Below are positions 1 to 64,000 of a stretch of DNA of 64,000 bases, piece after piece; within the stretch, counting starts at the first letter, position 1, and every line of letters begins with the position of its first letter. This DNA is from Burkholderiales bacterium. Lineage in GTDB: Bacteria; Pseudomonadota; Gammaproteobacteria; Burkholderiales; SG8-39. A model generated the notes under the pieces. It had not been told where the DNA came from, did not search any database, and saw only the letters and a list, made by a program, of their open reading frames with translations. Location: the NCBI GenBank assembly GCA_035652275.1, contig DASREB010000117.1, positions 5,408-69,407 on the forward strand. The letters run 5' to 3'. Both the position numbers and the translations under genes were made by a program.

Positions 1-373
1 TATCCTGCGTCGGCGGCGCGTCGACGTGCGCCAGGGTCGCCCCAAGGGCGTGCGCGCCTACCGCTTCGGGGGTTGGCAGCTGAACCTCAATAGCCGTCGC
101 CTAACCGCGCAGGATCGCGAGCCGGTGGCGCTCACTAATGGAGAGTTCAATCTGTTGGTCGCGCTGCTCGGCGCACCGAATCGTGTCCTGTCGCGCAATC
201 AGCTCCTGGATCGATCGCGCCTGCACAACGACGAGGTATTTAATCGCTCGGTCGATGTACAGATCATGCGCCTCCGACGCCTCATCGAGCGCGATGAGGC
301 CGAGCCGCGATACATCAAAACAGAGCGCGGCACGGGCTACGTCTTCAATGCGGCGGTCGAGGCCCTGTACTGA
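1..373 (+). CDS. OmpR/PhoB-family response regulator, C-terminal winged-helix DNA-binding domain (5' part outside the window)
   Basis: The reading frame is open to the window edge. The translation RFGGWQLNLNSRRL...LTNGEFNLLVALLGAPNRVLSRNQLLD...VDVQIMRLRRLIE...IKTERGTGYVF matches the OmpR-type Trans_reg_C signature. Confidence 0.8.
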   Translation, partial: ILRRRRVDVRQGRPKGVRAYRFGGWQLNLNSRRLTAQDREPVALTNGEFNLLVALLGAPNRVLSRNQLLDRSRLHNDEVFNRSVDVQIMRLRRLIERDEAEPRYIKTERGTGYVFNAAVEALY

Positions 374-676
374 TGATCGATACAACGGCAGCCGTGCGAG
401 GCGCCGCAAGGCGGTGAGCCTGGAATCGGGGAAGGCGGCTGCGGCAGCGTACGACCGCCGCGTAGGTGCTGCCCCGCGTGGTGAGCGACCCGCGCCCGCG
501 GCCCCTGTTCTTCCCCAACGCCGCTTTGCAGGCGTGAGCGCGGTTCAGCAACCTCAGCACCTTTTCGAGACCGCTGACCGATGGCGGACCGGGGGAGCCG
601 ACGACGCAGGAACCATCAGCAGGAAGCATCGTTGTCAGGTCGCTCGTCTAGGGCCCGCATTAATTGCAACCGCCAG

Positions 677-717
677 CGAAAAGAGGCCAACAACCTTACA
701 CACAGGTTGTCGGCCTC
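677..717 (-). terminator. Rho-independent terminator downstream of the di-haem cytochrome gene
   Basis: On the minus strand, about 20 nt after the stop at 741-743, lies GAGGCCGACAACC-tgtgtgtaa-GGTTGTTGGCCTC followed by TTTTCG. This is a 13-bp GC-rich stem with one G-U pair, followed by a T tract. Confidence 0.6.
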
Positions 718-740
718 CTGATGCGGCGCCATTTCGTCGT

Positions 741-2165
741 CTATAGCGACTTCAAGTACTCGACCAGCTCCGCTTTTTCCTGGCTGGTCAGCCCGAGCCT
801 GAAGTTGCGATCGTAGTGGTCGATCACCGCCGCCAAGTTCGGGAAGCGCCCATCGTGGTAAAAGCCGCCCTTCTGGTGTGTCCACAGTCCCGCGAGCGGC
901 GCGGTCCGGTACATCAGGGTCGGCGAGCGGCGGGCCTGGAACGAATCAATCTCGGGCTGGGTCGAGTCGACGAATATCTCCTCCGGCTTGTGCAAGTTGT
1001 GCCCCGGCTCGGTGAAGAGCGGCGGAACGTGGCAGGTCGAGCACTGCGCTCTTCCGTTGAACACCTCTTTCCCGCGCTCGGCCGCTGCCCTGTCGAAACT
1101 GCCCTTGGGCGGCGTTGGCGCCGGGATGGCGAGCTGATAGAAGTGCAACGCGCCCAACTTCGACGTGACCAAGTCGGGGGCGCCGCGTACATTGAAGGAG
1201 CCGCTTCTCGCCGCGACCGGGTACTGAGCCTCGGTGTCCTTGGTGCCCCCCAGGCGAAGGTCGAAGAAGACGCCCGAGCCGTGCTGCTGGGTCACGGCGA
1301 CGTAAGCGTTCCAGTACGGGACCGAGCCAGACCCGGTCCAAGTGTGCAGGTTCACCCCGGCGAGGCCGAAGGCAGGCGGAATCAGCGTGCACGCCCGTCC
1401 TCCATCCGGCCGCAAGCCCTTGCCGTCCTTGTCGAGCCACGCGTCGTAGCAGCCAGGACCCCAGCTGGTGAGCACTTTCTTCACCGTGGCCTCGTCGACC
1501 TGGAGAAGATCGGTGAAGGGCTTGAGGTTTGGAGCGAGCGAGACGATGAGGCCGACGTTGAGATCGCGATTGGCCCAGCCGTCCAGGCGCTTGCCGATGC
1601 CCGGTGCGAAGGAGTCGTGCACCTTCGAATGGCAAAAGGCGCATTGGGTTCCGAGCGACGTGATCCTGCCCACGTTGTCGAATCGACCGGTCAGTCCGAC
1701 CACGGCGTTGAGCTTGAGCAGTGCCAGCGTCGTGGCGGGATCGTCGAGGTTGACCTTGCCCGCCTTGAGCTGCGCTTTCAATTGGTCAGGCAAAGCATCC
1801 ACGTCGACTTTGAGGCCGACCGCGAGCGCGGTCTTCGGGCTGATTCCGGGTCCCACGCCGCCGTTTTGCGCGCCCGCGATGGCTCGGTGCAGCTGCAGGG
1901 CATCGCCGAAGAAGGCCTCGGAGCCGTAGGTGTCGAAGCGGAAGATCTGCCTGCCTCTTTCGAGCATGTCTTCGGCGTGCGCGTTGATTTGGCGGTCGTT
2001 CTCGGAGAGCCGCTTCCGGCGGTCCCCATCCCTCGATTCGCCCCTGTCGTTGGATTCCTGCGCTTGAGCACTTCCCTGCTTGCCGATGCCGGCTCCGAAC
2101 CCGACAAGCATGACGAGCCCGATGACCGAGGCACCGATGACAGGTCCAATCAATTTAAATCTCAT
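741..2165 (-). CDS. Secreted di-haem c-type cytochrome, CCP/MauG-like (paralog 1)
   Basis: ATG at 2165 has AAGGAG 7 nt upstream. The N-terminal signal/TM segment is MRFKLIGPVIGASVIGLVMLVGF. There are two CXXCH motifs (CAFCH, CSTCH). The C-terminal block CSTCHVPPLFTEPGHNLH...RTAPLAGLWTHQKGGFYHDGRF..L..VIDHYD resembles the cytochrome c peroxidase/MauG C-terminal haem domain. The upstream part of the 526-aa ORF was rejected as having no RBS or signal logic. Confidence 0.7.
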   Translation of the reverse strand: MRFKLIGPVIGASVIGLVMLVGFGAGIGKQGSAQAQESNDRGESRDGDRRKRLSENDRQINAHAEDMLERGRQIFRFDTYGSEAFFGDALQLHRAIAGAQNGGVGPGISPKTALAVGLKVDVDALPDQLKAQLKAGKVNLDDPATTLALLKLNAVVGLTGRFDNVGRITSLGTQCAFCHSKVHDSFAPGIGKRLDGWANRDLNVGLIVSLAPNLKPFTDLLQVDEATVKKVLTSWGPGCYDAWLDKDGKGLRPDGGRACTLIPPAFGLAGVNLHTWTGSGSVPYWNAYVAVTQQHGSGVFFDLRLGGTKDTEAQYPVAARSGSFNVRGAPDLVTSKLGALHFYQLAIPAPTPPKGSFDRAAAERGKEVFNGRAQCSTCHVPPLFTEPGHNLHKPEEIFVDSTQPEIDSFQARRSPTLMYRTAPLAGLWTHQKGGFYHDGRFPNLAAVIDHYDRNFRLGLTSQEKAELVEYLKSL

Positions 2166-2959
2166 GGGAACTCCTTGTGCTGCAGGGTTATTGGGTTTCT
2201 GCGTCTTTAAATGCGACGAGTGCTTGTCCGCGCTTTGAGCCTCCGACTGTGAACTGCAACTTCCGGCGTCGCCACACACACGTTCAACATGGCGTGCCGA
2301 CAAGCAGCGCGCTGCACCCAAGTTGAGCCTCTTCGCTGACCGTCAAGAAGTGGGAGCCGGTTTTGCACGGATTGCATCACGGGCGTGAAGGCCACTCAAT
2401 AAGACGATGGTATCGGTGTCTACTTAAGTCGCTCTGTCACCTTTCTGACCGCCGACACGTAACGCAGCACGCATCGCGGTACGTGTGAGAAGGCGGCTGC
2501 CTATGCTGCGCTCGCATCGCTCGCAACCCAGGATGGAAATTGCACGATGGACCCGACCACGACCAATGGCGGCACGCAGATCTATTAACAGATGTCGGCC
2601 GACACCATCGTCCAATAGATTCGCTTCCAAGCCTCTGGTCTGATCGCGTCTGGCTTCGCGCGAGCGAGCTTTTCAGAAGGGCATCGATCCATGGCCCAAG
2701 ACGGAAAATCGAACAGCGCTGACCGAGCGCAATTTTTGTTGCAGCCTCAGCCATGGCAACCGAAGACTTCTACCGGAAGGAGCGAGCCGGCTCGACGCAA
2801 AGCGGTCCACCGTCAATTGACGTCTAGCAGATGCGCGAACTCGTATCTCACCAATTCGTAGCATCGCAGGAGTTGCAGCTGTAACGCGTTCGACTACGAA
2901 AATAGTACGATTGCCATCGACGTACGTAGGCGTACATTCGTCGCACCACGGAGTGCACC

Positions 2960-3949
2960 GTGAATCCGAATCCCTCACGCATTGCGGCGCTCGAAGCCTT
3001 GACGGATAGCCAACTCGTTGCAGTGATCGTGGCGGGCGACATGCGCGCCTTTGAGCGGCTGATGAGCCTGCACAAGAACAGGCTTTTTCGAACCGCGCGC
3101 GCCATATTGCGAGACGACGCCGAGGCGGAAGATGCCGTTCAGGAGGCGTTTCTCCAGGCGTATCGAGGTCTTGGCTCCTTTCGCGGCGAGGCGAAGCTTT
3201 CGACCTGGCTGGTGAGCATCGCAGTGAACGCGGCGCTGATGCGCCGTCGACGCCATGTCCGGGAACCATTGGCAATGCCTCTGGACGGCACTGGCGGCGC
3301 CGCGGAGCGCGAGGGGATTTCCAGGGCGCCCGGCCCTGAGGGCCTCGCGGCGCGCGCAGACATTCGACAGCTGCTCCAGGATCAGATCGACGCATTGCCC
3401 GATTACTATCAGGCGGTATTCAGGGCGAGAGCGATCGATGGGCTCACGGTTGCGGAAACGGCCGCCACCCTTGGAATTTCGGAGGCGACAGTTCGCAGCC
3501 GCTATTTCAGGGCGCGCAGCCTGCTGCGAGAGGGTCTGACGCGGGAATCCAACAAACCGGCGAGCCTCGAATGCCCGATCGTCATCACCGACCGGGACCG
3601 CAAGCGTCTAATGCTGCTAAAGCCGAATGCTGCCCTCCTGCGCGAAATCGACCGCGCAGTGCTGATTTCGCCCCAAGCGGCGACCGTCGCGCATGCCGTA
3701 ACCATGAATACTCAGGTCTTTTATACGGATGAGACAAGGGGCGACCAACGGCACCTCAACCTCGTCTATCCGCAAGAAGCCGGCGGGTGCGTATGCTGCG
3801 TGTCCGTCCTGGATCCCATAGGTACGGCCCTATTCGGGCTGTCGGCCGGGCAAGCGATCGAATGGGATTTCCCTGATGGCAGCCACCGCCTGCGCGTGAA
3901 CAACGTGATTCATCATGACTGCCCGATCAATACACGGAGTCCGGCTTAA
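2960..3949 (+). CDS. ECF (sigma-70 family) sigma factor fused in frame to an Rnk/GreA-GreB-C-like domain
   Basis: GTG start has GGAG 8 nt upstream. Region 2 reads DAVQEAFLQAYRGLGSFRGEAKLSTWLVSIAVNAAL. The region 4 HTH reads LTVAETAATLGISEATVRSRYFRARSLL. The C-terminal ~120 aa align colinearly with the standalone Rnk at 62686-63090 (VTMNTQVFYTDE.., VSVLDPIGTALFGLSAGQAIEW). Confidence 0.75.
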   Translation: MNPNPSRIAALEALTDSQLVAVIVAGDMRAFERLMSLHKNRLFRTARAILRDDAEAEDAVQEAFLQAYRGLGSFRGEAKLSTWLVSIAVNAALMRRRRHVREPLAMPLDGTGGAAEREGISRAPGPEGLAARADIRQLLQDQIDALPDYYQAVFRARAIDGLTVAETAATLGISEATVRSRYFRARSLLREGLTRESNKPASLECPIVITDRDRKRLMLLKPNAALLREIDRAVLISPQAATVAHAVTMNTQVFYTDETRGDQRHLNLVYPQEAGGCVCCVSVLDPIGTALFGLSAGQAIEWDFPDGSHRLRVNNVIHHDCPINTRSPA

Positions 3950-4060
3950 GTAGCAGGCGTCCAAAAGCACGAGCCAAGACGACGCTCGAGCGCCGTATGT
4001 GCCGCCGCACTCCCACCCGTGCTCGCTCCGCCAGCCACGGCGGCGGCGAAACGGACCGGC

Positions 4061-4183
4061 TCACCGGCTGAGCAGCCGCACCAGCAAGATGACAATGATC
4101 GCCAGCAACGCAACGGCCAGAGCCCAGCCAAGCGCTCCAAACCCCATCATCCAACCCATCATTGAATTCATCATCGAACCCAT
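4061..4183 (-). CDS. Candidate 40-aa Met-rich single-pass membrane peptide (below the ORF-track cutoff)
   Basis: My own translation is MGSMMNSMMGWMMGFGALGWALAVALLAIIVILLVRLLSR. The ATG at 4183 lies 10 nt after the stop of the DUF326 gene (TGAgggcggtgtaATG). The peptide has a Met-rich head, a hydrophobic helix and a basic tail. Its third-position composition looks similar to neighbouring genes by eye. Confidence 0.45.
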   Translation of the reverse strand: MGSMMNSMMGWMMGFGALGWALAVALLAIIVILLVRLLSR

Positions 4184-4193
4184 TACACCGCCC

Positions 4194-4571
4194 TCAGTGC
4201 ACGGAAGCGGCAGATCTTTGCGCAGGATGCGCCTTCGCCTCGGCGGACGCCATGCGACGGCACTCCTGCGCGCAACGCCAGCACGCTTTGGCGCAATCCT
4301 GGCAATACCTCATCGCATGCCGCGCGCATTCCTCGCCGCAGATATCGCAAACGGCAGCGGACAACCGGCAGAGCACGGCAGCGAGCTCGCTGCCTCGCGA
4401 CATGTAGCCGGCTGCCAGCCTGCTTATGTGCGCGCAATCCATATCGAGCTGGATACACCGGACCATCTTTGCTGGGTCCTCCTCCTTCAGGCAGGCGGCC
4501 GCGCAGCGATGGCATGCGGCTGCACACTCATTGCAGGCGCTAATGCAAGAATTGAAGTGATCTTGATACAT
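4194..4571 (-). CDS. Four-helix-bundle Cys-rich copper-binding protein (DUF326 family)
   Basis: ATG at 4571 has GGAG upstream. The translation MYQDHFNSCISACNECAAACHRCAAACLKEEDPAKMVRCIQLDMDCAHISRLAA...CDICGEECARH...CQDCAKACWRCAQEC shows the repeated CxxxC pattern typical of DUF326. The longer 197-aa ORF overlaps folE2 and was rejected. Confidence 0.8.
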   Translation of the reverse strand: MYQDHFNSCISACNECAAACHRCAAACLKEEDPAKMVRCIQLDMDCAHISRLAAGYMSRGSELAAVLCRLSAAVCDICGEECARHAMRYCQDCAKACWRCAQECRRMASAEAKAHPAQRSAASVH

Positions 4572-4590
4572 ATCCGTCTCCTGTTCGCAC

Positions 4591-5382
4591 TTAGGCACGG
4601 GTGATCCGCGCAAATGCCGAATGGTTGTGAATCGACTCGAAGTTTTCCGCCTCGACCGTGTACGCGCCGACGCGCGGATCGCGGTTGAGTGCCAGTGCCA
4701 CATCGCGCACCACGTCTTCGACGAACTTGGGATTCTCGTACGCGCGTTCCGTGACGTATTTTTCATCGGGACGCTTGAGCAGCCCATACACCTCGCAGGA
4801 GGCGCTGCGCTCGGCGATGCCGATCAGTTCTTCGATTCGCATCTCGTCCGTCAGCTCAGCTTCGATGGCAATACAGGAGCGCTGGTTATGGGCGCCGTAC
4901 TCGGAGATCGCCTTCGAACAGGGGCACAGGCTGGTCGCCGGCACTGCCACGCGCATCGAGAACGCGGACTCTCCTTCGTCGTCCAGGGTGCCGCGCCAGC
5001 AGACCTCGTAGTCCAGCTGGCTCTGAACGCCCGAGACGGGCGCGGCCTTGCGTACAAAGTACGCAAACCGCATCTCGATCGTGCCGGCCGGTGCCCGCAG
5101 CCGTTCGAGCATGTCGGCTACCAGGGCCATGAAGCGCGGCATGTTCAGCGGCTGGCGTTGTGAATCGAGCAGCTCGACGAAGCGCGACATATGGGTGCCC
5201 TTCTCGCTCGCCGCGAGACCGACGGTCATAGAGAATGTCGCGATCACGGGCACGGAACCCTCCTCCGCTTGAATGGCGATGGGATAACGCAGGCCCTTGA
5301 TTCCGACGGCGTCGATCTGCACGTTGCGACGGTCGGGCCGGGATTGAACATCCTCGAGGGCAATTCGCTCTGGCGCATTCAT
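4591..5382 (-). CDS. folE2: GTP cyclohydrolase FolE2 (GCYH-IB)
   Basis: The translation MNAPERIALEDVQSRPDRRNVQIDAVGIKGLRYPIAI...KGTHMSRFVELL...SLCPCSKAISEYGAHNQRS...ENFESIHNHSAFA carries FolE2 hallmarks. The start at 5382 matches typical FolE2 N-termini. An alternative ATG exists at 5457. Confidence 0.9.
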   Translation of the reverse strand: MNAPERIALEDVQSRPDRRNVQIDAVGIKGLRYPIAIQAEEGSVPVIATFSMTVGLAASEKGTHMSRFVELLDSQRQPLNMPRFMALVADMLERLRAPAGTIEMRFAYFVRKAAPVSGVQSQLDYEVCWRGTLDDEGESAFSMRVAVPATSLCPCSKAISEYGAHNQRSCIAIEAELTDEMRIEELIGIAERSASCEVYGLLKRPDEKYVTERAYENPKFVEDVVRDVALALNRDPRVGAYTVEAENFESIHNHSAFARITRA

Positions 5383-5519
5383 GATCGCGCGCGGATCTCG
5401 GGAAACTCGCCCGACACACGCTGGCGCTGCGAGTTGGCGAAGAAGTTGTTTTCCCATAGACCGCCGCCAATCACGTAGGCCGAGGCTGCCGTAAGGCTGC
5501 GTTTTGCGATGCGTGCCAT
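5379..5519 (-). CDS. Candidate 46-aa upstream ORF translationally coupled to folE2
   Basis: AGGAGaatcgccATG gives a strong RBS at 7-nt spacing. The translation is MARIAKRSLTAASAYVIGGGLWENNFFANSQRQRVSGEFPEIRARS. Its TGA overlaps the folE2 ATG as ATGA. I recognise no family. Confidence 0.35.
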   Translation of the reverse strand: MARIAKRSLTAASAYVIGGGLWENNFFANSQRQRVSGEFPEIRARS

Positions 5520-5691
5520 GGCGATTCTCCTAGTGCGCCACCAATGGGATGCCACGGCACGCGCCAGCGTTCCCTTAAGCATCGGTTTTCTTCGATGAGC
5601 ATTGTTGGACTGAGGGACCAATAAGTTTCGTTTTACTTCATCTCGTCCGTGGCGGACCATGCGCAATACATGACAGCCAGCGGGACATACG

Positions 5692-6387
5692 ATGAACGCC
5701 AGTGACATCATGACTTCGCCCGTTATTACTGCGGGTCCCGACACGCCGATAGCCAAAATCGCGGCGCTGCTCCTCGGCAAGCACATCAGCGCGGTCCCGA
5801 TCGTGGAGGATGGCCGCCTCGTCGGCATCGTCAGCGAAGGCGATCTCCTGCACCGGCACGAGATCGGCACCGATCGCCGTGCGCGCGTAGGCTCGTGGTG
5901 GCTGCGCTTGTTCAGCGAGGACCGGTCTGCCTCGCAATACGTCAAGTCACACGCGCGGCGGGCGCGCGACGTGATGACGCGCGATGTGGTTTCGGTCGCG
6001 CCCGAAACGCCGATCGCCGAGATCGCCGACCTGCTCGAGAGCCGAGGCATCAAGCGTGTGCCGGTGGTGCGCGACGGCACGCTGGTCGGCATCGTGAGCC
6101 GGGCCAATCTCGTGCAGGCGCTTGCCGTAGCGCACCGCGAAAAACGTAAGCATCCGGGTACCGATGATGCCATCCGCGAGCGGCTGCTCATGGAGCTGGG
6201 GCGTCAGTCCTGGTGGCGGCCGATGAGCTCGAACGTGCTCGTCAGCAACGGCGTGGTGCACTACTGGGGCACGATCGATTCGGAGGACGAGCGCCATGCC
6301 GCCCGCGTCGCGGCCGAGAATATAGCCGGTGTGCACGGGGTCGAGGACCACCGTCGTCTGTTCCAGCCAGTGGAAGCGATGGCGTGA
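5692..6387 (+). CDS. CBS-pair plus BON domain protein
   Basis: Two CBS repeats are visible (IMTSPVITAGPDTPIAKIAALLLGKHISAVPIVEDGRLVGIVSEGDLL and VMTRDVVSVAPETPIAEIADLLESRGIKRVPVVRDGTLVGIVSRANL). The C-terminal BON-like segment is VSNGVVHYWGTIDSEDERHAARVAAENIAGVHGVEDH. Confidence 0.8.
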   Translation: MNASDIMTSPVITAGPDTPIAKIAALLLGKHISAVPIVEDGRLVGIVSEGDLLHRHEIGTDRRARVGSWWLRLFSEDRSASQYVKSHARRARDVMTRDVVSVAPETPIAEIADLLESRGIKRVPVVRDGTLVGIVSRANLVQALAVAHREKRKHPGTDDAIRERLLMELGRQSWWRPMSSNVLVSNGVVHYWGTIDSEDERHAARVAAENIAGVHGVEDHRRLFQPVEAMA

Positions 6388-6437
6388 GGCTTTGAAAGGA
6401 GATCGAGATCCTTCTTGGAATAATCGGTCTGGGCCGC

Positions 6438-7432
6438 ATGGGGGCCGCCATGGCGCGGCGCCTGATGAAACGCGGGCACGGCTGCGTCGTCCATGATGTC
6501 CATCCGCAAGCCATTGAGCAGTTGGCCGCCGAGGGCGGCATTGCGGCATCTTCGCGCGAAGACTTCGTAGCCCGGCTGCCCAAGCCGCGCGCCATCTGGT
6601 TGATGGTCCCGGCGGCGGCGGTCGATCAGGAGCTCTCGGCGCTGGTCCCGCTCCTCGACGAAGACGACATCGTCATCGACGGCGGCAATTCCTACTACCG
6701 CGACGACATCCGGCGTGCGGGCGAGCTGAAGAAGCGAAAGATCCATTATCTGGATGTCGGCACGAGCGGCGGCGTCGCTGGGCTGGAACGCGGTTATTGC
6801 CTGATGATCGGCGGCGAGAAAGCGATTGCCGAGCACCTGGCGCCGATTTTCGCCGCCCTCGCCCCGGGCGTGGAAGCCGCGCCACGCACGCCGGGGCGCA
6901 CGAGGAATGAAAGCACCGCGGAGGCGGGCTACCTCTACTGCGGTCCGCACGGAGCGGGCCACTTCGTGAAGATGGTTCACAACGGAATCGAATACGGTCT
7001 GATGGCGGCGTATGCCGAGGGACTGAACATCCTGCGCCACGCCGACGCCGGGGATAGGCCCCGCAGTACGGACGCGGAAACTACGCCGCTGCGCAACCCA
7101 GAGTTCTATCGCTACGAGCTGGATCTGGCCGAGATCGCCGAGCTGTGGCGTCGCGGCAGCGTGATCGGCTCGTGGCTGCTGGATCTCACTGCGCACGCTC
7201 TCGCCGGCGATCCGGCGCTCGAGCGCTATGCCGGTCGAGTATCGGATTCGGGCGAAGGGCGCTGGACCATCGCCGCTGCGATCGACGAAGGCATTCCGGC
7301 GCCGGTTCTCAGCGCCGCGCTCTACGAGCGCTTCAGCTCGCGCGGCGAAGCGCAATTCGCCGGACGCGTGCTGTCGGCGATGCGGCACGAATTCGGCGGG
7401 CATGCGGAAACACCCGGGCACGAGCCGACGCG

Positions 7433-7436
<4 letters not shown>
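6438..7436 (+). CDS. gnd: 6-phosphogluconate dehydrogenase, short (GntZ/YqeC-like) form; the true start is probably upstream of the first ATG
   Basis: Conserved blocks include [18 protein letters not shown]...DGGNSYY.D...[13 protein letters not shown]...[18 protein letters not shown]. The Rossmann motif [11 protein letters not shown] extends upstream of ATG 6438 to the in-frame stop at 6393, with AAAGGAG at 6395-6401. Confidence 0.85.
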
Positions 7437-8822
<1,386 letters not shown>

Positions 8823-8839
<17 letters not shown>

Positions 8840-10649
8840 AGACTACGCGCTGATCGGCGGCTGCCACACCGCTGCACTGGTGGGCCGCGACGGCTCCATC
8901 GACTGGCTCTGCTTTCCTCGTTTCGATTCAGGCGCGTGTTTCGCCGCCCTGCTCGGCGAGCCGCGGCACGGGCGCTGGCTCATCGCACCGGCGGGCGCTG
9001 TGCAGCGCACGCGGCGGCGCTACCGCGAAGGCACGCTGATCCTGGAAACCGACTTCGAGACCGCCGAAGGCGCCGTGCGCATCACCGATTGCATGCCGCT
9101 TTCCAACAAGCGCTGGGATCTGGTGCGCATCGTCGAAGGCTTGCGCGGACAGGTGCCCATGCGCATGCAACTCGTCATCCGCTTCGATTATGGCTCGATC
9201 GTTCCATGGGTACGCCGGCACGGCAACGCTCTGGTGGCGACCGCCGGACCGCACACGATCGAGCTCCACGCCGGCGTGGCCACGCGCGGGCAAGACATGA
9301 CGACGGTGGCCGAGTTCGTTGCCCGCGAGGGCGAGCAAACGCCGTTCGTGCTCAATTACCACGCTTCTTACGAACCGGCGAGTCCGACGGTGGACGCACA
9401 GCAGGCGCTGGCGGCAACGGAACGCGACTGGCGGACATGGTTCGCGCATTGCACCTATCGCGGACGCTGGCGCACTGCCGTGGAGCGCTCGCTGATCGTG
9501 CTGAAGGCGCTGACCTTCATGCCCACCGGAGGGATCGTCGCCGCGCCCACCACTTCTTTGCCGGAGCAACCCGGGGGCGTGCGCAACTGGGACTACCGGT
9601 TTTGCTGGCTGCGCGACGCCACGTTTACGCTCAACGCTTTTCTCGCCGCCGGCTACCGTGACGAGGCGGCGGCCTGGCGGGAGTGGCTGCTGCGTGCCGC
9701 CGCCGGAGCGCCCGGCGACTTGCAGATCCTCTACAGCCTGACTGGAAAACGGCGCGTCGACGAAGTGGCACTCGACTGGCTGCCGGGCTATCAGGGCGCG
9801 GCGCCCGTTCGGATCGGAAACGCCGCCGCGAAGCAGTTCCAGCTCGACGTCTACGGCGAGGTCGTGGACACGCTGCATCTCGCGCGCTGCGCGGGACTGC
9901 CGCCCGAAGCGCATGCCTGGCGGATCGAACGAGCGCTGCTTGGCTTCCTGGAACTGAACTGGCAAAAACCCGATGAAGGCATCTGGGAAGTCCGGGGGCC
10001 GAAGCGGCACTTCACGCATTCCAAGGTGATGGCCTGGGTCGCGTTCGACCGGGCGGTGAAAGCGGTCGAGAAGTTCGGGCTCGACGGTCCGGTCGAGCAT
10101 TGGCACCAGGTGCGTAACACGATCCACGCGCAGGTCTGCGAAAAGGGCTTCGACGCGCGGCGCAACGCCTTCGTGCAGTCGTATGGCTCGGCTGAGCTTG
10201 ATGCGAGCCTGCTTCTGATGCCGCTCGTTGGTTTCCTGCCGGCCGACGATCCGCGGGTACACGGCACGGTTGAGGCTATCGAGCGCGAGCTGCTGGTCGA
10301 TGGCCTGGTGCGGCGTTACTCGGCCGCCAGCCGCGTGGATGGCCTTCCGCCCGGCGAGGGGACGTTCTTGCCCTGCTCGTTCTGGCTTGCCGACAACTTC
10401 GCGCTGCTCGGCCGCCAGGAAGATGCGGAGGCACTTTTTGAGCGGCTGCTTTCGCTAAGCAACGAAGTCGGCCTGCTTCCTGAGGAATACGACCCGCTCA
10501 CACGGCGCATGCTCGGCAATTTCCCGCAGGCGCTTACCCACGTCGCGCTCGTGAACACCGCACGGCTGCTGTCTGACTCGGCGCGCCGGTCGCGGCTCTC
10601 CACCGCGGGAGGCGAGCGTGCCGGCGCAGTCGCCTCGATTTCCGCATGA
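8823..10649 (+). CDS. Glycoside hydrolase family 15 protein (glucoamylase/trehalase-like, about 608 aa)
   Basis: The translation begins [45 protein letters not shown] and continues ...[16 protein letters not shown]...WEVRG...[14 protein letters not shown]. It overlaps zwf by 17 nt. Confidence 0.85.
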
Positions 10650-12727
10650 AACCTGAACTCACTCGCTCGATCGACCAGCTTTGCATCGACACGATCCGCA
10701 CCCTCTCGATGGATGCCGTGCAGCAGGCGAAGTCCGGCCATCCCGGCACGCCGATGGCACTCGCACCGGTGATCTACACCTTGTGGCAGCGTTTTCTGCG
10801 CTTCGACCCCGAAGACCCGATCTGGCCGAACCGCGACCGGTTCGTGCTCTCCAACGGGCATGCCTCCATGCTCCTCTATGCGAGTCTGCATCTGGCAGGT
10901 GTCAAGGCGGTCGACGCGAAGTACGAGCGCCTTGGCGAGCCCGCCGTCTCGCTCGAGGACATCAAGCGCTTCAGGCAGCTCGGCAGCAAGTGTCCCGGGC
11001 ACCCGGAATATCACCTGACCTCGGGCGTGGAGACGACCAGCGGACCGCTTGGCCAGGGATGCGCCACGAGCGTCGGCATGGCTATCGGCGCACGCTGGCT
11101 CGCGCAGCACTTCAATCGGCCGTCTTTCGCGCTTTTCGACTACGACGTGTACGTGCTGTGCAGCGACGGTGACATGATGGAAGGCGTGTCGAGTGAAGCG
11201 GCATCGCTCGCCGGTCACCTGATGCTTGGCAATCTTTGCTGGATCTACGACAACAACCGCGTGACGATCGAAGGCCATACGGACCTCGCCTTCAGCGATG
11301 ACGTCGCTGCACGCTTCCTCGCCTACGGATGGAACGTCCAGAGGGTCGGCGACGCCAACGATACTGACGCGCTGGCGCATGCCATCGAGGCTTTTCGCGA
11401 GACGGGCGACGTGCCGACCCTCATCGTCGTGGACAGCCACATCGGCTACGGCGCCCCGCACAAGCACGATACGAGCGCCGCGCATGGCGAGCCGCTCGGC
11501 GAGGAAGAGATCCGCCTTGCCAAGCGCAGCTATGGCTGGCCCGAGGACGCGCAGTTCCTAGTGCCCGACGGTGTGCGCGAGCATTTCCGCGCCGGCCTCG
11601 GCGCGCGCGGTCTGCGCCTTCGACAGGCCTGGTCCGCGCTCTTCGCGTCCTACCGCACAAGGTACCCGGAGCTTGCAGGCGCGCTCGAGCAGATGCAGCA
11701 GCGCGAGCTGCCCGAAGGCTGGGACGCCGCCCTGCCGGTCTTTGCCGCGGATGCAAAGGGGCTGGCGAGCCGCGATTCCTCGGCCAAGCTGCTGAACGCG
11801 ATCGCCCGCAAACATCCCTGGCTCATCGGCGGCTCGGCGGATCTCTCTCCCTCCACCAAGACGCATCTCACCGCCGAGGACGCCGGCGACCTGGAAGCGG
11901 GAAATCCCGGCGGCCGCAACCTGCACTTCGGCGTGCGCGAGCACGCTATGGGCGCGATCCTGAACGGTCTCGCGCTTTCCAAAATTCGCGCCTTCGGCTC
12001 GGGCTTCCTCATCTTCTCCGACTACATGAAGCCGCCGATGCGCCTCGCCGCTCTGATGGAGCTGCCGGTCATCTACGTGTTCACGCATGACTCGGTCGGC
12101 GTAGGCGAGGACGGGCCAACGCACCAGCCCGTGGAACAACTCATCGCGCTGCGCTCGATCCCTGGCCTGATCACGCTGCGCCCCGCCGATGCCAACGAAG
12201 TGACCGAAGCGTGGCGCACCATCATGCGTCTCAAGCACCAACCTGCATGTCTGGTGCTGAGCCGCCAAACGCTTCCCACTTTCGACCGCGCGCGCTATGC
12301 AAGCGCGGCCGGCGTAAGCCGCGGCGGCTACATCCTTGCCGGCGCCGAGGAGACGGCGCCAGCCGTCATCCTTATAGGAACAGGCAGCGAGGTCGCGTTG
12401 TGTCTCGACGCATTCGAGAAGCTCAAGCAGGAAGGCACTGCGGCGCGGGTCGTCAGCCTGCCGTCCTGGGAGCTCTTCGAGCAGCAGGATCGGGCCTATC
12501 GCGATCAGGTACTGCCGCCCGAGGTCCGCGCGCGCGTATGCGTAGAGATGGGCTCGGTGATCGGCTGGGATCGCTATGCCGGCGCCACCGGCGCCGTGAT
12601 CGGCATGCACACGTTCGGCTCCTCCGCGCCGCTCAAGGATCTGCTCGCGAAGTTCGGCTTCGTGCCCGAGCACGTGCTCGCGGCGGCGAAAGAGCAGATC
12701 GCCCTCACCCAAAGGAAACTCCGATGA
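10646..12727 (+). CDS. tkt: Transketolase
   Basis: Conserved blocks include CIDTIRTLSMDAVQQAKSGHPGTPMALAP...DRFVLSNGHASMLLY...GPLGQG...CSDGDMMEGVS.EA. The start overlaps the upstream stop as ATGA. Confidence 0.95.
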   Translation: MKPELTRSIDQLCIDTIRTLSMDAVQQAKSGHPGTPMALAPVIYTLWQRFLRFDPEDPIWPNRDRFVLSNGHASMLLYASLHLAGVKAVDAKYERLGEPAVSLEDIKRFRQLGSKCPGHPEYHLTSGVETTSGPLGQGCATSVGMAIGARWLAQHFNRPSFALFDYDVYVLCSDGDMMEGVSSEAASLAGHLMLGNLCWIYDNNRVTIEGHTDLAFSDDVAARFLAYGWNVQRVGDANDTDALAHAIEAFRETGDVPTLIVVDSHIGYGAPHKHDTSAAHGEPLGEEEIRLAKRSYGWPEDAQFLVPDGVREHFRAGLGARGLRLRQAWSALFASYRTRYPELAGALEQMQQRELPEGWDAALPVFAADAKGLASRDSSAKLLNAIARKHPWLIGGSADLSPSTKTHLTAEDAGDLEAGNPGGRNLHFGVREHAMGAILNGLALSKIRAFGSGFLIFSDYMKPPMRLAALMELPVIYVFTHDSVGVGEDGPTHQPVEQLIALRSIPGLITLRPADANEVTEAWRTIMRLKHQPACLVLSRQTLPTFDRARYASAAGVSRGGYILAGAEETAPAVILIGTGSEVALCLDAFEKLKQEGTAARVVSLPSWELFEQQDRAYRDQVLPPEVRARVCVEMGSVIGWDRYAGATGAVIGMHTFGSSAPLKDLLAKFGFVPEHVLAAAKEQIALTQRKLR

Positions 12728-15567
12728 AAACCGAACGCCAAAGGAAGCCCGATGCCAACCCGCTCGAGTCGCTGCACGAATGCGGTCAGGCCGTATGGCT
12801 CGACTTTCTCTCGCGGCGCTTCATCGCCGAAGGCGGCTTGAGGCGGCTGGTCGAGCACGATCGCCTTGCAGGCGTCACTTCCAATCCCACGATTTTCGAG
12901 AAGGCGATCGCCGGCAGCGCCGACTATGACGCGGCGCTGCAGGAAGCGGAGCAGCAAGCCGATGTCGGCGTCATGGCGCTCTACGAGCGGCTCGCGCTCG
13001 AAGACATTCGGCATGCGGCGGACGTACTGCGTCCGGTTTACGACGCCACGCACAGTCAGGACGGCTACGTCAGCCTGGAAGTTTCGCCGTACCTCGCGAA
13101 CGACACCGAGGGAACGGTGACCGAAGCGCGGCGCCTATCGCAGGCCGTGGCGCGCGACAACGTGATGATCAAGGTGCCGGCCACGCAGGCGGGCTTGCCC
13201 GCGATACGCCGGCTCACCGCCGAAGGCATCAAGGTCAACATCACGCTGCTCTTCTCGCAGCAGGTTTACGAAGAGGTTGTCGAGGCGTATCTCGCCGGTC
13301 TTGAAGAGTTTGTCGCACGCGGTGGCGACCCGCGCAAAATCACGAGCGTCGCCAGCTTTTTCGTCAGCCGCATCGACGTCGCAGTGGACAAGATCGTCGA
13401 GCAGCGGCTGCGTGGGAACCCGGATGCGGGCGAGCGCGAAGCGCTTTCCCGCCTGCGCGGCAAGGTGGCGGTGGCCAATGCCAAGCTCGCCTACCAGCGC
13501 TACAAGCGTCTCTTCGCCGGCGCGCGCTGGGAGAAGCTGCGCGCCAAAGGCGCCCGCGTCCAGCGACTGCTCTGGGCGAGCACCGGCACGAAGAATCCGG
13601 CCTACAGCGATGTGCTCTATGTGGAGGAGCTGATCGCGCCCGATACCGTCAACACGATGCCGCCCGCGACGATGGACGCGTTCCGCGACCACGGTCGGGT
13701 GGAGCTCAGCCTCGAGCGGCGCATCGACGATGCCGAGCAGCTCATGGCGGCGCTCGATCGGCAGGGCATCTCGATCGACGCGCTGACCGCGAAGCTGACC
13801 GAGGACGGCGTGCAGACGTTCAACGACGCTTTCGACAAGCTGCTGGGTGCGCTCGCCCGCAAACGCGCGGCGCTTCTCGGCGATAAGCTCGATCGCCAGG
13901 ACATCAGGCTTCCCGCAGCGCTTGAGAAGCCCATAGCCGACTCGCTCGAGTCCTGGCGGCATGAAGGCGCCGTGCGCCGCCTGTGGGCGGGCGACGCAGG
14001 CCTCTGGACCGGCAAAGACGAAGCGAGTTGGCTAGGCTGGCTCGGCATCGTCGAGAAGCAGCGCGAGCGCATCGCCGCGCTCGAGGCGATCAGCGACGAC
14101 ATCCGCGGCGAGAGCGTCTCGCACCTCGTGCTTCTCGGCATGGGAGGCTCGAGCCTCGGCCCGGAAGTGCTTGCGGAAACATTCGGCCGCGAGCAGCAGG
14201 GCCCCGAGCTGCGAGTGCTCGATTCGACCGATCCGGCACAGATCCGCAGCGTCGAAAAAAGCATCGACCTCGCCCGGACACTGTTCATCGTCTCGAGCAA
14301 ATCCGGCAGCACGCTCGAGCCGAACATCCTCGAGCAGTATTTCGATCAGCGTGTCACGGCGCTGCTCGGCTCGGATCGGGCGGGCGCGCGCTTCATCGCC
14401 GTAACCGATCCGGGATCGTCCCTGGAGAAGCTCGCCGAGCGTAAACGCTTCCGCCATATCGCGTACGGTGAGCCGAGCATCGGCGGCCGTTATTCGGTGC
14501 TTTCCGATTTCGGCATGGTTCCGGCCGCGGCGATGGGCGTCGACATCGGCAGGCTGCTTAGCGCGGCGCAGCGCATGGTGCGCTCCTGCGGCGAGAATGT
14601 GCCGCCCTCGGAAAACCCCGGCGTGGTGCTCGGCACCGTCATGGGCGTTCTCGCAAAGTCCGGGCGGGACAAGCTCACTGTCCTCACCTCCCCCGGTATC
14701 GCCGGCTTCGGCGCCTGGCTCGAGCAGCTCGTCGCGGAGTCGACCGGCAAGCTCGGCCGGGGGCTGATTCCGGTCGATGCCGAGCCCTTGGGGACGCCGG
14801 ACGTATACGGGCGGGACCGCTTGTTCGCCTACCTGCGGCTGGCGGGCGAAGCCGATGCGAAGCAGGATGAAGCGATCATCGCGCTGGAACGCGCGGGGCA
14901 TCCCGTGGTGCGCATCGTGGTCGGCGAGCGCTACAACATCGGCCAGGAATTCTTCCGCTGGGAAATCGCGACCGCGGTTGCCGGCGCGATCCTGGAGATC
15001 AATCCGTTCGACCAGCCGGATGTCGAGGCGAGTAAGCTCAAAACGCGCCAGCTCACCTCCGCCTACGAAAAGACCGGCAAGCTGCCGCCGGAAGGCCACG
15101 AAGGCAAGGCCCTCGCAATCGATGACGGCAAGCTCGTCGAAGCTCTCGCAGCGCACTTCGAAAGCCTGTGGGCCGGCGATTACTTTGCGCTGCTCGCGTA
15201 CGTCGAGCGCAACGCCCGGCATCGCGACGCCTTGACGGAAATCCGCCGCATGATTCGCGACAGCAGGCACGTGGCGACCTGCCTTGGCTTCGGACCGCGC
15301 TTCCTGCATTCGACGGGGCAAGCGTACAAAGGCGGACCGAACAGTGGCGCGTTCCTGCAGCTCACCTGTGACGATGCCGCCGATCTCGCGGTGCCGGGAC
15401 AGAAATACAGCTTCGGCCTGGTGAAGTCGGCCCAGGCGCGCGGCGATTTGGAGGTGCTGGCCGAGCGCGGCAGGCGGGTGCTGCGCGTGCATCTCGGGGC
15501 GGATGTCGCGGCGGGTCTCGCCGCGCTGAAGCGTGCGGTCGCGCAGGCGCTGCCGGCGAGTCGATAA
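12724..15567 (+). CDS. Bifunctional transaldolase / glucose-6-phosphate isomerase (about 947 aa)
   Basis: The N-terminal half is transaldolase (NPLESLHECGQAVWLDFLSRRFI..GVTSNPTIFEKAI...MIKVPAT.AGLPAI). The C-terminal half is PGI-like (LLGMGGSSLGPEVL...IVSSKSGSTLEP). The start overlaps the tkt stop as ATGA. The N-terminal 171 aa of the 1118-aa ORF overlap tkt and were rejected. Confidence 0.9.
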   Translation: MKTERQRKPDANPLESLHECGQAVWLDFLSRRFIAEGGLRRLVEHDRLAGVTSNPTIFEKAIAGSADYDAALQEAEQQADVGVMALYERLALEDIRHAADVLRPVYDATHSQDGYVSLEVSPYLANDTEGTVTEARRLSQAVARDNVMIKVPATQAGLPAIRRLTAEGIKVNITLLFSQQVYEEVVEAYLAGLEEFVARGGDPRKITSVASFFVSRIDVAVDKIVEQRLRGNPDAGEREALSRLRGKVAVANAKLAYQRYKRLFAGARWEKLRAKGARVQRLLWASTGTKNPAYSDVLYVEELIAPDTVNTMPPATMDAFRDHGRVELSLERRIDDAEQLMAALDRQGISIDALTAKLTEDGVQTFNDAFDKLLGALARKRAALLGDKLDRQDIRLPAALEKPIADSLESWRHEGAVRRLWAGDAGLWTGKDEASWLGWLGIVEKQRERIAALEAISDDIRGESVSHLVLLGMGGSSLGPEVLAETFGREQQGPELRVLDSTDPAQIRSVEKSIDLARTLFIVSSKSGSTLEPNILEQYFDQRVTALLGSDRAGARFIAVTDPGSSLEKLAERKRFRHIAYGEPSIGGRYSVLSDFGMVPAAAMGVDIGRLLSAAQRMVRSCGENVPPSENPGVVLGTVMGVLAKSGRDKLTVLTSPGIAGFGAWLEQLVAESTGKLGRGLIPVDAEPLGTPDVYGRDRLFAYLRLAGEADAKQDEAIIALERAGHPVVRIVVGERYNIGQEFFRWEIATAVAGAILEINPFDQPDVEASKLKTRQLTSAYEKTGKLPPEGHEGKALAIDDGKLVEALAAHFESLWAGDYFALLAYVERNARHRDALTEIRRMIRDSRHVATCLGFGPRFLHSTGQAYKGGPNSGAFLQLTCDDAADLAVPGQKYSFGLVKSAQARGDLEVLAERGRRVLRVHLGADVAAGLAALKRAVAQALPASR

Positions 15568-15569
15568 GC

Positions 15570-16400
15570 GTGAGCGTCCGTAGCCGGCCGCGGCCGGCGA
15601 CGATCTCGGCCTTGATCTCGGACGTCGACGGCACTCTCGTCACCGATGACAAGCGCCTCACCGAGCGAACCTGCACCGCCGTTGCCCGGCTGCGCGACGC
15701 CGGCATCGCGTTCACCATCATCAGCAGCCGCCCGCCGCGCGGCCTGCGCATGCTGATCGAGCCGCTCCGGCTCAACGCGCCGCTCGCCGCCTTCAACGGC
15801 GGCCTGCTCGTCACGCCCGAGCTCGTCGTCACGGGCGAGCCGCATTTCCTGCTGCCGCCCGTAGCGCGGCGGGCGATCGACTTCCTGCATGGCCGCTGCG
15901 CCGACGTCTGGCTCTTTACCGCGGACGAGTGGCGCGTACGCGATGCCAACGGCGCTTACGTACCGCGCGAAGAGCGCACGGTAAGGTTCGCGCCTCGCGT
16001 TGTTGCCGACTTCGCCGATACCGAGCACGTAGGAAAAGTGGTGGGCGTGAGCGAAGACTTCGAGCTGCTGCGCCGCCTGGAGATTGACGCGCGTGCAGCC
16101 TTCAAGGACGAGGCGGCCGTCGCGCGCTCGCAGCCCTATTACCTGGATTTCACCCACCCGCTTGCGAACAAGGGCGTGGCGTTCTCCGCGCTGGCGAAGC
16201 TCCTCGCGCTGCGCGAGGAGCGCATCGCCGTCATCGGCGACGGCATGAACGACATCGCCATGTTCGAGCGCGCGGGCATGAGCGTCGCCATGGGCAACGG
16301 GTTCCCCGAGGTGCGCCGCGCCGCGCGCTTCGTCACGGCGAGCAATGGGCAGGACGGATTCGCGCAGGCCGTGGACCAGTTCGTCCTCCAGCAAGCATGA
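15570..16400 (+). CDS. Cof-type HAD-IIB sugar phosphatase (paralog A)
   Basis: Motifs present are ISDVDGTLVTDDKRL, SSRPPRG and GDGMNDIAMFERAGMSVAMGNG. GTG start lies 2 nt after the tal-pgi stop. Confidence 0.8.
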   Translation: MSVRSRPRPATISALISDVDGTLVTDDKRLTERTCTAVARLRDAGIAFTIISSRPPRGLRMLIEPLRLNAPLAAFNGGLLVTPELVVTGEPHFLLPPVARRAIDFLHGRCADVWLFTADEWRVRDANGAYVPREERTVRFAPRVVADFADTEHVGKVVGVSEDFELLRRLEIDARAAFKDEAAVARSQPYYLDFTHPLANKGVAFSALAKLLALREERIAVIGDGMNDIAMFERAGMSVAMGNGFPEVRRAARFVTASNGQDGFAQAVDQFVLQQA

Positions 16401-17212
16401 AGAGAATTTCGCTCGTGGTTGCGGATGTCGACGGCACGCTGGTCACCGAGGACAAGGTGCTTACGCCGCGCGCGCGGCAGGCGGTGAGAGCGCTGCACGC
16501 GGCCGGCATTGGGTTTGCGATCACGAGCGGCCGGCCGCCGCGCGGCATGGCGATGCTCGTCGAGCCACTCGCCCTCGAGACCCCTATCGCCGGCTTCAAC
16601 GGCGGCGCCTTCGTGCACCCCGACATGGCGGTGATCGAAGAGCACCTGCTTCCTGCCGAAGTCGCGCGGCGCGCCGTGGAAGTGATCCTCGGCCACCGCA
16701 TGGACCTCTGGGTCTACAGCGCTCAGAACTGGCTGGTGCGCGATCCCAAAGCTGCGCATGTTGCGCGCGAGCAGTGGACCGTCAAATTCCCGCCGACGGT
16801 GGTCCACGACCTCGCGGCCGCGCTCGAGCACGCTTCCAAGATCGTCGGCGTGAGCGACGATCATGCGCTCGTCGCGCGCTGCGAAAAGGATGCGCAGACG
16901 GCGCTCGGCGAGGCCGCTTCGGCGGCGCGCTCCCAGCCGTACTATCTGGACGTCACTCACCCGGCCGCGAACAAGGGCACGGTGATCGCCACGCTCTCGC
17001 GCCTGCTCGCCGTCCCGGCCGACGAGATCGCCACCATCGGCGACATGCCGAACGATGTGCTGATGTTCGCCAGGAGCGGTCTCAGCATCGCGATGGGCAA
17101 CGCCAGCGCGGAAGTCCAGGCGCAGGCCGACTGCGTTACCGACTCCTATAACGACGAAGGTTTCGCAAGGGCGATGGAGCGCTTCGTGCTCGCTCCGCTG
17201 GAAGTCCAATGA
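16397..17212 (+). CDS. Cof-type HAD-IIB sugar phosphatase (paralog B)
   Basis: Motifs present are VADVDGTLVTEDKVL, TSGRPPRG and GDMPNDVLMFARSGLSIAMGNA. The start overlaps the upstream stop as ATGA. Confidence 0.85.
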   Translation: MKRISLVVADVDGTLVTEDKVLTPRARQAVRALHAAGIGFAITSGRPPRGMAMLVEPLALETPIAGFNGGAFVHPDMAVIEEHLLPAEVARRAVEVILGHRMDLWVYSAQNWLVRDPKAAHVAREQWTVKFPPTVVHDLAAALEHASKIVGVSDDHALVARCEKDAQTALGEAASAARSQPYYLDVTHPAANKGTVIATLSRLLAVPADEIATIGDMPNDVLMFARSGLSIAMGNASAEVQAQADCVTDSYNDEGFARAMERFVLAPLEVQ

Positions 17213-17895
17213 GCTCGCTCGTAGTCGCGCCGTCCATTCTTTCGGCGGACCTCAGCCGGCTCGGCGAGGAAGTGCGCGCGGTGGACCGCGCGGGCGCCGA
17301 CTGGATCCACATCGACGTGATGGACGGCCGCTTCGTGCCGAACATCTCCTTCGGGATGCCGATCGTCGAAGCAGTGCGCCGCTGCACCACGAAGCCGCTC
17401 AACGTGCACCTCATGATCGTCGAGCCCGAGCGTTACCTGGAGGCCTTCGCGCAGGCTGGAGCCGACCACCTGCTCGTGCAGTCGGAGCCTTCTTCCACCA
17501 TTCACCTGCACCGAGTTCTTTCCCGCATCCGGGAGCTCGGCAAAAAGGCGGGCGCGGTGCTCGATCCGGGGAGCCCGGTATCGTTCGTCGAGGGCGTGCT
17601 GCACCTCTGCGACGTGGTCCTCGTCATGACGGTCAATCCCGGATTCGGCGGCCAGAAATTCCTGCCCGAGGTGCTTCCGAAAATCGAAACGCTGCGGCGG
17701 CTGTGCGAAGCGCGCAGACTCGAACCTCGGATCGCCGTGGATGGCGGCCAAGATGCGCACAACGCCGCTCGCGCGGTCGCGGCCGGCGCCGATGCCATCA
17801 TCGCCGGCTCGGCGATCTTCGGATCCACTGACTATGCGGCGGCCATCGCCGCCATCCGGCGTAGCGCCCCACGGGAAATGCGAGCTGCACCGTGA
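17209..17895 (+). CDS. rpe: Ribulose-phosphate 3-epimerase
   Basis: Conserved blocks include VAPSILSADLSRLGEEVRAVDRAGADWIHIDVMDGRFVPNISFG...MTVNPGFGGQKF...VDGG. The start overlaps the upstream stop as ATGA. Confidence 0.95.
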   Translation: MSSLVVAPSILSADLSRLGEEVRAVDRAGADWIHIDVMDGRFVPNISFGMPIVEAVRRCTTKPLNVHLMIVEPERYLEAFAQAGADHLLVQSEPSSTIHLHRVLSRIRELGKKAGAVLDPGSPVSFVEGVLHLCDVVLVMTVNPGFGGQKFLPEVLPKIETLRRLCEARRLEPRIAVDGGQDAHNAARAVAAGADAIIAGSAIFGSTDYAAAIAAIRRSAPREMRAAP

Positions 17896-18593
17896 TCGAG
17901 ACACGCGTATTCGAAGATGCCGAGGCATTTGCCCGCCATGCCGCGCAATGGCTTTGCGAGCTCGCGCTGCGCTCGGCCGGCAAGTTCGCGATATCACTCT
18001 CGGGCGGATCTACCCCGCGCCGGTTCTACGAGCTGCTTGCCGAAGCGCCTCTTCCCTGGAACCGCGTGCACTGGTTCTGGGGCGACGAGCGCTTCGTACC
18101 GCCGGATCATCCGGACAGCAATTACCGCATGGCGCGCGAGGCACTGCTGTCGCGAGCGCCCGTCCCCGGAGCGAACGTTCATGCGATCCCGACCGAACGC
18201 ATCTCGCCGAAGGAAGCCGCATCGGCCTACGAGGCAACGCTGAAGCGCTTCTATGGCGCCGAAATGCTCCTGCCGCAACGGCCGCTCTTCGACGTGATGC
18301 TCCTCGGCATCGGCGACGACGGCCACACCGCTTCGCTGTTCCCAGGCCACGCGGCGCTCGAGGAGGAGCGGCGCTGGGTGGTAGCGGTCCATGGTGTAAA
18401 GGCGCAAGCGCGCATCACGCTCACCTATCCGGCGCTACAGAGCAGCCGGGAGAGCGCATTCCTGGTCACCGGTGGCGCGAAGAGAGAAGCGCTACGGCGC
18501 GCGCGCGCCGGCGATCGGGGCATCCCGGCCGGCCGGCTGCGCCCGGCGGGAAACCTCCACTGGTTCGTCGATCGCGCGGCGGCAGGCCAATGA
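17892..18593 (+). CDS. pgl: 6-phosphogluconolactonase
   Basis: Conserved blocks include FAISLSGGSTPRRFYELLA...VHWFWGDERFVPPDHPDSNY...DVMLLGIGDDGHTASLFPG. GTG start overlaps the rpe stop as GTGA. Confidence 0.85.
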   Translation: MIETRVFEDAEAFARHAAQWLCELALRSAGKFAISLSGGSTPRRFYELLAEAPLPWNRVHWFWGDERFVPPDHPDSNYRMAREALLSRAPVPGANVHAIPTERISPKEAASAYEATLKRFYGAEMLLPQRPLFDVMLLGIGDDGHTASLFPGHAALEEERRWVVAVHGVKAQARITLTYPALQSSRESAFLVTGGAKREALRRARAGDRGIPAGRLRPAGNLHWFVDRAAAGQ

Positions 18594-19090
18594 CTTCGGC
18601 AATCGTCGTCATGGGCGTCTCGGGCAGCGGCAAGACCACGGTCGCGGCGCTCCTCGCCGGGCGGCTGAACTGGGAGTTCGAAGACGGCGACTGGCTCCAT
18701 CCCGAGGCCAATGTCGAGAAGATGCATCGCGGGATTGCGCTGACGGACGAAGATCGCTGGCCATGGCTGCGGGCGATCGCCGCGTGGATCGACGAGAAGC
18801 GGCGCGAGGGCCGCCATGGCGTGGTCGCCTGCTCGGCGTTGAAGCGCAGCTACCGGGACGTGCTGATCGGCGAGCGGCGCGATGTGCGCCTCGTTTATCT
18901 GAAAGGGGATGAAGCGCTCATCGCCCGGCGCATCACGGCGCGCCACGGGCATTTCATGCCGGCCACGCTCCTGCACAGCCAGTTCGAGACGCTCGAGGAG
19001 CCCGGGGAAGACGAACGGCCGATCACCGTCACCATCGACGCGCGGCCGGCGCAGATCGTCTCCCGAATTGTCGAGGAGCTCGGCGAATGA
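18590..19090 (+). CDS. gntK: Gluconokinase (GntK/IdnK family)
   Basis: Conserved blocks include [49 protein letters not shown]...[13 protein letters not shown]. The start overlaps the pgl stop as ATGA. It lies inside a longer spurious 449-aa ORF. Confidence 0.85.
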
Positions 19091-21453
19091 CACCCGGTCC
19101 GCTCGCGCCCGATCTGCTGAAGAAGATGGACGCCTATTGGCGAGCCGCGAATTACCTCACCGTCGGGCAGATCTACCTGCAAGACAACCCGCTGCTCGAA
19201 GAGCCGCTGCGGCTCGAGCACATCAAGCCGCGCCTGCTCGGGCACTGGGGCACTACCGCGGGACTGAACTTCATCTATGTGCACCTCAATCGTCTCATCA
19301 AGGCGAACGACCTCAACATGATCTACATCATCGGCCCCGGGCATGGCGGGCCCGGGCTGGTGGCGCACACTTACCTCGAAGGGTCCTACACCGAGCGCTA
19401 TCCGGACATCGAGCGCAACCGCAACGGACTGCAGCGCCTCTTTCGGCAGTTCTCCTGGCCCTACGGCGTGCCGAGCCACGTGGCGGCGGAAGTCCCGGGA
19501 TCGATCCATGAAGGGGGCGAGCTCGGCTATTCGCTCGCTCACGCCTATGGCGCCGCATTCGACAACCCGGATCTCATCGTCGCCTGCGTGATCGGCGACG
19601 GTGAAGCCGAAACCGGGACGCTCGCGGCGAGCTGGCACTCGAACAAGTTTCTCAATCCCGCGCGGGACGGCGCGGTTCTGCCGATCCTGCATCTCAACGG
19701 CTTCAAGATCGCCAACCCAACCGTGCTCGCCCGCATCAGCCGCGAAGAGCTGCGCGACCTGCTGCGCGGCTACGGCCACGAGCCGTATTTCGTGGAAGGC
19801 GACGATCCGGCGCTGGTGCATCAGCTCCTCGCCGCAACGCTCGATGCGGTGCTCGCCGAGATTAGAGGTATCCAGGCCGCCGCGCGTGCCACCCCGGACC
19901 TCGCCGGCGGCAAGCGTCCGCGTTGGCCGGTGATCGTGTTTGTCACGCCCAAAGGCTGGACCGGTCCCAGATTCGTGGACGGCGAGCCGGTCGAGGGCAC
20001 CTGGCGCGCGCACCAGGTGCCGATCGCGCAGCTCAGCAACCCCGAGCACCTCAAGCAGCTCGAGGACTGGATGAAAAGCTACCGGCCGCAGCAGCTCTTC
20101 GACGAGGACGGCAAATTCCTGGAGGAGTACGCGGCGCTCGCGCCAACGGGTCATCGCCGCATGGGCGCCAATCCGCACGCCAACGGCGGAGAGCTGCTAG
20201 TGCCCCTGGCGATGCCGCCGTTCCGCGACTATGCGGTGCAGATTTCCGCGCCCGGCGGCGTAGAAACCGAGTCCACGCGCATCCTCGGAGAATTCCTGCG
20301 CGACGTCATGAAGCTGAATCTCGACCGCCGCAATTTTCGCGTATTCGGCCCGGACGAGACCGCCTCGAACCGGCTCGACGCGATCTATGAAGCCAGCGCC
20401 AAGACATGGATGGCGCGCGTCGAGGAGGTGGACATCGACCTCAGCGCCGAGGGCCGCGTGATGGAAGTGCTGAGCGAGAACCTGTGCGAGGGCTGGCTCG
20501 AAGGCTATCTGCTGACCGGACGCCACGGCTTCTTCTCTTGCTACGAGGCGTTCATCCACATCATCGACTCGATGTTCAACCAGCATGCGAAATGGCTGAA
20601 GACCACCCGCAAGATCCCGTGGCGCGCGCCGATCGCGTCCCTGAACTACCTCCTGACCTCGCATGTCTGGCGCCAGGACCATAACGGTTTCTCGCACCAG
20701 GATCCCGGCTTCATCGATCACATCGCCAGCAAGAAGGCGGACGTCGTGCGCATCTATCTGCCGCCAGACGCCAACTGCCTGCTGTCGGTCGCCGATCATT
20801 GCCTGCGCAGCCGCAATTACGTCAACCTGATCATTGCCGGCAAGCAGCCCCAGTGGCAGTGGCTGGACATCGATTCGGCCGTGCGCCATTGCGCGGCCGG
20901 CGCCGGCATCTGGCAGTGGGCGAGCAACGAGGCGGGCGATCCCGATGTGGTGATGGCTTGCGCGGGAGACGTGCCGACGCTCGAGACGCTCGCCGCCGTG
21001 ACCCTGCTGCGCGAATACGTTCCGGACATCCGCATCCGCGTGGTGAACGTGGTGGACCTGATGGCGCTGCAGCCCCAGAGCGAGCATCCGCACGGGCTCG
21101 AGGACCAGGATTTCGATCGGCTGTTCACACGCGACAAGCCGGTGATTTTCGCCTTCCACGGCTATCCGCGCATGATTCATACCCTGACCTATCGCCGGCG
21201 CAATCACGACAACTTCCATGTGCGCGGATATAAGGAGGAAGGCACTACGACCACGCCCTTCGACATGGTCGTGCTGAACAACCTCGACCGCTACCGGCTC
21301 GCGCTCGACGCCATCGGCCGCATCCCGCGGCTCGAGCCGCGGGTGCAGGAAGCGACCGATCGCTACTGGAGCACCATGGAGCGCCACAAGCTCTATGTAA
21401 GCGAGCACGGCGAAGACCTGCCCGAGGTGCGGGAGTGGCGCTGGACACGCTAG
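19087..21453 (+). CDS. xfp: Xylulose-5-phosphate/fructose-6-phosphate phosphoketolase
   Basis: The 788-aa translation includes [25 protein letters not shown]...[15 protein letters not shown]...GPGHGGPG...[18 protein letters not shown]...GDGEAETG. Confidence 0.95.
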
Positions 21454-22496
21454 GCGCCTCGCCGGTCCTTGCGCTGAATAGCGGCTCCTCGTCGCTGAAA
21501 TTTGCCCTCTATAGCGTCGGCGCTTCGTCGGTGGAAGCGCTCCTTGCCGTAGAGCTCGAGGGCGAGCTCCATGCGCGGGACGCGGTGTCGCGCGTGGCGC
21601 AGCTGCTTTCCGAGCGCAAGCTGCCTGCGCCGGCCGCGATCGGACACCGCGTCGTGCACGGCGGCGCGCGGCTGCGCCGCCACTGCGTGCTCGACGAAGC
21701 GATGCTGCGCGAGCTCGAGGCCGCCGCCGCCTTCGCGCCACTGCACGCACCGGCGGCCTTGTCGGTCATTCGTGCCGCGCAGGATCAATTCGGGCGGCAG
21801 CCTCAGGTCGCCTGTCTCGATACGGCGTTTCACGCCGGATTGCCGGACGTTGCGCGCACCCTGCCGATCCCGCGGGATCTCCAGGCGCAAGGCATCGAAC
21901 GCTACGGGTTTCACGGCCTGTCGTGCGAATCGATCGTTCGCCAGCTCGGCGCCGCCCTGCCGGGCCGGCTGGTCATCGCGCATCTTGGAAGCGGCGCCAG
22001 CATCACCGCGGTCAAGAACGGCCGATCGATCGACACCAGCATGAGCCTGACCCCGAGCGGCGGAGTGATCATGGGGACGCGCTGCGGCGATCTCGACCCG
22101 GGAATCATCGTCTACCTGTTGCGCGAGAAGAAACTGGATGCGGCGCAGCTCGAAGACCTCGTGAATCGCCGTTGCGGACTGCTCGGGATTTCCGGCATCG
22201 ACGCGGACATGCGCCGTCTGCATGAAGCCGCCTGGTCGAAGGACGCTGCGCAGCTTGCCATTGAAATGTTCTGCTACTCGGTCCGCAAGCAGGTCGCGGC
22301 GATGGCGGCCGCTCTCGAGGGCCTCGATCTGCTCGTGTTCACCGGCGGAATTGGCGAGGGCGACGCAGCCGTACGCGCGGCGATCTGCGACGGCCTTTCC
22401 TGGCTGCCGTGCCCGGTTCGCGTGCTGCCCGCCGACGAGGAGGCGCAGATCGCCCGCCACACCTGGGATCTGTTGAACGGGATCCGCGTTGGCTGA
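21435..22496 (+). CDS. ackA: Acetate kinase (compact 353-aa form)
   Basis: Conserved blocks include [16 protein letters not shown]...IGHRVVHGG...FAPLH.PA...ACLDTAFH...RYGFHGLS...[35 protein letters not shown]...VFTGGIGE. It overlaps xfp by 19 nt. Confidence 0.85.
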
Positions 22497-24894
22497 AACG
22501 CCCGCGCCCGGAGCGCCCGGCATTGAGGCGCGGTGGACTTCCAGCGCGAAAAGTGGGGTTGGTACTGCACTCACGGCGCCGAGCCGGGTCTGGTTCACGC
22601 TCAGTCACGGCATCCTGAACGAAATCTACTACCCGCGGATCGATCACGCTTGCACGCGCGATTTCGGGTTCATAGTCACCGACGCAAGAAGCTTCTTCTC
22701 CGAGGAAAAGCGCAATGCCCAAAACACGCTGCGGCCACTCGCGGACGGCGTGCCAGCCTTCGCAGTGGTCAGCATCTGCGACGAGGGGCGCTATCGCTTG
22801 GAAAAACAGGTGCTCACCGATCCGCGGCGCGACGTTCTTCTGCAGCAAGTCAATTTTCATGCGCTCGCCGGCCCCATGGCCGGCTATCGCCTTTACGCGC
22901 TCCTCGCACCCCATCTGGTGAACCGGGGTGCCGGCAATACCGCGTGGATCGACGACTACAAGGGAATGCCAATGCTGTTTGCTGAAGGAAGTGGCACGGC
23001 CCTCGCCGTCGGCTGCTCGGCGCCGTTCCTCGCGCGCTCGGCCGGTTTCGTCGGCGTCTCGGACGGCTGGCAGGATCTTTCGCGGCATTTCGAGCTGCGC
23101 TGGCGCTACGACGAGGCACGCGGCGGCAACGTGGCGCTGACCGGTGAGATCGATCTCGTCGCCTGCGGCGGGCGCTTCATCCTGGCGCTCGGATTCGGAC
23201 AGAGCGCCGCGGAAGCGGCGCTCCGCGTGCGGACGAGCCTGAACGACGGCGTCGAGGAAGCGCTGGCCGCGTACGTCGCCGGCTGGCACGCCTGGCAGGG
23301 CTCGCTGCTCCCGCTCGACGCGGAATTGCCGCCGGGCCGCGCGAATACGTATCGCGTTAGCACCGCCGTGCTGCGCACGCACGAGGCGCGGTCCTTCGCC
23401 GGCGGCTACATCGCCAGCCTGTCGGTCCCCTGGGGGTTCTCCAAAGGCGACGAGGACCTCGGCGGCTACCATCTCGTCTGGCCCCGCGACCTCGTGGAGA
23501 TCGCCGGCGGCATGCTCGCTGCCGGAGCGAAAGCCGAAGCGCGGCAGATCCTGCATTACCTGCAGAACATCCAGGAGGCGGACGGCCATTGGCCGCAGAA
23601 CTGCTGGCTCGACGGCACGGCGTTCTGGAACGGCGTGCAGATGGACGAGTGCGCCTTTCCCATCCTGCTCGTCGACCTCGCGCGCCGCGAGGGCGCGATT
23701 CCGGCGGCCGAGCTGCCCGCACTGTGGCCGATGGTGAAGCGGGCGGCGCAGTACATCGTCCAGAACGGGCCGGTGACCGGGCAGGATCGGTGGGAAGAGG
23801 ACGGCGGCTATTCGCCCTTCACCCTCGCCGTCGAGATCGCCGCGCTCCTCGTGGCTGCCGATCTCGCCGACGAATTCGCCGCGCCGGGGCAGGCAGCCTA
23901 TTTGCGCGAGACCGCGGATATCTGGAATAGCCTGATCGAGCACTGGATCTATGCGGCCGGCACGCCCCTCGCGAAGAAGCTCGGTATAGAGGGCTACTAC
24001 GTTCGCATCGCCTCCCCCGACACCGCCGACGCCGCCTCGCCCGTCGATGGCTTCGTGCCGATCAAGAACCGTCCGCCCGGCAGCAGCGATTTGCGGGCTT
24101 CGTTGATGCTGAGCCCCGATGCGCTCGCCCTCGTGCGCTTCGGGCTGCGCGCGCCCGACGATCCGCGCATTCTGAACACGGTGCGCGCGATCGACGCACT
24201 GCTCAAGGCCGACTTGCCCGCCGGTCCCTGCTGGCGCCGCTACAACGGCGACGGCTATGGCGAGAAGGAAGATGGCAGCGCATTCGATGGCACCGGTATC
24301 GGCCGACCATGGCCGCTGCTCACCGGCGAGCGTGCGCATTACGAACTCGCTGCCGGCGATCGGGCAGCTGCGCAACGCATGCTCGCGGCACTCGAGGGCT
24401 TCGCGAGCGACGGCCATCTGCTGCCTGAGCAAGTCTGGGATGCCGGCGACATCCCCGAGCGTGAGCTGTTCCGAGGCCGGCCCTCCGGCTCGGCAATGCC
24501 GCTGGCGTGGGCACATGCCGAGCACGTCAAGCTGCTGCGCTCCCTCGCGGACGGCCGCGTATTCGACATGCCGCCGCAGACGCGCCAGCGCTACCAGGTC
24601 GAAGGCGTGCGCTCGCGCCACTGCGTCTGGCGCTTCAATCAAAAATCGCGCGCCGTGACCAGCGGCAGCGTGCTGCGGGTCGAGCTGCCGGCGGCTGCGA
24701 CGGTTCACTGGAGCAGCAACGGATGGAGCACGACCCACGATACCCAGACGCTGGACAGCGGGTTGGGTATCCACTTCGCCGACCTCGACACCGCCGAGCT
24801 CGAGGCAGGCCGTGAGGTCGTTCTTACGCTCTACTGGCCGGCCACGGATCGCTGGCAAGGCGTCGACTATCGCGTGGCGATCGAAGCCGCGTGA
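22489..24894 (+). CDS. Bacterial glucoamylase (glucan 1,4-alpha-glucosidase, GH15, about 800 aa with N-terminal beta-sandwich domain)
   Basis: TTG start overlaps the ackA end by 8 nt. Conserved blocks include APGAPGIEARWTSSAKSGVGTA...VWFTLSHGILNEIYYPRIDHACTRDFGFIVTD...YHLVWPRDLVE...WPQNCWLDG...WNGVQMDE...DRWEE. Confidence 0.85.
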   Translation: MAETPAPGAPGIEARWTSSAKSGVGTALTAPSRVWFTLSHGILNEIYYPRIDHACTRDFGFIVTDARSFFSEEKRNAQNTLRPLADGVPAFAVVSICDEGRYRLEKQVLTDPRRDVLLQQVNFHALAGPMAGYRLYALLAPHLVNRGAGNTAWIDDYKGMPMLFAEGSGTALAVGCSAPFLARSAGFVGVSDGWQDLSRHFELRWRYDEARGGNVALTGEIDLVACGGRFILALGFGQSAAEAALRVRTSLNDGVEEALAAYVAGWHAWQGSLLPLDAELPPGRANTYRVSTAVLRTHEARSFAGGYIASLSVPWGFSKGDEDLGGYHLVWPRDLVEIAGGMLAAGAKAEARQILHYLQNIQEADGHWPQNCWLDGTAFWNGVQMDECAFPILLVDLARREGAIPAAELPALWPMVKRAAQYIVQNGPVTGQDRWEEDGGYSPFTLAVEIAALLVAADLADEFAAPGQAAYLRETADIWNSLIEHWIYAAGTPLAKKLGIEGYYVRIASPDTADAASPVDGFVPIKNRPPGSSDLRASLMLSPDALALVRFGLRAPDDPRILNTVRAIDALLKADLPAGPCWRRYNGDGYGEKEDGSAFDGTGIGRPWPLLTGERAHYELAAGDRAAAQRMLAALEGFASDGHLLPEQVWDAGDIPERELFRGRPSGSAMPLAWAHAEHVKLLRSLADGRVFDMPPQTRQRYQVEGVRSRHCVWRFNQKSRAVTSGSVLRVELPAAATVHWSSNGWSTTHDTQTLDSGLGIHFADLDTAELEAGREVVLTLYWPATDRWQGVDYRVAIEAA

Positions 24895-24926
24895 AACTTG
24901 TACAACCTGAACTGAAGGAAACATCA

Positions 24927-26492
24927 ATGAGCGACGAAACAACGAAACTCAACGGGCCAGATTTCGCCGAGGGCGTAGCCCTTGCGGCCATTGCCGACGG
25001 CGCGATGCTGCTCGGACACGCGCAGGGCGAGCCGGTGCTTCTCGCGCGCCGCGGCAGCGAATTGTTCGCGATCGGCGCCGTCTGCACCCATTACGGCGGT
25101 CCGCTCGAGCAGGGATTACTGGTGGACGACACGGTGCGCTGCCCTTGGCACCATGCCTGCTTCAGCCTGCGCAGCGGCGAAGCGCTGCGCGCGCCGGCGT
25201 TGAATCCGGTTTCCTGCTGGCGCGTCGAGCAGCAGAACGGCCGCGCCTATGTTCGCGGCAAGATCGAAAGCAAGCCGCCACGCACGCAGGCCACCGGGCC
25301 GAGCAAGTCCTTCGTCATCATCGGCGGCGGCGCCGCTGGCAACGCTGCGGCCGAGATGCTGCGGCGGGAAGGCTACGAAGGCCGACTCACCGTGCTGAGC
25401 GCCGACGAGTCGCCGCCGTGCGACCGGCCGAACCTGTCGAAAGGCTACCTCGCGGGCACGGCGCCGGAAGAATGGGTGCCGTTGCGTTCGGCGGAGTTCT
25501 ACAAGGAGCAAGGAATCGATCTGAAGCTGAACGCGCGCGTCGCGTCGATCGATACGGCCGGCCGGCAGGTGCAGCTCGCGGACGGCGGCCGGATTGCCTA
25601 CGACAGGCTGCTTCTCGCCACCGGTGCGGAACCTGCGCGTCTCCCGCTGCCCGGCGCAGAGTTGCCGCACGTGCATTACCTGCGCACCTTCGCAGACAGC
25701 CGCGCGCTCGTCGCAAAGGCCCTGGTGGCGAAGCGCGCGGTGGTGATCGGCGCGAGCTTCATCGGTCTGGAAGTGGCCTCGTCGCTGCGCGCGCGCAATG
25801 TCGAAGTCCACGTGGTCGGCCCGGAGAAACGCCCGATGGAGAAAGTTCTGGGCGCCGAGGTGGGCGATTTCATCCGCAGGCTGCACGAGCAGCACGGCGT
25901 GACTTTCCACTTCGGCACCACCGCGACGAGGATCGGCGCGCAGGACGTCACGCTGCAAAACGGCCAGACACTTCAAGCCGAACTCGTCGTCATCGGCGTG
26001 GGCGTGCGCCCCGCCGTTACGCTGGCCGAGCAGGCCGGGCTCGCCATGGACCGCGGCGTGGCGGTGAACGAGTTCCTCGAAACCAGCGTCCCGGGCATCT
26101 TCGCCGCAGGCGACATCGCGCGCTGGCCCGATCCGCTCACCGGCGAGCGCATCCGCGTCGAGCACTGGGTGCTCGCCGAGCGCCAGGGGCAGACCGCGGC
26201 GCGCAACATGCTCGGCCGGCGCGAGCGCTTCGAGGCGGTGCCGTTTTTCTGGACCGAGCAGTACGACTTCGGACTCGCCTACGTCGGCCACGCCGAGCGC
26301 TGGGACAGGGCGCGCGTCGACGGCGATCTCGAGGCGCGCGACTGCTCGATCACCTATAGCCGCGACGGCAAGGAGCTGGCGGTTGCCGTGATCCATCGGG
26401 ATCTGGCGGGGCTGCGCGCCGAGGTCGAATTCGAGCGGCGCATCGCCACGTCACATCGGCCGATACTGCACGCAGCACACCATGGCGCGTAA
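24927..26492 (+). CDS. Rieske [2Fe-2S] domain fused to an FAD/NAD(P)-dependent pyridine nucleotide-disulfide oxidoreductase (ferredoxin-reductase/AIF-like)
   Basis: ATG at 24927 follows GAAGGAA. The Rieske motif is CTHYGGPL...CPWHHACF. The dinucleotide-binding motifs are VIIGGGAAGNAAAEML and VVIGASFIGLEVAS. Confidence 0.8.
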   Translation: MSDETTKLNGPDFAEGVALAAIADGAMLLGHAQGEPVLLARRGSELFAIGAVCTHYGGPLEQGLLVDDTVRCPWHHACFSLRSGEALRAPALNPVSCWRVEQQNGRAYVRGKIESKPPRTQATGPSKSFVIIGGGAAGNAAAEMLRREGYEGRLTVLSADESPPCDRPNLSKGYLAGTAPEEWVPLRSAEFYKEQGIDLKLNARVASIDTAGRQVQLADGGRIAYDRLLLATGAEPARLPLPGAELPHVHYLRTFADSRALVAKALVAKRAVVIGASFIGLEVASSLRARNVEVHVVGPEKRPMEKVLGAEVGDFIRRLHEQHGVTFHFGTTATRIGAQDVTLQNGQTLQAELVVIGVGVRPAVTLAEQAGLAMDRGVAVNEFLETSVPGIFAAGDIARWPDPLTGERIRVEHWVLAERQGQTAARNMLGRRERFEAVPFFWTEQYDFGLAYVGHAERWDRARVDGDLEARDCSITYSRDGKELAVAVIHRDLAGLRAEVEFERRIATSHRPILHAAHHGA

Positions 26493-26874
26493 GACTACGG
26501 TGCCGGTTGCAAACGTCAGGCTGAAGCGGGCGTACGAGAAGCCCGCTCGCAACGATGGCACGCGTGTCCTCATCGATCGCCTGTGGCCGCGCGGAGTGCG
26601 CAAAGCGGATGCAGAGCTCGATCAATGGGCCAAGGAGCTCGCACCCAGCACGGCGCTGAGGAAGTGGTTCGGCCACGATCCCGCACGATGGCCGGAATTT
26701 CGCCGCCGCTATACGGAGGAAATCCGCCAGCATCCCGGCCTTCTGGATCAGTTGCGTGCCCTGGCGCGCAAGGGCACCGTGACGCTGGTGTATTCCGCCC
26801 GCGACGAGGCGCATAACGACGCGGTGGTGTTGCGGGAGCTACTGCTCGGCCGAAAGACCGTCCCGGCGCCATGA
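26482..26874 (+). CDS. DUF488 (YeaO-like) family protein
   Basis: The translation is VRLKRAYEKPARNDGTRVLIDRLWPRGVRKADAELDQWAKELAPSTALRKWFGHDPARW.EF..RY..E...LVYSARDEAHN.A. It overlaps the upstream gene by 11 nt. Confidence 0.8.
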   Translation: MARKTTVPVANVRLKRAYEKPARNDGTRVLIDRLWPRGVRKADAELDQWAKELAPSTALRKWFGHDPARWPEFRRRYTEEIRQHPGLLDQLRALARKGTVTLVYSARDEAHNDAVVLRELLLGRKTVPAP

Positions 26875-27086
26875 GCGGAAAATTCAAGGTCGGCGACCAC
26901 GTGTCCTGGAATTCCGAGGCCGGGCGCGTCAGCGGCACGATCATCAAGGTGCATACCAGCGACACCGACTACAAGGGATACACGCACCACGCCAGCGAGC
27001 AAGATCCCCAGTACGAAATCCAGAGCGACAAGACCGATCATATTGCGATCCACAAAGGCTCAGCGCTTCACAAGGTGAACCGCTGA
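26871..27086 (+). CDS. DUF2945 family small protein (intact copy)
   Basis: The translation is MSGKFKVGDHVSWNSEAGRVSGTIIKVHTSDTDYKGYTHHASEQDPQYEIQSDKTDHIAIHKGSALHKVNR. The start overlaps the DUF488 stop as ATGA. Confidence 0.75.
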   Translation: MSGKFKVGDHVSWNSEAGRVSGTIIKVHTSDTDYKGYTHHASEQDPQYEIQSDKTDHIAIHKGSALHKVNR

Positions 27087-27266
27087 CCTGCTCGGCACGT
27101 TGTTTGAAGCCGATTTTGATGAGCTGTGCCTCACGCGCAGCCCGCTCCTCGAGAACGGGCGCGCGGGCCTCACTTCGGCGGGCACACCACTCACGCAGCG
27201 CGGCATGCAGCTCGGGCATGTCAGCGCCGCGAGCGACATGCTGATGCTGCGCTACGAGCGCTCGCG

Positions 27267-29024
27267 ATGAGCTGCGCCGCGCGCCTGCTTTCGGTAAATG
27301 TGGGCCTGCCGAAGGAAATCGCATGGCGCGGCAGAACAGTGAGGACCGGAATATGGAAAGTTCCGGTCGCGGGACGGCGCCGGGTGCGGTGTCTCAACAT
27401 CGACGGCGACGGCCAGGGCGACCTGCTCGGCCACGGCGGCGAGCAGCGCGCGGTGCTCGTCTACCAGACGGACTCGTATCGCCACTGGGAAAACCGCTTG
27501 CACCGCGGCGATTTCACGCTCGGCCAGTTCGGCGAGAACTTCACCGTCGAGGGACTGGCGGACGACGAAGCGTGCATCGGCGATCGCTACCGCATCGGCA
27601 GCGCGCTGTTTGAGGTCAGCCAGCCGCGCGTGACCTGCTACCGCGTCGGCATCCGCATGGATGAGCCGCGCATGGCCGCGCTGCTCGTATCCGAGCAGCG
27701 GCCCGGATTCTATCTGCGCGTCCTCGAGGAGGGCGAAGTCGGCGCCGGCGACGAGATCCTCAAGGTCGCAGCGGGGCCTGAAGGCATGACGGTCCGCCAG
27801 GTGAATGCTCTGCTGTACCTGCCGGGACATCCGCGCGCCGAGCTGGAAAAGGCGCTGCGCATCCCGGCGCTCAGCGCCGGCTGGCAAGGCTCCTTCCGCG
27901 CATTGCTCGAGCACGAGACGAAAGACCCGTCGGGCACCGGCAATCCCGGGCTCGCGCCCGAGCTCGGGCCGCCGGCCGCATGGAGCGGATTTCGCCGGCT
28001 CGAGGTGCGCGCGAAGCGCCGAGAAAGCGACGATGTCGTCTCGCTCGCGCTTGCGTCGCCGCAGGCGGAGCCGCTGGCGCTGCCCGAGGCCGGGCAGTTC
28101 ATCGTATTGCGGCTCAAGCCCGACCCGTACGGCGCGCCGCTGCTGCGCAGCTATTCGCTAGCGGGCGCACCGGACATGAGCACCTATCGGATCGGCGTGA
28201 AGCGAGAGCTGAACGGCCTCGCTAGCGCGTATCTGCACGACCGCGTGCAGATCGGCCACCCACTCGAAGTCAGCGCGCCGCGGGGCAACTTCATCCTGCG
28301 CCAAGGCACCGAACCACTCGTGCTGCTGAGCGCGGGCATCGGCGTCACGCCTGTCCTGTCGATTCTGCATGCGCTGGCCGCGAGCCGCTCCTCGCGCAGC
28401 ATCCGCTGGGTCTATGGCGCGCGAGACGGGGCGCACCACCCATTCGCCGAGGAGGCGCGGCGCCTGTTCGCAGCGTTGCCGAACCTCACCGCTGAAATTC
28501 GGTACAGCAGACCCCGACCCGGACTCGACCATGGCGCGCCGGGCCGGGTGACGATGCGCCTGCTGGAAGACCTCGGCGTGCCGCACAACGCACAGTTCTA
28601 CCTGTGCGGGCCGGCCGGATTCCTGCGCGACCTGAGGACGGGCCTGCTTCGCTACGGCGTGACGGCCGGTCACCTGCACACCGAGATTTTCGGTCCCGGC
28701 GAGGCCGGAACCCCCGGCCTGGTCCACGTTGCTGCGCGGGCCGCGCACTCTATGGTCGCGGCTCCAGGCGAGGCTCGAGTTTCCTTCGCGCGCAGCGGGG
28801 TCGCCGCGGGCTGGCGCAGCAGCTATCGAAGCCTGCTCGAGCTCGCGGAGGCTTGCGACGTTCCCGTCCGATGGTCGTGCCGCACCGGCGTCTGCCACCG
28901 GTGCGAAGCGGGGCTCGTTGCCGGTACGGTGAAGTACGACCCGCAACCGCTGGAGCCGCCCGCGCGGGGCAATGTCCTCACTTGCTGCGCGCAGCCAGCA
29001 AGCGATGTCGCGATCGATCTGTAG
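27267..29024 (+). CDS. MOSC domain protein fused to an FNR-type FAD/NAD-binding reductase and a C-terminal 2Fe-2S ferredoxin
   Basis: The MOSC part reads LLSVNVGLPKEIAWRGRTVRTGIWK.PV.....V..LN.DGDGQGDL..HGGE.RAV. The FNR-like part reads FIVLRLKP...LLRSYSL and VLLSAGIGVTPVLS. The C-terminus carries CRTGVCHRCE...LTCC. The start is chosen at MSCAARLL. Confidence 0.8.
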   Translation: MSCAARLLSVNVGLPKEIAWRGRTVRTGIWKVPVAGRRRVRCLNIDGDGQGDLLGHGGEQRAVLVYQTDSYRHWENRLHRGDFTLGQFGENFTVEGLADDEACIGDRYRIGSALFEVSQPRVTCYRVGIRMDEPRMAALLVSEQRPGFYLRVLEEGEVGAGDEILKVAAGPEGMTVRQVNALLYLPGHPRAELEKALRIPALSAGWQGSFRALLEHETKDPSGTGNPGLAPELGPPAAWSGFRRLEVRAKRRESDDVVSLALASPQAEPLALPEAGQFIVLRLKPDPYGAPLLRSYSLAGAPDMSTYRIGVKRELNGLASAYLHDRVQIGHPLEVSAPRGNFILRQGTEPLVLLSAGIGVTPVLSILHALAASRSSRSIRWVYGARDGAHHPFAEEARRLFAALPNLTAEIRYSRPRPGLDHGAPGRVTMRLLEDLGVPHNAQFYLCGPAGFLRDLRTGLLRYGVTAGHLHTEIFGPGEAGTPGLVHVAARAAHSMVAAPGEARVSFARSGVAAGWRSSYRSLLELAEACDVPVRWSCRTGVCHRCEAGLVAGTVKYDPQPLEPPARGNVLTCCAQPASDVAIDL

Positions 29025-29069
29025 CGTTCAGCGCTTTTACAGCCTGGCGTCCATCGTAATACGCGCAAT

Positions 29070-29222
29070 GGCGAAAACCTCATTGCCTGGAATTCCGACG
29101 CCGGGCGCGGCAACGGCACGCTCATGCCAGCAAGCAAGATCCCCAGCACGAAATCCAGAGCGACAAGACCGATCACATTGCGATCGACAGGGGGCTCGGC
29201 GCTTCGCAAGATAAACCGCTGA
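29070..29222 (+). pseudogene. Decayed DUF2945 copy (no start, internal deletion of about 45 nt, two compensating frameshifts)
   Basis: The nucleotide sequence aligns with 26900-27086: ..gcctggaattccgacgccgggcgcg..ggcacg..[deletion]..gccagcaagcaagatccccagcacgaaatccagagcgacaagaccgatcacattgcgatcgacagggggctcggcgcttcgcaagataaaccgctga. Confidence 0.6.
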
Positions 29223-29541
29223 CGAGAATGGCCGGCGGGTAAAGTCCCGCGCTATTGTTGTCGTTCGTCGGTCGAGTGGCGCACCCGGCGATCATCAGCG
29301 TCCGATGCGCAGTCTCGCGCGCTAGACGAATCATTTTTCGCGTGGACAGAGGGATACAAGTTGCGTCGATCTCTCCGTTTACGTTCCTGGCGGACGGAAT
29401 ATTTCTCGGGGAAGAATGTGTATTGCGGATTTCCGGACTGGCCTATATAAGAACGCTCCTCGCGGCCTCTCTCTCGTGAGCAAGTTTGTTCGGCCCGGGT
29501 CTGGCTCCGAGATCGACTCGTTGATAACGGAGGATTTCCGC

Positions 29542-30900
29542 ATGAACCGGAAAGCGATTTGGTCCTCGGCCATCTCTGTTCTGATCGGGTTTGGTCTGTT
29601 TATCACGTTCGGATTCGCCGACAACGAACAGGCAAAGGGTCGGTCGGAACACGCTAGAAAGCGACTTTCGGAAATTGACCGCCAGATCAGCGAGCACGCG
29701 GAGCGCATGGTCGAACAGGGCAGGCAGATCTTCCGCTTCGATACCTACGGCTCGGAAGCCTTCTTCGGCGACGCCTTGCAGCTCCACAAGGCGATCGCGG
29801 GCGCGAAAAACGGCGGCGTCGGGCCGGGCGTGAGCCCGAAGACCGCGCTCGCGGTCGGCCTCAAAGTGGACGCCGATGCCCTGCCCGAGCAGTTGAAAGC
29901 ACAGCTCAAGGCCGGGAAGGTGAATCTCGACGATCCCGCCACGACGCTCGCCCTGCTCAAGCTCAATGCCGTGCTCGGTCTGACGGGCCGGTTCGACGAC
30001 GCGGGGAAGATCACTTCGCTGGGGACGCAGTGCGCCCTGTGCCATTCAAAGGTGGACGATTCGTTCGCGCCCGGCATAGGCAGGCGCCTTGACGGCTGGG
30101 CCAACCGTGACCTGAACGTCGGTGTCATCGTCTCGCTCGCTCCGAATCTCAAGCCTTTCACCGATCTTCTCGGCGTCGATGAGGCCACGGTAAAGAAAGT
30201 GCTCACGAGCTGGGGTCCCGGCTGCTACGACGCGTGGCTCGACAAGGACGGCAAAGGCTTCCGGCCGGATGGTGGGCGTGCGTGCACGCTGATTCCGCCC
30301 GCGTTCGGTCTCGCAGGGGTCAACCTGCATACCTGGACGGGCTCTGGCTCGGTGCCGTATTGGAACGCCTACGTCGCGGTGACGCAGCAGCATGGCTCGG
30401 GCATCTTCTTCGACTCGCGTCTGGGCAACAAGGACCAGTACCCCGTGTCCGCGAGGAGCGGCTCCTTCAATACGCGCCGCACCCCCGATCTGGTCACGGC
30501 AAAGCTGGGGCCGCTGCACTTCTACCAGCTCGCCATCCCGGCACCGACGCCGCAGAAGGGCAGTTTCGACCAGGCAGCGGCCGAGCGAGGCAAAGAGGTT
30601 TTCAACGGCAGAGCGCAGTGCTCTAGCTGCCACGTCCCGCCGCTCTATACCGAGCCCGGCAACAACCTGCACAAGCCGGAGGAGATAGGCGTCGATTCGT
30701 TCCAGGCCGACCGATCGCCGACGCTCATGTACCGCACCGCCCCGCTTGCAGGACTGTGGACGCACCAGAAGGGCGGCTTCTACCACGACGGGCGCTTCGC
30801 AACGCTGCCCGCCGTCATCGAGCACTACGACCGTACGCTCAGGCTCGGGTTGACCGATCAGGAAAAGCGCGAGCTGGTCGAATACTTGAAGTCGCTATAG
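29542..30900 (+). CDS. Secreted di-haem c-type cytochrome, CCP/MauG-like (paralog 2)
   Basis: ATG at 29542 has ACGGAGGA upstream. The signal/TM segment is MNRKAIWSSAISVLIGFGLFITFGFA. From RKRLSE onward it aligns almost residue-for-residue with the 741-2165 protein, including both haem motifs (CALCH, CSSCH). Confidence 0.75.
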   Translation: MNRKAIWSSAISVLIGFGLFITFGFADNEQAKGRSEHARKRLSEIDRQISEHAERMVEQGRQIFRFDTYGSEAFFGDALQLHKAIAGAKNGGVGPGVSPKTALAVGLKVDADALPEQLKAQLKAGKVNLDDPATTLALLKLNAVLGLTGRFDDAGKITSLGTQCALCHSKVDDSFAPGIGRRLDGWANRDLNVGVIVSLAPNLKPFTDLLGVDEATVKKVLTSWGPGCYDAWLDKDGKGFRPDGGRACTLIPPAFGLAGVNLHTWTGSGSVPYWNAYVAVTQQHGSGIFFDSRLGNKDQYPVSARSGSFNTRRTPDLVTAKLGPLHFYQLAIPAPTPQKGSFDQAAAERGKEVFNGRAQCSSCHVPPLYTEPGNNLHKPEEIGVDSFQADRSPTLMYRTAPLAGLWTHQKGGFYHDGRFATLPAVIEHYDRTLRLGLTDQEKRELVEYLKSL

Positions 30901-31142
30901 AGGAAGACGGCGCGGCCTGGGAGGACGATGTCCTTATGGTCCGCGCCGTTGTCCGGGGTCGCATGACTCCGACTGCGCGACCGATATTCCTGAATTCACC
31001 CGGATCCGCTTTCCGGTCGGCGCGGTGGGGTCGATCGGGCGCCGATTCCGATATCGTGCTCGTGGGCGCTCTGCCCTTCGCTATCCGGGCGCTGGGGCGC
31101 TCTGTGCGCAGCGAGGCCGCGTTCGCGTCCTTCCTCGACGTA

Positions 31143-31286
31143 GAAATTCAAGGTAGGCGACCACGTTGCCTGGAACTCCTAGGCTGGGCGCGTGGCAAGG
31201 AGGATCCGCAGTACGAGCTTCGGAGCGGCAAGATCGATCACATCGCCATGCACAAGGGTTCTGCTCTGCGCAAGCTGAACCGGTAG
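31143..31286 (+). pseudogene. Decayed DUF2945 copy (in-frame TAG replacing a Glu codon, plus an internal deletion that changes frame)
   Basis: The 5' part gaaattcaaggtaggcgaccacgttgcctggaactccTAGgctgggcgcgtggc aligns to 26880-26935. The 3' part encodes EDPQYELRSGKIDHIAMHKGSALRKLNR*, compared with QDPQYEIQSDKTDHIAIHKGSALHKVNR* in the intact copy. Confidence 0.6.
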
Positions 31287-31298
31287 AGAGCAAGCCGA

Positions 31299-32300
31299 TT
31301 AGTGGTAGCCGCTGCCGGCCTGCACCTTGCCGCGGAACACCCAGTACGACCACACCGTGTAGCCGAGAATGATTGGCAGGAGAAACAGCGTGCCGAGGAC
31401 CAGGAAGGCCTGCGAGCGCGGCGTTGCCGCCGCCTGCCACAGATCGAAGCTGTACGGGACCACCATCGGGAAGATGCTGATCGCGAGCCCCAAATAGGCC
31501 ATCGCGAAAATGCCGAGGGCAGCGAGAAATGGATGCAGGTCTCGCCCGCGGCCAAGCGAGCGCCAGAGAAACACGAATAGCGCAAGCGTTACGAGCGGGA
31601 CGGGCCACAGCCACAATGGGTGTTCGCCGCCGAACCAGCGCTCGCGGATCTGCGGCTGGATGAACGGCGTCCAAAGGCTGACCATGGCGACGAACGCCGC
31701 GACGCCGATGGCGAACTGCCGTGCCTTGCGCCGCGCCCACGCTTGCACCCCGCCCTCGGTTTTCAGCACCAGCCAGCACGCGCCGAGCAGGCCGTAGCCG
31801 GCGATCAGGCCGGCCCCGGTTAGCAGCGCGAACGGCGTGAGCCAGCCGAGGCTGCCGCCGGCATACGCGCGGCCGGCGACCGGAATACCCTGCACGAACG
31901 TGCCGAGCACGATGCCCTGGGAAAACGTCGCGAGCAGAGACCCGGCGAAAAACGAGCGGTCCCAGTAATGGCGGCGCTGCGAGAGGTGGCGGAACTCGAA
32001 GGCGACGCCGCGGAAGATGAGCCCGATCAGCATGAAGAGAATCGGGAAGTACACGGCAGGGATGACGATGGCGAAGGCGAGCGGGAAGGCGGCGAGCAGC
32101 CCCACGCCGCCGAGCACCAGCCAGGTCTCGTTGAAGTCCCAGATCGGCGCGACCGAATTCATCATCGCGTCGCGGCTCGCGGCGTCGGGCGCGAAGGGAA
32201 AAAGAATCCCGACGCCGAGGTCGAACCCGTCCAGCAGCACGTACATGAACACGCCGAAGGCGAGAATCGCTGCCCACAACGGAACCAGGTCGAGCGCCAT
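31299..32300 (-). CDS. cydB: Cytochrome bd-type ubiquinol oxidase subunit II
   Basis: The N-terminus MALDLVPLWAAILAFGVFMYVLLDGFDLGVGILFPF is typical of CydB. The protein is multi-TM and lies 9 nt downstream of cydA. Confidence 0.9.
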   Translation of the reverse strand: MALDLVPLWAAILAFGVFMYVLLDGFDLGVGILFPFAPDAASRDAMMNSVAPIWDFNETWLVLGGVGLLAAFPLAFAIVIPAVYFPILFMLIGLIFRGVAFEFRHLSQRRHYWDRSFFAGSLLATFSQGIVLGTFVQGIPVAGRAYAGGSLGWLTPFALLTGAGLIAGYGLLGACWLVLKTEGGVQAWARRKARQFAIGVAAFVAMVSLWTPFIQPQIRERWFGGEHPLWLWPVPLVTLALFVFLWRSLGRGRDLHPFLAALGIFAMAYLGLAISIFPMVVPYSFDLWQAAATPRSQAFLVLGTLFLLPIILGYTVWSYWVFRGKVQAGSGYH

Positions 32301-32309
32301 GGTCGGCTC

Positions 32310-33692
32310 CTAGCGCACGCGCGTCGCGCCGGAAAGCGGCCGTGCCGGCGTCGCCGGCGGCCCGCGTGGCTCGAGCTCGGCGGCGGGCTCGAAGCCCCGG
32401 CGCACCAGCAGCGCCATGAAGAAGAGTCCCGCGCCGAAGATCAGGATATAGGCCAGGATATATACGAGGAGCGAAATCGCCACGTCGTGCGCGTTCAGGG
32501 AAGGTGTCACCGCATCGCGCGTGCGCAGCAGCCCGTACACCACCCACGGCTGCCGTCCCACTTCGGTCGTCACCCATCCGGCCACCACGGCGATGAACCC
32601 GAGCGGCGCAGCAAGGATGCAAAGGCGCTGGAACGCACTCGCGCTCGCCAGCCGGCCGCGGCGCCAGAGCATCAGGGCTGCGATCGTCAGGACGAGCATC
32701 GCGACGCCGATGCCCACCATCAGGCGGAACGAAAAGAACGGAATCGCCACCGGCGGCCGGTCCTCCGCCTTCCACTCCTTCAAGCCGCGAACCACCGCAT
32801 TCGGGTCGTGGCCAAGGATGATCGAGCCAAGCACCGGCACGCCGACTTCGAGGCGGTTGCGCTCCGCGTCCTCGTCGGGCCATGCGAAAAGTAGGAGCGG
32901 CATGCGCGCCTGCGTTTCCCAGTTCGCTTCCATGGCGGCGAGCTTCGCCGGCTGGTGCTCGAGCGTGTTGAGGCCATGCAGGTCGCCGACCAGGATCTGC
33001 AGCGGCACGAGCACCGCGAGCAGGCCGAAGCCCATCTTCTGCATGACCAGGCTCTCCTCGATATGGCGCCCGCGCCGCAGGTGGTACGCCGCCACGCCGA
33101 TCACCACCAGCGCGGTGGTGATGAAGAACGCCATCGTCGTGTGAACCAACCGGTACGGAAACGACGGATTGAAGACGACGCGCAGCCAGTCTTGGGGAAC
33201 GAACCGCCCATCGACGATCGCGTGACCGGCAGGCGTCTGCATCCAGCTGTTTGCCGAGAGGATCCAGAACGTGGAGAGCAGCGTGCCCGCCGCCACCATC
33301 ACGGCCGCGAAGAAATGCACCCAATGCGGCACGCGCTCGCGGCCGAAAAGAAGCACGCCGAGGAATCCGGCCTCGAGGAAAAACGCCATCAGCACCTCGT
33401 ACGCCATCAGCGGCCCGAGAACATCGGCGGTGATATCGGCGTAGCGGCTCCAGTTGGTGCCGAACTGAAACGGCATGACGATGCCCGATGCCACGCCCAT
33501 GCCGAACGAGACGGCGAAGATGCGCAGCCAGAACTTCGACAGGCGCAGGAACAGGGGCCGGCGGCTGAAGAAATAGATGCCTTCCAGGACGGCGATGTAG
33601 GCGGCGAGGCCCACGGTGAACGCCGGCAGGAGAATGTGCAGCGCGACGACCCACGCGAATTGAAGCCGTGACAGGAGCAGCGCGTCGGTCAT
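32310..33692 (-). CDS. cydA: Cytochrome bd-type ubiquinol oxidase subunit I (short Q-loop, CioA-like length, 460 aa)
   Basis: Conserved blocks include LSRLQFAWVVALHILLPAFTVGLA..IAVLEG....FGTNWSRY....MAYEVLMAFFLEAGFLG...KLAAMEA.WET. Confidence 0.9.
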   Translation of the reverse strand: MTDALLLSRLQFAWVVALHILLPAFTVGLAAYIAVLEGIYFFSRRPLFLRLSKFWLRIFAVSFGMGVASGIVMPFQFGTNWSRYADITADVLGPLMAYEVLMAFFLEAGFLGVLLFGRERVPHWVHFFAAVMVAAGTLLSTFWILSANSWMQTPAGHAIVDGRFVPQDWLRVVFNPSFPYRLVHTTMAFFITTALVVIGVAAYHLRRGRHIEESLVMQKMGFGLLAVLVPLQILVGDLHGLNTLEHQPAKLAAMEANWETQARMPLLLFAWPDEDAERNRLEVGVPVLGSIILGHDPNAVVRGLKEWKAEDRPPVAIPFFSFRLMVGIGVAMLVLTIAALMLWRRGRLASASAFQRLCILAAPLGFIAVVAGWVTTEVGRQPWVVYGLLRTRDAVTPSLNAHDVAISLLVYILAYILIFGAGLFFMALLVRRGFEPAAELEPRGPPATPARPLSGATRVR

Positions 33693-33802
33693 GGGCGTTG
33701 CATTCTAGTTCGGGCTTTTCGTTTGCGGCGGAAGATCTCGCCTACCCTCCATGCGCCCCCTGCAGAGCCGCCGTCACGCGGGAACCCTGTGACCTTCTAA
33801 AT

Positions 33803-34258
33803 TCAACGGTACCCCACGCCCATGACGTAATCGCGCAAGAGCGATACCTGCTCGCTCGCATGTCCCATGAGCGCCCGAAGCGCATCGCGCGCTTCGATCA
33901 CGCCTACCGGCCGAGTCCCGAAGTCGACGACTGGCATGTGAACCAGGGCCCGCTCTTTCATCACGCGGAGCACGTCTTCCAACGGATCGCCCGGATGGCA
34001 GTGAACGACATCGCGCGTCATCGCGTCCGCTGCGCGCAGCCAGCCGACAGCGCCGGGATTCTCGGCGATCTTGCGCAGCACGTCGGTCTTGGTGACGATT
34101 CCGGCCATCGTCTGCTCGCGCGTGCACACCACGACAAGGCTCACCGGCGTGTCGGAAAGCAGCCTTGCGAGCTCGGGAAGCAAGGCGTCCATGGCGGCGG
34201 TGACCAGGCGCCGCCGCGTCATCTCCTCCACGTCGCTTACGACAAGTCTGTCCGGCAT
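33803..34258 (-). CDS. CBS-pair domain protein (about 151 aa), immediately upstream of cydAB
   Basis: Two CBS repeats are visible (..SLVVVCTREQTMAGIVTKTDVLRKI and AMTRDVVHCHPGDPLEDVLRVMKERALVHMPVVDFGTRPVGVIEARDAL). The start is chosen at MPDRLVV. The longer 222-aa ORF would overlap the fghA start. Confidence 0.7.
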   Translation of the reverse strand: MPDRLVVSDVEEMTRRRLVTAAMDALLPELARLLSDTPVSLVVVCTREQTMAGIVTKTDVLRKIAENPGAVGWLRAADAMTRDVVHCHPGDPLEDVLRVMKERALVHMPVVDFGTRPVGVIEARDALRALMGHASEQVSLLRDYVMGVGYR

Positions 34259-34342
34259 CCGGTCGTCCCTGGCGTCCTGCGCGCAAGCAGCGTGCCGCAC
34301 CGGACGCGAACGCGGCCGCCGAGCGGCAGTCGTACTCAGATC

Positions 34343-35194
34343 GTGACGGGTCAATCGCTCAAGGTTCTCTCGGAGCATGCTTGCTTCGGCGGCGTGCAGG
34401 GCTTCTATGAGCATCTGTCGCGGGAGTGCGCGAGCGTGATGCGCTTTTCCCTGTACCGGCCGCCGCAGCACGGCACCCGGCCGCTGCCCGTCGTCTATTA
34501 CCTCGCGGGGCTCACTTGCACCGAAGAGACGTTTGCCGTCAAGGCAGGTGCCCAGCGCTTCGCCGCCGAGCTAGGCCTGGTCCTTGTCTCGCCGGACACG
34601 AGCCCGCGCGCACCGCGGCTGCCGGGCGACGACGAGCATTGGGACTTCGGCCTCGGCGCCGGCTTTTACGTCGATGCGACGCAGGCACCCTGGTCCAGGC
34701 ACTACAAGATGTACAGCTATGTGGTACGCGAGCTGCCCGAAGTCGTTGCGGCGCACTTCGGCCCCGTTTCCCGCCGGCAAGGCATCTTCGGCCATTCGAT
34801 GGGTGGGCACGGCGCGCTTGTCGGCGCGCTTCGCAATCCCGAGCTCTATGCATCCGTTTCCGCGCTCGCGCCTGTAAGCGCCGCGTCGCGCTGCCCTTGG
34901 GGCGAGAAGGCGCTGGGTCGCTACCTCGGACCCGACCGGGAGTCGTGGCGCGCCTATGACGCGGCCGAGCTCGCGCGGGCGAAGCGCTATGGCGGGACGC
35001 TGCTCGTCGACCAGGGACGCGCCGATAAATTCCTCGAGGAGCAGCTAAAGCCGGAGCTGCTGCAGGAGGCGTGCCGCGCCAGCGGGACGCGGCTGGAACT
35101 TCGGCTGCACGATTCGTACGATCACGGCTACTACTTCATCGGCACCTTCATCGAGGACCATTTGCGCCACCACGCCCGGCTCCTTTGCCGGTGA
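34343..35194 (+). CDS. fghA: S-formylglutathione hydrolase (esterase D family)
   Basis: GTG at 34343 gives MTGQSLKVLSEHACFGGVQGFYEH.S.....MRFS.Y.PP......PVVYYLAGLTCTEE.F..KAGAQ...FGHSMGGHGAL...DHGYYFI. Only the C-terminal 283 aa of the 508-aa ORF are credible. Confidence 0.85.
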   Translation: MTGQSLKVLSEHACFGGVQGFYEHLSRECASVMRFSLYRPPQHGTRPLPVVYYLAGLTCTEETFAVKAGAQRFAAELGLVLVSPDTSPRAPRLPGDDEHWDFGLGAGFYVDATQAPWSRHYKMYSYVVRELPEVVAAHFGPVSRRQGIFGHSMGGHGALVGALRNPELYASVSALAPVSAASRCPWGEKALGRYLGPDRESWRAYDAAELARAKRYGGTLLVDQGRADKFLEEQLKPELLQEACRASGTRLELRLHDSYDHGYYFIGTFIEDHLRHHARLLCR

Positions 35195-35214
35195 GCGACG
35201 CCCTCCCGGACGGC

Positions 35215-35539
35215 TTACAGAAAGGTGTGCCGGATATCAACGCTTGAGCGCACGCCGACATCGCCGAGCGTTGCCGCCAGCCAGCGCTCAGCGGCGGCGC
35301 GGCCGGCCACTTTGAGATGCTCGAGAAAAGCACGCTCGACATTGGCCTTGCTTGCCACACCGAGGGCTTTCATCGCCTCCTCGTCGCCTGAGCGCTCCGG
35401 CGCTCGTGCCGCTGATCGCTTCGATGACGAAACGCCCGTCCTCGAGGAGGCGGTCGAGCACGCCCCAGGCAAACGCACCGTGCGCGCCGCCGCCTTGCAG
35501 AGCCAGGCTCACGCGTGGCCTGGTTTGCGCATCGCTCAT
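35215..35539 (-). pseudogene. Patatin-like phospholipase remnant (N-terminal ~50 aa joined out of frame to a C-terminal ~58 aa; the middle is deleted)
   Basis: Frame 1 encodes MSDAQTRPRVSLALQGGGAHGAFAWGVLDRLLEDGRFVIEAISGTSAGAL, which contains the GGGxxG and GTSAG motifs, and then becomes nonsense. Frame 2 encodes ..GDEEAMKALGVASKANVERAFLEHLKVAGRAAAERWL..*, which is typical of a patatin C-terminal tail. Confidence 0.6.
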
Positions 35540-35900
35540 TGCTCTCGCCGGTCTCTAGTTCAAGCAACGACATGGTGTTCCGCAATTTGGCGATAGAGCA
35601 AGCGCTACCGTTTTCACCGAACAGCTAGCGCAGCGGGTAGAAAGCGAGAGAGCTAAGCGCGCCGCCGCGGCGGCAGGCGAGGCGCTTTGCGATTGCGGTC
35701 TGGCACACGGACGGGTGGAGGCGGCTTTTTGCCCGTCCGCTTACGCGATTTCGTCGATGCCATGCTCGCGTTCTCCGTTCAGGACCGCCGGTGCCCGCCT
35801 GACTATAGCGGTTGCATTCTAGCGCCCGCGCCGAGCGATCGGTCGCATCGATGAGATGGCACACCGCTTGCGTCGCCCGGCGCAGCGAGAGGGGCGGCAC

Positions 35901-37019
35901 ATGGCAAGCGATCAAACATTCCGCATCGGCATCTCCGGCTCCTACGGCGGCATGAACCTCGGGGACGAGGCCATCCTCGAAGGAATCCTCGGCGAGCTGC
36001 GCGCGAGCGTGCGCGCCGAGGTGACGGTGTTCTCAAGGAACCCGCCCGACACGCTCGCGCGCCACAAGGTCGAACACGCGATCAATCCGCGCCCGCTCAC
36101 CCGGAAGGAGATCACGCCCACCATCCGCGACCTCGACCTGCTCGTGCTGGGCGGCGGCGGTATCCTGTTCGACGGCGAAGTCGACGCGTATCTGCGCGAG
36201 GTGCTGATCGCACATGAGGTCGACGTCCCGGTCCTCGTGTACTCGATCAGCGCCGGGCCGCTTGCGCGTCGCGAATCGCGGCTCGCCGTGCGCGAGGCGC
36301 TGAACGCTGCGCCCAGCACGGTCATCACGGTGCGCGACCGCCTCGGACTGCGCCTCCTCGAAGAGGTCGGCGTCACGCACGAGATCCAGCTCGCAGCGGA
36401 CCCGGCGTTCCTGCTCGAGCCGGAGCCACTGGCCACCGAGCTGCTGAAGGCAGAAGGCGTGACGCTCGATCGGCACACGGTCGGCTTCTCCGTCCGGGAG
36501 CCCGGGCCGGCCGCGCCCGACATCGATCCAGAGCAGTACTACGGCCTGCTCGCCAACGCCGCCGACTTCGTGATCGAGCGCTTCGACGCCGAGGTGGTGT
36601 TCGTGCCGATGGAGAAGTACGACGTGCAGCATAGCCACGCCGTGGTCGCCCACATGCGCTTTCCCGAGCACGCGGAAATCCTGCGCCGCCGCTATTCCTC
36701 GCGGCAGATCCTCGATCTCATGGGTCGATTCGACTTCGCGGTCGGCATGCGGCTGCACTTCCTCATCTTTGCCGCGCTGCGCGGCACGCCGTTCTCTCCG
36801 CTACCCTACGCGTCCAAGGTATCCGGCCTGCTCGAGGATCTGGGTATGGACACCCCGCCTCTCGAAGCGATCGGCATCGGGCAACTCATTGGTCGCATCG
36901 ATCGCAAATGGGACACGCGCGAAGCGATTCGCGCAAGCGTGTCGGAGCGCGTGCCGGCGCTGCGTGCGCGCGCAAGATTGAGCAACGCGGCGCTGGTGCG
37001 TATGCTGAAGGCTGCATGA
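35901..37019 (+). CDS. Polysaccharide pyruvyl transferase family protein
   Basis: ATG at 35901 follows GAGAGGGG. The translation is FRIGISGSYGGMNLGDEAILEGILGELRA...LLVLGGGGILFD...MRLHFLIFAA. I recognise the family by motif only. Confidence 0.6.
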   Translation: MASDQTFRIGISGSYGGMNLGDEAILEGILGELRASVRAEVTVFSRNPPDTLARHKVEHAINPRPLTRKEITPTIRDLDLLVLGGGGILFDGEVDAYLREVLIAHEVDVPVLVYSISAGPLARRESRLAVREALNAAPSTVITVRDRLGLRLLEEVGVTHEIQLAADPAFLLEPEPLATELLKAEGVTLDRHTVGFSVREPGPAAPDIDPEQYYGLLANAADFVIERFDAEVVFVPMEKYDVQHSHAVVAHMRFPEHAEILRRRYSSRQILDLMGRFDFAVGMRLHFLIFAALRGTPFSPLPYASKVSGLLEDLGMDTPPLEAIGIGQLIGRIDRKWDTREAIRASVSERVPALRARARLSNAALVRMLKAA

Positions 37020-37588
37020 GCTTGACGCAACCGGACTCGCCAAGGACCGGTGAACAATTCGCCATGCCGCCTTATCCGCGCGAGCTCGAGCAGCAGATGT
37101 CGCTCGCCGGGCTCGACGTCCTCCTGCGACCCATACGGCCTGAGGACGCCAGCGCATATGCCGACTTCATTGCGCGCACGGCCGCCGAGGATTTGCGCAT
37201 GCGCTTTTTCACCCTCAGGCGACGGCTGCCCGCAAAGGACCTCGCACGCTATACCGAGATCGACTATCAAAGGGAAATGGCGTTCGTCGCCCTGCCTGAG
37301 AAAGGCAGCGGAGAAATCCTCGGCGAAGTGCGTATCTACTGCTTTTCCGACGGCGCGACTGCGGAGTTCGCGCTACTCGTGCGCAGCGACGTGCAGCGCC
37401 GCGGGCTCGGGCGTGCGCTGCTGGCGAAGGCCATCGAATACAGCCGCGCGCGCGGTGCGACGGCCCTTCTGGGACAGATGCGCCCCGATAACGAGGCGAT
37501 GATCGCGCTTGCGCGCGCTTTGGGCATGCAGGTCGAGGTCACGCCGGACGTGAGCTTCGCTGTCGCGCATCTCGATTTGGCGATTTGA
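37016..37588 (+). CDS. GNAT family N-acetyltransferase
   Basis: The start overlaps the upstream stop as ATGA. The acetyl-CoA binding block is LLVRSDVQRRGLGRALLAKAIEYSRARGA. Confidence 0.8.
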   Translation: MSLTQPDSPRTGEQFAMPPYPRELEQQMSLAGLDVLLRPIRPEDASAYADFIARTAAEDLRMRFFTLRRRLPAKDLARYTEIDYQREMAFVALPEKGSGEILGEVRIYCFSDGATAEFALLVRSDVQRRGLGRALLAKAIEYSRARGATALLGQMRPDNEAMIALARALGMQVEVTPDVSFAVAHLDLAI

Positions 37589-37589
37589 C

Positions 37590-38009
37590 ATGCACCGTGT
37601 CCTCATTGCCGTGGACGGTTCCAAGCCCGCGGAGCGTGCGGTGCGGCACGTCATCGGGACTGCGGCGGCCGGCATGAAGCAGCAGGTGCTACTGTTGAAC
37701 GTGCAGCTTGAGTGGGCACCGGCGCGTTCGAAAGAGGAGAAGGATGAGGGTCGGCGCCTGCACGCCGAGGCGGCCGATCAGGCGACCCGGCGCGCTCGCG
37801 CGCTTCTGGAGGCGGCCGGCCTGCCCTACGAATCGGCGATGCGCGTCGGCGACGAGGCGGGGGAGATCGCCGCGCTCGCCCGCGCTCGTAAATGCAGCCA
37901 GATTGTCATGGGCATGCGCGGACGTGGCGCTATTGCGCGCGTGGTCCTCGGCTCAGTTTCCCTGAAGACGCTGCGGCTCGCCGAAGTTCCAGTGACCATC
38001 GTCAAGTGA
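37590..38009 (+). CDS. Universal stress protein (UspA family)
   Basis: The translation is MHRVLIAVDGSKPAERAVRHVI...IVMGMRGRGAIARVVLGSVSLKTLRLAEVPVTIVK. It starts 1 nt after the GNAT stop. Confidence 0.85.
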   Translation: MHRVLIAVDGSKPAERAVRHVIGTAAAGMKQQVLLLNVQLEWAPARSKEEKDEGRRLHAEAADQATRRARALLEAAGLPYESAMRVGDEAGEIAALARARKCSQIVMGMRGRGAIARVVLGSVSLKTLRLAEVPVTIVK

Positions 38010-38013
38010 CGCG

Positions 38014-39297
38014 ATGGAGGCCGTCCTCCTCGCCGTGCTGATTCTGCTGAATGGCGTCTTCGCCATGTCGGAAATATCAGTTGTGTCGGCACGCAACGGG
38101 CTCCTGCGCGCCGACGCTGCCCGCGGACGCGGTGCCGCGGCGGCGCTGCAGCTCAAGGAGGATCCGACCGCTTTTCTCTCGACGGTGCAGATTGGCATCA
38201 CCTGTATCGGCATCCTGAACGGAATCGTCGGCGAGGCGGCGCTCGCGCCGCCACTCGGCCGCTGGCTCCAAGAGCTCGGTATCGGCAGCGTAGCGGCCGA
38301 ACGCATCGCCACCGGCTTGGTCGTCGTTGCCGTCACCTACGCGACCATCGTATTCGGCGAGCTGGTGCCCAAGCGCCTGGGGCAGATGCATGCGGAGACG
38401 GTGGCGCGCCGCGTGGCCCGGCCGATGCAGTGGCTCGCCGCGCTCGCTCGGCCTTTCGTGCGGCTGCTCACCGCCTCAACCCGGCTTGCGCTCGCGGCGC
38501 TCGGCGCGCGCGACGAGCGCATGCGCTCGGTCAGCGAGGAGGACATCCACGCGCTGCTCGCCGAAGGCTCGGAGGCCGGGGTGATCGAGGCGCACGAACG
38601 TGACATGGTGCGTAACGTCTTTCGCCTCGATGACCGGCCGATCGGCTCGCTCATGGTGCCGCGCCGCGACGTCGTGTTTCTCGATCCGCTCCTGCCGTGG
38701 GAGGAGAACGCGCGGCGCATTGAGACTGCGGCGCATACTCGCTACCCGGTGGCACGCCGCAGCTTGCGAGACATCGCAGGCGTGGTGAGTGCGCGTCAGA
38801 TCCTCATCCGAGCAGTGCGCGGCGAGCGCCCGGATCTCGAAAGCGACGTGCAAGCGCCGATCTACGTGCCGGAAAGCCTCACCGGGTTGGAGCTGCTGCA
38901 GAATTTCCGCGCCTCGAGCATGCAGCTCGCGTTCGTCGTCGATGAGTACGGGGAAGTGCTCGGCATCATCACCCTGCGCGATCTCCTCGAAGCGATCATC
39001 GGTGACCTTGCGCCGCAAGAGCCCGAGGATCGCTGGGCTGTGGCGCGGGGCGACGGATCTTGGCTGCTCGACGGACTGATTCCAGTCCCCGAGCTGAAGG
39101 ACGTGCTGGGTCTAGGGTTTGTGCCGGAGGAAGGTCGCTATCACACGCTGAGCGGCATGCTGATGGTCCTCCTCGGCAAGCTGCCCCAAACCGCCGACCG
39201 CGTGGAGTGGCAAGGCTGGAGCTTCGAAGTCGTCGATATGGACGGCAAGCGGATGGATAAAGTACTTGCTACTCCCAACCCGAAAACCTTCTCTTGA
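38014..39297 (+). CDS. CNNM/TlyC-type hemolysin family protein (DUF21-CBS-CorC_HlyC)
   Basis: The DUF21 TM region reads LILLNGVFAMSEISVVSAR...STVQIGITCIGILNG. This is followed by a CBS pair and then a C-terminal CorC_HlyC-like segment. Confidence 0.85.
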   Translation: MEAVLLAVLILLNGVFAMSEISVVSARNGLLRADAARGRGAAAALQLKEDPTAFLSTVQIGITCIGILNGIVGEAALAPPLGRWLQELGIGSVAAERIATGLVVVAVTYATIVFGELVPKRLGQMHAETVARRVARPMQWLAALARPFVRLLTASTRLALAALGARDERMRSVSEEDIHALLAEGSEAGVIEAHERDMVRNVFRLDDRPIGSLMVPRRDVVFLDPLLPWEENARRIETAAHTRYPVARRSLRDIAGVVSARQILIRAVRGERPDLESDVQAPIYVPESLTGLELLQNFRASSMQLAFVVDEYGEVLGIITLRDLLEAIIGDLAPQEPEDRWAVARGDGSWLLDGLIPVPELKDVLGLGFVPEEGRYHTLSGMLMVLLGKLPQTADRVEWQGWSFEVVDMDGKRMDKVLATPNPKTFS

Positions 39298-39309
39298 ATA
39301 AGTACGGCG

Positions 39310-39708
39310 CTAACGAGAGCGCGTCGTTCTTCTCTTCATGCTCCGCCGCACGGCGCGCTCGGTGCGGCCGATCGCGCCATCCATCGCTGCCCGCAGCGAA
39401 GCCTGCTGCTCTTCTACTACGACGCTCGGCAGGCCGGTGAGCACGACCTTGATCGCGCAGCGCTTGTCGATGCCGCCGCGCGGGCCGTTCACATCGCGGA
39501 TGCGCACGCTCACGCGCTCGACCGCGCGCGCAAACTTGCCGAGCTTCGCACCGAGCTTCCGGCGCAGATAATCGCGGTCCGCGTCATCGACGCGCACGCT
39601 GTCGGCGCGAATATACGCGGGAATCTGCGCGGCATCGTAACGATTGCGCGCGCGCTTGGCCGGTCGCGGGAGGCGGCCGGCGAGCGGCGCACGTCGGTTA
39701 CGCGGCAT
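39310..39708 (-). CDS. HPF/RaiA-family ribosome-associated protein (short form with an Arg-rich N-terminal extension)
   Basis: The translation D.DR.YLRRKLGAKLGKFARAVERVSVRIRDVNGPRGGIDKRCAIKVVLTGLPSVVVEEQQASLRAAMDGAIGRTERAVRR matches the GP(K/R)GG.DK.C signature of this small family as I remember it. Confidence 0.55.
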   Translation of the reverse strand: MPRNRRAPLAGRLPRPAKRARNRYDAAQIPAYIRADSVRVDDADRDYLRRKLGAKLGKFARAVERVSVRIRDVNGPRGGIDKRCAIKVVLTGLPSVVVEEQQASLRAAMDGAIGRTERAVRRSMKRRTTRSR

Positions 39709-39711
39709 CGG

Positions 39712-42123
39712 TCAGCGTCTCCCCGAGCCTATCTCGCGAGCCTCGAGCGCGTGGTCGAGCGGCGCGTCCTGCCCCGACCAGATCTTCTTCTGCGTCCAGG
39801 GCTTCGCTGGCGCGAGCCAGAACGGATCGTCGGGCGGCAGGCCGAGGTGCACGAGGCCGGTTAGGCATACGTACAGCGATCCGGTCGCGTTGTAGGTTTC
39901 TTCCAGCCCCGGCTGGTAGCCCACCGCGCCCAGACGCAGCCATCCGTCTTTGTCGAAAGTCCCGGGCGCGTCGATCTGGTTGTGCACCACCGCGGTAAGC
40001 GCTGCACGCACCGCACCCGGGTCGAGCGAGTCCGGCAGGTCCTTGCTGAGCGCCATGTACGCGAGGTGATAGAAGGCGGCGAAGCGATAGGCCGAAGAGC
40101 GTCCCATCACGGGGAACGTGCCCTCCGGCGAGATGAGGCGCGCGAGCACCTCGGCATAGCGTTGCGCGCGCTCGCGCGCAACGGTGAGCAGCTTCGCGAT
40201 CGGGTGGTCTTTCGCCTGCGCCACCTTGAGCGATTGCATCAGCATCGGGTGGATCACATAGCTGTTGTAGTAGTCCCAGTGGAAGCGCGGGCCGTCGCCG
40301 TAAGTGCCGTCGCCGAGGTACCAGCCGTCCATCGTCTTCACGCCGAGCACCAGGCGATCGGGCTCCTTCAGCTCTCCCGCCTGCCACAGGAACGCCTCGA
40401 TCATCGCCGGGAAGAGATACCAGTTGTTGTTGTGGTCGAAGGGAATCGCGAGCGAAGTGCGCAGCGCGCTAACCACGTTCCTCTTTTGCGTGTCCGTGAG
40501 CGGCTCCCAGAGCTGCTTCGGCGCGCTCATCAGAGCGGCCGCGAGATAGGCCGATTCGACGAGCGGCTGATCGGGCACCTGGCCGAAATTGAGATAGTCG
40601 GGCGAGGCAGGATCGGTGCCGTTGATGAGCGACTGGCGCGCAAGGCGGATGAAACGGCCGCGCACCTTGCCCTCGGCCGTCTCATCCGGGCCGAGCTCGA
40701 GCCATGGCGCGATGCCGGCGAGCGTGCGCGCGAAGGCCTCGTAATGCGTCCACGCCGAGCGATCTTTTTCCCATTCGCGGATCGGCATGCGCTTCTTGAG
40801 CTCGCCTTTGCTCATCGCCTCGAGCACGGGCGCCGCGATCCGCGTCAACACGCGGACGAGGTACGCACGGTCAGCGGCACCGCTCGGCAGCGCCGAGGCG
40901 CCGGCAGAGGCGCTGCCGCTCCTCGGCGGGCGTGAAAGATCGAGCGCCGAGGTGACAAGCTCGCCCGCCGCGGCGACGAGCTTGCGCGGCTCGGGATTCG
41001 CCGCCGCTTCGAGCGCGCGCAGGATTTCCGCGCCCGCCATCAGCACGGCCCCGGTTCCGTAGGCCACGCGCGAGGCGGGATCGAACGGCTCGGGCGCCGC
41101 GGCCACCGGCTGCACGAAAGTCACCGCACCGTCCGGCGTGACCTTCGACTCGACGGCTCGCCAGCCGCGCTCCACCGCCCGCCAGTACTTCGCGGGGTCG
41201 AGGATTCCCTCGCGCACGCCCCACGCGAGACCGAGGACGAAGAGCGCGCTGCCGCTCGTCTCGGTAGTGGGAACCTGCTTTGGATCCTTCAGGCTCGGAT
41301 ACCAGAAGCCGTCGGGTTGCTGAGCCTCCAGCACCGCGGGACTCATGCGCCGGAAGACATCGACGTAGAAGTCGCGGTTCGGCCAGTTCTTGGGCAGCGT
41401 ATCGAGCACGTAGGTGAGGCCGGCATAGACCCACGCGTTGCCGCGGCTCCAGAACACCTTCTTGCCCTCGGGCGTGCGCTTGCCGATGTAGCGCGCATCC
41501 CGGTAGAAGAGATTCTCGTCCTTGTCGAACAAGGCCTGGTAGGTCGCCTCGAACTCCGAGTCTGCCCATTTCATGTAGCGCTCGTCGCCCGTCGCCTTCG
41601 TGAGAAGCGCAAGGGTCGGCGGCGCCATGTAGAGCGCATCGGACCAGGTCCAGCGGTCGGTGCGCTCGACGCCGGGCGTCTTCGGATTCTCGGTGAAGGA
41701 AAGCTTCTCCGAGATCGGGTTCTTCAGAATCTGGTCGAACCGCTCCCTCCAGGGCTGCAGCCTCTCCGGCTCGCGCGGATCCATGAGGTAGATGCGCAGG
41801 AACGGATGGCCGGCGGCGTGGTCGTCGGCCAGGTACCTGTTCGGCCCGGGTCGCCAGTCAACCAGCCGGCCCGCGCGCATCACCGCGGCGAGATACTTCG
41901 GATCGCCGGTGACGAGGCTCGCGTCGATGAGGCCGTCGTAGAGCGGCGCCATCGCCCAGTGGAGCGGACCGAACGGCTCCGGATGCTCGAGCGTCCAGTC
42001 GCCGACGCGGCGAATCATCGCTTCGATCGCCTGCGAATCGAGCGGCTCCTTGTCCTGCGCTGGCTGCGCGAACGCGGGCCCGACCATCAGGCTCAGTGCG
42101 GCGGCTACCCATTTACTCGTCAT
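39712..42123 (-). CDS. Secreted GH105/GH88-type unsaturated glycuronyl hydrolase fused to a C-terminal DUF2264-like domain (803 aa)
   Basis: The signal peptide is MTSKWVAAALSLMVGPAFA. The N-terminal half (WTWSDALYMAPP.L..L....GD.RY...FWSRGNAWVYAGL...DGFWY.SL......ETSGSALF) is YteR/GH105-like. The C-terminal half (THYEAFARTLAGIAPWL...NNNWYLFPAMIEAFL...GDGTYGDGPRFHWDYYNSYVIHPML) resembles DUF2264. Confidence 0.7.
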   Translation of the reverse strand: MTSKWVAAALSLMVGPAFAQPAQDKEPLDSQAIEAMIRRVGDWTLEHPEPFGPLHWAMAPLYDGLIDASLVTGDPKYLAAVMRAGRLVDWRPGPNRYLADDHAAGHPFLRIYLMDPREPERLQPWRERFDQILKNPISEKLSFTENPKTPGVERTDRWTWSDALYMAPPTLALLTKATGDERYMKWADSEFEATYQALFDKDENLFYRDARYIGKRTPEGKKVFWSRGNAWVYAGLTYVLDTLPKNWPNRDFYVDVFRRMSPAVLEAQQPDGFWYPSLKDPKQVPTTETSGSALFVLGLAWGVREGILDPAKYWRAVERGWRAVESKVTPDGAVTFVQPVAAAPEPFDPASRVAYGTGAVLMAGAEILRALEAAANPEPRKLVAAAGELVTSALDLSRPPRSGSASAGASALPSGAADRAYLVRVLTRIAAPVLEAMSKGELKKRMPIREWEKDRSAWTHYEAFARTLAGIAPWLELGPDETAEGKVRGRFIRLARQSLINGTDPASPDYLNFGQVPDQPLVESAYLAAALMSAPKQLWEPLTDTQKRNVVSALRTSLAIPFDHNNNWYLFPAMIEAFLWQAGELKEPDRLVLGVKTMDGWYLGDGTYGDGPRFHWDYYNSYVIHPMLMQSLKVAQAKDHPIAKLLTVARERAQRYAEVLARLISPEGTFPVMGRSSAYRFAAFYHLAYMALSKDLPDSLDPGAVRAALTAVVHNQIDAPGTFDKDGWLRLGAVGYQPGLEETYNATGSLYVCLTGLVHLGLPPDDPFWLAPAKPWTQKKIWSGQDAPLDHALEAREIGSGRR

Positions 42124-42133
42124 CGCTTCTCCT

Positions 42134-44824
42134 TCATTGCCGGCGAATGGAGATCGTCGACACCACCGCCTCGCCGCGCGAGGGAAGAAAATCGAGTTGC
42201 AGCCGCCCGTTCGTCACGTCGACCGAAAAGCGTCGAGTCACTGCTCGCTCATAGTCCCCGTTCGCCGCCGCCATAACATCGAATCCCTGGAGCTCCGGCT
42301 TACCGTTCGCGAGCACGTTGAAGAGCCGCGTTCCAGGCGCGCTCTTCGTATCCGGCTCGACGAAGCCGAGCGTGACCTGGTAGCGCCCGTTTTCGAGCGG
42401 AATGGCGTAGGCGAACTTGCCGACCCGGTAGTGCTGGTAGAGGAGCACATCTTCTGTGCCCGCAAATCGCGTGGCGCCGGCCGCCGCGAGACTCTCAGGG
42501 CCGATCTGCGTCTCCTTTTCCCGCTCCAGCTTTTTGCCTTCGCCGCCGAGGAAGAAGTTGTCGGAACCGAAGCGCCGGCCGTCCGCCGCGATGTAGCCGG
42601 TCGCCAATCGGCCGGCGGCGATGTGAACGCCGTCGGTATCGAATTGCCAGCGCACCGTGTCCCGGACGGTCTTGGCGCCATGGCGACCCTCGGCCGTCAC
42701 GGTGTTCTCACCACGGCGAAGCGGCACCTCTTTGAACACGCACGTCGCCATCGGGCATTCGAGCGCCTTCTTCGCCGCGAAGCTCTTCCCGTTCACCGAA
42801 AGGCGCACCACCTCGGCATTGCTGTAGACCTTGACGTTGGTGAGCGCATAGGCGCGGTCGCTGTAGCGGCGGCTCGTGATGTACGTGACCGGCTCGGGGC
42901 TCCAGTTCGCCTTGTAGAAGAAGAACGCGTCCTTGCGCGTCTTGCGATCGAAGGTGACGAGCCCCTTCGTGTTCACGCCAAGCACGTCGCCTTCGTTGCG
43001 GTGGGCCGAACCGAAGTCGAACATATTCCAGACGAAAGTGCCCCAAAGGTAGGGCTTGCCGGAGATCACGCGGTAGTTCTCCTCGTGCGCCCAGCTTGCG
43101 TACTCCTCTGGTTGGAACGAGGTTTGTCCCTTCGGTGCGCTACGCACGTCCGGCGGCCCGCCGAGCGGGTTGTCGCTGTGATGGGTGAGCGCCGCACCGG
43201 CACCGTACTCCGAGATGCCGAGCGGCTGCCGGTAGGCGAGCTCGTGCAGCGAGTCGAGGAGCGGAGAGAATTTCTCGAACGCCTCGGTGTACCACGCAAA
43301 GTAGCGGTTAGTCGCGAAAAGATCGGTAATGCCTTCGGTGGCAAACACGCCTTCGCGCTCGACCGAGTGGCCGAACTCGGCATACGCGGTCGGCCGGCTC
43401 GGGTCCTCCTGTTTCGCGCGTTGATGAAGCTCGCGCAGCACCGGGCGCACGTTGTCGTAGGGCTGCTCGCAATTGTTCTCGCGCGCGGTGGTTTCATTGC
43501 CCACCGACCAGAGCGCGACCGCGGCATGGTTGTACTGCTGGTGGATCAGCTCCTGGAGCTGCTGCTTCGCGTTCTCCATGAACTGCGCGCTCGGCTGGTG
43601 TCTGGCGCACGACTCGACCGTGGTTCCAAGTCCAAGCGCGGTCTCCGCCCAAGCGACGAAGCCGAGCTCGCTCGCTTTCTCAAGCGCGTGCGCTGGAAAT
43701 GGATAGTGGCCGAGGCGAACCGCGTTCGCGCCGATTTCCTTAACCAGCGCCATCGATGTATCGATCTCCCTGTCCGTGACGGCCCAGGCCTTGCCGAGGA
43801 AGTCCTGGTGCATGGCCACGCCGCGCAGGCGCACGTGCTTGCCGTTGAGGAACAAGCCGTCGTTCGGATCGAAGCGCATCTCGCGGATGCCGAAGCTCTG
43901 CACCACCTTGTCGAGCGGCTTGCCCTCGCGCAGCACTTCGACCACCAGCTTGTACTGGTACGGATCCTCGATCCCCTGCCAGAGATGCGCGTTGCGCACG
44001 TGCAGCGTCTGCGACACTTCCTCCCGCGCACCGGCTTGCAACGTTAGAGGCAGCTCGGCCGACTCGGCCCGTTTGCCGTCGCGCTCGAGCAGGGATGTGC
44101 GCACGACATAGCGGCCGGCGTCGCGCGCGTCGCTCTTCAGCTTCGAGCGCACCTGCACGACCGCAGTCCCCCCAGCGATTGACGTGGTTCTCGCGTAGAC
44201 GCCGGGGCCGCCCAGGTCGCTGAGGTCGATGTGCACCGGAGCACGCGTGGAAATCAGTGCGACGTGGCGGTACAGGCCGCCGGAAACGTTGAAGTCGCCG
44301 CCAAGCGGCGCAATGGCGGTCAGGTCATCCTCAGCCTTCGGCTCAGTGTTGTCGACCCTCACGAGGAGCAGATTGCGGCCGTCCTTTTTCAGACGATCGG
44401 TGACATCGAACCGGAACGTCGTGAACCCGCCCTTGTGCTGACCAAGCTTTTCGCCGTTGAGCCACACGTCGGCCACAAGGCTCGCTGCGCCGAACTCGAG
44501 CCAGTGCCGCGCGCCCGCCTTCGGCGAGTCGAACTCGAGGCGGTACCAGCCGACACCCCGCTTATAGTTACCCGCCTTCAGGCTCGCCGCGTCCTCGGCG
44601 TTCCAGGTATGCGGCAGGCGCACCGCCTTCCAGTCGCTACCGCTTGCTCGCAGCGCCCCCTCCGCGGACAGAGTGTCGTCCTGTACGAAGCGCCAACCGT
44701 CGTCGAGACTGCGAACGCTCCGAACCCCGCCCGTGTCGGGCGCCACGGCACCGAGAGCGGCGCCTTCGCAGAAAAACATCGCGGCGGCGATGAGCATCGC
44801 GCGGGCGGTCGTTGACAGCGTCAT
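42134..44824 (-). CDS. Secreted GH2 glycosidase with a C-terminal malectin-like carbohydrate-binding domain (paralog 1)
   Basis: A signal peptide is present. Conserved blocks include LDDGWRF......W..V.LPHTWNAED......Y.RGVGWYR.....WLEFGAA...ADVWLNG...G.H.GG...FRFDVT. The TIM-barrel part reads NAVRLGHYP...WSVGNE. The C-terminal malectin-type segment reads G.RFGSDNFF.GG...YQVTLGF.EP. Confidence 0.8.
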   Translation of the reverse strand: MTLSTTARAMLIAAAMFFCEGAALGAVAPDTGGVRSVRSLDDGWRFVQDDTLSAEGALRASGSDWKAVRLPHTWNAEDAASLKAGNYKRGVGWYRLEFDSPKAGARHWLEFGAASLVADVWLNGEKLGQHKGGFTTFRFDVTDRLKKDGRNLLLVRVDNTEPKAEDDLTAIAPLGGDFNVSGGLYRHVALISTRAPVHIDLSDLGGPGVYARTTSIAGGTAVVQVRSKLKSDARDAGRYVVRTSLLERDGKRAESAELPLTLQAGAREEVSQTLHVRNAHLWQGIEDPYQYKLVVEVLREGKPLDKVVQSFGIREMRFDPNDGLFLNGKHVRLRGVAMHQDFLGKAWAVTDREIDTSMALVKEIGANAVRLGHYPFPAHALEKASELGFVAWAETALGLGTTVESCARHQPSAQFMENAKQQLQELIHQQYNHAAVALWSVGNETTARENNCEQPYDNVRPVLRELHQRAKQEDPSRPTAYAEFGHSVEREGVFATEGITDLFATNRYFAWYTEAFEKFSPLLDSLHELAYRQPLGISEYGAGAALTHHSDNPLGGPPDVRSAPKGQTSFQPEEYASWAHEENYRVISGKPYLWGTFVWNMFDFGSAHRNEGDVLGVNTKGLVTFDRKTRKDAFFFYKANWSPEPVTYITSRRYSDRAYALTNVKVYSNAEVVRLSVNGKSFAAKKALECPMATCVFKEVPLRRGENTVTAEGRHGAKTVRDTVRWQFDTDGVHIAAGRLATGYIAADGRRFGSDNFFLGGEGKKLEREKETQIGPESLAAAGATRFAGTEDVLLYQHYRVGKFAYAIPLENGRYQVTLGFVEPDTKSAPGTRLFNVLANGKPELQGFDVMAAANGDYERAVTRRFSVDVTNGRLQLDFLPSRGEAVVSTISIRRQ

Positions 44825-44877
44825 GGGCCCTCCTCAGAAGCATCTGGCAATGGCAGCAAGAGCATGGTGTGCGTGAC

Positions 44878-46884
44878 TCAGAGGGTGTCGAGCGGCGCGC
44901 TCTTGAGCGCCGGCGCACGGGGCAGGCCGGTGACTTCGAGGATGTCGTCCTCACCCAGCGTCTCGCGCGCGAGCAGCGCCTGCACCAGCGCGTCGAGCTG
45001 CTCGCGGTGCTCGCGCAGGAGCCGCAGCGCCTCCTCGTGGCAGCCGTGGATGATGCGCTGCACTTCCGCGTCGACCAGGCGCGCCGTCTCCTCGCTGTAG
45101 GGCTTCTCTCCGGCATAGCCTGGCGGGGCGCGCAGATAGGGGTTTTCGCGCGGCGCGAGCTGCACCATGCCGAGCTTGTCGCTCATGCCCCAGCGCGTCA
45201 CCATGTTGCGCGCGAGGTTGGTCGCCTGCTCGATGTCGCTCTCCGCGCCCGTCGTGCGCGTGCCGTAAACCACTTCCTCGGCGGCGCGACCGCCGAGCAT
45301 GCCGACGATGCGCGCGCGCAGGTACGCTTCCGGATAGTTGTAACGCTCGGCCGCGGGACGCTGATAGGTTACGCCGAGCGTCTGCCCGCGCGGCACGATC
45401 GACACGCGATGCACAGGGTCGGCGCCGGGCACGAGAAGCCCGAGGATGGCGTGGCCGCTCTCATGGTAAGCGATGCGCTCGCGGTCCTCGCGTGACAGAA
45501 GGAGCGGCCGCTCGGGCCCGAGCACGATCTTCTCCAGCGAATCGAGGAAGTCCTTCTGCCGCACGCTGGTCTCATCCCGGCGCGCGGCGAGGAGCGCCGC
45601 CTCGTTCGCCAGATTCTTCAGGTCCGCGCCCGAGAACCCTGGGGTCGCAGCGGCGAGCTCGGCGAGGCTCACTCTTTCGTCGAGCGGCACCTTGCGGGTA
45701 TGCACCTTGAGGATTGCCTCGCGCCCCGCCTTGTCGGGCAGGTTCACCACCACGCGCCGGTCGAAGCGCCCGGGACGCAGCAGCGCGCGGTCGAGCACGT
45801 CGGGCTGGTTCGTCGCCGCGAGCACGATGATGCCCTCGCGGCCGGTGAAACCGTCCATCTCGGTGAGGATCTGCTGCAGGGTCTGCTCCTGCTCGCTTGC
45901 GCCGCCGATCGCGAGCAGGCCGCGCGCACGCCCGATGGCGTCGATCTCGTCGATGAAGATGATTGCCGGAGCATGCTCGCGCGCCTGCTTGAACAGGTCC
46001 CGCACGCGCGCCGCACCCACGCCGACGATCATCTCTACGAACTCCGCTGCGCTCATGGAGAAGAACGGCACCCCGGCCTCTCCCGCCACCGCCTTTGCAA
46101 GCAGTGTCTTGCCGGTGCCAGGGGCGCCGACGAGCAGCACGCCTTTGGGCGCCGTGCCGCCCAGGCGCGTGTACTTTTCCGGCGCCTTCAGGAAGTCCAC
46201 GATCTCGACGAGCTCGTTCTCCGCTTCGTCGATTCCGGCCACGTCCTCGAAAGTGACCTTGGTGTCGGAAGTCTCGTCGTAGCGGCGAGCCTTGCTGCGG
46301 CCGATGCCCATCAGCCCGCCGCTCATGCCTTGCATTCCCCCACCTTGCATGCGTCGCCACAACCAGACGTAGAACGCGATGATGAGGATCGCCGGACCGA
46401 AACCAATAAGCAGCGTCGACCAGGAATTGCCCTCTCGGATCGGTACTGCGCTGATCTCGACTTGATGGTCGATGAGGAACTGCTCGAGGCCGGAGTCGAC
46501 AAACGCCGGGAGCTCCGTCGTGAACGTGTCTGAGGTGCGCGCCTCGACAGACGTGCGGCTCGCCTTGCCGGGCGGCGCCTTGCCTTCGCCCTGGGGAGGC
46601 CAAGTCACCGCTGACTTGAAGCGGCCCTCGATGGTATGTCCTTGGCTGTAGATCGCCGTGACGTTGCCTTGCGCGACCTCCTGCTTGAACACGGTATACG
46701 GAACGGTGATCGCCTCCCCGGCGGCTGGCAGGAACGATCTCATCAACAGGTAATTGACGATCAGCACGACGAGGAACACGAGCCACGCGCGGCGCGGGGG
46801 CAGTCTCGTCTGCCCGCCGGGCGAGGTCTGCTGCTGCGCCCGGCCCCGCTGCTCCGGCTGCTGGGATATTCGGTTCATCTCCAT
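44878..46884 (-). CDS. ftsH: ATP-dependent zinc metalloprotease FtsH (stand-alone paralog)
   Basis: Walker A is GAPGTGKTLLAKAVAGEAGVPFF and Walker B is IIFIDEIDA. An SRH segment is present, and the zinc site is HESGHAI. The gene is not in the usual ftsJ-ftsH-folP context. Confidence 0.9.
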   Translation of the reverse strand: MEMNRISQQPEQRGRAQQQTSPGGQTRLPPRRAWLVFLVVLIVNYLLMRSFLPAAGEAITVPYTVFKQEVAQGNVTAIYSQGHTIEGRFKSAVTWPPQGEGKAPPGKASRTSVEARTSDTFTTELPAFVDSGLEQFLIDHQVEISAVPIREGNSWSTLLIGFGPAILIIAFYVWLWRRMQGGGMQGMSGGLMGIGRSKARRYDETSDTKVTFEDVAGIDEAENELVEIVDFLKAPEKYTRLGGTAPKGVLLVGAPGTGKTLLAKAVAGEAGVPFFSMSAAEFVEMIVGVGAARVRDLFKQAREHAPAIIFIDEIDAIGRARGLLAIGGASEQEQTLQQILTEMDGFTGREGIIVLAATNQPDVLDRALLRPGRFDRRVVVNLPDKAGREAILKVHTRKVPLDERVSLAELAAATPGFSGADLKNLANEAALLAARRDETSVRQKDFLDSLEKIVLGPERPLLLSREDRERIAYHESGHAILGLLVPGADPVHRVSIVPRGQTLGVTYQRPAAERYNYPEAYLRARIVGMLGGRAAEEVVYGTRTTGAESDIEQATNLARNMVTRWGMSDKLGMVQLAPRENPYLRAPPGYAGEKPYSEETARLVDAEVQRIIHGCHEEALRLLREHREQLDALVQALLARETLGEDDILEVTGLPRAPALKSAPLDTL

Positions 46885-47137
46885 GGGACATAACGCGCAA
46901 TGCCGCGCGCCTCATCGCTCATGGTTTTGCTTTCGAGGCAAGCCGCAGATCAGGTCGAAAACGCCGGGCCATCCGTTCACCCTCAGTCTCGAGGAAGGAA
47001 CGGTCGCAATAATCAGACCGATCGGAATGTCGCGTGCGTTAGGCAACACTGCATGCTTCTTGCGTCCTTGAGCTAACGTGCAGCTCATCCTCATCACCGG
47101 ACATTGCCGCACGCCCGAGGCGCCGCGCTGAGGAGAG

Positions 47138-48502
47138 ATGCGCTCCGCGCTCGTGCTGGCTGTCCTCGCCGCGATGCCGGCAGCCATGGCGCGTGCGCAA
47201 TCCTTGGAGCCGCCCCCGTTCACAAGCATGAGGTGGCAGGAGGATTATTCCTACCTCGCCGATCCGGCGAAGCGCAGCGGCGCGTGGTGGGAGCGGCTGA
47301 AGTACATCGAGTCCCCGCGTGCTGCCGGTACGTACCTAGCGCTCGGCGACGAATTTCGGCTGCGCTACCAGCAGATCTGGAACAACGACTTCGCGTCGAA
47401 GGGGCGCACCGAAGGCTATCCGATGCTGCGCTGGTCGCCGTACGTCGACCTGGTGGCAGGCCGGCTGCGCTTCTTCGGACAGATGTTGGCGTCATATTCC
47501 GGCCGCTCCGCCGAGACCCGCAGCCCTGCGACCGACCAGACCGGCCTTGAAGTTTCGCAGGCGTTCATAGACTGGCGAGTGCCGCACGATGAAGGGCGCC
47601 TTACGCTGCGCGGCGGGCGCGAGATAATCGAATACGGCTCCCAGCGCTTGATCGGCAGCGGTGGCGCCAACACCCGCCAGATGTTCGATGGCGGCCTCGC
47701 CCGCTGGGAATATGGCGCCTGGCGCGTCGACGTGTCCGCGCTGCGGCCGGTCACGTTGCGCTCGGAGTCGTTTTCGGACACCGCCGATCGGACGAAAAAG
47801 TTGTGGCTTCTGTACGCCACGCATGCGCCGCTCGACCTGTACTACGTCGGCTTCGAGAACGACATTGCGGTGTTCAACCAGGGCGCGGGCCGAGAGCGGC
47901 GCCACACTTTCGGCGCGCGGCTTTTCGGCGCGCGTGAGCGCTGGAGTGTCGACGCGGAGGCGAACGTGCAGACAGGCGAGCTCTCGGGCGCTGACATTCG
48001 GGCCGGCTCGGCGGACGCCGCGCTGCGCTACACCGCAAATGAATCGCGTTACCAGCCGTTTTTCGAGATGCGGGCGAACGTCATGAGCGGCGACCGCGAC
48101 CCGAATGACCGCCGGCTCGGCACCTTCAACGCCATGTTTCCGACCGCGCAGTATTTTGGCGACATCGCGCTCTTCGGGCCGGCGAACCTGGTAAACCTGC
48201 GACCGAACTTCGGCGCGCAACTCGATGCGCGCACAAAGCTCTCGGGAGCGCTCACACTCTATTGGCGCCAGAGTCTGGGCGATGGCATCTATGGCCCGGC
48301 CATTAATCTCATGCGTCCCGATGGCGGCAGTACCGCCCGCTATGTCGGCACGCAAGCGGACGTCGCGCTGGATTGGTCGTACAACCGTAACGTAAGCTTG
48401 CGTCTGGTCTACAACGTCTTCGTGCCGGGCCGTTACGTGAAGGAGACTGGACCGGGCGACACAATCCATTTCGTCCAGGCGACGGTAACGTTCAAGTACT
48501 AA
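47138..48502 (+). CDS. Alginate-export (AlgE-like) family outer-membrane beta-barrel porin
   Basis: GAGGAGAG RBS precedes the start. The signal peptide is MRSALVLAVLAAMPAAMARA. Conserved blocks include GDEFRLRYQ...LTLRGGREIIEYGSQRLIGSGGANTRQMFDGGLARWEYGAWRVDVSALRPV. The protein ends with an aromatic residue (..TFKY). Confidence 0.7.
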   Translation: MRSALVLAVLAAMPAAMARAQSLEPPPFTSMRWQEDYSYLADPAKRSGAWWERLKYIESPRAAGTYLALGDEFRLRYQQIWNNDFASKGRTEGYPMLRWSPYVDLVAGRLRFFGQMLASYSGRSAETRSPATDQTGLEVSQAFIDWRVPHDEGRLTLRGGREIIEYGSQRLIGSGGANTRQMFDGGLARWEYGAWRVDVSALRPVTLRSESFSDTADRTKKLWLLYATHAPLDLYYVGFENDIAVFNQGAGRERRHTFGARLFGARERWSVDAEANVQTGELSGADIRAGSADAALRYTANESRYQPFFEMRANVMSGDRDPNDRRLGTFNAMFPTAQYFGDIALFGPANLVNLRPNFGAQLDARTKLSGALTLYWRQSLGDGIYGPAINLMRPDGGSTARYVGTQADVALDWSYNRNVSLRLVYNVFVPGRYVKETGPGDTIHFVQATVTFKY

Positions 48503-48517
48503 GGGGTCCCGCGCCTC

Positions 48518-50098
48518 TCATCCGTTGCATGCCGCATTCTTTGCGTCGACCGTGAGAAACGTGACGGTCGAGGGGGCGAGTTCGACGCGGCCGGCGGCGA
48601 CCTTTTCGCCCGCGAACGCCGGCAGCTCCCCGTTGGCCTGCAGGTCGAGCGGGCGGCCATTGAGCTGGACGTCGTGGTCCTCGAGGCGAGTCGCGCTCAG
48701 CGTGTAACGTTCGGCCGCAGCGGGCAGAACTAACGACGTCGTTTCGTTCTGGCTGTTGTTGACAGCGAGCAGGGTCACCGCGCCCGGTGCGCCGCGCCGG
48801 CATTGCGCATACAGGTGCAAGCCCTGGAGCCGCGGCACTCCTGCATCAAGTACGGTGGTGCCCATGAGCCGACGCCATAGCAGCGCGGCCCAGTAGTTCG
48901 GCCGCGGCTTCATCGTCTCGCCATCAATCAGCGAATAGTCACCCTGGGCAAGCGTGTTGTGCATGACGGTACGCACGCCGTGGGTCGCGAGTCGCCCGAG
49001 AAGATCGAGGAAGCGGAACGTGTCGATGAAGCTAGACGACCACGGGTCACCGCCGCAGGAGCTCTGGGCCGTCTCCGTCAGCCACATCGGCTTGCCGCGC
49101 TCGTAGCGGTCGCGCAGGCCGGCGTAGTAGTTGTACGTAACGTCACTCCGCTCCAGCCATTCCTCGGACAGCGCCTGGTCGATCGTCGTGTTGAGCTTGC
49201 CGGGCGCCTTGCAGCGAAGCGAGCTCGCCGGGTAGGAATGATAGGTAAAGGCATCGAACTGCGGGCCCGGCTTCGCCTGGAAGATTGAATCGGTGCTCAT
49301 GTACGGCCCGGCGAGCAGCCGAACGGGTCCTTCGCCCGTGGAACTCGGGCCAAGGACAAGCATCTGCGGCGCAGCCTTCTTGGCGAACGGACGGAAGACC
49401 GCGAAGTCGCGCGCGAAAGCCTGCGCATCGTAGCCCTTCGGCGCATCACCAATGCCCTGAGGCGCAAGCGTTGGCTCGTTGGCGAAATCCGCCGCTGCGA
49501 TCTCCCCGCCCACCGACTTCGTGTACTCAAGCAGCTTCTTCGCTTCCCGGGGTGTCCAGCGGCCTTGCGCGTCGCGCACCCCCGTCGAGATGGCGAACGA
49601 CGTGATGATCTTCGCGTCTACCGCTTTCGCGAAATCGATCAGGCCTTTCCACTCCTCGCGCGTGAGCACCGACTCGAAGCCGCGCGGCGGCTTCGCCGGC
49701 GCTGGCGTGTCGGCATCGTGGAAGTACACCGCGTCAGCAGCGTTGCCGCTTGAGCGCACATAGACTGGCCCAAGGGCGGCGGCAAGCTTGCGCAAGCGCT
49801 CGTTCGAAAGGTCGACCGGCTTGACAGGTCGCTTGGCTTGATCATAGAACTCCGCCGACCCCGGCGGCGCCGAGGCGCCCGCGCCGCCCTGCGCTTTCAT
49901 CGCCGCGATCTCGTCGTAAGGCTTCCAGAACAGTCCGCCGGTCAATTCCGCCATCTCGACGTTGTAGGAGAGATAGCGCTCATCGACCGTCGCGACGCGT
50001 GGCATCTTCGCCGGATCGACGGCCTGCGGATCGGCGCCGAGCACGGCCGACGCGGCGAAGAGTAACTGGACGAACGTGACGACGCGAAGGATTTTCAT
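48518..50098 (-). CDS. Secreted GH79-like glycosidase (beta-glucuronidase/heparanase family)
   Basis: The signal peptide is MKILRVVTFVQLLFAASAVLG. The candidate acid/base site is FANEP and the candidate nucleophile site is WLTETAQSSCGG. The start overlaps the stop of the upstream GH2 gene as ATGA. Confidence 0.65.
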   Translation of the reverse strand: MKILRVVTFVQLLFAASAVLGADPQAVDPAKMPRVATVDERYLSYNVEMAELTGGLFWKPYDEIAAMKAQGGAGASAPPGSAEFYDQAKRPVKPVDLSNERLRKLAAALGPVYVRSSGNAADAVYFHDADTPAPAKPPRGFESVLTREEWKGLIDFAKAVDAKIITSFAISTGVRDAQGRWTPREAKKLLEYTKSVGGEIAAADFANEPTLAPQGIGDAPKGYDAQAFARDFAVFRPFAKKAAPQMLVLGPSSTGEGPVRLLAGPYMSTDSIFQAKPGPQFDAFTYHSYPASSLRCKAPGKLNTTIDQALSEEWLERSDVTYNYYAGLRDRYERGKPMWLTETAQSSCGGDPWSSSFIDTFRFLDLLGRLATHGVRTVMHNTLAQGDYSLIDGETMKPRPNYWAALLWRRLMGTTVLDAGVPRLQGLHLYAQCRRGAPGAVTLLAVNNSQNETTSLVLPAAAERYTLSATRLEDHDVQLNGRPLDLQANGELPAFAGEKVAAGRVELAPSTVTFLTVDAKNAACNG

Positions 50099-52797
50099 GG
50101 GCGCCTGTGGATCTGGAGGTTGGAAACGACCGCGTTGCCCTGCACCGGCACGAAGTCGAGCTTGAGTTGCCCACCCGAAACGGCCGCCGTGAAGCCGCGC
50201 GTGATCGGCGTGCGGTACTTGCCCGCCTCATGCAGGACATCAAGGTTCTCGATTTTCTTCTGGCCGTTCGCGAATACGTCGAAGAGGCGTTGGCCGACCG
50301 CCGTATCCGCGTCGGGCTCCAGAAAGCCAAGCGTCACATCGTATGTGCCGTCGGCAAGCGGAATGTAGTACGAGAATTCGCCGCGGCGGTAGTTCTTGTA
50401 GAGATCCGCATCGCGCGTGGCCTGCGGCGGCGTGGCATCGACGATCGGCTTGGTGTTCTTGTTGACGAGCAAGCCGGCGGTACCACCGCTGAAGAAATTG
50501 TCGGAACCAAAGCGCGTACCGGAAGAAGACTTAAGGCCGCTCTCGATCTGGCCGGCCGCGATGTTGATGCCGTCGGCGTTCATCTGCCACTCGACCGTGT
50601 CGCGTACCTCCTGCCCGCCGGAGCGGCCCGTCGCCTCGAGGCGATTCGAACCGCGTCGTAGCGCCACGTTCCGGAAGACGCAAGTCATCAGCCGGCATTG
50701 GCTGCGCGTCATGGTGCCGATCGCCTTGCCATTCAACGCGAGTGTCACCGAGTCGGCGTTGCTATAAACCTTGACGTCGGTCACCGGGTATACCCGGTCG
50801 GTGTAGCGACGGCTGGTGATGTAAGTGACCGGCTCCTTGCTCCAATTGGCCTTGTAAAAGAAAAAGGCGTCCTTTCGCACCTTGCGATCGAACGTCACGA
50901 GGCCCTTGGTGTTGACACCCTGCACGTCGCCCTCGTTGCGGACCCCGGAGCCGAAATCGAACAGCGCCCACGCATACGTGCCCCAAAGATAGGATCTGCT
51001 CTCGAGCAGGTTGTAATTCTGCTCGTGGAGGTAGCTTTGGTATTCCTCCGGTTGGTAAACGACGGGAAACTGGTTCCCAAAGTTGATCGTCTCCGGCGGC
51101 CCACCGAGCGGATTGTCGGTATGGTGCGTCAACGCCCCGCCGCCCCCATACTCGGTCATGCCGAGCGCCTGGTTCGGATAGCGAGCATGGATGGCATCGA
51201 GGAGCTCGCCCAGGCTCGCCACGGTTCCGCTGTACCAGAGATAGTACTGGTTGATGCCCATGGCGTCGGTGATACCACCCGTGGCGATGTAATGCGCATC
51301 GAGCGGCGGCTCGACCTTCTCCTCGAAGTCCGCGTACCCGCTCGCGCGGCTCGGGTCTTCCCGCTTCGCGACGCCGTTGAGCTCGCGAATGAGCGGCGCA
51401 ATATTGTCGTAAGGCGTGCTGCGGCACGCGCGCGACTGGTACGTGCTCTCGTTGCCGACTGCCCACCATGCCACCGACGCGTGGTTATAAAGCTGGCGCA
51501 TGGTTTCCCGCAGCTGCAGCTCGGCGTTTTGCCGCAAGGTCGGCGAGGCGTCGCGCTCGGGACACTTGCCGACAACGAACATGTCGGGCTGGAAATCAGC
51601 GCCGTAGGTGAACGGGACTTCCGCCAGGGTGACAAGGCCCAAGCGGTCGGCAAGCGCATACGCGTAAGGATCGAACTCGAAGTGCCCCAGCCGCACGCTG
51701 TTCGCGCCGATCTCTTTGATGAAGGAGAATGATTGCTCGAGGTCGCTGGCGCTCACCGCCCAGCCCTTGTCGACGATGTCCTGCTCCATCGCCACGCCGC
51801 GCAACCGCAATTGGCGACCATTAAGAAAGAAGCCTTTCTGCGCATCGAAGCGCATCAGGCGCAAGCCGACGTCCTGAACCACGCCGTCCAGCGGCGTTGC
51901 ACCGCGCCGAAGCTCTACTACCAGCCGGTACAGGTATGGATCGTCCATCCCCTGCCAGAGGTGCGCACGTACTACATCGAGCGGCTGGTCAAGCGCCGCC
52001 TGGCCGCGCGCCTTCACGTGCACCGTCTGTTCCCCGCTTGCTTGCGCCTGCCCTTGGCGATCGAGGAGCGAAGCATGCACGACATAGTCGCCGTCAGTGG
52101 CGCTATCGTTCTCTACGAGGGTGCGCACCAGGAGTCGGGCACGGCCTTCTGTGATTGACGTCGTGGTCGCGTACACGCCCGGTCCACCGAGGTCGCCGAG
52201 AGCGATGTGCGCCGCATCCTTCGTCGAGATGAGCCACACGTACCGGTACAGGCCGCCGGAAACATTGAAGTCTCCGATGACCGGAATGATCGCCGTCGGA
52301 TCGCCGGGCTGGCTCGGCGCGCGGTTGTCAGTCTTCACGACTAACACGTTGCGCCCGCTTTTCGCCAGGCGGTCGGTGACATCGAATCGAAACGCCGTGA
52401 AGCCGCCTTTGTGCGTACCGAGCTTTTCGCCATTAAGCCAGACATCGGCCACCATGCTCGCGGCGCCGAACTCGAGCCAGTGGCGCGCCCCCGAAGAGGG
52501 CGTTGGAAACTCCAGGCGATACCAGCCGAGGCCCCGCTTGTACGGCTTGGTGATATGCAGCCCGGCCGCGTCTTTCGCATTCCAGGTATGCGGCAAGCTC
52601 ACCGTTTGCCATCCGCTCACGTCCGCCTGCAACGCCGCGTCATCGGAAAGTCTGTCGTCTTGAATAAATTTCCAGTTCGACCAGAGACTGGTGAACGTCC
52701 GTACCGATTCCGATGACGTTTCTTTCTGTTGTGCGATCGCCGCGGTATCGAACAACGAGATGGCGAGGAACGAGACCAACAAGGATAGAGCTTTCAC
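50095..52797 (-). CDS. Secreted GH2 glycosidase with a C-terminal malectin-like domain (paralog 2)
   Basis: GTG at 52797 has GAGGAG 5 nt upstream. The signal peptide is (M)KALSLLVSFLAISLFDTAAIAQQ. The protein is colinear with the 42134-44824 protein (LPHTWNAKDA, WLEFGAASMVADVWLNGEKLGTHKGGFTAFRFDVTDRL, GTRFGSDNFFSGG). Confidence 0.8.
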   Translation of the reverse strand: MKALSLLVSFLAISLFDTAAIAQQKETSSESVRTFTSLWSNWKFIQDDRLSDDAALQADVSGWQTVSLPHTWNAKDAAGLHITKPYKRGLGWYRLEFPTPSSGARHWLEFGAASMVADVWLNGEKLGTHKGGFTAFRFDVTDRLAKSGRNVLVVKTDNRAPSQPGDPTAIIPVIGDFNVSGGLYRYVWLISTKDAAHIALGDLGGPGVYATTTSITEGRARLLVRTLVENDSATDGDYVVHASLLDRQGQAQASGEQTVHVKARGQAALDQPLDVVRAHLWQGMDDPYLYRLVVELRRGATPLDGVVQDVGLRLMRFDAQKGFFLNGRQLRLRGVAMEQDIVDKGWAVSASDLEQSFSFIKEIGANSVRLGHFEFDPYAYALADRLGLVTLAEVPFTYGADFQPDMFVVGKCPERDASPTLRQNAELQLRETMRQLYNHASVAWWAVGNESTYQSRACRSTPYDNIAPLIRELNGVAKREDPSRASGYADFEEKVEPPLDAHYIATGGITDAMGINQYYLWYSGTVASLGELLDAIHARYPNQALGMTEYGGGGALTHHTDNPLGGPPETINFGNQFPVVYQPEEYQSYLHEQNYNLLESRSYLWGTYAWALFDFGSGVRNEGDVQGVNTKGLVTFDRKVRKDAFFFYKANWSKEPVTYITSRRYTDRVYPVTDVKVYSNADSVTLALNGKAIGTMTRSQCRLMTCVFRNVALRRGSNRLEATGRSGGQEVRDTVEWQMNADGINIAAGQIESGLKSSSGTRFGSDNFFSGGTAGLLVNKNTKPIVDATPPQATRDADLYKNYRRGEFSYYIPLADGTYDVTLGFLEPDADTAVGQRLFDVFANGQKKIENLDVLHEAGKYRTPITRGFTAAVSGGQLKLDFVPVQGNAVVSNLQIHRRP

Positions 52798-52900
52798 GGT
52801 ATCTCCTCGCAGACCCAAATCGGCACGCGCTGCGGTGCTGAAGCGGAGCAAGAAACATGCGGCGCGGCTTGTTTTGTGCGCCATACAACATTGGCGCGCG

Positions 52901-53594
52901 CTACACGACAACGCGATCGAGGACCTGACGGTAAGCGGCCTTCACGGCGGCGTAGCACTCGCAGGCGCGGCTTTCAAGCGCGTCGCGCTCGAGCACTGTT
53001 ATGCGGCCGTGTGTGTAGCGGATAATGCTGTCCTGCTGCAGCTTGGCAGCAGCCGTGCTGACCCCTTCCCGACGCACCCCCAGCATGTTCGCGATGAGCG
53101 CGTGCGTCATAACGAGCTCACGCGTTCCGAGGCGGTCGAGGCTGGCGAGCAACCAGCGGCAAAACTGCTGCTCGATGGAATGATGACGGTTACACCAGCG
53201 CCGTCTGCGAGATTTGGTGCATCAAGGCTTCAGCAAAGCGGAGCAGGTGCTGCTCGAGTTCGCGGTCCGCGGCCAGTTCGCGCTGCAGCGCATCAGCGTC
53301 GAGGCGAAAAGCGCGCAAAGCGCTTTGCGTTACCACGCGCCACCCCGCGACCATGCCGCCGGTAAATGCTTCCATACCGACGACCCCTTCGTTACCGACG
53401 ATCGCGATCTCTACGCTCGAGCCGCTTTCCGTAACTTTGAGCAGCGAAGCAATGCCCGCGCTGACAAAGTACAGCCCATCTTCCGAAGAACCCGGCTCGT
53501 AAATGCGCGTACCGAGCGGCAGCTCGATGGGCTCGAGCTGCGGGCGCAGGCGCTCGAAGACCGGCGTGGAAAGCTGTGCGAGAACCCGATTCAC
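52901..53594 (-). pseudogene. Crp/Fnr-family transcription regulator disrupted by a 1-nt frameshift (or an assembly error)
   Basis: The cNMP-binding half (..LYFVSAGIASLLKVTESGSSVEIAIVGNEGVVG..) ends ISQTALV* at 53190. The HTH half (CNRHHSIEQQFCRWLL...THALIANMLGVRREGVSTAAAKLQQDSIIRYTHGRITVLERDALE..CECY) continues in another frame. One extra base sits near 53195-53198. Confidence 0.6.
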
Positions 53595-53610
53595 TGCCGG
53601 CCTCGCATGG

Positions 53611-54006
53611 TCATGTCTTGCTTTCCGGTCGCTCGGTGGTGAGTCGTCGCACAATGGCGAGCAGCTCGTCTGTGCTGAAAGGCTTGCTCAGCGTGGCGTC
53701 CGCGCCGATCTGGCGCGCCACCGAAAGATAATCCTGACGGCGCAAGCTACGGCCGCTCGACATGGCCACGATGCGAGTGTTCGGAAACTGGCTCTTGATG
53801 CGGTCGATCGTCTCGATGCCATCCATGTCCGGCATGAAGATGTCGGTGATCACGACGTCCGCAGCGCTCTGCTGCTGGCGCTCCAGCGCCTCGCGGCCGT
53901 TCGTTGCTACGTCGACGTCAAACCCGGCACGTTGCAGGCCGAAGGCGACGAATTCGCAAACGTCGGGCTGGTCGTCGACCACGAGGACACGCACGTTCGC
54001 ACTCAA
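53611..54006 (-). CDS. Single-domain (CheY-like) response regulator
   Basis: The translation is VRVLVVDDQPDVCEFVAFGLQRAGFDVDVATNGREALE...VVITDIFMPDMDGIETI...SKPF. The probable TTG start at 54006 overlaps the kinase stop as TTGA. The listed ATG at 54063 lies inside the kinase gene. Confidence 0.75.
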   Translation of the reverse strand: MSANVRVLVVDDQPDVCEFVAFGLQRAGFDVDVATNGREALERQQQSAADVVITDIFMPDMDGIETIDRIKSQFPNTRIVAMSSGRSLRRQDYLSVARQIGADATLSKPFSTDELLAIVRRLTTERPESKT

Positions 54007-55463
54007 GTAGTACGCCGCAGCGCTGCGTCGGATATGGCACGCACCAACGCGTACGGGTCGCACGGCTTGGCGATGAAGCTGTCATAACCCGCAGCGAATG
54101 CCCGCCGCCACTCTTTTTCGCTCGGGAGGCTTGAGAAAGCGACCGCAGCGACGCGCCGGTGCGCACACGCTGCACGCAGCGCAGCGACAAGCGTATAGCC
54201 ATCGTCTACCTCGACGACATCCGCAATCAGTACATCGGCGTGCTCGCGTCCAACGAGGTCCAGGGCTTCCGCCGCACTGTGCGCCTTCCACGTCATGGCG
54301 CCGTGCATCGCGAGCAGATATTGCAGCCATTCGAGCGTGTCCTCATTGCGATCGACCGCGACAATCGCAAGGCCGTTCAACCGCGGCTCGCCACATTCCT
54401 CGGACGGCTGCGGCTCGGCCGCCTCAGCGCCGACGATGAGCGGCAGCTCTATGGTGAAACGGGCGCCCTTCCCACGTCCGCCGCTTTCGACTTGGACGTC
54501 GCCCCCGTGCAGCTCGACGATATGACGCACGAGCGCGAGGCCGAGGCCGAGGCCCCGCCGTCGATGTGTCTTGGCCGCCTCGCCCTGCCAGTAGCGCTCA
54601 AACACATGTGGTAGCGCTGCCGCATCGATACCCGCGCCGTTATCCGCGATGATGAGGCGCGCGTTCCCGGCTGAGCGCTCGAGCGCGAGCTCGACCCGTC
54701 CGCCAGGCTGGTTGAACTTTATGCCGTTGCCAATGAGGTTGCCGATCGCCTGCAACAGGCGCCCCCGGTCCCCTTCCACAAAGAGGGGCTCTTGGATGCT
54801 TAACAGCAGCTTGACGTTCCGGTCCACGGCCGACGGGCGCGCGGCCTCAACCGCCTCGCGCGCCAGACGGCTAAGGTTAACGGGCCGAAGCTCAAGGACG
54901 AACTGGCCTGACAGAATGCGCGACACGTCGAGCAGGTCGTCCATCATGCGAGTTTGCTGACGCGCGTTGCGCAACGCGATGTCCACGGCGCGGGCCACGG
55001 TCGCGCGGTCTTCGGTGTGTGCGCGCGCTATCTCCAGCCAGCCGATCACCGCCGTCAAAATGGCGCGCAGTTCGTGCGACACCATGGCAAGAAAGAAGTC
55101 TTTGTTGCGGTCGGCTGCTTCGGCAGCCGCCTTTTGCGTCTCTGCCCGCTCGCGCAGCTCGTGCTCAATCTGCTCGCTGCGCGCGTTCTCGTCCAGCTCT
55201 CGCATGATCGCCCGGCCATAAGCCTGCGCTACGGCAAGTGAGACGCCCAGAGTGAGAATGAGCGCAGCGCCGCCGGCCGCGCTCCCGTCAACCCACCAAA
55301 CCAATGCGAGCGCGCAAACGATCAGTGGCATCACCGTGATACACACCAGCAGGGCGAGGCGCACCGCGATATGTCTGGCCGCCATGTCACGTGCGCCTCG
55401 CCCGCCCCTCCGCCTTGCTGCGACAGCGCCGTTCATCATCGCCCCGTGCATCGCAGCGTTCAC
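54003..55463 (-). CDS. Hybrid sensor histidine kinase (TM - HisKA - HATPase_c - receiver)
   Basis: The H-box is FLAMVSHELRAIL. The ATPase blocks are GNLIGNGIKFN and ADNGAGI...GLGLGLALVRHIVELHGG. The C-terminal receiver-like domain reads IVAVDRNEDTLEWL...DVLIADVVEVDDG...KP. Several ATGs are available, so the start is uncertain. Confidence 0.8.
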   Translation of the reverse strand: MNAAMHGAMMNGAVAARRRGGRGARDMAARHIAVRLALLVCITVMPLIVCALALVWWVDGSAAGGAALILTLGVSLAVAQAYGRAIMRELDENARSEQIEHELRERAETQKAAAEAADRNKDFFLAMVSHELRAILTAVIGWLEIARAHTEDRATVARAVDIALRNARQQTRMMDDLLDVSRILSGQFVLELRPVNLSRLAREAVEAARPSAVDRNVKLLLSIQEPLFVEGDRGRLLQAIGNLIGNGIKFNQPGGRVELALERSAGNARLIIADNGAGIDAAALPHVFERYWQGEAAKTHRRRGLGLGLALVRHIVELHGGDVQVESGGRGKGARFTIELPLIVGAEAAEPQPSEECGEPRLNGLAIVAVDRNEDTLEWLQYLLAMHGAMTWKAHSAAEALDLVGREHADVLIADVVEVDDGYTLVAALRAACAHRRVAAVAFSSLPSEKEWRRAFAAGYDSFIAKPCDPYALVRAISDAALRRTT

Positions 55464-55537
55464 CCAGGCGTGAAACTTACCGGGTGCTCAAACCGCACGG
55501 TATCGTAAAGATTACGAGAACCAATGCGCCGAAAGGT

Positions 55538-56173
55538 TTATCTCCACCTCCACTCCACGAGATGATTCTGCAGCGCGTAATGCGACAGCTCGACGTCGGA
55601 GCGAAGCTGCAGCTTCTCCAAGATGCGCGTGCGATGGGAGTGCACGGTGCTGACGCTCAGATCGAGCTGCCCGGCGATTTCCTTTACCGTGAAACCGAGT
55701 GCTATCAGGCAGAGCACGTCGTACTCACGCGGAGTTAGCGGCGCGGTGTTGGACGGGGCCATTCCCGCGAGCACGCGCCGCCACAGCGCTGGGCTCATAT
55801 AACGCTGCCCAAGCACGACCTTCCGGATTGCGGTTACTACCTCCTGCGCCGCGGATAACTTCGATACATACCCCGCGGCGCCAGCGATCAGTACGTCGAG
55901 ACCTGCTTGCGACTCCGGCATGAGGCTCAAGATGATGATCGGCAGGCGAGGCCGTAAGGCGTGGATCTGCTTCATCGCTTTTAATGCACCCCCTGGGCCG
56001 GGCATGTTGAGATCGGTCAGCACAACATCGGCCGGCTTCGCCTCGACCAGCGCCAAAAGCGCACGAAAGTCGGCGGCCTCTCCTGTGACCTGCATGTCCG
56101 GCTCGGCCGCGAGCACCTTGCACAGACCTTCACGCACGAGCGCGTGATCGTCTGCAATGATGACGCGAGGCAT
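55538..56173 (-). CDS. NarL/FixJ (LuxR-HTH) family response regulator
   Basis: The receiver reads MPRVIIADDHALVREGL...DVVLTDLNMPG. The HTH reads LTPREYDVLCLIALGFTVKEIAGQLDLSVSTVHSHRTRILEKL. It starts 3 nt after the kinase stop. Confidence 0.9.
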   Translation of the reverse strand: MPRVIIADDHALVREGLCKVLAAEPDMQVTGEAADFRALLALVEAKPADVVLTDLNMPGPGGALKAMKQIHALRPRLPIIILSLMPESQAGLDVLIAGAAGYVSKLSAAQEVVTAIRKVVLGQRYMSPALWRRVLAGMAPSNTAPLTPREYDVLCLIALGFTVKEIAGQLDLSVSTVHSHRTRILEKLQLRSDVELSHYALQNHLVEWRWR

Positions 56174-56176
56174 AAC

Positions 56177-57880
56177 TCATTCCAGCGGAATGCGAACCGT
56201 TATTCGGGTGCCGCCCGCCGGCGAGCGCGTGACATCTACGCTGCCGCGCGCGGCCGCCGCGCGCTCGTGCATGCCGAACAGCCCTAGCGATGCAGTGCCG
56301 TCCTGCGGCATGCCCCGTCCGTTGTCGTCGATCGACAACTCGAGGTGCGAGCCGTCCAGGCGTAACGCGACCTCCACTTCGGTAGCGCCGGAATGATGCG
56401 CGACGTTGCTCAGTGCCTCCTGCAGAATGCGAAAGATGACGAGGGAGTGCTGCGCCGGAATCGCGAACGACTCCTGTGGTAGTGCGACGCGGCAACGGAT
56501 GCCGCTGCGGCGTGAAAATTCTCCCACCAGCCACCGAGCCGCTCCCTCAACACCGAACCGTTCGAGAATTTCAGGACGCAGTTCCATGGCAATGCGGCGC
56601 ACGGCATCGAGCATGCCGGTGACGGTGGCATGGAGCGCATCGATATCCCGCGCGACCCAATCGGCCTCGGGCAAACGCTCACGAATAGCTCGCGCAAGCA
56701 GCGTATGGCTCATCCCGAGCGACGTGAGCATTTGCCCGAGCTCGTCGTGGAGCTCGCGCGAAATGCGCGCCCGCTCCTCTTCGCGCGCCCCCTCGACTGC
56801 GTGCGCACCGAGCTTGCGCTCGGTCATGTCGAACAGGATCGCGCCGATGCCGTAGGCGTCGCCGCCGGGATGAACGAGCGGAAACTTTGCCGCGAGATAG
56901 GTATGCATGCCGTCGCGCTGCCGGATCTCCTCTTCGAATTCGACGCCCTTCAGGGAACGGAGTACTTCCTCGTCATGCGCGCTGTACGCCTGGGCTAGAG
57001 CCCGCGGAAATAGGTGCGCATCGGTGCGCCCGCGCGCCACGCACGCCGGGATGCCTGTGCTCTGCTCGAAGCGGCGATTGACGATGACATAGCGGCCGTG
57101 GCGATCTTTGATCGAGATCAACGCGAACGAATGGTCCATGAAGGCCCATATGCGAGCCTCGCTCTGTATGAGGGCGCGCCTCGCACCGTCCGCCTCAATC
57201 GCCACCGCGGCAAGCTGCAGCGCCATGTCGAAAACCCGCGGTTCGTGGGGCTGCGGCGCCGCACCTTCCTGATAATCGATCGCCAAGGTGCCAAGCGCCT
57301 TGCCGGCGCTCGAGCGAATCGGCAATGACCGCGCATCGCGCCGGAGCACCGCACCGTGGCGCTCCGCGCTGCCGTCGTCCTCGGTAACGAGGACTGCGAC
57401 CTGCACTCCCGGTAACAGTGCCTGCACCTCGCGCAACAGCTCGTCGAGCACCGCGGCGAGCGGACAACCGCGCGCGACTCTGTCGAGCAGCCGAACTTGC
57501 GCTTCGAGGAGCGGCGCCGAGAAGCGCTCCTCTGACACGTCGACTACATAGAGTGCATGCACGCCGTTTGCGGGTAAGGCGAGCTCGCGCGCATCGACAC
57601 GCGTTTCAATCTCGCGCCCGTCACGATGACGGTGGCGCTGCAACTGCGGGCCTGGGATGCGCAGGAGCGCATCGTCGGCCTCAGGCCACAGCGTGACGAG
57701 CGGGATGTCGGCGAGCTCGGCCGCCGGATAGCCATAGAGCCGCGCGGCGGCATCGTTCGCCCGCAAGACACGCAGGAACTCGCGCTGGACGATCAGGATG
57801 GGCTGCGGCGCTCCCTCGAACACCGTTCGATAGGTCGCGGCGGATACGGCGGCGTCGTGTCCCGACATGTTCCCCAGCAC
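56177..57880 (-). CDS. Cytoplasmic PAS-GAF-PAS sensor histidine kinase, HisKA_3 type
   Basis: GTG start has GGGAG upstream. No TM segment is visible. The HisKA_3 H-box is EEERARISRELHDELGQMLTSL. The HATPase part reads LFRILQEALSNVAHHSGA...DDNGRG. PAS-like and GAF-like segments lie N-terminal to these. Confidence 0.85.
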   Translation of the reverse strand: MLGNMSGHDAAVSAATYRTVFEGAPQPILIVQREFLRVLRANDAAARLYGYPAAELADIPLVTLWPEADDALLRIPGPQLQRHRHRDGREIETRVDARELALPANGVHALYVVDVSEERFSAPLLEAQVRLLDRVARGCPLAAVLDELLREVQALLPGVQVAVLVTEDDGSAERHGAVLRRDARSLPIRSSAGKALGTLAIDYQEGAAPQPHEPRVFDMALQLAAVAIEADGARRALIQSEARIWAFMDHSFALISIKDRHGRYVIVNRRFEQSTGIPACVARGRTDAHLFPRALAQAYSAHDEEVLRSLKGVEFEEEIRQRDGMHTYLAAKFPLVHPGGDAYGIGAILFDMTERKLGAHAVEGAREEERARISRELHDELGQMLTSLGMSHTLLARAIRERLPEADWVARDIDALHATVTGMLDAVRRIAMELRPEILERFGVEGAARWLVGEFSRRSGIRCRVALPQESFAIPAQHSLVIFRILQEALSNVAHHSGATEVEVALRLDGSHLELSIDDNGRGMPQDGTASLGLFGMHERAAAARGSVDVTRSPAGGTRITVRIPLE

Positions 57881-58502
57881 CGGTAACGCTCCCGACCTTG
57901 CTCGCCGTCGGTCTCGCGGAATATAGCGCGGCTACGCGGCGACGTATGCAGGGTTCTGCGTGAGCCAGAAGCGAAAGCTTGGTAGCCGAATACGCTACGA
58001 GCGCGTAGCGCTGCGTGTGCGGAGCGACAAAGCGATAAGAATTTGGTCAGACTTTCGCAATGTTGGTCGGGGGAAAGGAACGCATCCCGCGTGACATGAT
58101 GACCGGTGTAAATCGACGCATGCGATTAGGCGTTTCCCCGGCAGGTGAGCCATCATCTATGCTCGATGAGCGGGCCGACCAGATCTTCTGAGATGCTTTC
58201 GCCATCGCTTGCACGCAGTCCGTGCTGGACGACGGTGCTGAGTATTCGATGCGGTCAACATGCTTGGCGGACTGCACGACGCAACAAGAAAATGTAGCGA
58301 TGATTGCTGAGGTCCGCTCGCGGGCGCATTATGGTTGTGATACGCCATGCTGCCGTGAGTGACGCAGCGCGCGGTCAGGTCCATTCGCTGCTGAAGCATC
58401 GTAACTAGCCTGAGCTCGCTCGAAGACCGCAGCTTTGTTTGGCTGCTGATCGCTGTATCGGCAGCGTTCGCGCTCATCCTGTGGCCGTTCTTCGGCGCCA
58501 TT

Positions 58503-59459
58503 TTGTGGGGAACCGTGCTCGCCATACTGTTCGCCCCGCTCCGTCGGCGGCTGACCGGCACCCTGCGCAACAACCACACCATGGCTGCACTCGCGACGCT
58601 GCTCATAGTCGTAGTGCTGGTCATCGTGCCCGTCACCTTTCTCATCGTCCTCTTGGTGCAGGAGGCTTCTGACATATACCAGGGGATGCGCGAGGGGGAC
58701 ATGAGTTTCGCGAGCTATTTGCGGCAGATACTGGACGTCTTGCCAGCATGGGCGGTAAGTCTGCTCGAGCGCTTCGGCCTTACCGACGTGAACGCAATAC
58801 AGGCACGGATTTCGGCCGGCCTCGCGCGCATGAGCCAGGTCTTCGCGCTTCAAGCGCTCAACGTCGGCCAGAACACGCTCGAGTTCCTCGTAAGCCTTGC
58901 CGTAATGCTCTATCTCCTGTTTTTCCTGCTGCGCGACGGCGACGAGGTTTATATGCGCGTGCGCGCCGCCTTGCCGCTTCGCACCGAGCATCAGCGTGAG
59001 CTCTCCCGGCGGTTCACCGTCGTGGTGCGCGCCACGATGAAGGGCAACGTCGTAGTTGCCGTCGTACAGGGAGCGCTCGGCGGCCTCGTCTTCTGGTTTC
59101 TCGGCGTGCATGCGCCGCTTCTATGGGCGGCGTTGATGGCCTTCCTTTCCCTGCTGCCGGCGGTCGGACCCGCGCTTGTCTGGCTGCCTGTGGCGCTCTA
59201 TTTCCTTGCCGCCGGTGCGCTATGGCAAGGTGTCGTGCTGATCGCATTCGGCGTGTTCGTCATCGGGTTGGTCGACAATGTGTTGCGCCCCATCCTCGTC
59301 GGCAAGGATGCGCGCCTACCGGATTACGTCGTGCTTATCTCGACCCTCGGCGGCATGGCAGTGTTCGGGCCGAACGGCTTCGTCCTTGGACCACTCATCG
59401 CTGCGATGTTCATCGCAGGGTGGGACCTCTTCGCTGCTTCGCGGACCGGTTCAGGATGA
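58503..59459 (+). CDS. AI-2E family transporter (PerM/UPF0118); the conserved first TM helix extends upstream of the listed start
   Basis: The protein is multi-TM and carries typical blocks: LLRDGDEVY, TMKGNVVVAVVQGALGG..FW, LLPAVGPALVWLP and VDNVLRPILVG. The in-frame upstream sequence FVWLLIAVSAAFALILWPFFGAI (58434-58502) has no ATG, GTG or TTG. Confidence 0.8.
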   Translation: MWGTVLAILFAPLRRRLTGTLRNNHTMAALATLLIVVVLVIVPVTFLIVLLVQEASDIYQGMREGDMSFASYLRQILDVLPAWAVSLLERFGLTDVNAIQARISAGLARMSQVFALQALNVGQNTLEFLVSLAVMLYLLFFLLRDGDEVYMRVRAALPLRTEHQRELSRRFTVVVRATMKGNVVVAVVQGALGGLVFWFLGVHAPLLWAALMAFLSLLPAVGPALVWLPVALYFLAAGALWQGVVLIAFGVFVIGLVDNVLRPILVGKDARLPDYVVLISTLGGMAVFGPNGFVLGPLIAAMFIAGWDLFAASRTGSG

Positions 59460-59483
59460 TCTGACGGCGAGAGGGTGGAAACG

Positions 59484-61598
59484 ATGAGCAGCGTCCTTGC
59501 CGCGGGCCGCAACTGCTGGCGGATAGAACGAGCGAAGCGCCTTGCGTTCTTCATCGACGCGGCGGACTACTTTGCTGCAGTGCGCGCGGCGATCCGACAA
59601 GCGAAGAGGAGCGTCTTCATCCTCGGCTGGGACATCGACAGTCGCGTGCGCCTCGTGCCACAGGGCGCGAACGACGGCTATCCCGAGGAGCTCGGGCCAT
59701 TCCTCGAGGAGGTGGTGCGGCGCGAGCGCGGGCTTCGCATGTACGTGCTGAGCTGGGATTTCGCGATGGCCTTTGCGCTCGATCGCGAATGGGTTCCGCT
59801 CTACAAGCTCGGCTTGCGCACCATGCCGCACCCGCGGTTTCACTTTCGCCTGGACGGTCGCCACCCGGTGAGCGGCTCGCATCACCAGAAAGTGGTGGTG
59901 GTCGACGATCGCGTGGCGTTCGTCGGCGGCCTTGATCTCACGCACGGCCGCTGGGACACGCCCGAGCACAAGCGGGTTCAGCCGTTGCGCGTCGATGTGC
60001 GCGGGCGCATCTCGCGGCCGAACCACGATGTGCAGGCGATCGTCGATTGCGGCGCCGCGCGCGCGCTCGGCGAACTTTGTCGCGTTCGCTGGTTACACGC
60101 GAGCGGCGAGCAGCCGTACGTCGAAAATATACCCCTGCCCGACTCGCACGATCCCTGGCCGCGCGATGTGAGCGCTGAGATCACCGCGGTCGAGGTTGGG
60201 ATTGCGCGCACCGACCCCGGCTTCGCCGACGGCAAGCCCGTGCACGAGATTCGCGCGCTCTATCTCGGCGCCATCGCTAGCGCGTGTCGTACGCTCTACA
60301 TAGAGAACCAGTACTTCAGCTCGAGCGAGCTTGGCGCGGCGCTCGCCGGGCGGCTGGCCGAACCCGCAGGCCCTGAAATGGTGGTCGTTTCCCGGCTCAC
60401 CGAGGAAGGCTGGCTCGAGGCGCGCACCATGGGCGCACTGCGCGGCGTCCTGCATCGGCAGCTAAAAGCCGCGGACACGCATGAGCGCTACCGCCTTTAC
60501 TACCCCTTCATCCCGGGGCTCGAGCGGCCCGATCTCCTGAACGTGCACAGCAAGGTGCTCGTGGTCGACGACGAGCTTTGCACCGTCGGCTCGGCGAATT
60601 TCAACAACCGCTCGATGGGCTACGACACCGAATGCAATCTCGTACTGGAAGCGCGCGGCGAGCCGCGGGTGCGAAGCGTGATCGCCAACCTGAGGAACCG
60701 CCTCCTCGCGGAGCACCTTGCCACGCGCCCGGAGCTGGTGGCTACGGAAATCTCGAGCAGGCGCGGCAGCGTGATCGCGGCCATCGAAGCGCTGCGTCGC
60801 CCGGGCCGCACGCTCGAGCCGATCGATCCCCAGGTGCCGCCACAGGTCGAATCGCTGCTTTCCGCTTCGCTCCTCATGGATCCGGAGCGCCCCGCCGATC
60901 CCGAAAGCCTTGTGCAGGACTTCGTGCCGCCGGATCTGCATCGCCCGATGACCACGCGCGTCGCACTGCTTGCGCTTGTGCTGCTCGCGCTCGCCGCCCT
61001 CGCCTTCGCCTGGCGCTCGACGAGCCTGCATCAGCTCGTGCCGCTTCATGAATATATAGCCGGGGCGCGGTTGATTCCGGTTGCCGGCGTTTTGGCGATT
61101 TACGTCCTTGCAGGACTACTGCCAATCCCGATTTCACTCGTGATCGTTGCCACCGTAGTGGTATTCGGGCCGCTGCGGGGCGGCGGCTACGCGCTCGTCG
61201 GCACGATTGCAAGCGCGGTGCTCGTCTACGGCCTTGGGCGCGCGCTCGGCCGGCAGCGCGTGCGGCAGATCGCGGGGCGGCGTCTGAATCGCATCACTCG
61301 GCGGTTTGCGCGCGGCGGCATGCCTGCAGTCGCGGTGCTGCGACTCGTCCCGGTTGCGCCGTTTTCGCTCGTCAGTGCAGTGGCCGGCGCATCGTTCATT
61401 CCATTCCGGCGTTTCTTTTGGGGCACCGCGCTCGGCATGGCGCTTCTCATCGCGCTCATCGCCTCCTTCTACAACGCGGTGCAGGCAGTGCTCGCCCAGC
61501 CGGGGCCCGTCACCTACGCGACGCTCGCAGCAGCGACGGCCATCGTCGGCGGCGGCGCCTTCGTCGTCTGGCGCCGCTTCAGGGCTGAGGATCAGTAG
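59484..61598 (+). CDS. Phospholipase D / cardiolipin-synthase-like protein (two HKD motifs) fused to a C-terminal VTT (DedA/TVP38-type) membrane domain
   Basis: HKD1 is HHQKVVVVDDRVAFVGGLDL and HKD2 is VHSKVLVVDDELCTVGSANFNNRS. The C-terminal ~220 aa are multi-TM with the block LRLVPVAPFSLVSAVAGAS. ATG at 59484 follows GAGAGGG. Confidence 0.8.
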   Translation: MSSVLAAGRNCWRIERAKRLAFFIDAADYFAAVRAAIRQAKRSVFILGWDIDSRVRLVPQGANDGYPEELGPFLEEVVRRERGLRMYVLSWDFAMAFALDREWVPLYKLGLRTMPHPRFHFRLDGRHPVSGSHHQKVVVVDDRVAFVGGLDLTHGRWDTPEHKRVQPLRVDVRGRISRPNHDVQAIVDCGAARALGELCRVRWLHASGEQPYVENIPLPDSHDPWPRDVSAEITAVEVGIARTDPGFADGKPVHEIRALYLGAIASACRTLYIENQYFSSSELGAALAGRLAEPAGPEMVVVSRLTEEGWLEARTMGALRGVLHRQLKAADTHERYRLYYPFIPGLERPDLLNVHSKVLVVDDELCTVGSANFNNRSMGYDTECNLVLEARGEPRVRSVIANLRNRLLAEHLATRPELVATEISSRRGSVIAAIEALRRPGRTLEPIDPQVPPQVESLLSASLLMDPERPADPESLVQDFVPPDLHRPMTTRVALLALVLLALAALAFAWRSTSLHQLVPLHEYIAGARLIPVAGVLAIYVLAGLLPIPISLVIVATVVVFGPLRGGGYALVGTIASAVLVYGLGRALGRQRVRQIAGRRLNRITRRFARGGMPAVAVLRLVPVAPFSLVSAVAGASFIPFRRFFWGTALGMALLIALIASFYNAVQAVLAQPGPVTYATLAAATAIVGGGAFVVWRRFRAEDQ

Positions 61599-62689
61599 CG
61601 GTAGATCGCCGCCGCGCCGCTGCGCGTCGGCATGCGCGCCGCGGGAACCACGATGACCTGTCCGCCGTTCCTCAGCGCCGCCTCGCCGAGATCGTCGATT
61701 CGCTCATCAGTGCCCGCGTCTTCGTGTTCGGCCTCGAGGAGCAGCGTCGCGACCCGTCCCGCCGATGCGCTTTCGGTCAATTCGTCGAGGTCATCGGTCC
61801 CGAGCTCTTTGGCGCGCGCGGCTCCGAACATCTCCACAAGACCGGAAAGGCGCGCCAGGTAGTGCGGTTCAAGCACGCGCCAGGCACGACGGCGCAATTC
61901 GTCCGCGGAAAGCGATTGCGGATCGCAGTCGATACCATCAGCAAGGAGGAATGGGTTGTGGCTGAAGGCGCGGAAGCGCGCCTGGTTCTCGGCCAGCGCC
62001 GCGAGCACCAGCGGCAGGCCCGACGGCCGCGAGTGCTGCTCGAGGATCGCCCGGTCGAGCGCGCGGAAGAACTTGGAGGTGTCGCGCTCCATCTCGACGT
62101 CCTTCTCGCCGCCCTGACCGTGGTGCACGCCCGCGCCCGCTCCAGGTCCAGAGGCGCCGGCGCGGTACGTCCATACGGACGAGTGCGCCTGCTTGCGCTC
62201 GTCGCCGATCGCCTCTTCCACGATGCGCGGCACCGCCGGATCAAGCTCGATTTCGTCGAGCACGTCGCGGTCGCCCTCAAAGAGGCGCGCGCCGCCCCGG
62301 CTGAGCGCCAGCACCTGGAAGCGCTCGGCCGACTGAAGGATGCGCAACAAGGGCTTGACGTGGAAGGTGTCGGCGACGATGGCGCGCTCGCCTACCGGGC
62401 GTTGCAGGCGATAGATCCTGAAGACGCCGCGCGCGGCGAATGCGGCGAGCGACTCGAGGCTGCGGTTCCAGAAGCGCTCATCGGCCGCGAGCGCGTAGAA
62501 CGGCGCCAGCAGCGCCGCGGCATCGTCGCGCGGGTGTCGCGCGCCAAGGGACGCCTCCAGCTGCTTCACGAGATTGCGGAAGCGAATCGGATCCTGCGCA
62601 TTTTCCGGATGCGAGCGGTGCGTCGGCTGGTAGAGCGACAGACAGGGCGGCTCGTAGCTGCCTTGCAGGAGATCTTCCAACGTCTTCAT
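61592..62689 (-). CDS. eRF1/Pelota-like protein (bacterial archaeo-eukaryotic release-factor family, baeRF3-like)
   Basis: The N-terminus reads PCLSLYQPTHRSHPENAQDPIRFRNLVKQLE. The C-terminus reads GRVATLLLEAEHE...GGQVIVVPAARMPTRSGAAAIYRY, which resembles the ..GGIGAILRY end of eRF1/aRF1/Pelota domain 3. The start overlaps the rnk stop as ATGA. Confidence 0.5.
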   Translation of the reverse strand: MKTLEDLLQGSYEPPCLSLYQPTHRSHPENAQDPIRFRNLVKQLEASLGARHPRDDAAALLAPFYALAADERFWNRSLESLAAFAARGVFRIYRLQRPVGERAIVADTFHVKPLLRILQSAERFQVLALSRGGARLFEGDRDVLDEIELDPAVPRIVEEAIGDERKQAHSSVWTYRAGASGPGAGAGVHHGQGGEKDVEMERDTSKFFRALDRAILEQHSRPSGLPLVLAALAENQARFRAFSHNPFLLADGIDCDPQSLSADELRRRAWRVLEPHYLARLSGLVEMFGAARAKELGTDDLDELTESASAGRVATLLLEAEHEDAGTDERIDDLGEAALRNGGQVIVVPAARMPTRSGAAAIYRY

Positions 62690-63090
62690 TGCATCTCGCC
62701 CGCCGCCTCCGGTTGGTAAGGCACCGCGGCGATGCGATAGCGCCGCTTGGCGCCGCCCGGCAGCTCCCAGTCGATCGACTGCCCGACCCGCAGGCCAAGG
62801 AGCGCCGTGCCGACCGGCGTCAGGACCGAGATCTTGGCGCTGTCAATGTCCGCGCTTCCGGGATAAACAAGCGTGATCTCACGTCGTTCGCGCGTGCCCT
62901 CATCCTCGAATACGACACGCGAGTTCATGGTGACGACATCTGCGGGGATGGCCTCCCGCGCCACGACGTGCGCTCGCACGAGCTCACGCTCCAGTTGCTC
63001 GAACCGCTTGCCCGGATACGCGTCAACGAGGTGCAGGAGCTTGTCCATGTCTCCCTGCGTCAGGTAAATCGGCGGCAGACCATCGGCCAT
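62686..63090 (-). CDS. rnk: Regulator of nucleoside diphosphate kinase Rnk (GreA/GreB-family RNAP secondary-channel protein), 134 aa
   Basis: The translation is MADGLPPIYLTQGDMDKLLHLV...VVTMNSRVVFEDEGTRERREITLVYPGSADIDSAKISVLTPVGTALLGLRVGQSIDWELPGG. The start is chosen at 63090. The longer 185-aa ORF has an implausible Arg/Ser-rich leader. Confidence 0.85.
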   Translation of the reverse strand: MADGLPPIYLTQGDMDKLLHLVDAYPGKRFEQLERELVRAHVVAREAIPADVVTMNSRVVFEDEGTRERREITLVYPGSADIDSAKISVLTPVGTALLGLRVGQSIDWELPGGAKRRYRIAAVPYQPEAAGEMQ

Positions 63091-63127
63091 GGCATGCGCC
63101 GCCTCGCAAGCCGCATGCCCGTCGGCG

Positions 63128-63478
63128 CTACCCAACTGTCCCGGCCGCGCAGCGCGGCAGCGGGCAAGGAACCTCGTAGAAAAGGCGGTTGAGGTACGCA
63201 GAGACGTCCTCGATTTCGTCCACACTCCAGGTCTGCCCTGCAATGCCCTGCCACCGAGTCACTTGCTGTACCAGCGTCGGCCAGTCGCGCACCCAGTGAC
63301 GGTTTCGCCAGTGCGTTTCGCGATCGTGGCAGCCTTGGCACGTTGTGCGGTAGAGCAGCTCGCCGCGCGCCGGATCGGCGATCGCGTGCGCAGGCACGGC
63401 TGCGGTGTGGGGCGGCTCCGGGGGATTGGAAGCGCAGCCGGCGAGCGCGAGTGCGAGCAATAGGGGCAGCGGGGGCAT
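63128..63478 (-). CDS. Small lipoprotein c-type cytochrome (single CXXCH)
   Basis: The signal peptide MPPLPLLLALALAGC carries a lipobox. The haem motif is TTCQGCH. At 116 aa, it sits directly upstream of rnk on the same strand. Confidence 0.6.
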   Translation of the reverse strand: MPPLPLLLALALAGCASNPPEPPHTAAVPAHAIADPARGELLYRTTCQGCHDRETHWRNRHWVRDWPTLVQQVTRWQGIAGQTWSVDEIEDVSAYLNRLFYEVPCPLPRCAAGTVG

Positions 63479-63576
63479 GCAATCGACCAGCAGAAATCGT
63501 TCCGGCGCGGGGGCCGCGCTCAGCGATCGCAGGCCGCGATCTTGCTCCCGTCCGCCGCAGGCGTGATTCGGCGGAC

Positions 63577-64000
63577 ATGGAGAGTTCATTACACACGCTC
63601 GCCGCGGACGTTGGCGGCACCAACGCCCGCTTCGCGATTGCGGAACGGATGTCCGGCGCAGTCCGAATTGTCTTTCAGCGCACATATCCGACGAAGAGCT
63701 TTCCCGATTTCGAGCCGGCGCTCGAGGCGTTCCTGCGCGAAGCGCGCGCGGCCGGCGCGCTGGGCAGCGATCCGCCGCACGCCGCCATCGCCATCGCCGG
63801 GGCGGTGGACCGCCACGTCGGACGGCTGACGAACCGCAGCAATTGGACCATCGATCTGCGCGAGCTCGGCGAGCATCTCGGAGTGAATGCGCGCCTCATC
63901 AATGATTTCGTCGCGCTGGCGCACGCCGTGCCGCGCGCGCACCCTGGCGACTGGATCGAGCTGCAGGCAGGCGAGCCGGCGCCGGGCGGGACCATTGTGC
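63577..64000 (+). CDS. glk: Glucokinase (N-terminal 141 aa; continues beyond the window)
   Basis: This gene is not in the ORF track because it has no stop in the window. My own translation is MESSLHTLAADVGGTNARFAIAE...HAAIAIAGAV....GRLTNRSNWTIDLRELGEHLGV.ARLINDFVALAHAVP, which matches the Glk pattern GDVGGTNAR...IA.AGP....V..TN..W.....INDF.A. Confidence 0.85.
   Translation, partial: MESSLHTLAADVGGTNARFAIAERMSGAVRIVFQRTYPTKSFPDFEPALEAFLREARAAGALGSDPPHAAIAIAGAVDRHVGRLTNRSNWTIDLRELGEHLGVNARLINDFVALAHAVPRAHPGDWIELQAGEPAPGGTIV

Follow-up and report, generated by a model that had tools for sequence, protein, structure and literature searches.

ECF29 sigma factors are widespread in Proteobacteria, and to our knowledge no member of the group has a known signal or regulator. 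Rnk binds RNA polymerase (RNAP) in vitro, and we know of no established cellular role for it. The Gre transcript-cleavage factors possess a long N-terminal coiled coil and acidic tip residues (D41/E44 in GreA). In holoenzyme structures, the beta-flap, where sigma domain 4 sits, and the secondary channel with the beta-prime rim helices are on different faces of the enzyme. A natural ECF29-Rnk fusion joins two open questions, and a single protein with a defined promoter would allow both to be tested. It has been reported that the RCE/D tail is the defining feature of ECF29 (PMC7826278) and that RpoE8, an ECF29 sigma of S. meliloti, activated nothing when overexpressed 126-fold (PMC6180224), which indicates that ECF29 sigmas need post-translational activation. 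C-terminal extensions are also present in other ECF groups, namely the SnoaL-like extensions of ECF41, ECF56, ECF294, ECF295 and ECF205, the TPR extension of ECF42 and the Cys-rich, metal-dependent extension of ECF238 (CorE/CorE2) (PMC7826278; PMC8999054).

The protein described here, encoded in a 64-kb stretch of DNA that is called the window in its entirety, resembles the groups just listed in that its extension goes with the absence of an anti-sigma factor and is presumed to exert control in cis, and it resembles the CorE type in that conserved cysteines lie inside the extension. Unlike in ECF41, ECF42 and ECF238, the extension consists of a domain known elsewhere as a binder of the RNAP secondary channel, and the core is ECF29-like; unlike the Cys-rich extension of CorE/ECF238, which is ~20–40 aa long, the cysteines are placed within a 125-aa Rnk fold, the likeness being functional only. 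With ECF29 itself (Staron 2009; Casas-Pastor 2021; e.g., S. meliloti RpoE8), it has a similar sigma core, and it shares the predicted promoter type (−35 GGGAAC, −10 GCATCCAA), the lack of an anti-sigma factor, solubility, and a cysteine-containing C-terminal appendage suspected of regulation, whereas the FxFxGxRC(D/E)RI tail has given way to the Rnk fold and the autoregulatory promoter of the sigma gene has apparently been lost. The preliminary description knew of no ECF group with this architecture, and our reading of the 2021 ECF classification with its supplementary group descriptions and of the 2022 review of non-canonical ECFs, like full-text searches, turned up none; GreA, Rnk and PF01272 are not mentioned in the classification text, the supplements of its bioRxiv preprint or the review. 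ECF220, which has a C-terminal extension and occurs in Proteobacteria, was set aside, as it is confined to Polyangiaceae and has no Pfam domain, and an apparent mention of ECF29 in a Cupriavidus paper was a text match to ECF291. With this fusion, the "one-component" repertoire of ECF sigmas gains a new kind of C-terminal extension.

Gene, domains and sigma lineage

As had been claimed earlier, the gene is one uninterrupted ORF of 329 aa, running from its GTG to a stop at 3947–3949; the GGAG element stands 6 nt before the start and not 8 nt (Table 1). Its GenBank entry, from a Burkholderiales MAG, is annotated just as "RNA polymerase sigma factor". The gene is a genuine, conserved, single-polypeptide ECF sigma with an Rnk-fold module. 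An indel that joined a sigma gene to an adjacent rnk gene, giving an artefact or pseudogene, would be the alternative, and errors do occur in such data, since one family member is represented in the database by a frameshifted copy (P0121); however, the identical 329-aa protein is found in a 132-kb ENA contig, in NCBI GCA_037025585.1 and in the Logan assembly of SRR5581483, i.e., in three independent assemblies, the architecture is common to 119 of the 120 best database matches and thus kept down to 55% identity (range 55–91%), and both halves are under purifying selection, so that the probability of such a merger is negligible.

Table 1. Position of the fused gene, its parts and related features in the window.
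Feature	Position	Strand	Basis or remark
Ribosome-binding site GGAG	2950..2953	+	6 nt before GTG start; read from sequence
Fused ECF29-type sigma/Rnk-fold gene, 329 aa	2960..3949	+	HZS66872.1 (GenBank)
Sigma domain 2, residues 28–104	3041..3271	+	Pfam; AF2 helices 28–104, pLDDT around 90
Disordered sigma2–sigma4 linker, residues 105–129	3272..3346	+	pLDDT <50; 45% mean pairwise identity
Sigma domain 4 with helix-turn-helix, residues 130–196	3347..3547	+	Pfam; AF2 helices to 196
Fusion junction, residues 197–205	3548..3574	+	pLDDT <50 at 198–203; 49% mean identity
Rnk-like N-terminal part, residues 206–245	3575..3694	+	Strand and very short helical hairpin
Rnk/Gre C-terminal beta-barrel, residues 246–326	3695..3937	+	PF01272; 3BMB/2PN0 matches; 77% mean identity
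Cysteine cluster C277-V-C279-C280	3788..3799	+	Column counts, 120 fused sequences
C321-P322, third invariant cysteine, where canonical Rnk has YQPEAAG tail	3920..3925	+	Column counts
Candidate target operon	4061..5519	−	Convergent with sigma gene; gene calls, Pfam
40-aa Met-rich membrane peptide	4061–4183	−	Translation
Csp/DUF326 Cys-rich four-helix protein	4194–4574	−	Pfam
FolE2 GTP cyclohydrolase	4591–5457	−	Pfam
Possible 46-aa ORF	5379–5519	−	First ORF; starts 24 nt past promoter
ECF29-type promoter GGGAAC-N17-GCATCCCAT	5544..5573	−	Sole strong site in 64-kb window; pattern and PWM scans
Divergent cytochrome-c-like gene, two CxxCH motifs	741..2168	−	Gene calls, Pfam
Canonical free-standing Rnk paralogue, 134 aa, no cysteines	62686..63090	−	Comparison sequence

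The assignment of residues ~1–195 to an ECF sigma was borne out by Pfam, with Sigma70_r2 at residues 35–101 (E 7e-17), Sigma70_r4_2 at 137–188 (E 1e-14) and a further match to Sigma70_ECF, and the profile scan proposed earlier also returned a Gre-family domain at 246–316 (GreA_GreB C-terminal domain PF01272, E 5.9e-11, 42.6 bits against a cut-off of 26.9). Domains 2 and 4 with a linker, and neither domain 1.1 nor domain 3, give the layout of an ECF (group IV) sigma-70 factor; TIGR02937 is matched with 95.7 bits (cut-off 42.9), and the Foldseek matches include SigE, AlgU, SigW and SigH. In the AlphaFold2 (AF2) model, the helices of sigma domain 4 end just ~11 residues (197–207) before the Rnk fold starts. 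This model packs the module against the sigma domains without confidence (pTM 0.44) and thus gives no positive sign of intramolecular contact. SnoaL and TPR domains were not matched in the fused protein by Pfam.

The sigma core can probably be placed in the ECF29 lineage on the basis of its NF008888/PRK11922 equivalog match (212.7 bits, cut-off 204) and of its nearest relatives, as all 14 of the closest GTDB relatives (46–55% identity) lack the fusion and have FxFxGxRC(D/E)RI at the C-terminus; tail-bearing unfused relatives as a whole show 46–63% identity to the core. The module sits where unfused ECF29 sigmas have their RC(D/E) tail of ~35 aa, and the RCE/D extension (~30 aa) is absent from the fused protein, in which ...REGLTRESNKPASLECPIVIT... 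leads straight into the Rnk fold. An unfused, tail-bearing paralogue lies 3.5 kb upstream, and the DNA upstream of it is paralogous to that upstream of the fused gene. The scan of GTDB species representatives returned unfused relatives only, so the fused family is absent from cultured or representative genomes; it was seen solely in uncultured Burkholderiales and soil metagenomes, and tblastn with residues 201–329 gave no match in 80 loci of unfused relatives.

Promoters and candidate target genes

It has been reported that ECF29 promoters follow the consensus GGGAAC-N17-GCATCCnAT (PMC6180224; supplementary text S2 of bioRxiv 10.1101/2019.12.11.873521). The ECF29 target promoter, with −35 GGGAAC(CT) and −10 (G)CATCCAAT, is present at the fused loci, with 13 occurrences of the motif in 87.6 kb against 0.01 expected; the loci of unfused ECF29-like sigmas have 74 in 480 kb, and 676 kb of loci with other ECFs have none. 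The window site scores 20.6 with the PWM, against 6.4 for the next best site in the 64 kb and with 0.01 expected by shuffling. In unfused loci, the motif precedes the sigma gene on the same strand by less than 400 nt in 56 of 74 cases, against 0 of 13 cases in fused loci, in which it fronts neighbouring genes instead. The PWM found no ECF29 promoter at 2169–2960, before the fused gene, and the fused clade appears to have lost its autoregulatory promoter. Two look-alikes on the plus strand (~2350–2383 and ~2576–2612) were rejected as autoregulatory sites, being far below the PWM threshold; they are conserved with the upstream region of the paralogue, so a degenerate promoter may remain. We infer that the fused sigma itself uses promoters of the type found at 5544–5573, although this promoter could serve the unfused paralogue instead.

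The genes behind the motif vary by locus and include DUF3305/molybdoenzyme genes, aconitase, cytochrome c and a free Rnk. Homologues of the cytochrome-c-like gene stand behind ECF29 promoters in two related loci (L084 and L091), and no ECF29 site was found before the cytochrome-c-like gene of the window. The absence of an anti-sigma gene and the convergent orientation of the genes that follow (the 40-aa Met-rich peptide, Csp/DUF326 and FolE2), both stated in the preliminary description, hold: no anti-sigma domain was detected by Pfam in the cytochrome c-like protein, the Met-rich peptide, Csp, FolE2 or the CBS-BON protein. No Rfam match was obtained for the window or for the conserved leader of related loci.

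The Rnk-fold module and its cysteines

The module shares with GreA/GreB, Gfh1 and DksA the family of the C-terminal globular domain (PF01272), and its fold matches 3BMB and 2PN0 with TM 0.71–0.72 and 32–34% identity over 118–130 aligned columns in Foldseek (for 3BMB, 130 columns of the 135-residue chain at TM 0.72; phmmer E 4.5e-12); 3BMB is E. coli Rnk, the regulator of nucleoside diphosphate kinase, and 2PN0 a GreA/GreB-family protein of Nitrosomonas europaea. The Rnk model NF004396/PRK05753 covers residues 206–318 (profile positions 6–127 of 137, E 3e-24) with a score of 85 bits, which is below the equivalog cut-off of 109. The colinear match to the free-standing Rnk of the window was also recovered (BLASTP, 40% identity over 111 aa, E 2e-21); the position given for this gene stands, and its strand is corrected to minus. 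The description of the module as a complete Rnk is right as regards the whole fold and has to be qualified in other respects, as the hairpin is cut to two helices of 9–10 residues, Rnk_N (PF14760) is not matched in the fused protein at E up to 1, and the YQPEAAG tail is replaced.

In the N-terminal part of the module, the AF2 model has a strand at 208–210 and helices at 211–220 and 224–232, and D213, AALLRE (224–229) and R232-A233 are invariant, the hairpin tip reading LKP(H/N)AALLRE with an invariant tip. The Rnk/Gre C-terminal motifs VTMN, LVYP, SVLxPxGxALxGL and IxW are retained, as in Rnk (3BMB, 2PN0), and mean identity is 77% in the barrel against 74% in sigma domain 2 and 66% in sigma domain 4. 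Unlike Rnk, the module is not free-standing, its hairpin is shorter by a 6-residue deletion relative to the window Rnk, its tail reads HxDCPxN, and a CxCC...C set has been added. Unlike the Gre factors, it lacks a long coiled coil and gives no match to GreA_GreB_N, and since acidic tip residues of the D41/E44 type are absent, as they are in Rnk (3BMB, 2PN0), a transcript-cleavage role is not expected.

Column counts over the 120 fused sequences show C277 in 120, C279 in 119, C280 in 107 (Ser in 10), C321 in 118 and P322 in 119, while C205 at the junction is Cys in just 11. The C277/C279/C280/C321 set is absent from the window Rnk, from the closest free-standing paralogues (47–62% identity) and from two other ECF29-Rnk fusion lineages. 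To judge from these alignments, the invariant cysteines were gained by this fused clade alone, and they are predicted to bind metal or sense thiol oxidation.

The module derives from a lineage-specific Rnk paralogue, and fusion of an ECF29 sigma to Rnk has occurred on at least three separate occasions. The two other lineages carry a canonical Rnk, one of them retaining Rnk_N as well as the RCD tail; as both are without the cysteines, these are not the general reason for fusion, and some property of Rnk, presumably RNAP binding, must matter. The search for module-only homologues covered 58 candidates. Matches of 81–86 aa that start with MNTQV look like truncated gene calls, and P0434, an apparent chimera of a canonical Rnk N-terminus and a Cys-bearing C-terminus on a 909-bp contig, was not relied on.

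Possible roles of the module

With a probability of about one half, the protein is a self-contained, anti-sigma-free sigma factor that carries its own cysteine-based sensor and regulator in the form of the Rnk-fold module. The "anti-sigma-free control device" proposed in the preliminary description fits the replacement of the tail, the gain of cysteines, the loss of autoregulation and a module that is as conserved as sigma domain 2; its mechanism is what we infer from these features.

The same module may be read as a secondary-channel factor that is delivered to RNAP by the sigma to which it is tethered. Docking could take place before the sigma docks, after release of sigma domain 4 at promoter escape, or on a second polymerase, and it could shield the polymerase from DksA/ppGpp and Gre factors, bias it against them, or park the sigma on the core enzyme. 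The retention of all Rnk/Gre C-terminal signature motifs, the fold matches, the high conservation of the module with its invariant tip, and the three independent fusions, two of them with a canonical cysteine-free Rnk, agree with this, and competition among the globular domains of Gre, DksA and Rnk for binding to the beta-prime rim helices has been reported (PMC7527559). Docking alongside a flap-bound sigma domain 4 is nevertheless sterically disfavoured by the 11-residue junction, the hairpin cannot reach far into the channel, and no rnk gene was found beside unfused ECF29 genes, so neighbourhoods lend no support to a general ECF29-Rnk partnership. We regard delivery to the channel as possible, although doubtful. 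The "two-point RNAP attachment" suggested earlier seems implausible, since ~11 residues are probably too short for simultaneous docking at the flap and the rim helices, judging from the geometry of the holoenzyme, and any affinity of the module for RNAP would have to alternate with the docking of promoter-bound sigma rather than add to it. A combined scheme, in which the module docks at the secondary channel in the working cycle of the sigma, the cysteines switch docking by metal or redox state, and Rnk and ECF29 sigmas are partners more widely, is unlikely. If docking on the polymerase did occur, the protein would be the first sigma factor to carry its own secondary-channel effector, and it would couple promoter selection to secondary-channel regulation in a new way; the three fusions would then signal, in the manner of a Rosetta stone, that free-standing Rnk works with ECF29-type sigmas.

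It is also conceivable, at a still lower probability that we consider small, that the module retains a sigma-independent Rnk role, was fused for co-expression and may be cleaved at the junction. The junction is disordered and poorly conserved, and genomes with the fused gene contain multiple free-standing Rnk paralogues, a few of them clustered next to it, both of which are in line with such a passenger; but the ECF29 regulatory tail has been replaced exactly, the fusion coincides with the apparent loss of autoregulation and gain of invariant cysteines, and it has been maintained in at least 119 sequence clusters. Nor does the junction contain an in-frame start bearing a ribosome-binding site on inspection of the sequence: the ATG at 3571 is out of frame, as noted earlier, and it is not the only ATG nearby, an in-frame one at 3611 (M218) lying inside the module.

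In the preferred reading, that of a sigma regulated in cis by its own module, the sigma gene would no longer be autoregulated and would have no anti-sigma partner; the Rnk-fold module would gate sigma activity, and the acquired C277-x-C279-C280 and C321 set would bind metal or sense thiol oxidation. In the permissive state, the sigma would bring RNAP to GGGAAC-N17-GCATCCnAT promoters of neighbouring genes, and in the window the target would be the FolE2/Csp/Met-rich-peptide operon, which would suggest metal stress (copper or zinc) or redox stress. A general copper link was considered and dropped, the Met-rich peptide being present in the window and in one relative (L087) alone; these two loci give a hint of copper or zinc.

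Architecture and reality of the fused protein

The fused protein is an ECF29-lineage sigma in which a Rnk-fold C-terminal domain replaces the tail of the group. As the preliminary description had it, a single open reading frame runs from a GTG codon preceded by GGAG (table), ATG 3571 is out of frame, and the genes that follow are convergent, none of them anti-sigma-like. In most homologues the start is the codon directly before a conserved TD(T/S)EL motif, each with a GGAG; the equivalent codon in the window, TTG 2999 (2999–3001), is without a ribosome-binding site, and GTG 2960 appears to serve as the start in the window's clade, adding 13 N-terminal residues.

Coordinates of the features discussed
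Feature	Locus	Position	Strand	Remarks
Fused sigma-Rnk ORF	window	2960-3949	+	uninterrupted, 329 codons, GTG start
GGAG ribosome-binding site	window	2950-2953	+	upstream of GTG 2960
Met-rich membrane peptide, 40 aa	window	4061-4183	-	last gene of FolE2-Csp operon; MGSMMNSMMGWMMGFG...; MGSMMNSMMGWMMGFGALGWALAVALLAIIVILLVRLLSR
ECF29-type site	window	5544-5573	-	aagGGAACGCTGGCGCGTGCCGTGGCATCCCAT; single strong site, PWM score 20.6
baeRF_family3 gene	window	61592-62689	-	Pfam E 4e-42
Free-standing Rnk	window	62686-63090	-	comparison protein for fused module
Cytochrome-c-like gene	window	63128-63685	-	just upstream of Rnk/baeRF_family3 pair
Unfused ECF29-type paralogue, 246 aa	L081	3694-4434		tail FPFAGKRCAGIV
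ECF29-type promoter	L081	4451-4480	+	precedes OmpR-type response-regulator gene (3' end = window 26-373)
Three free-standing Rnk-like genes	L086	3594-6622		130, 137 and 125 aa
Met-rich peptide homologue	L087	1753-1902	-	directly behind ECF29-type promoter
Conserved leader	L086	6830-7000		5' of fused sigma gene
Conserved leader	L091	4830-5000		5' of fused sigma gene
Conserved leader	L093	510-684		5' of fused sigma gene
Conserved leader	L092	1-135		5' of fused sigma gene

The proposed combination of ECF sigma domains with a Gre-family C-terminal domain was confirmed by HMM scans. Pfam places Sigma70_r2 at residues 35–101 (E 7e-17), Sigma70_r4_2 at 137–188 (E 1e-14) and the GreA/GreB C-terminal domain at 246–316 (E 5.9e-11, exceeding the gathering score). 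In NCBIfam, residues 9–196 match the sigma equivalog NF008888/PRK11922 (212.7 bits against a cut-off of 204), and residues 206–318 align with positions 6–127 of 137 of the Rnk model NF004396 (E 3e-24) with 85 bits, below its cut-off of 109. The reported colinearity with the window's free-standing Rnk also holds (BLASTP, 40% identity over 111 colinear residues, E 2e-21), but the rnk gene lies on the minus strand.

AlphaFold2, run on a 120-sequence alignment (mean pLDDT 83), predicts sigma2 at residues 5–104, a disordered linker at 105–129, sigma4 up to residue 196, a low-confidence junction at 198–203 and the module at 204–326 (pLDDT ~90), made up of a single strand, two helices no longer than 9–10 residues (211–220 and 224–232) and a beta-barrel; the pTM of the full protein is 0.44, so a fixed inter-domain arrangement is not predicted. 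In Foldseek searches against the PDB, the N-terminal half matches ECF sigmas, and the module matches the Nitrosomonas GreA/GreB-family protein 2PN0 (TM 0.71) and E. coli Rnk 3BMB (TM 0.72, 130 columns, 32% identity), the latter also found by phmmer with E 4.5e-12. By these matches, the module contains the entire Rnk fold, with differences: compared with Rnk its hairpin is a stub without a Rnk_N match, unlike Gre it carries no acidic tip residues of the Gre type, and it ends in HxDCPxN where canonical Rnk has YQPEAAG.

That the fusion is an assembly or sequencing error, such as the indel between two genes considered earlier, is poorly supported and exceedingly improbable: the same 329-aa protein (GenBank HZS66872.1, 'RNA polymerase sigma factor', Burkholderiales MAG) is called on three independent assemblies, namely a 132-kb ENA contig, NCBI GCA_037025585.1 and a Logan assembly of SRR5581483. 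When 5.8 billion proteins were searched, 119 of the 120 best matches (55–91% identity, ~310–330 aa) had sigma domains and PF01272, the exception being a fragment. In the 120-sequence alignment the Rnk barrel has the highest mean pairwise identity, 77%, followed by sigma2 (74%) and sigma4 (66%), with 45–49% in linker and junction; both halves are under purifying selection. The family is narrow: clustering of a 1.84-billion-protein library at 50% identity reduces it to ~2 clusters plus fragments, a scan in which each GTDB species was represented by one genome gave no fused copy, and fused loci come from metagenomes only. One family fragment, P0398 (77 aa, 233-bp contig), bears the RefSeq/UniRef label 'GreA/GreB family elongation factor, partial [Klebsiella michiganensis]' and most likely reflects soil Burkholderiales DNA contaminating that assembly.

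ECF29 ancestry, cysteines and recurrence

Among GTDB species representatives, the sigma part is closest (46–55% identity) to 14 proteins from Usitatibacter, Casimicrobiaceae, Thiobacillus, Pelomicrobium, Rhodoferax and Paracandidimonas, all of them unfused and ending in aFxFaGxRC(D/E)RIvxxVLxRL, 30–40 residues past sigma4. This tail is the RCE/D motif-bearing extension of ~30 aa by which Casas-Pastor et al. defined ECF29, a group without an anti-sigma factor and with no member experimentally addressed as of that classification (PMC7826278; bioRxiv supplementary text S2). Just beyond the window's 5' edge, ~3.5 kb 5' of the fused gene, L081 (the locus extending past that edge) carries an unfused ECF29-type paralogue; the DNA upstream of it is paralogous to window 2350–2660, indicating a segmental duplication. 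Neighbour-joining of the sigma cores recovers the fused sequences as a monophyletic group with this paralogue as sister. Given the tree, the upstream DNA and the relatives' tails, the fused gene looks like a duplicated ECF29 gene with its tail replaced.

All 120 sequences of the window's clade have C277, 119 have C279 and 118 have C321, and position 280 holds Cys in 107 of them and Ser in 10; these cysteines stand where ordinary Rnk has DIDSAKI and YQPEAAG. The closest free-standing paralogues (47–62% identity; one in locus L086, plus proteins P0430, P0431 and P0435) have the same short hairpin and YTDE...AIEWDFPDG motifs and no CxCC cluster, only P0430 having a single Cys near its C-terminus; the cysteine set is thus an innovation tied to this clade's fusion.

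In two more lineages an ECF29-type sigma is fused to Rnk. P0158/P0269/P0270 (335–347 aa) have a Rnk of canonical type that lacks cysteines and ends in YQPEAAG; their nearest relatives (78% core identity) are unfused sigmas of 226 aa that have an RCD tail. In P0355 and P0362 (397 and 379 aa) the tail, intact (RCD) in P0355 and with Gly in place of Cys (RGD) in P0362, is followed by a complete Rnk that has its Rnk_N domain. The fusion has therefore arisen in three independent events, so that some property of Rnk itself is under selection. No rnk gene adjoins unfused ECF29 genes in ~100 loci.

Promoters and candidate targets

The reported ECF29 promoter consensus is GGGAAC at -35 and GCATCCAA at -10 (PMC6180224; bioRxiv supplementary text S2). 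The pattern GGAACG-N15-17-CATCnnAT was found at 13 sites in 87.6 kb of fused loci (0.01 expected by shuffling), 74 sites in 480 kb of unfused ECF29-like loci and 0 sites in 676 kb of loci of other ECF groups. At unfused loci, 56/74 sites are found in the orientation of the sigma gene and no more than 400 nt 5' of it, the arrangement of classical autoregulation; at fused loci the corresponding number is 0/13, and all 13 sites are on the opposite strand, facing divergent or convergent neighbours. These neighbours, the predicted targets, encode DUF3305 (together with DUF3306 and a molybdoenzyme), a cytochrome-c-like protein whose family also includes the product of window 741–2168, aconitase, a free-standing Rnk paralogue and a Met-rich peptide.

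The strong site in the window (next-best PWM score 6.4) heads a tight operon convergent with the fused gene, comprising a possible 46-aa ORF, FolE2 GTP cyclohydrolase, a Csp/DUF326 cysteine-rich protein and the Met-rich peptide, a gene content that gives a hint of metal or redox stress. The unfused paralogue, too, could act at this promoter. The Met-rich peptide is shared only by the window and its closest relative, L087; its Met-rich motif, next to a Csp-type protein, suggests Cu(I) handling.

Many fused loci share a conserved leader 5' of the sigma gene (table; partly in L087 and L095), in the order TGCTATGGT (-10-like), a 20–25-codon upstream ORF reading M-K/E-A...DSAPPG-I/V-..AF, and a GC-rich hairpin GGCCCGGTAGCCGCCGCCGG...CCGGGAC. 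It has no Rfam match and is absent from the window; attenuation or translational control may be its function.

Possible roles of the Rnk-fold module

C-terminal regulatory extensions on ECF sigmas are already known, and those of ECF41, ECF42 and ECF238 (PMC7826278; PMC8999054) give the precedent for reading the module as the sigma's built-in sensor/regulator. The fused sigma has no anti-sigma and no autoregulatory promoter, its clade-specific cysteines are invariant, and ECF29-type promoters sit at neighbouring genes. The Rnk-fold module would sense a signal and regulate the attached sigma in cis, with the cysteines acting as a metal or thiol switch; we give this a probability of about 0.5. 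The preliminary description knew of no ECF group with this architecture, and none was found: a Rnk/Gre-type extension is unmentioned in the 2021 ECF classification, its supplementary group descriptions and the 2022 review of non-canonical ECFs, nor does one appear in full-text matches for ECF with GreA or Rnk, in a literature coverage that is not exhaustive.

The beta-flap, where sigma4 binds, and the beta-prime rim helices are probably far apart on RNAP. The two-point RNAP attachment suggested earlier is thus unlikely for this protein, since only ~11 residues separate sigma4 from the Rnk fold. The rim helices are the binding site of Gre/DksA/Rnk (PMC7527559), and secondary-channel docking, alternating with sigma docking or in trans, might itself be what the fusion is for. 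This main rival, which we hold as a doubtful but serious candidate, is favoured by the invariance of the hairpin tip and by the three separate fusion events, two of them involving canonical Rnk. That the module is a mere passenger is poorly supported and quite improbable. In L086, three free-standing Rnk-like genes cluster beside a fused sigma gene, and free Rnk paralogues there also adjoin a translation-factor-like EFG_C protein; the 125-aa gene lies directly behind a divergent ECF29-type promoter, and the cysteine-free protein most similar to the fused module in that locus is the 130-aa one (47% identity). P0434 (137 aa, 909-bp ENA contig), apparently free-standing, joins a canonical Rnk N-terminus (Rnk_N match) to the fused family's Cys-bearing C-terminal barrel and may be a recombinant or assembly chimera. 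In the window, the Rnk gene overlaps the start of the baeRF_family3 gene by 4 nt, which suggests an operon.
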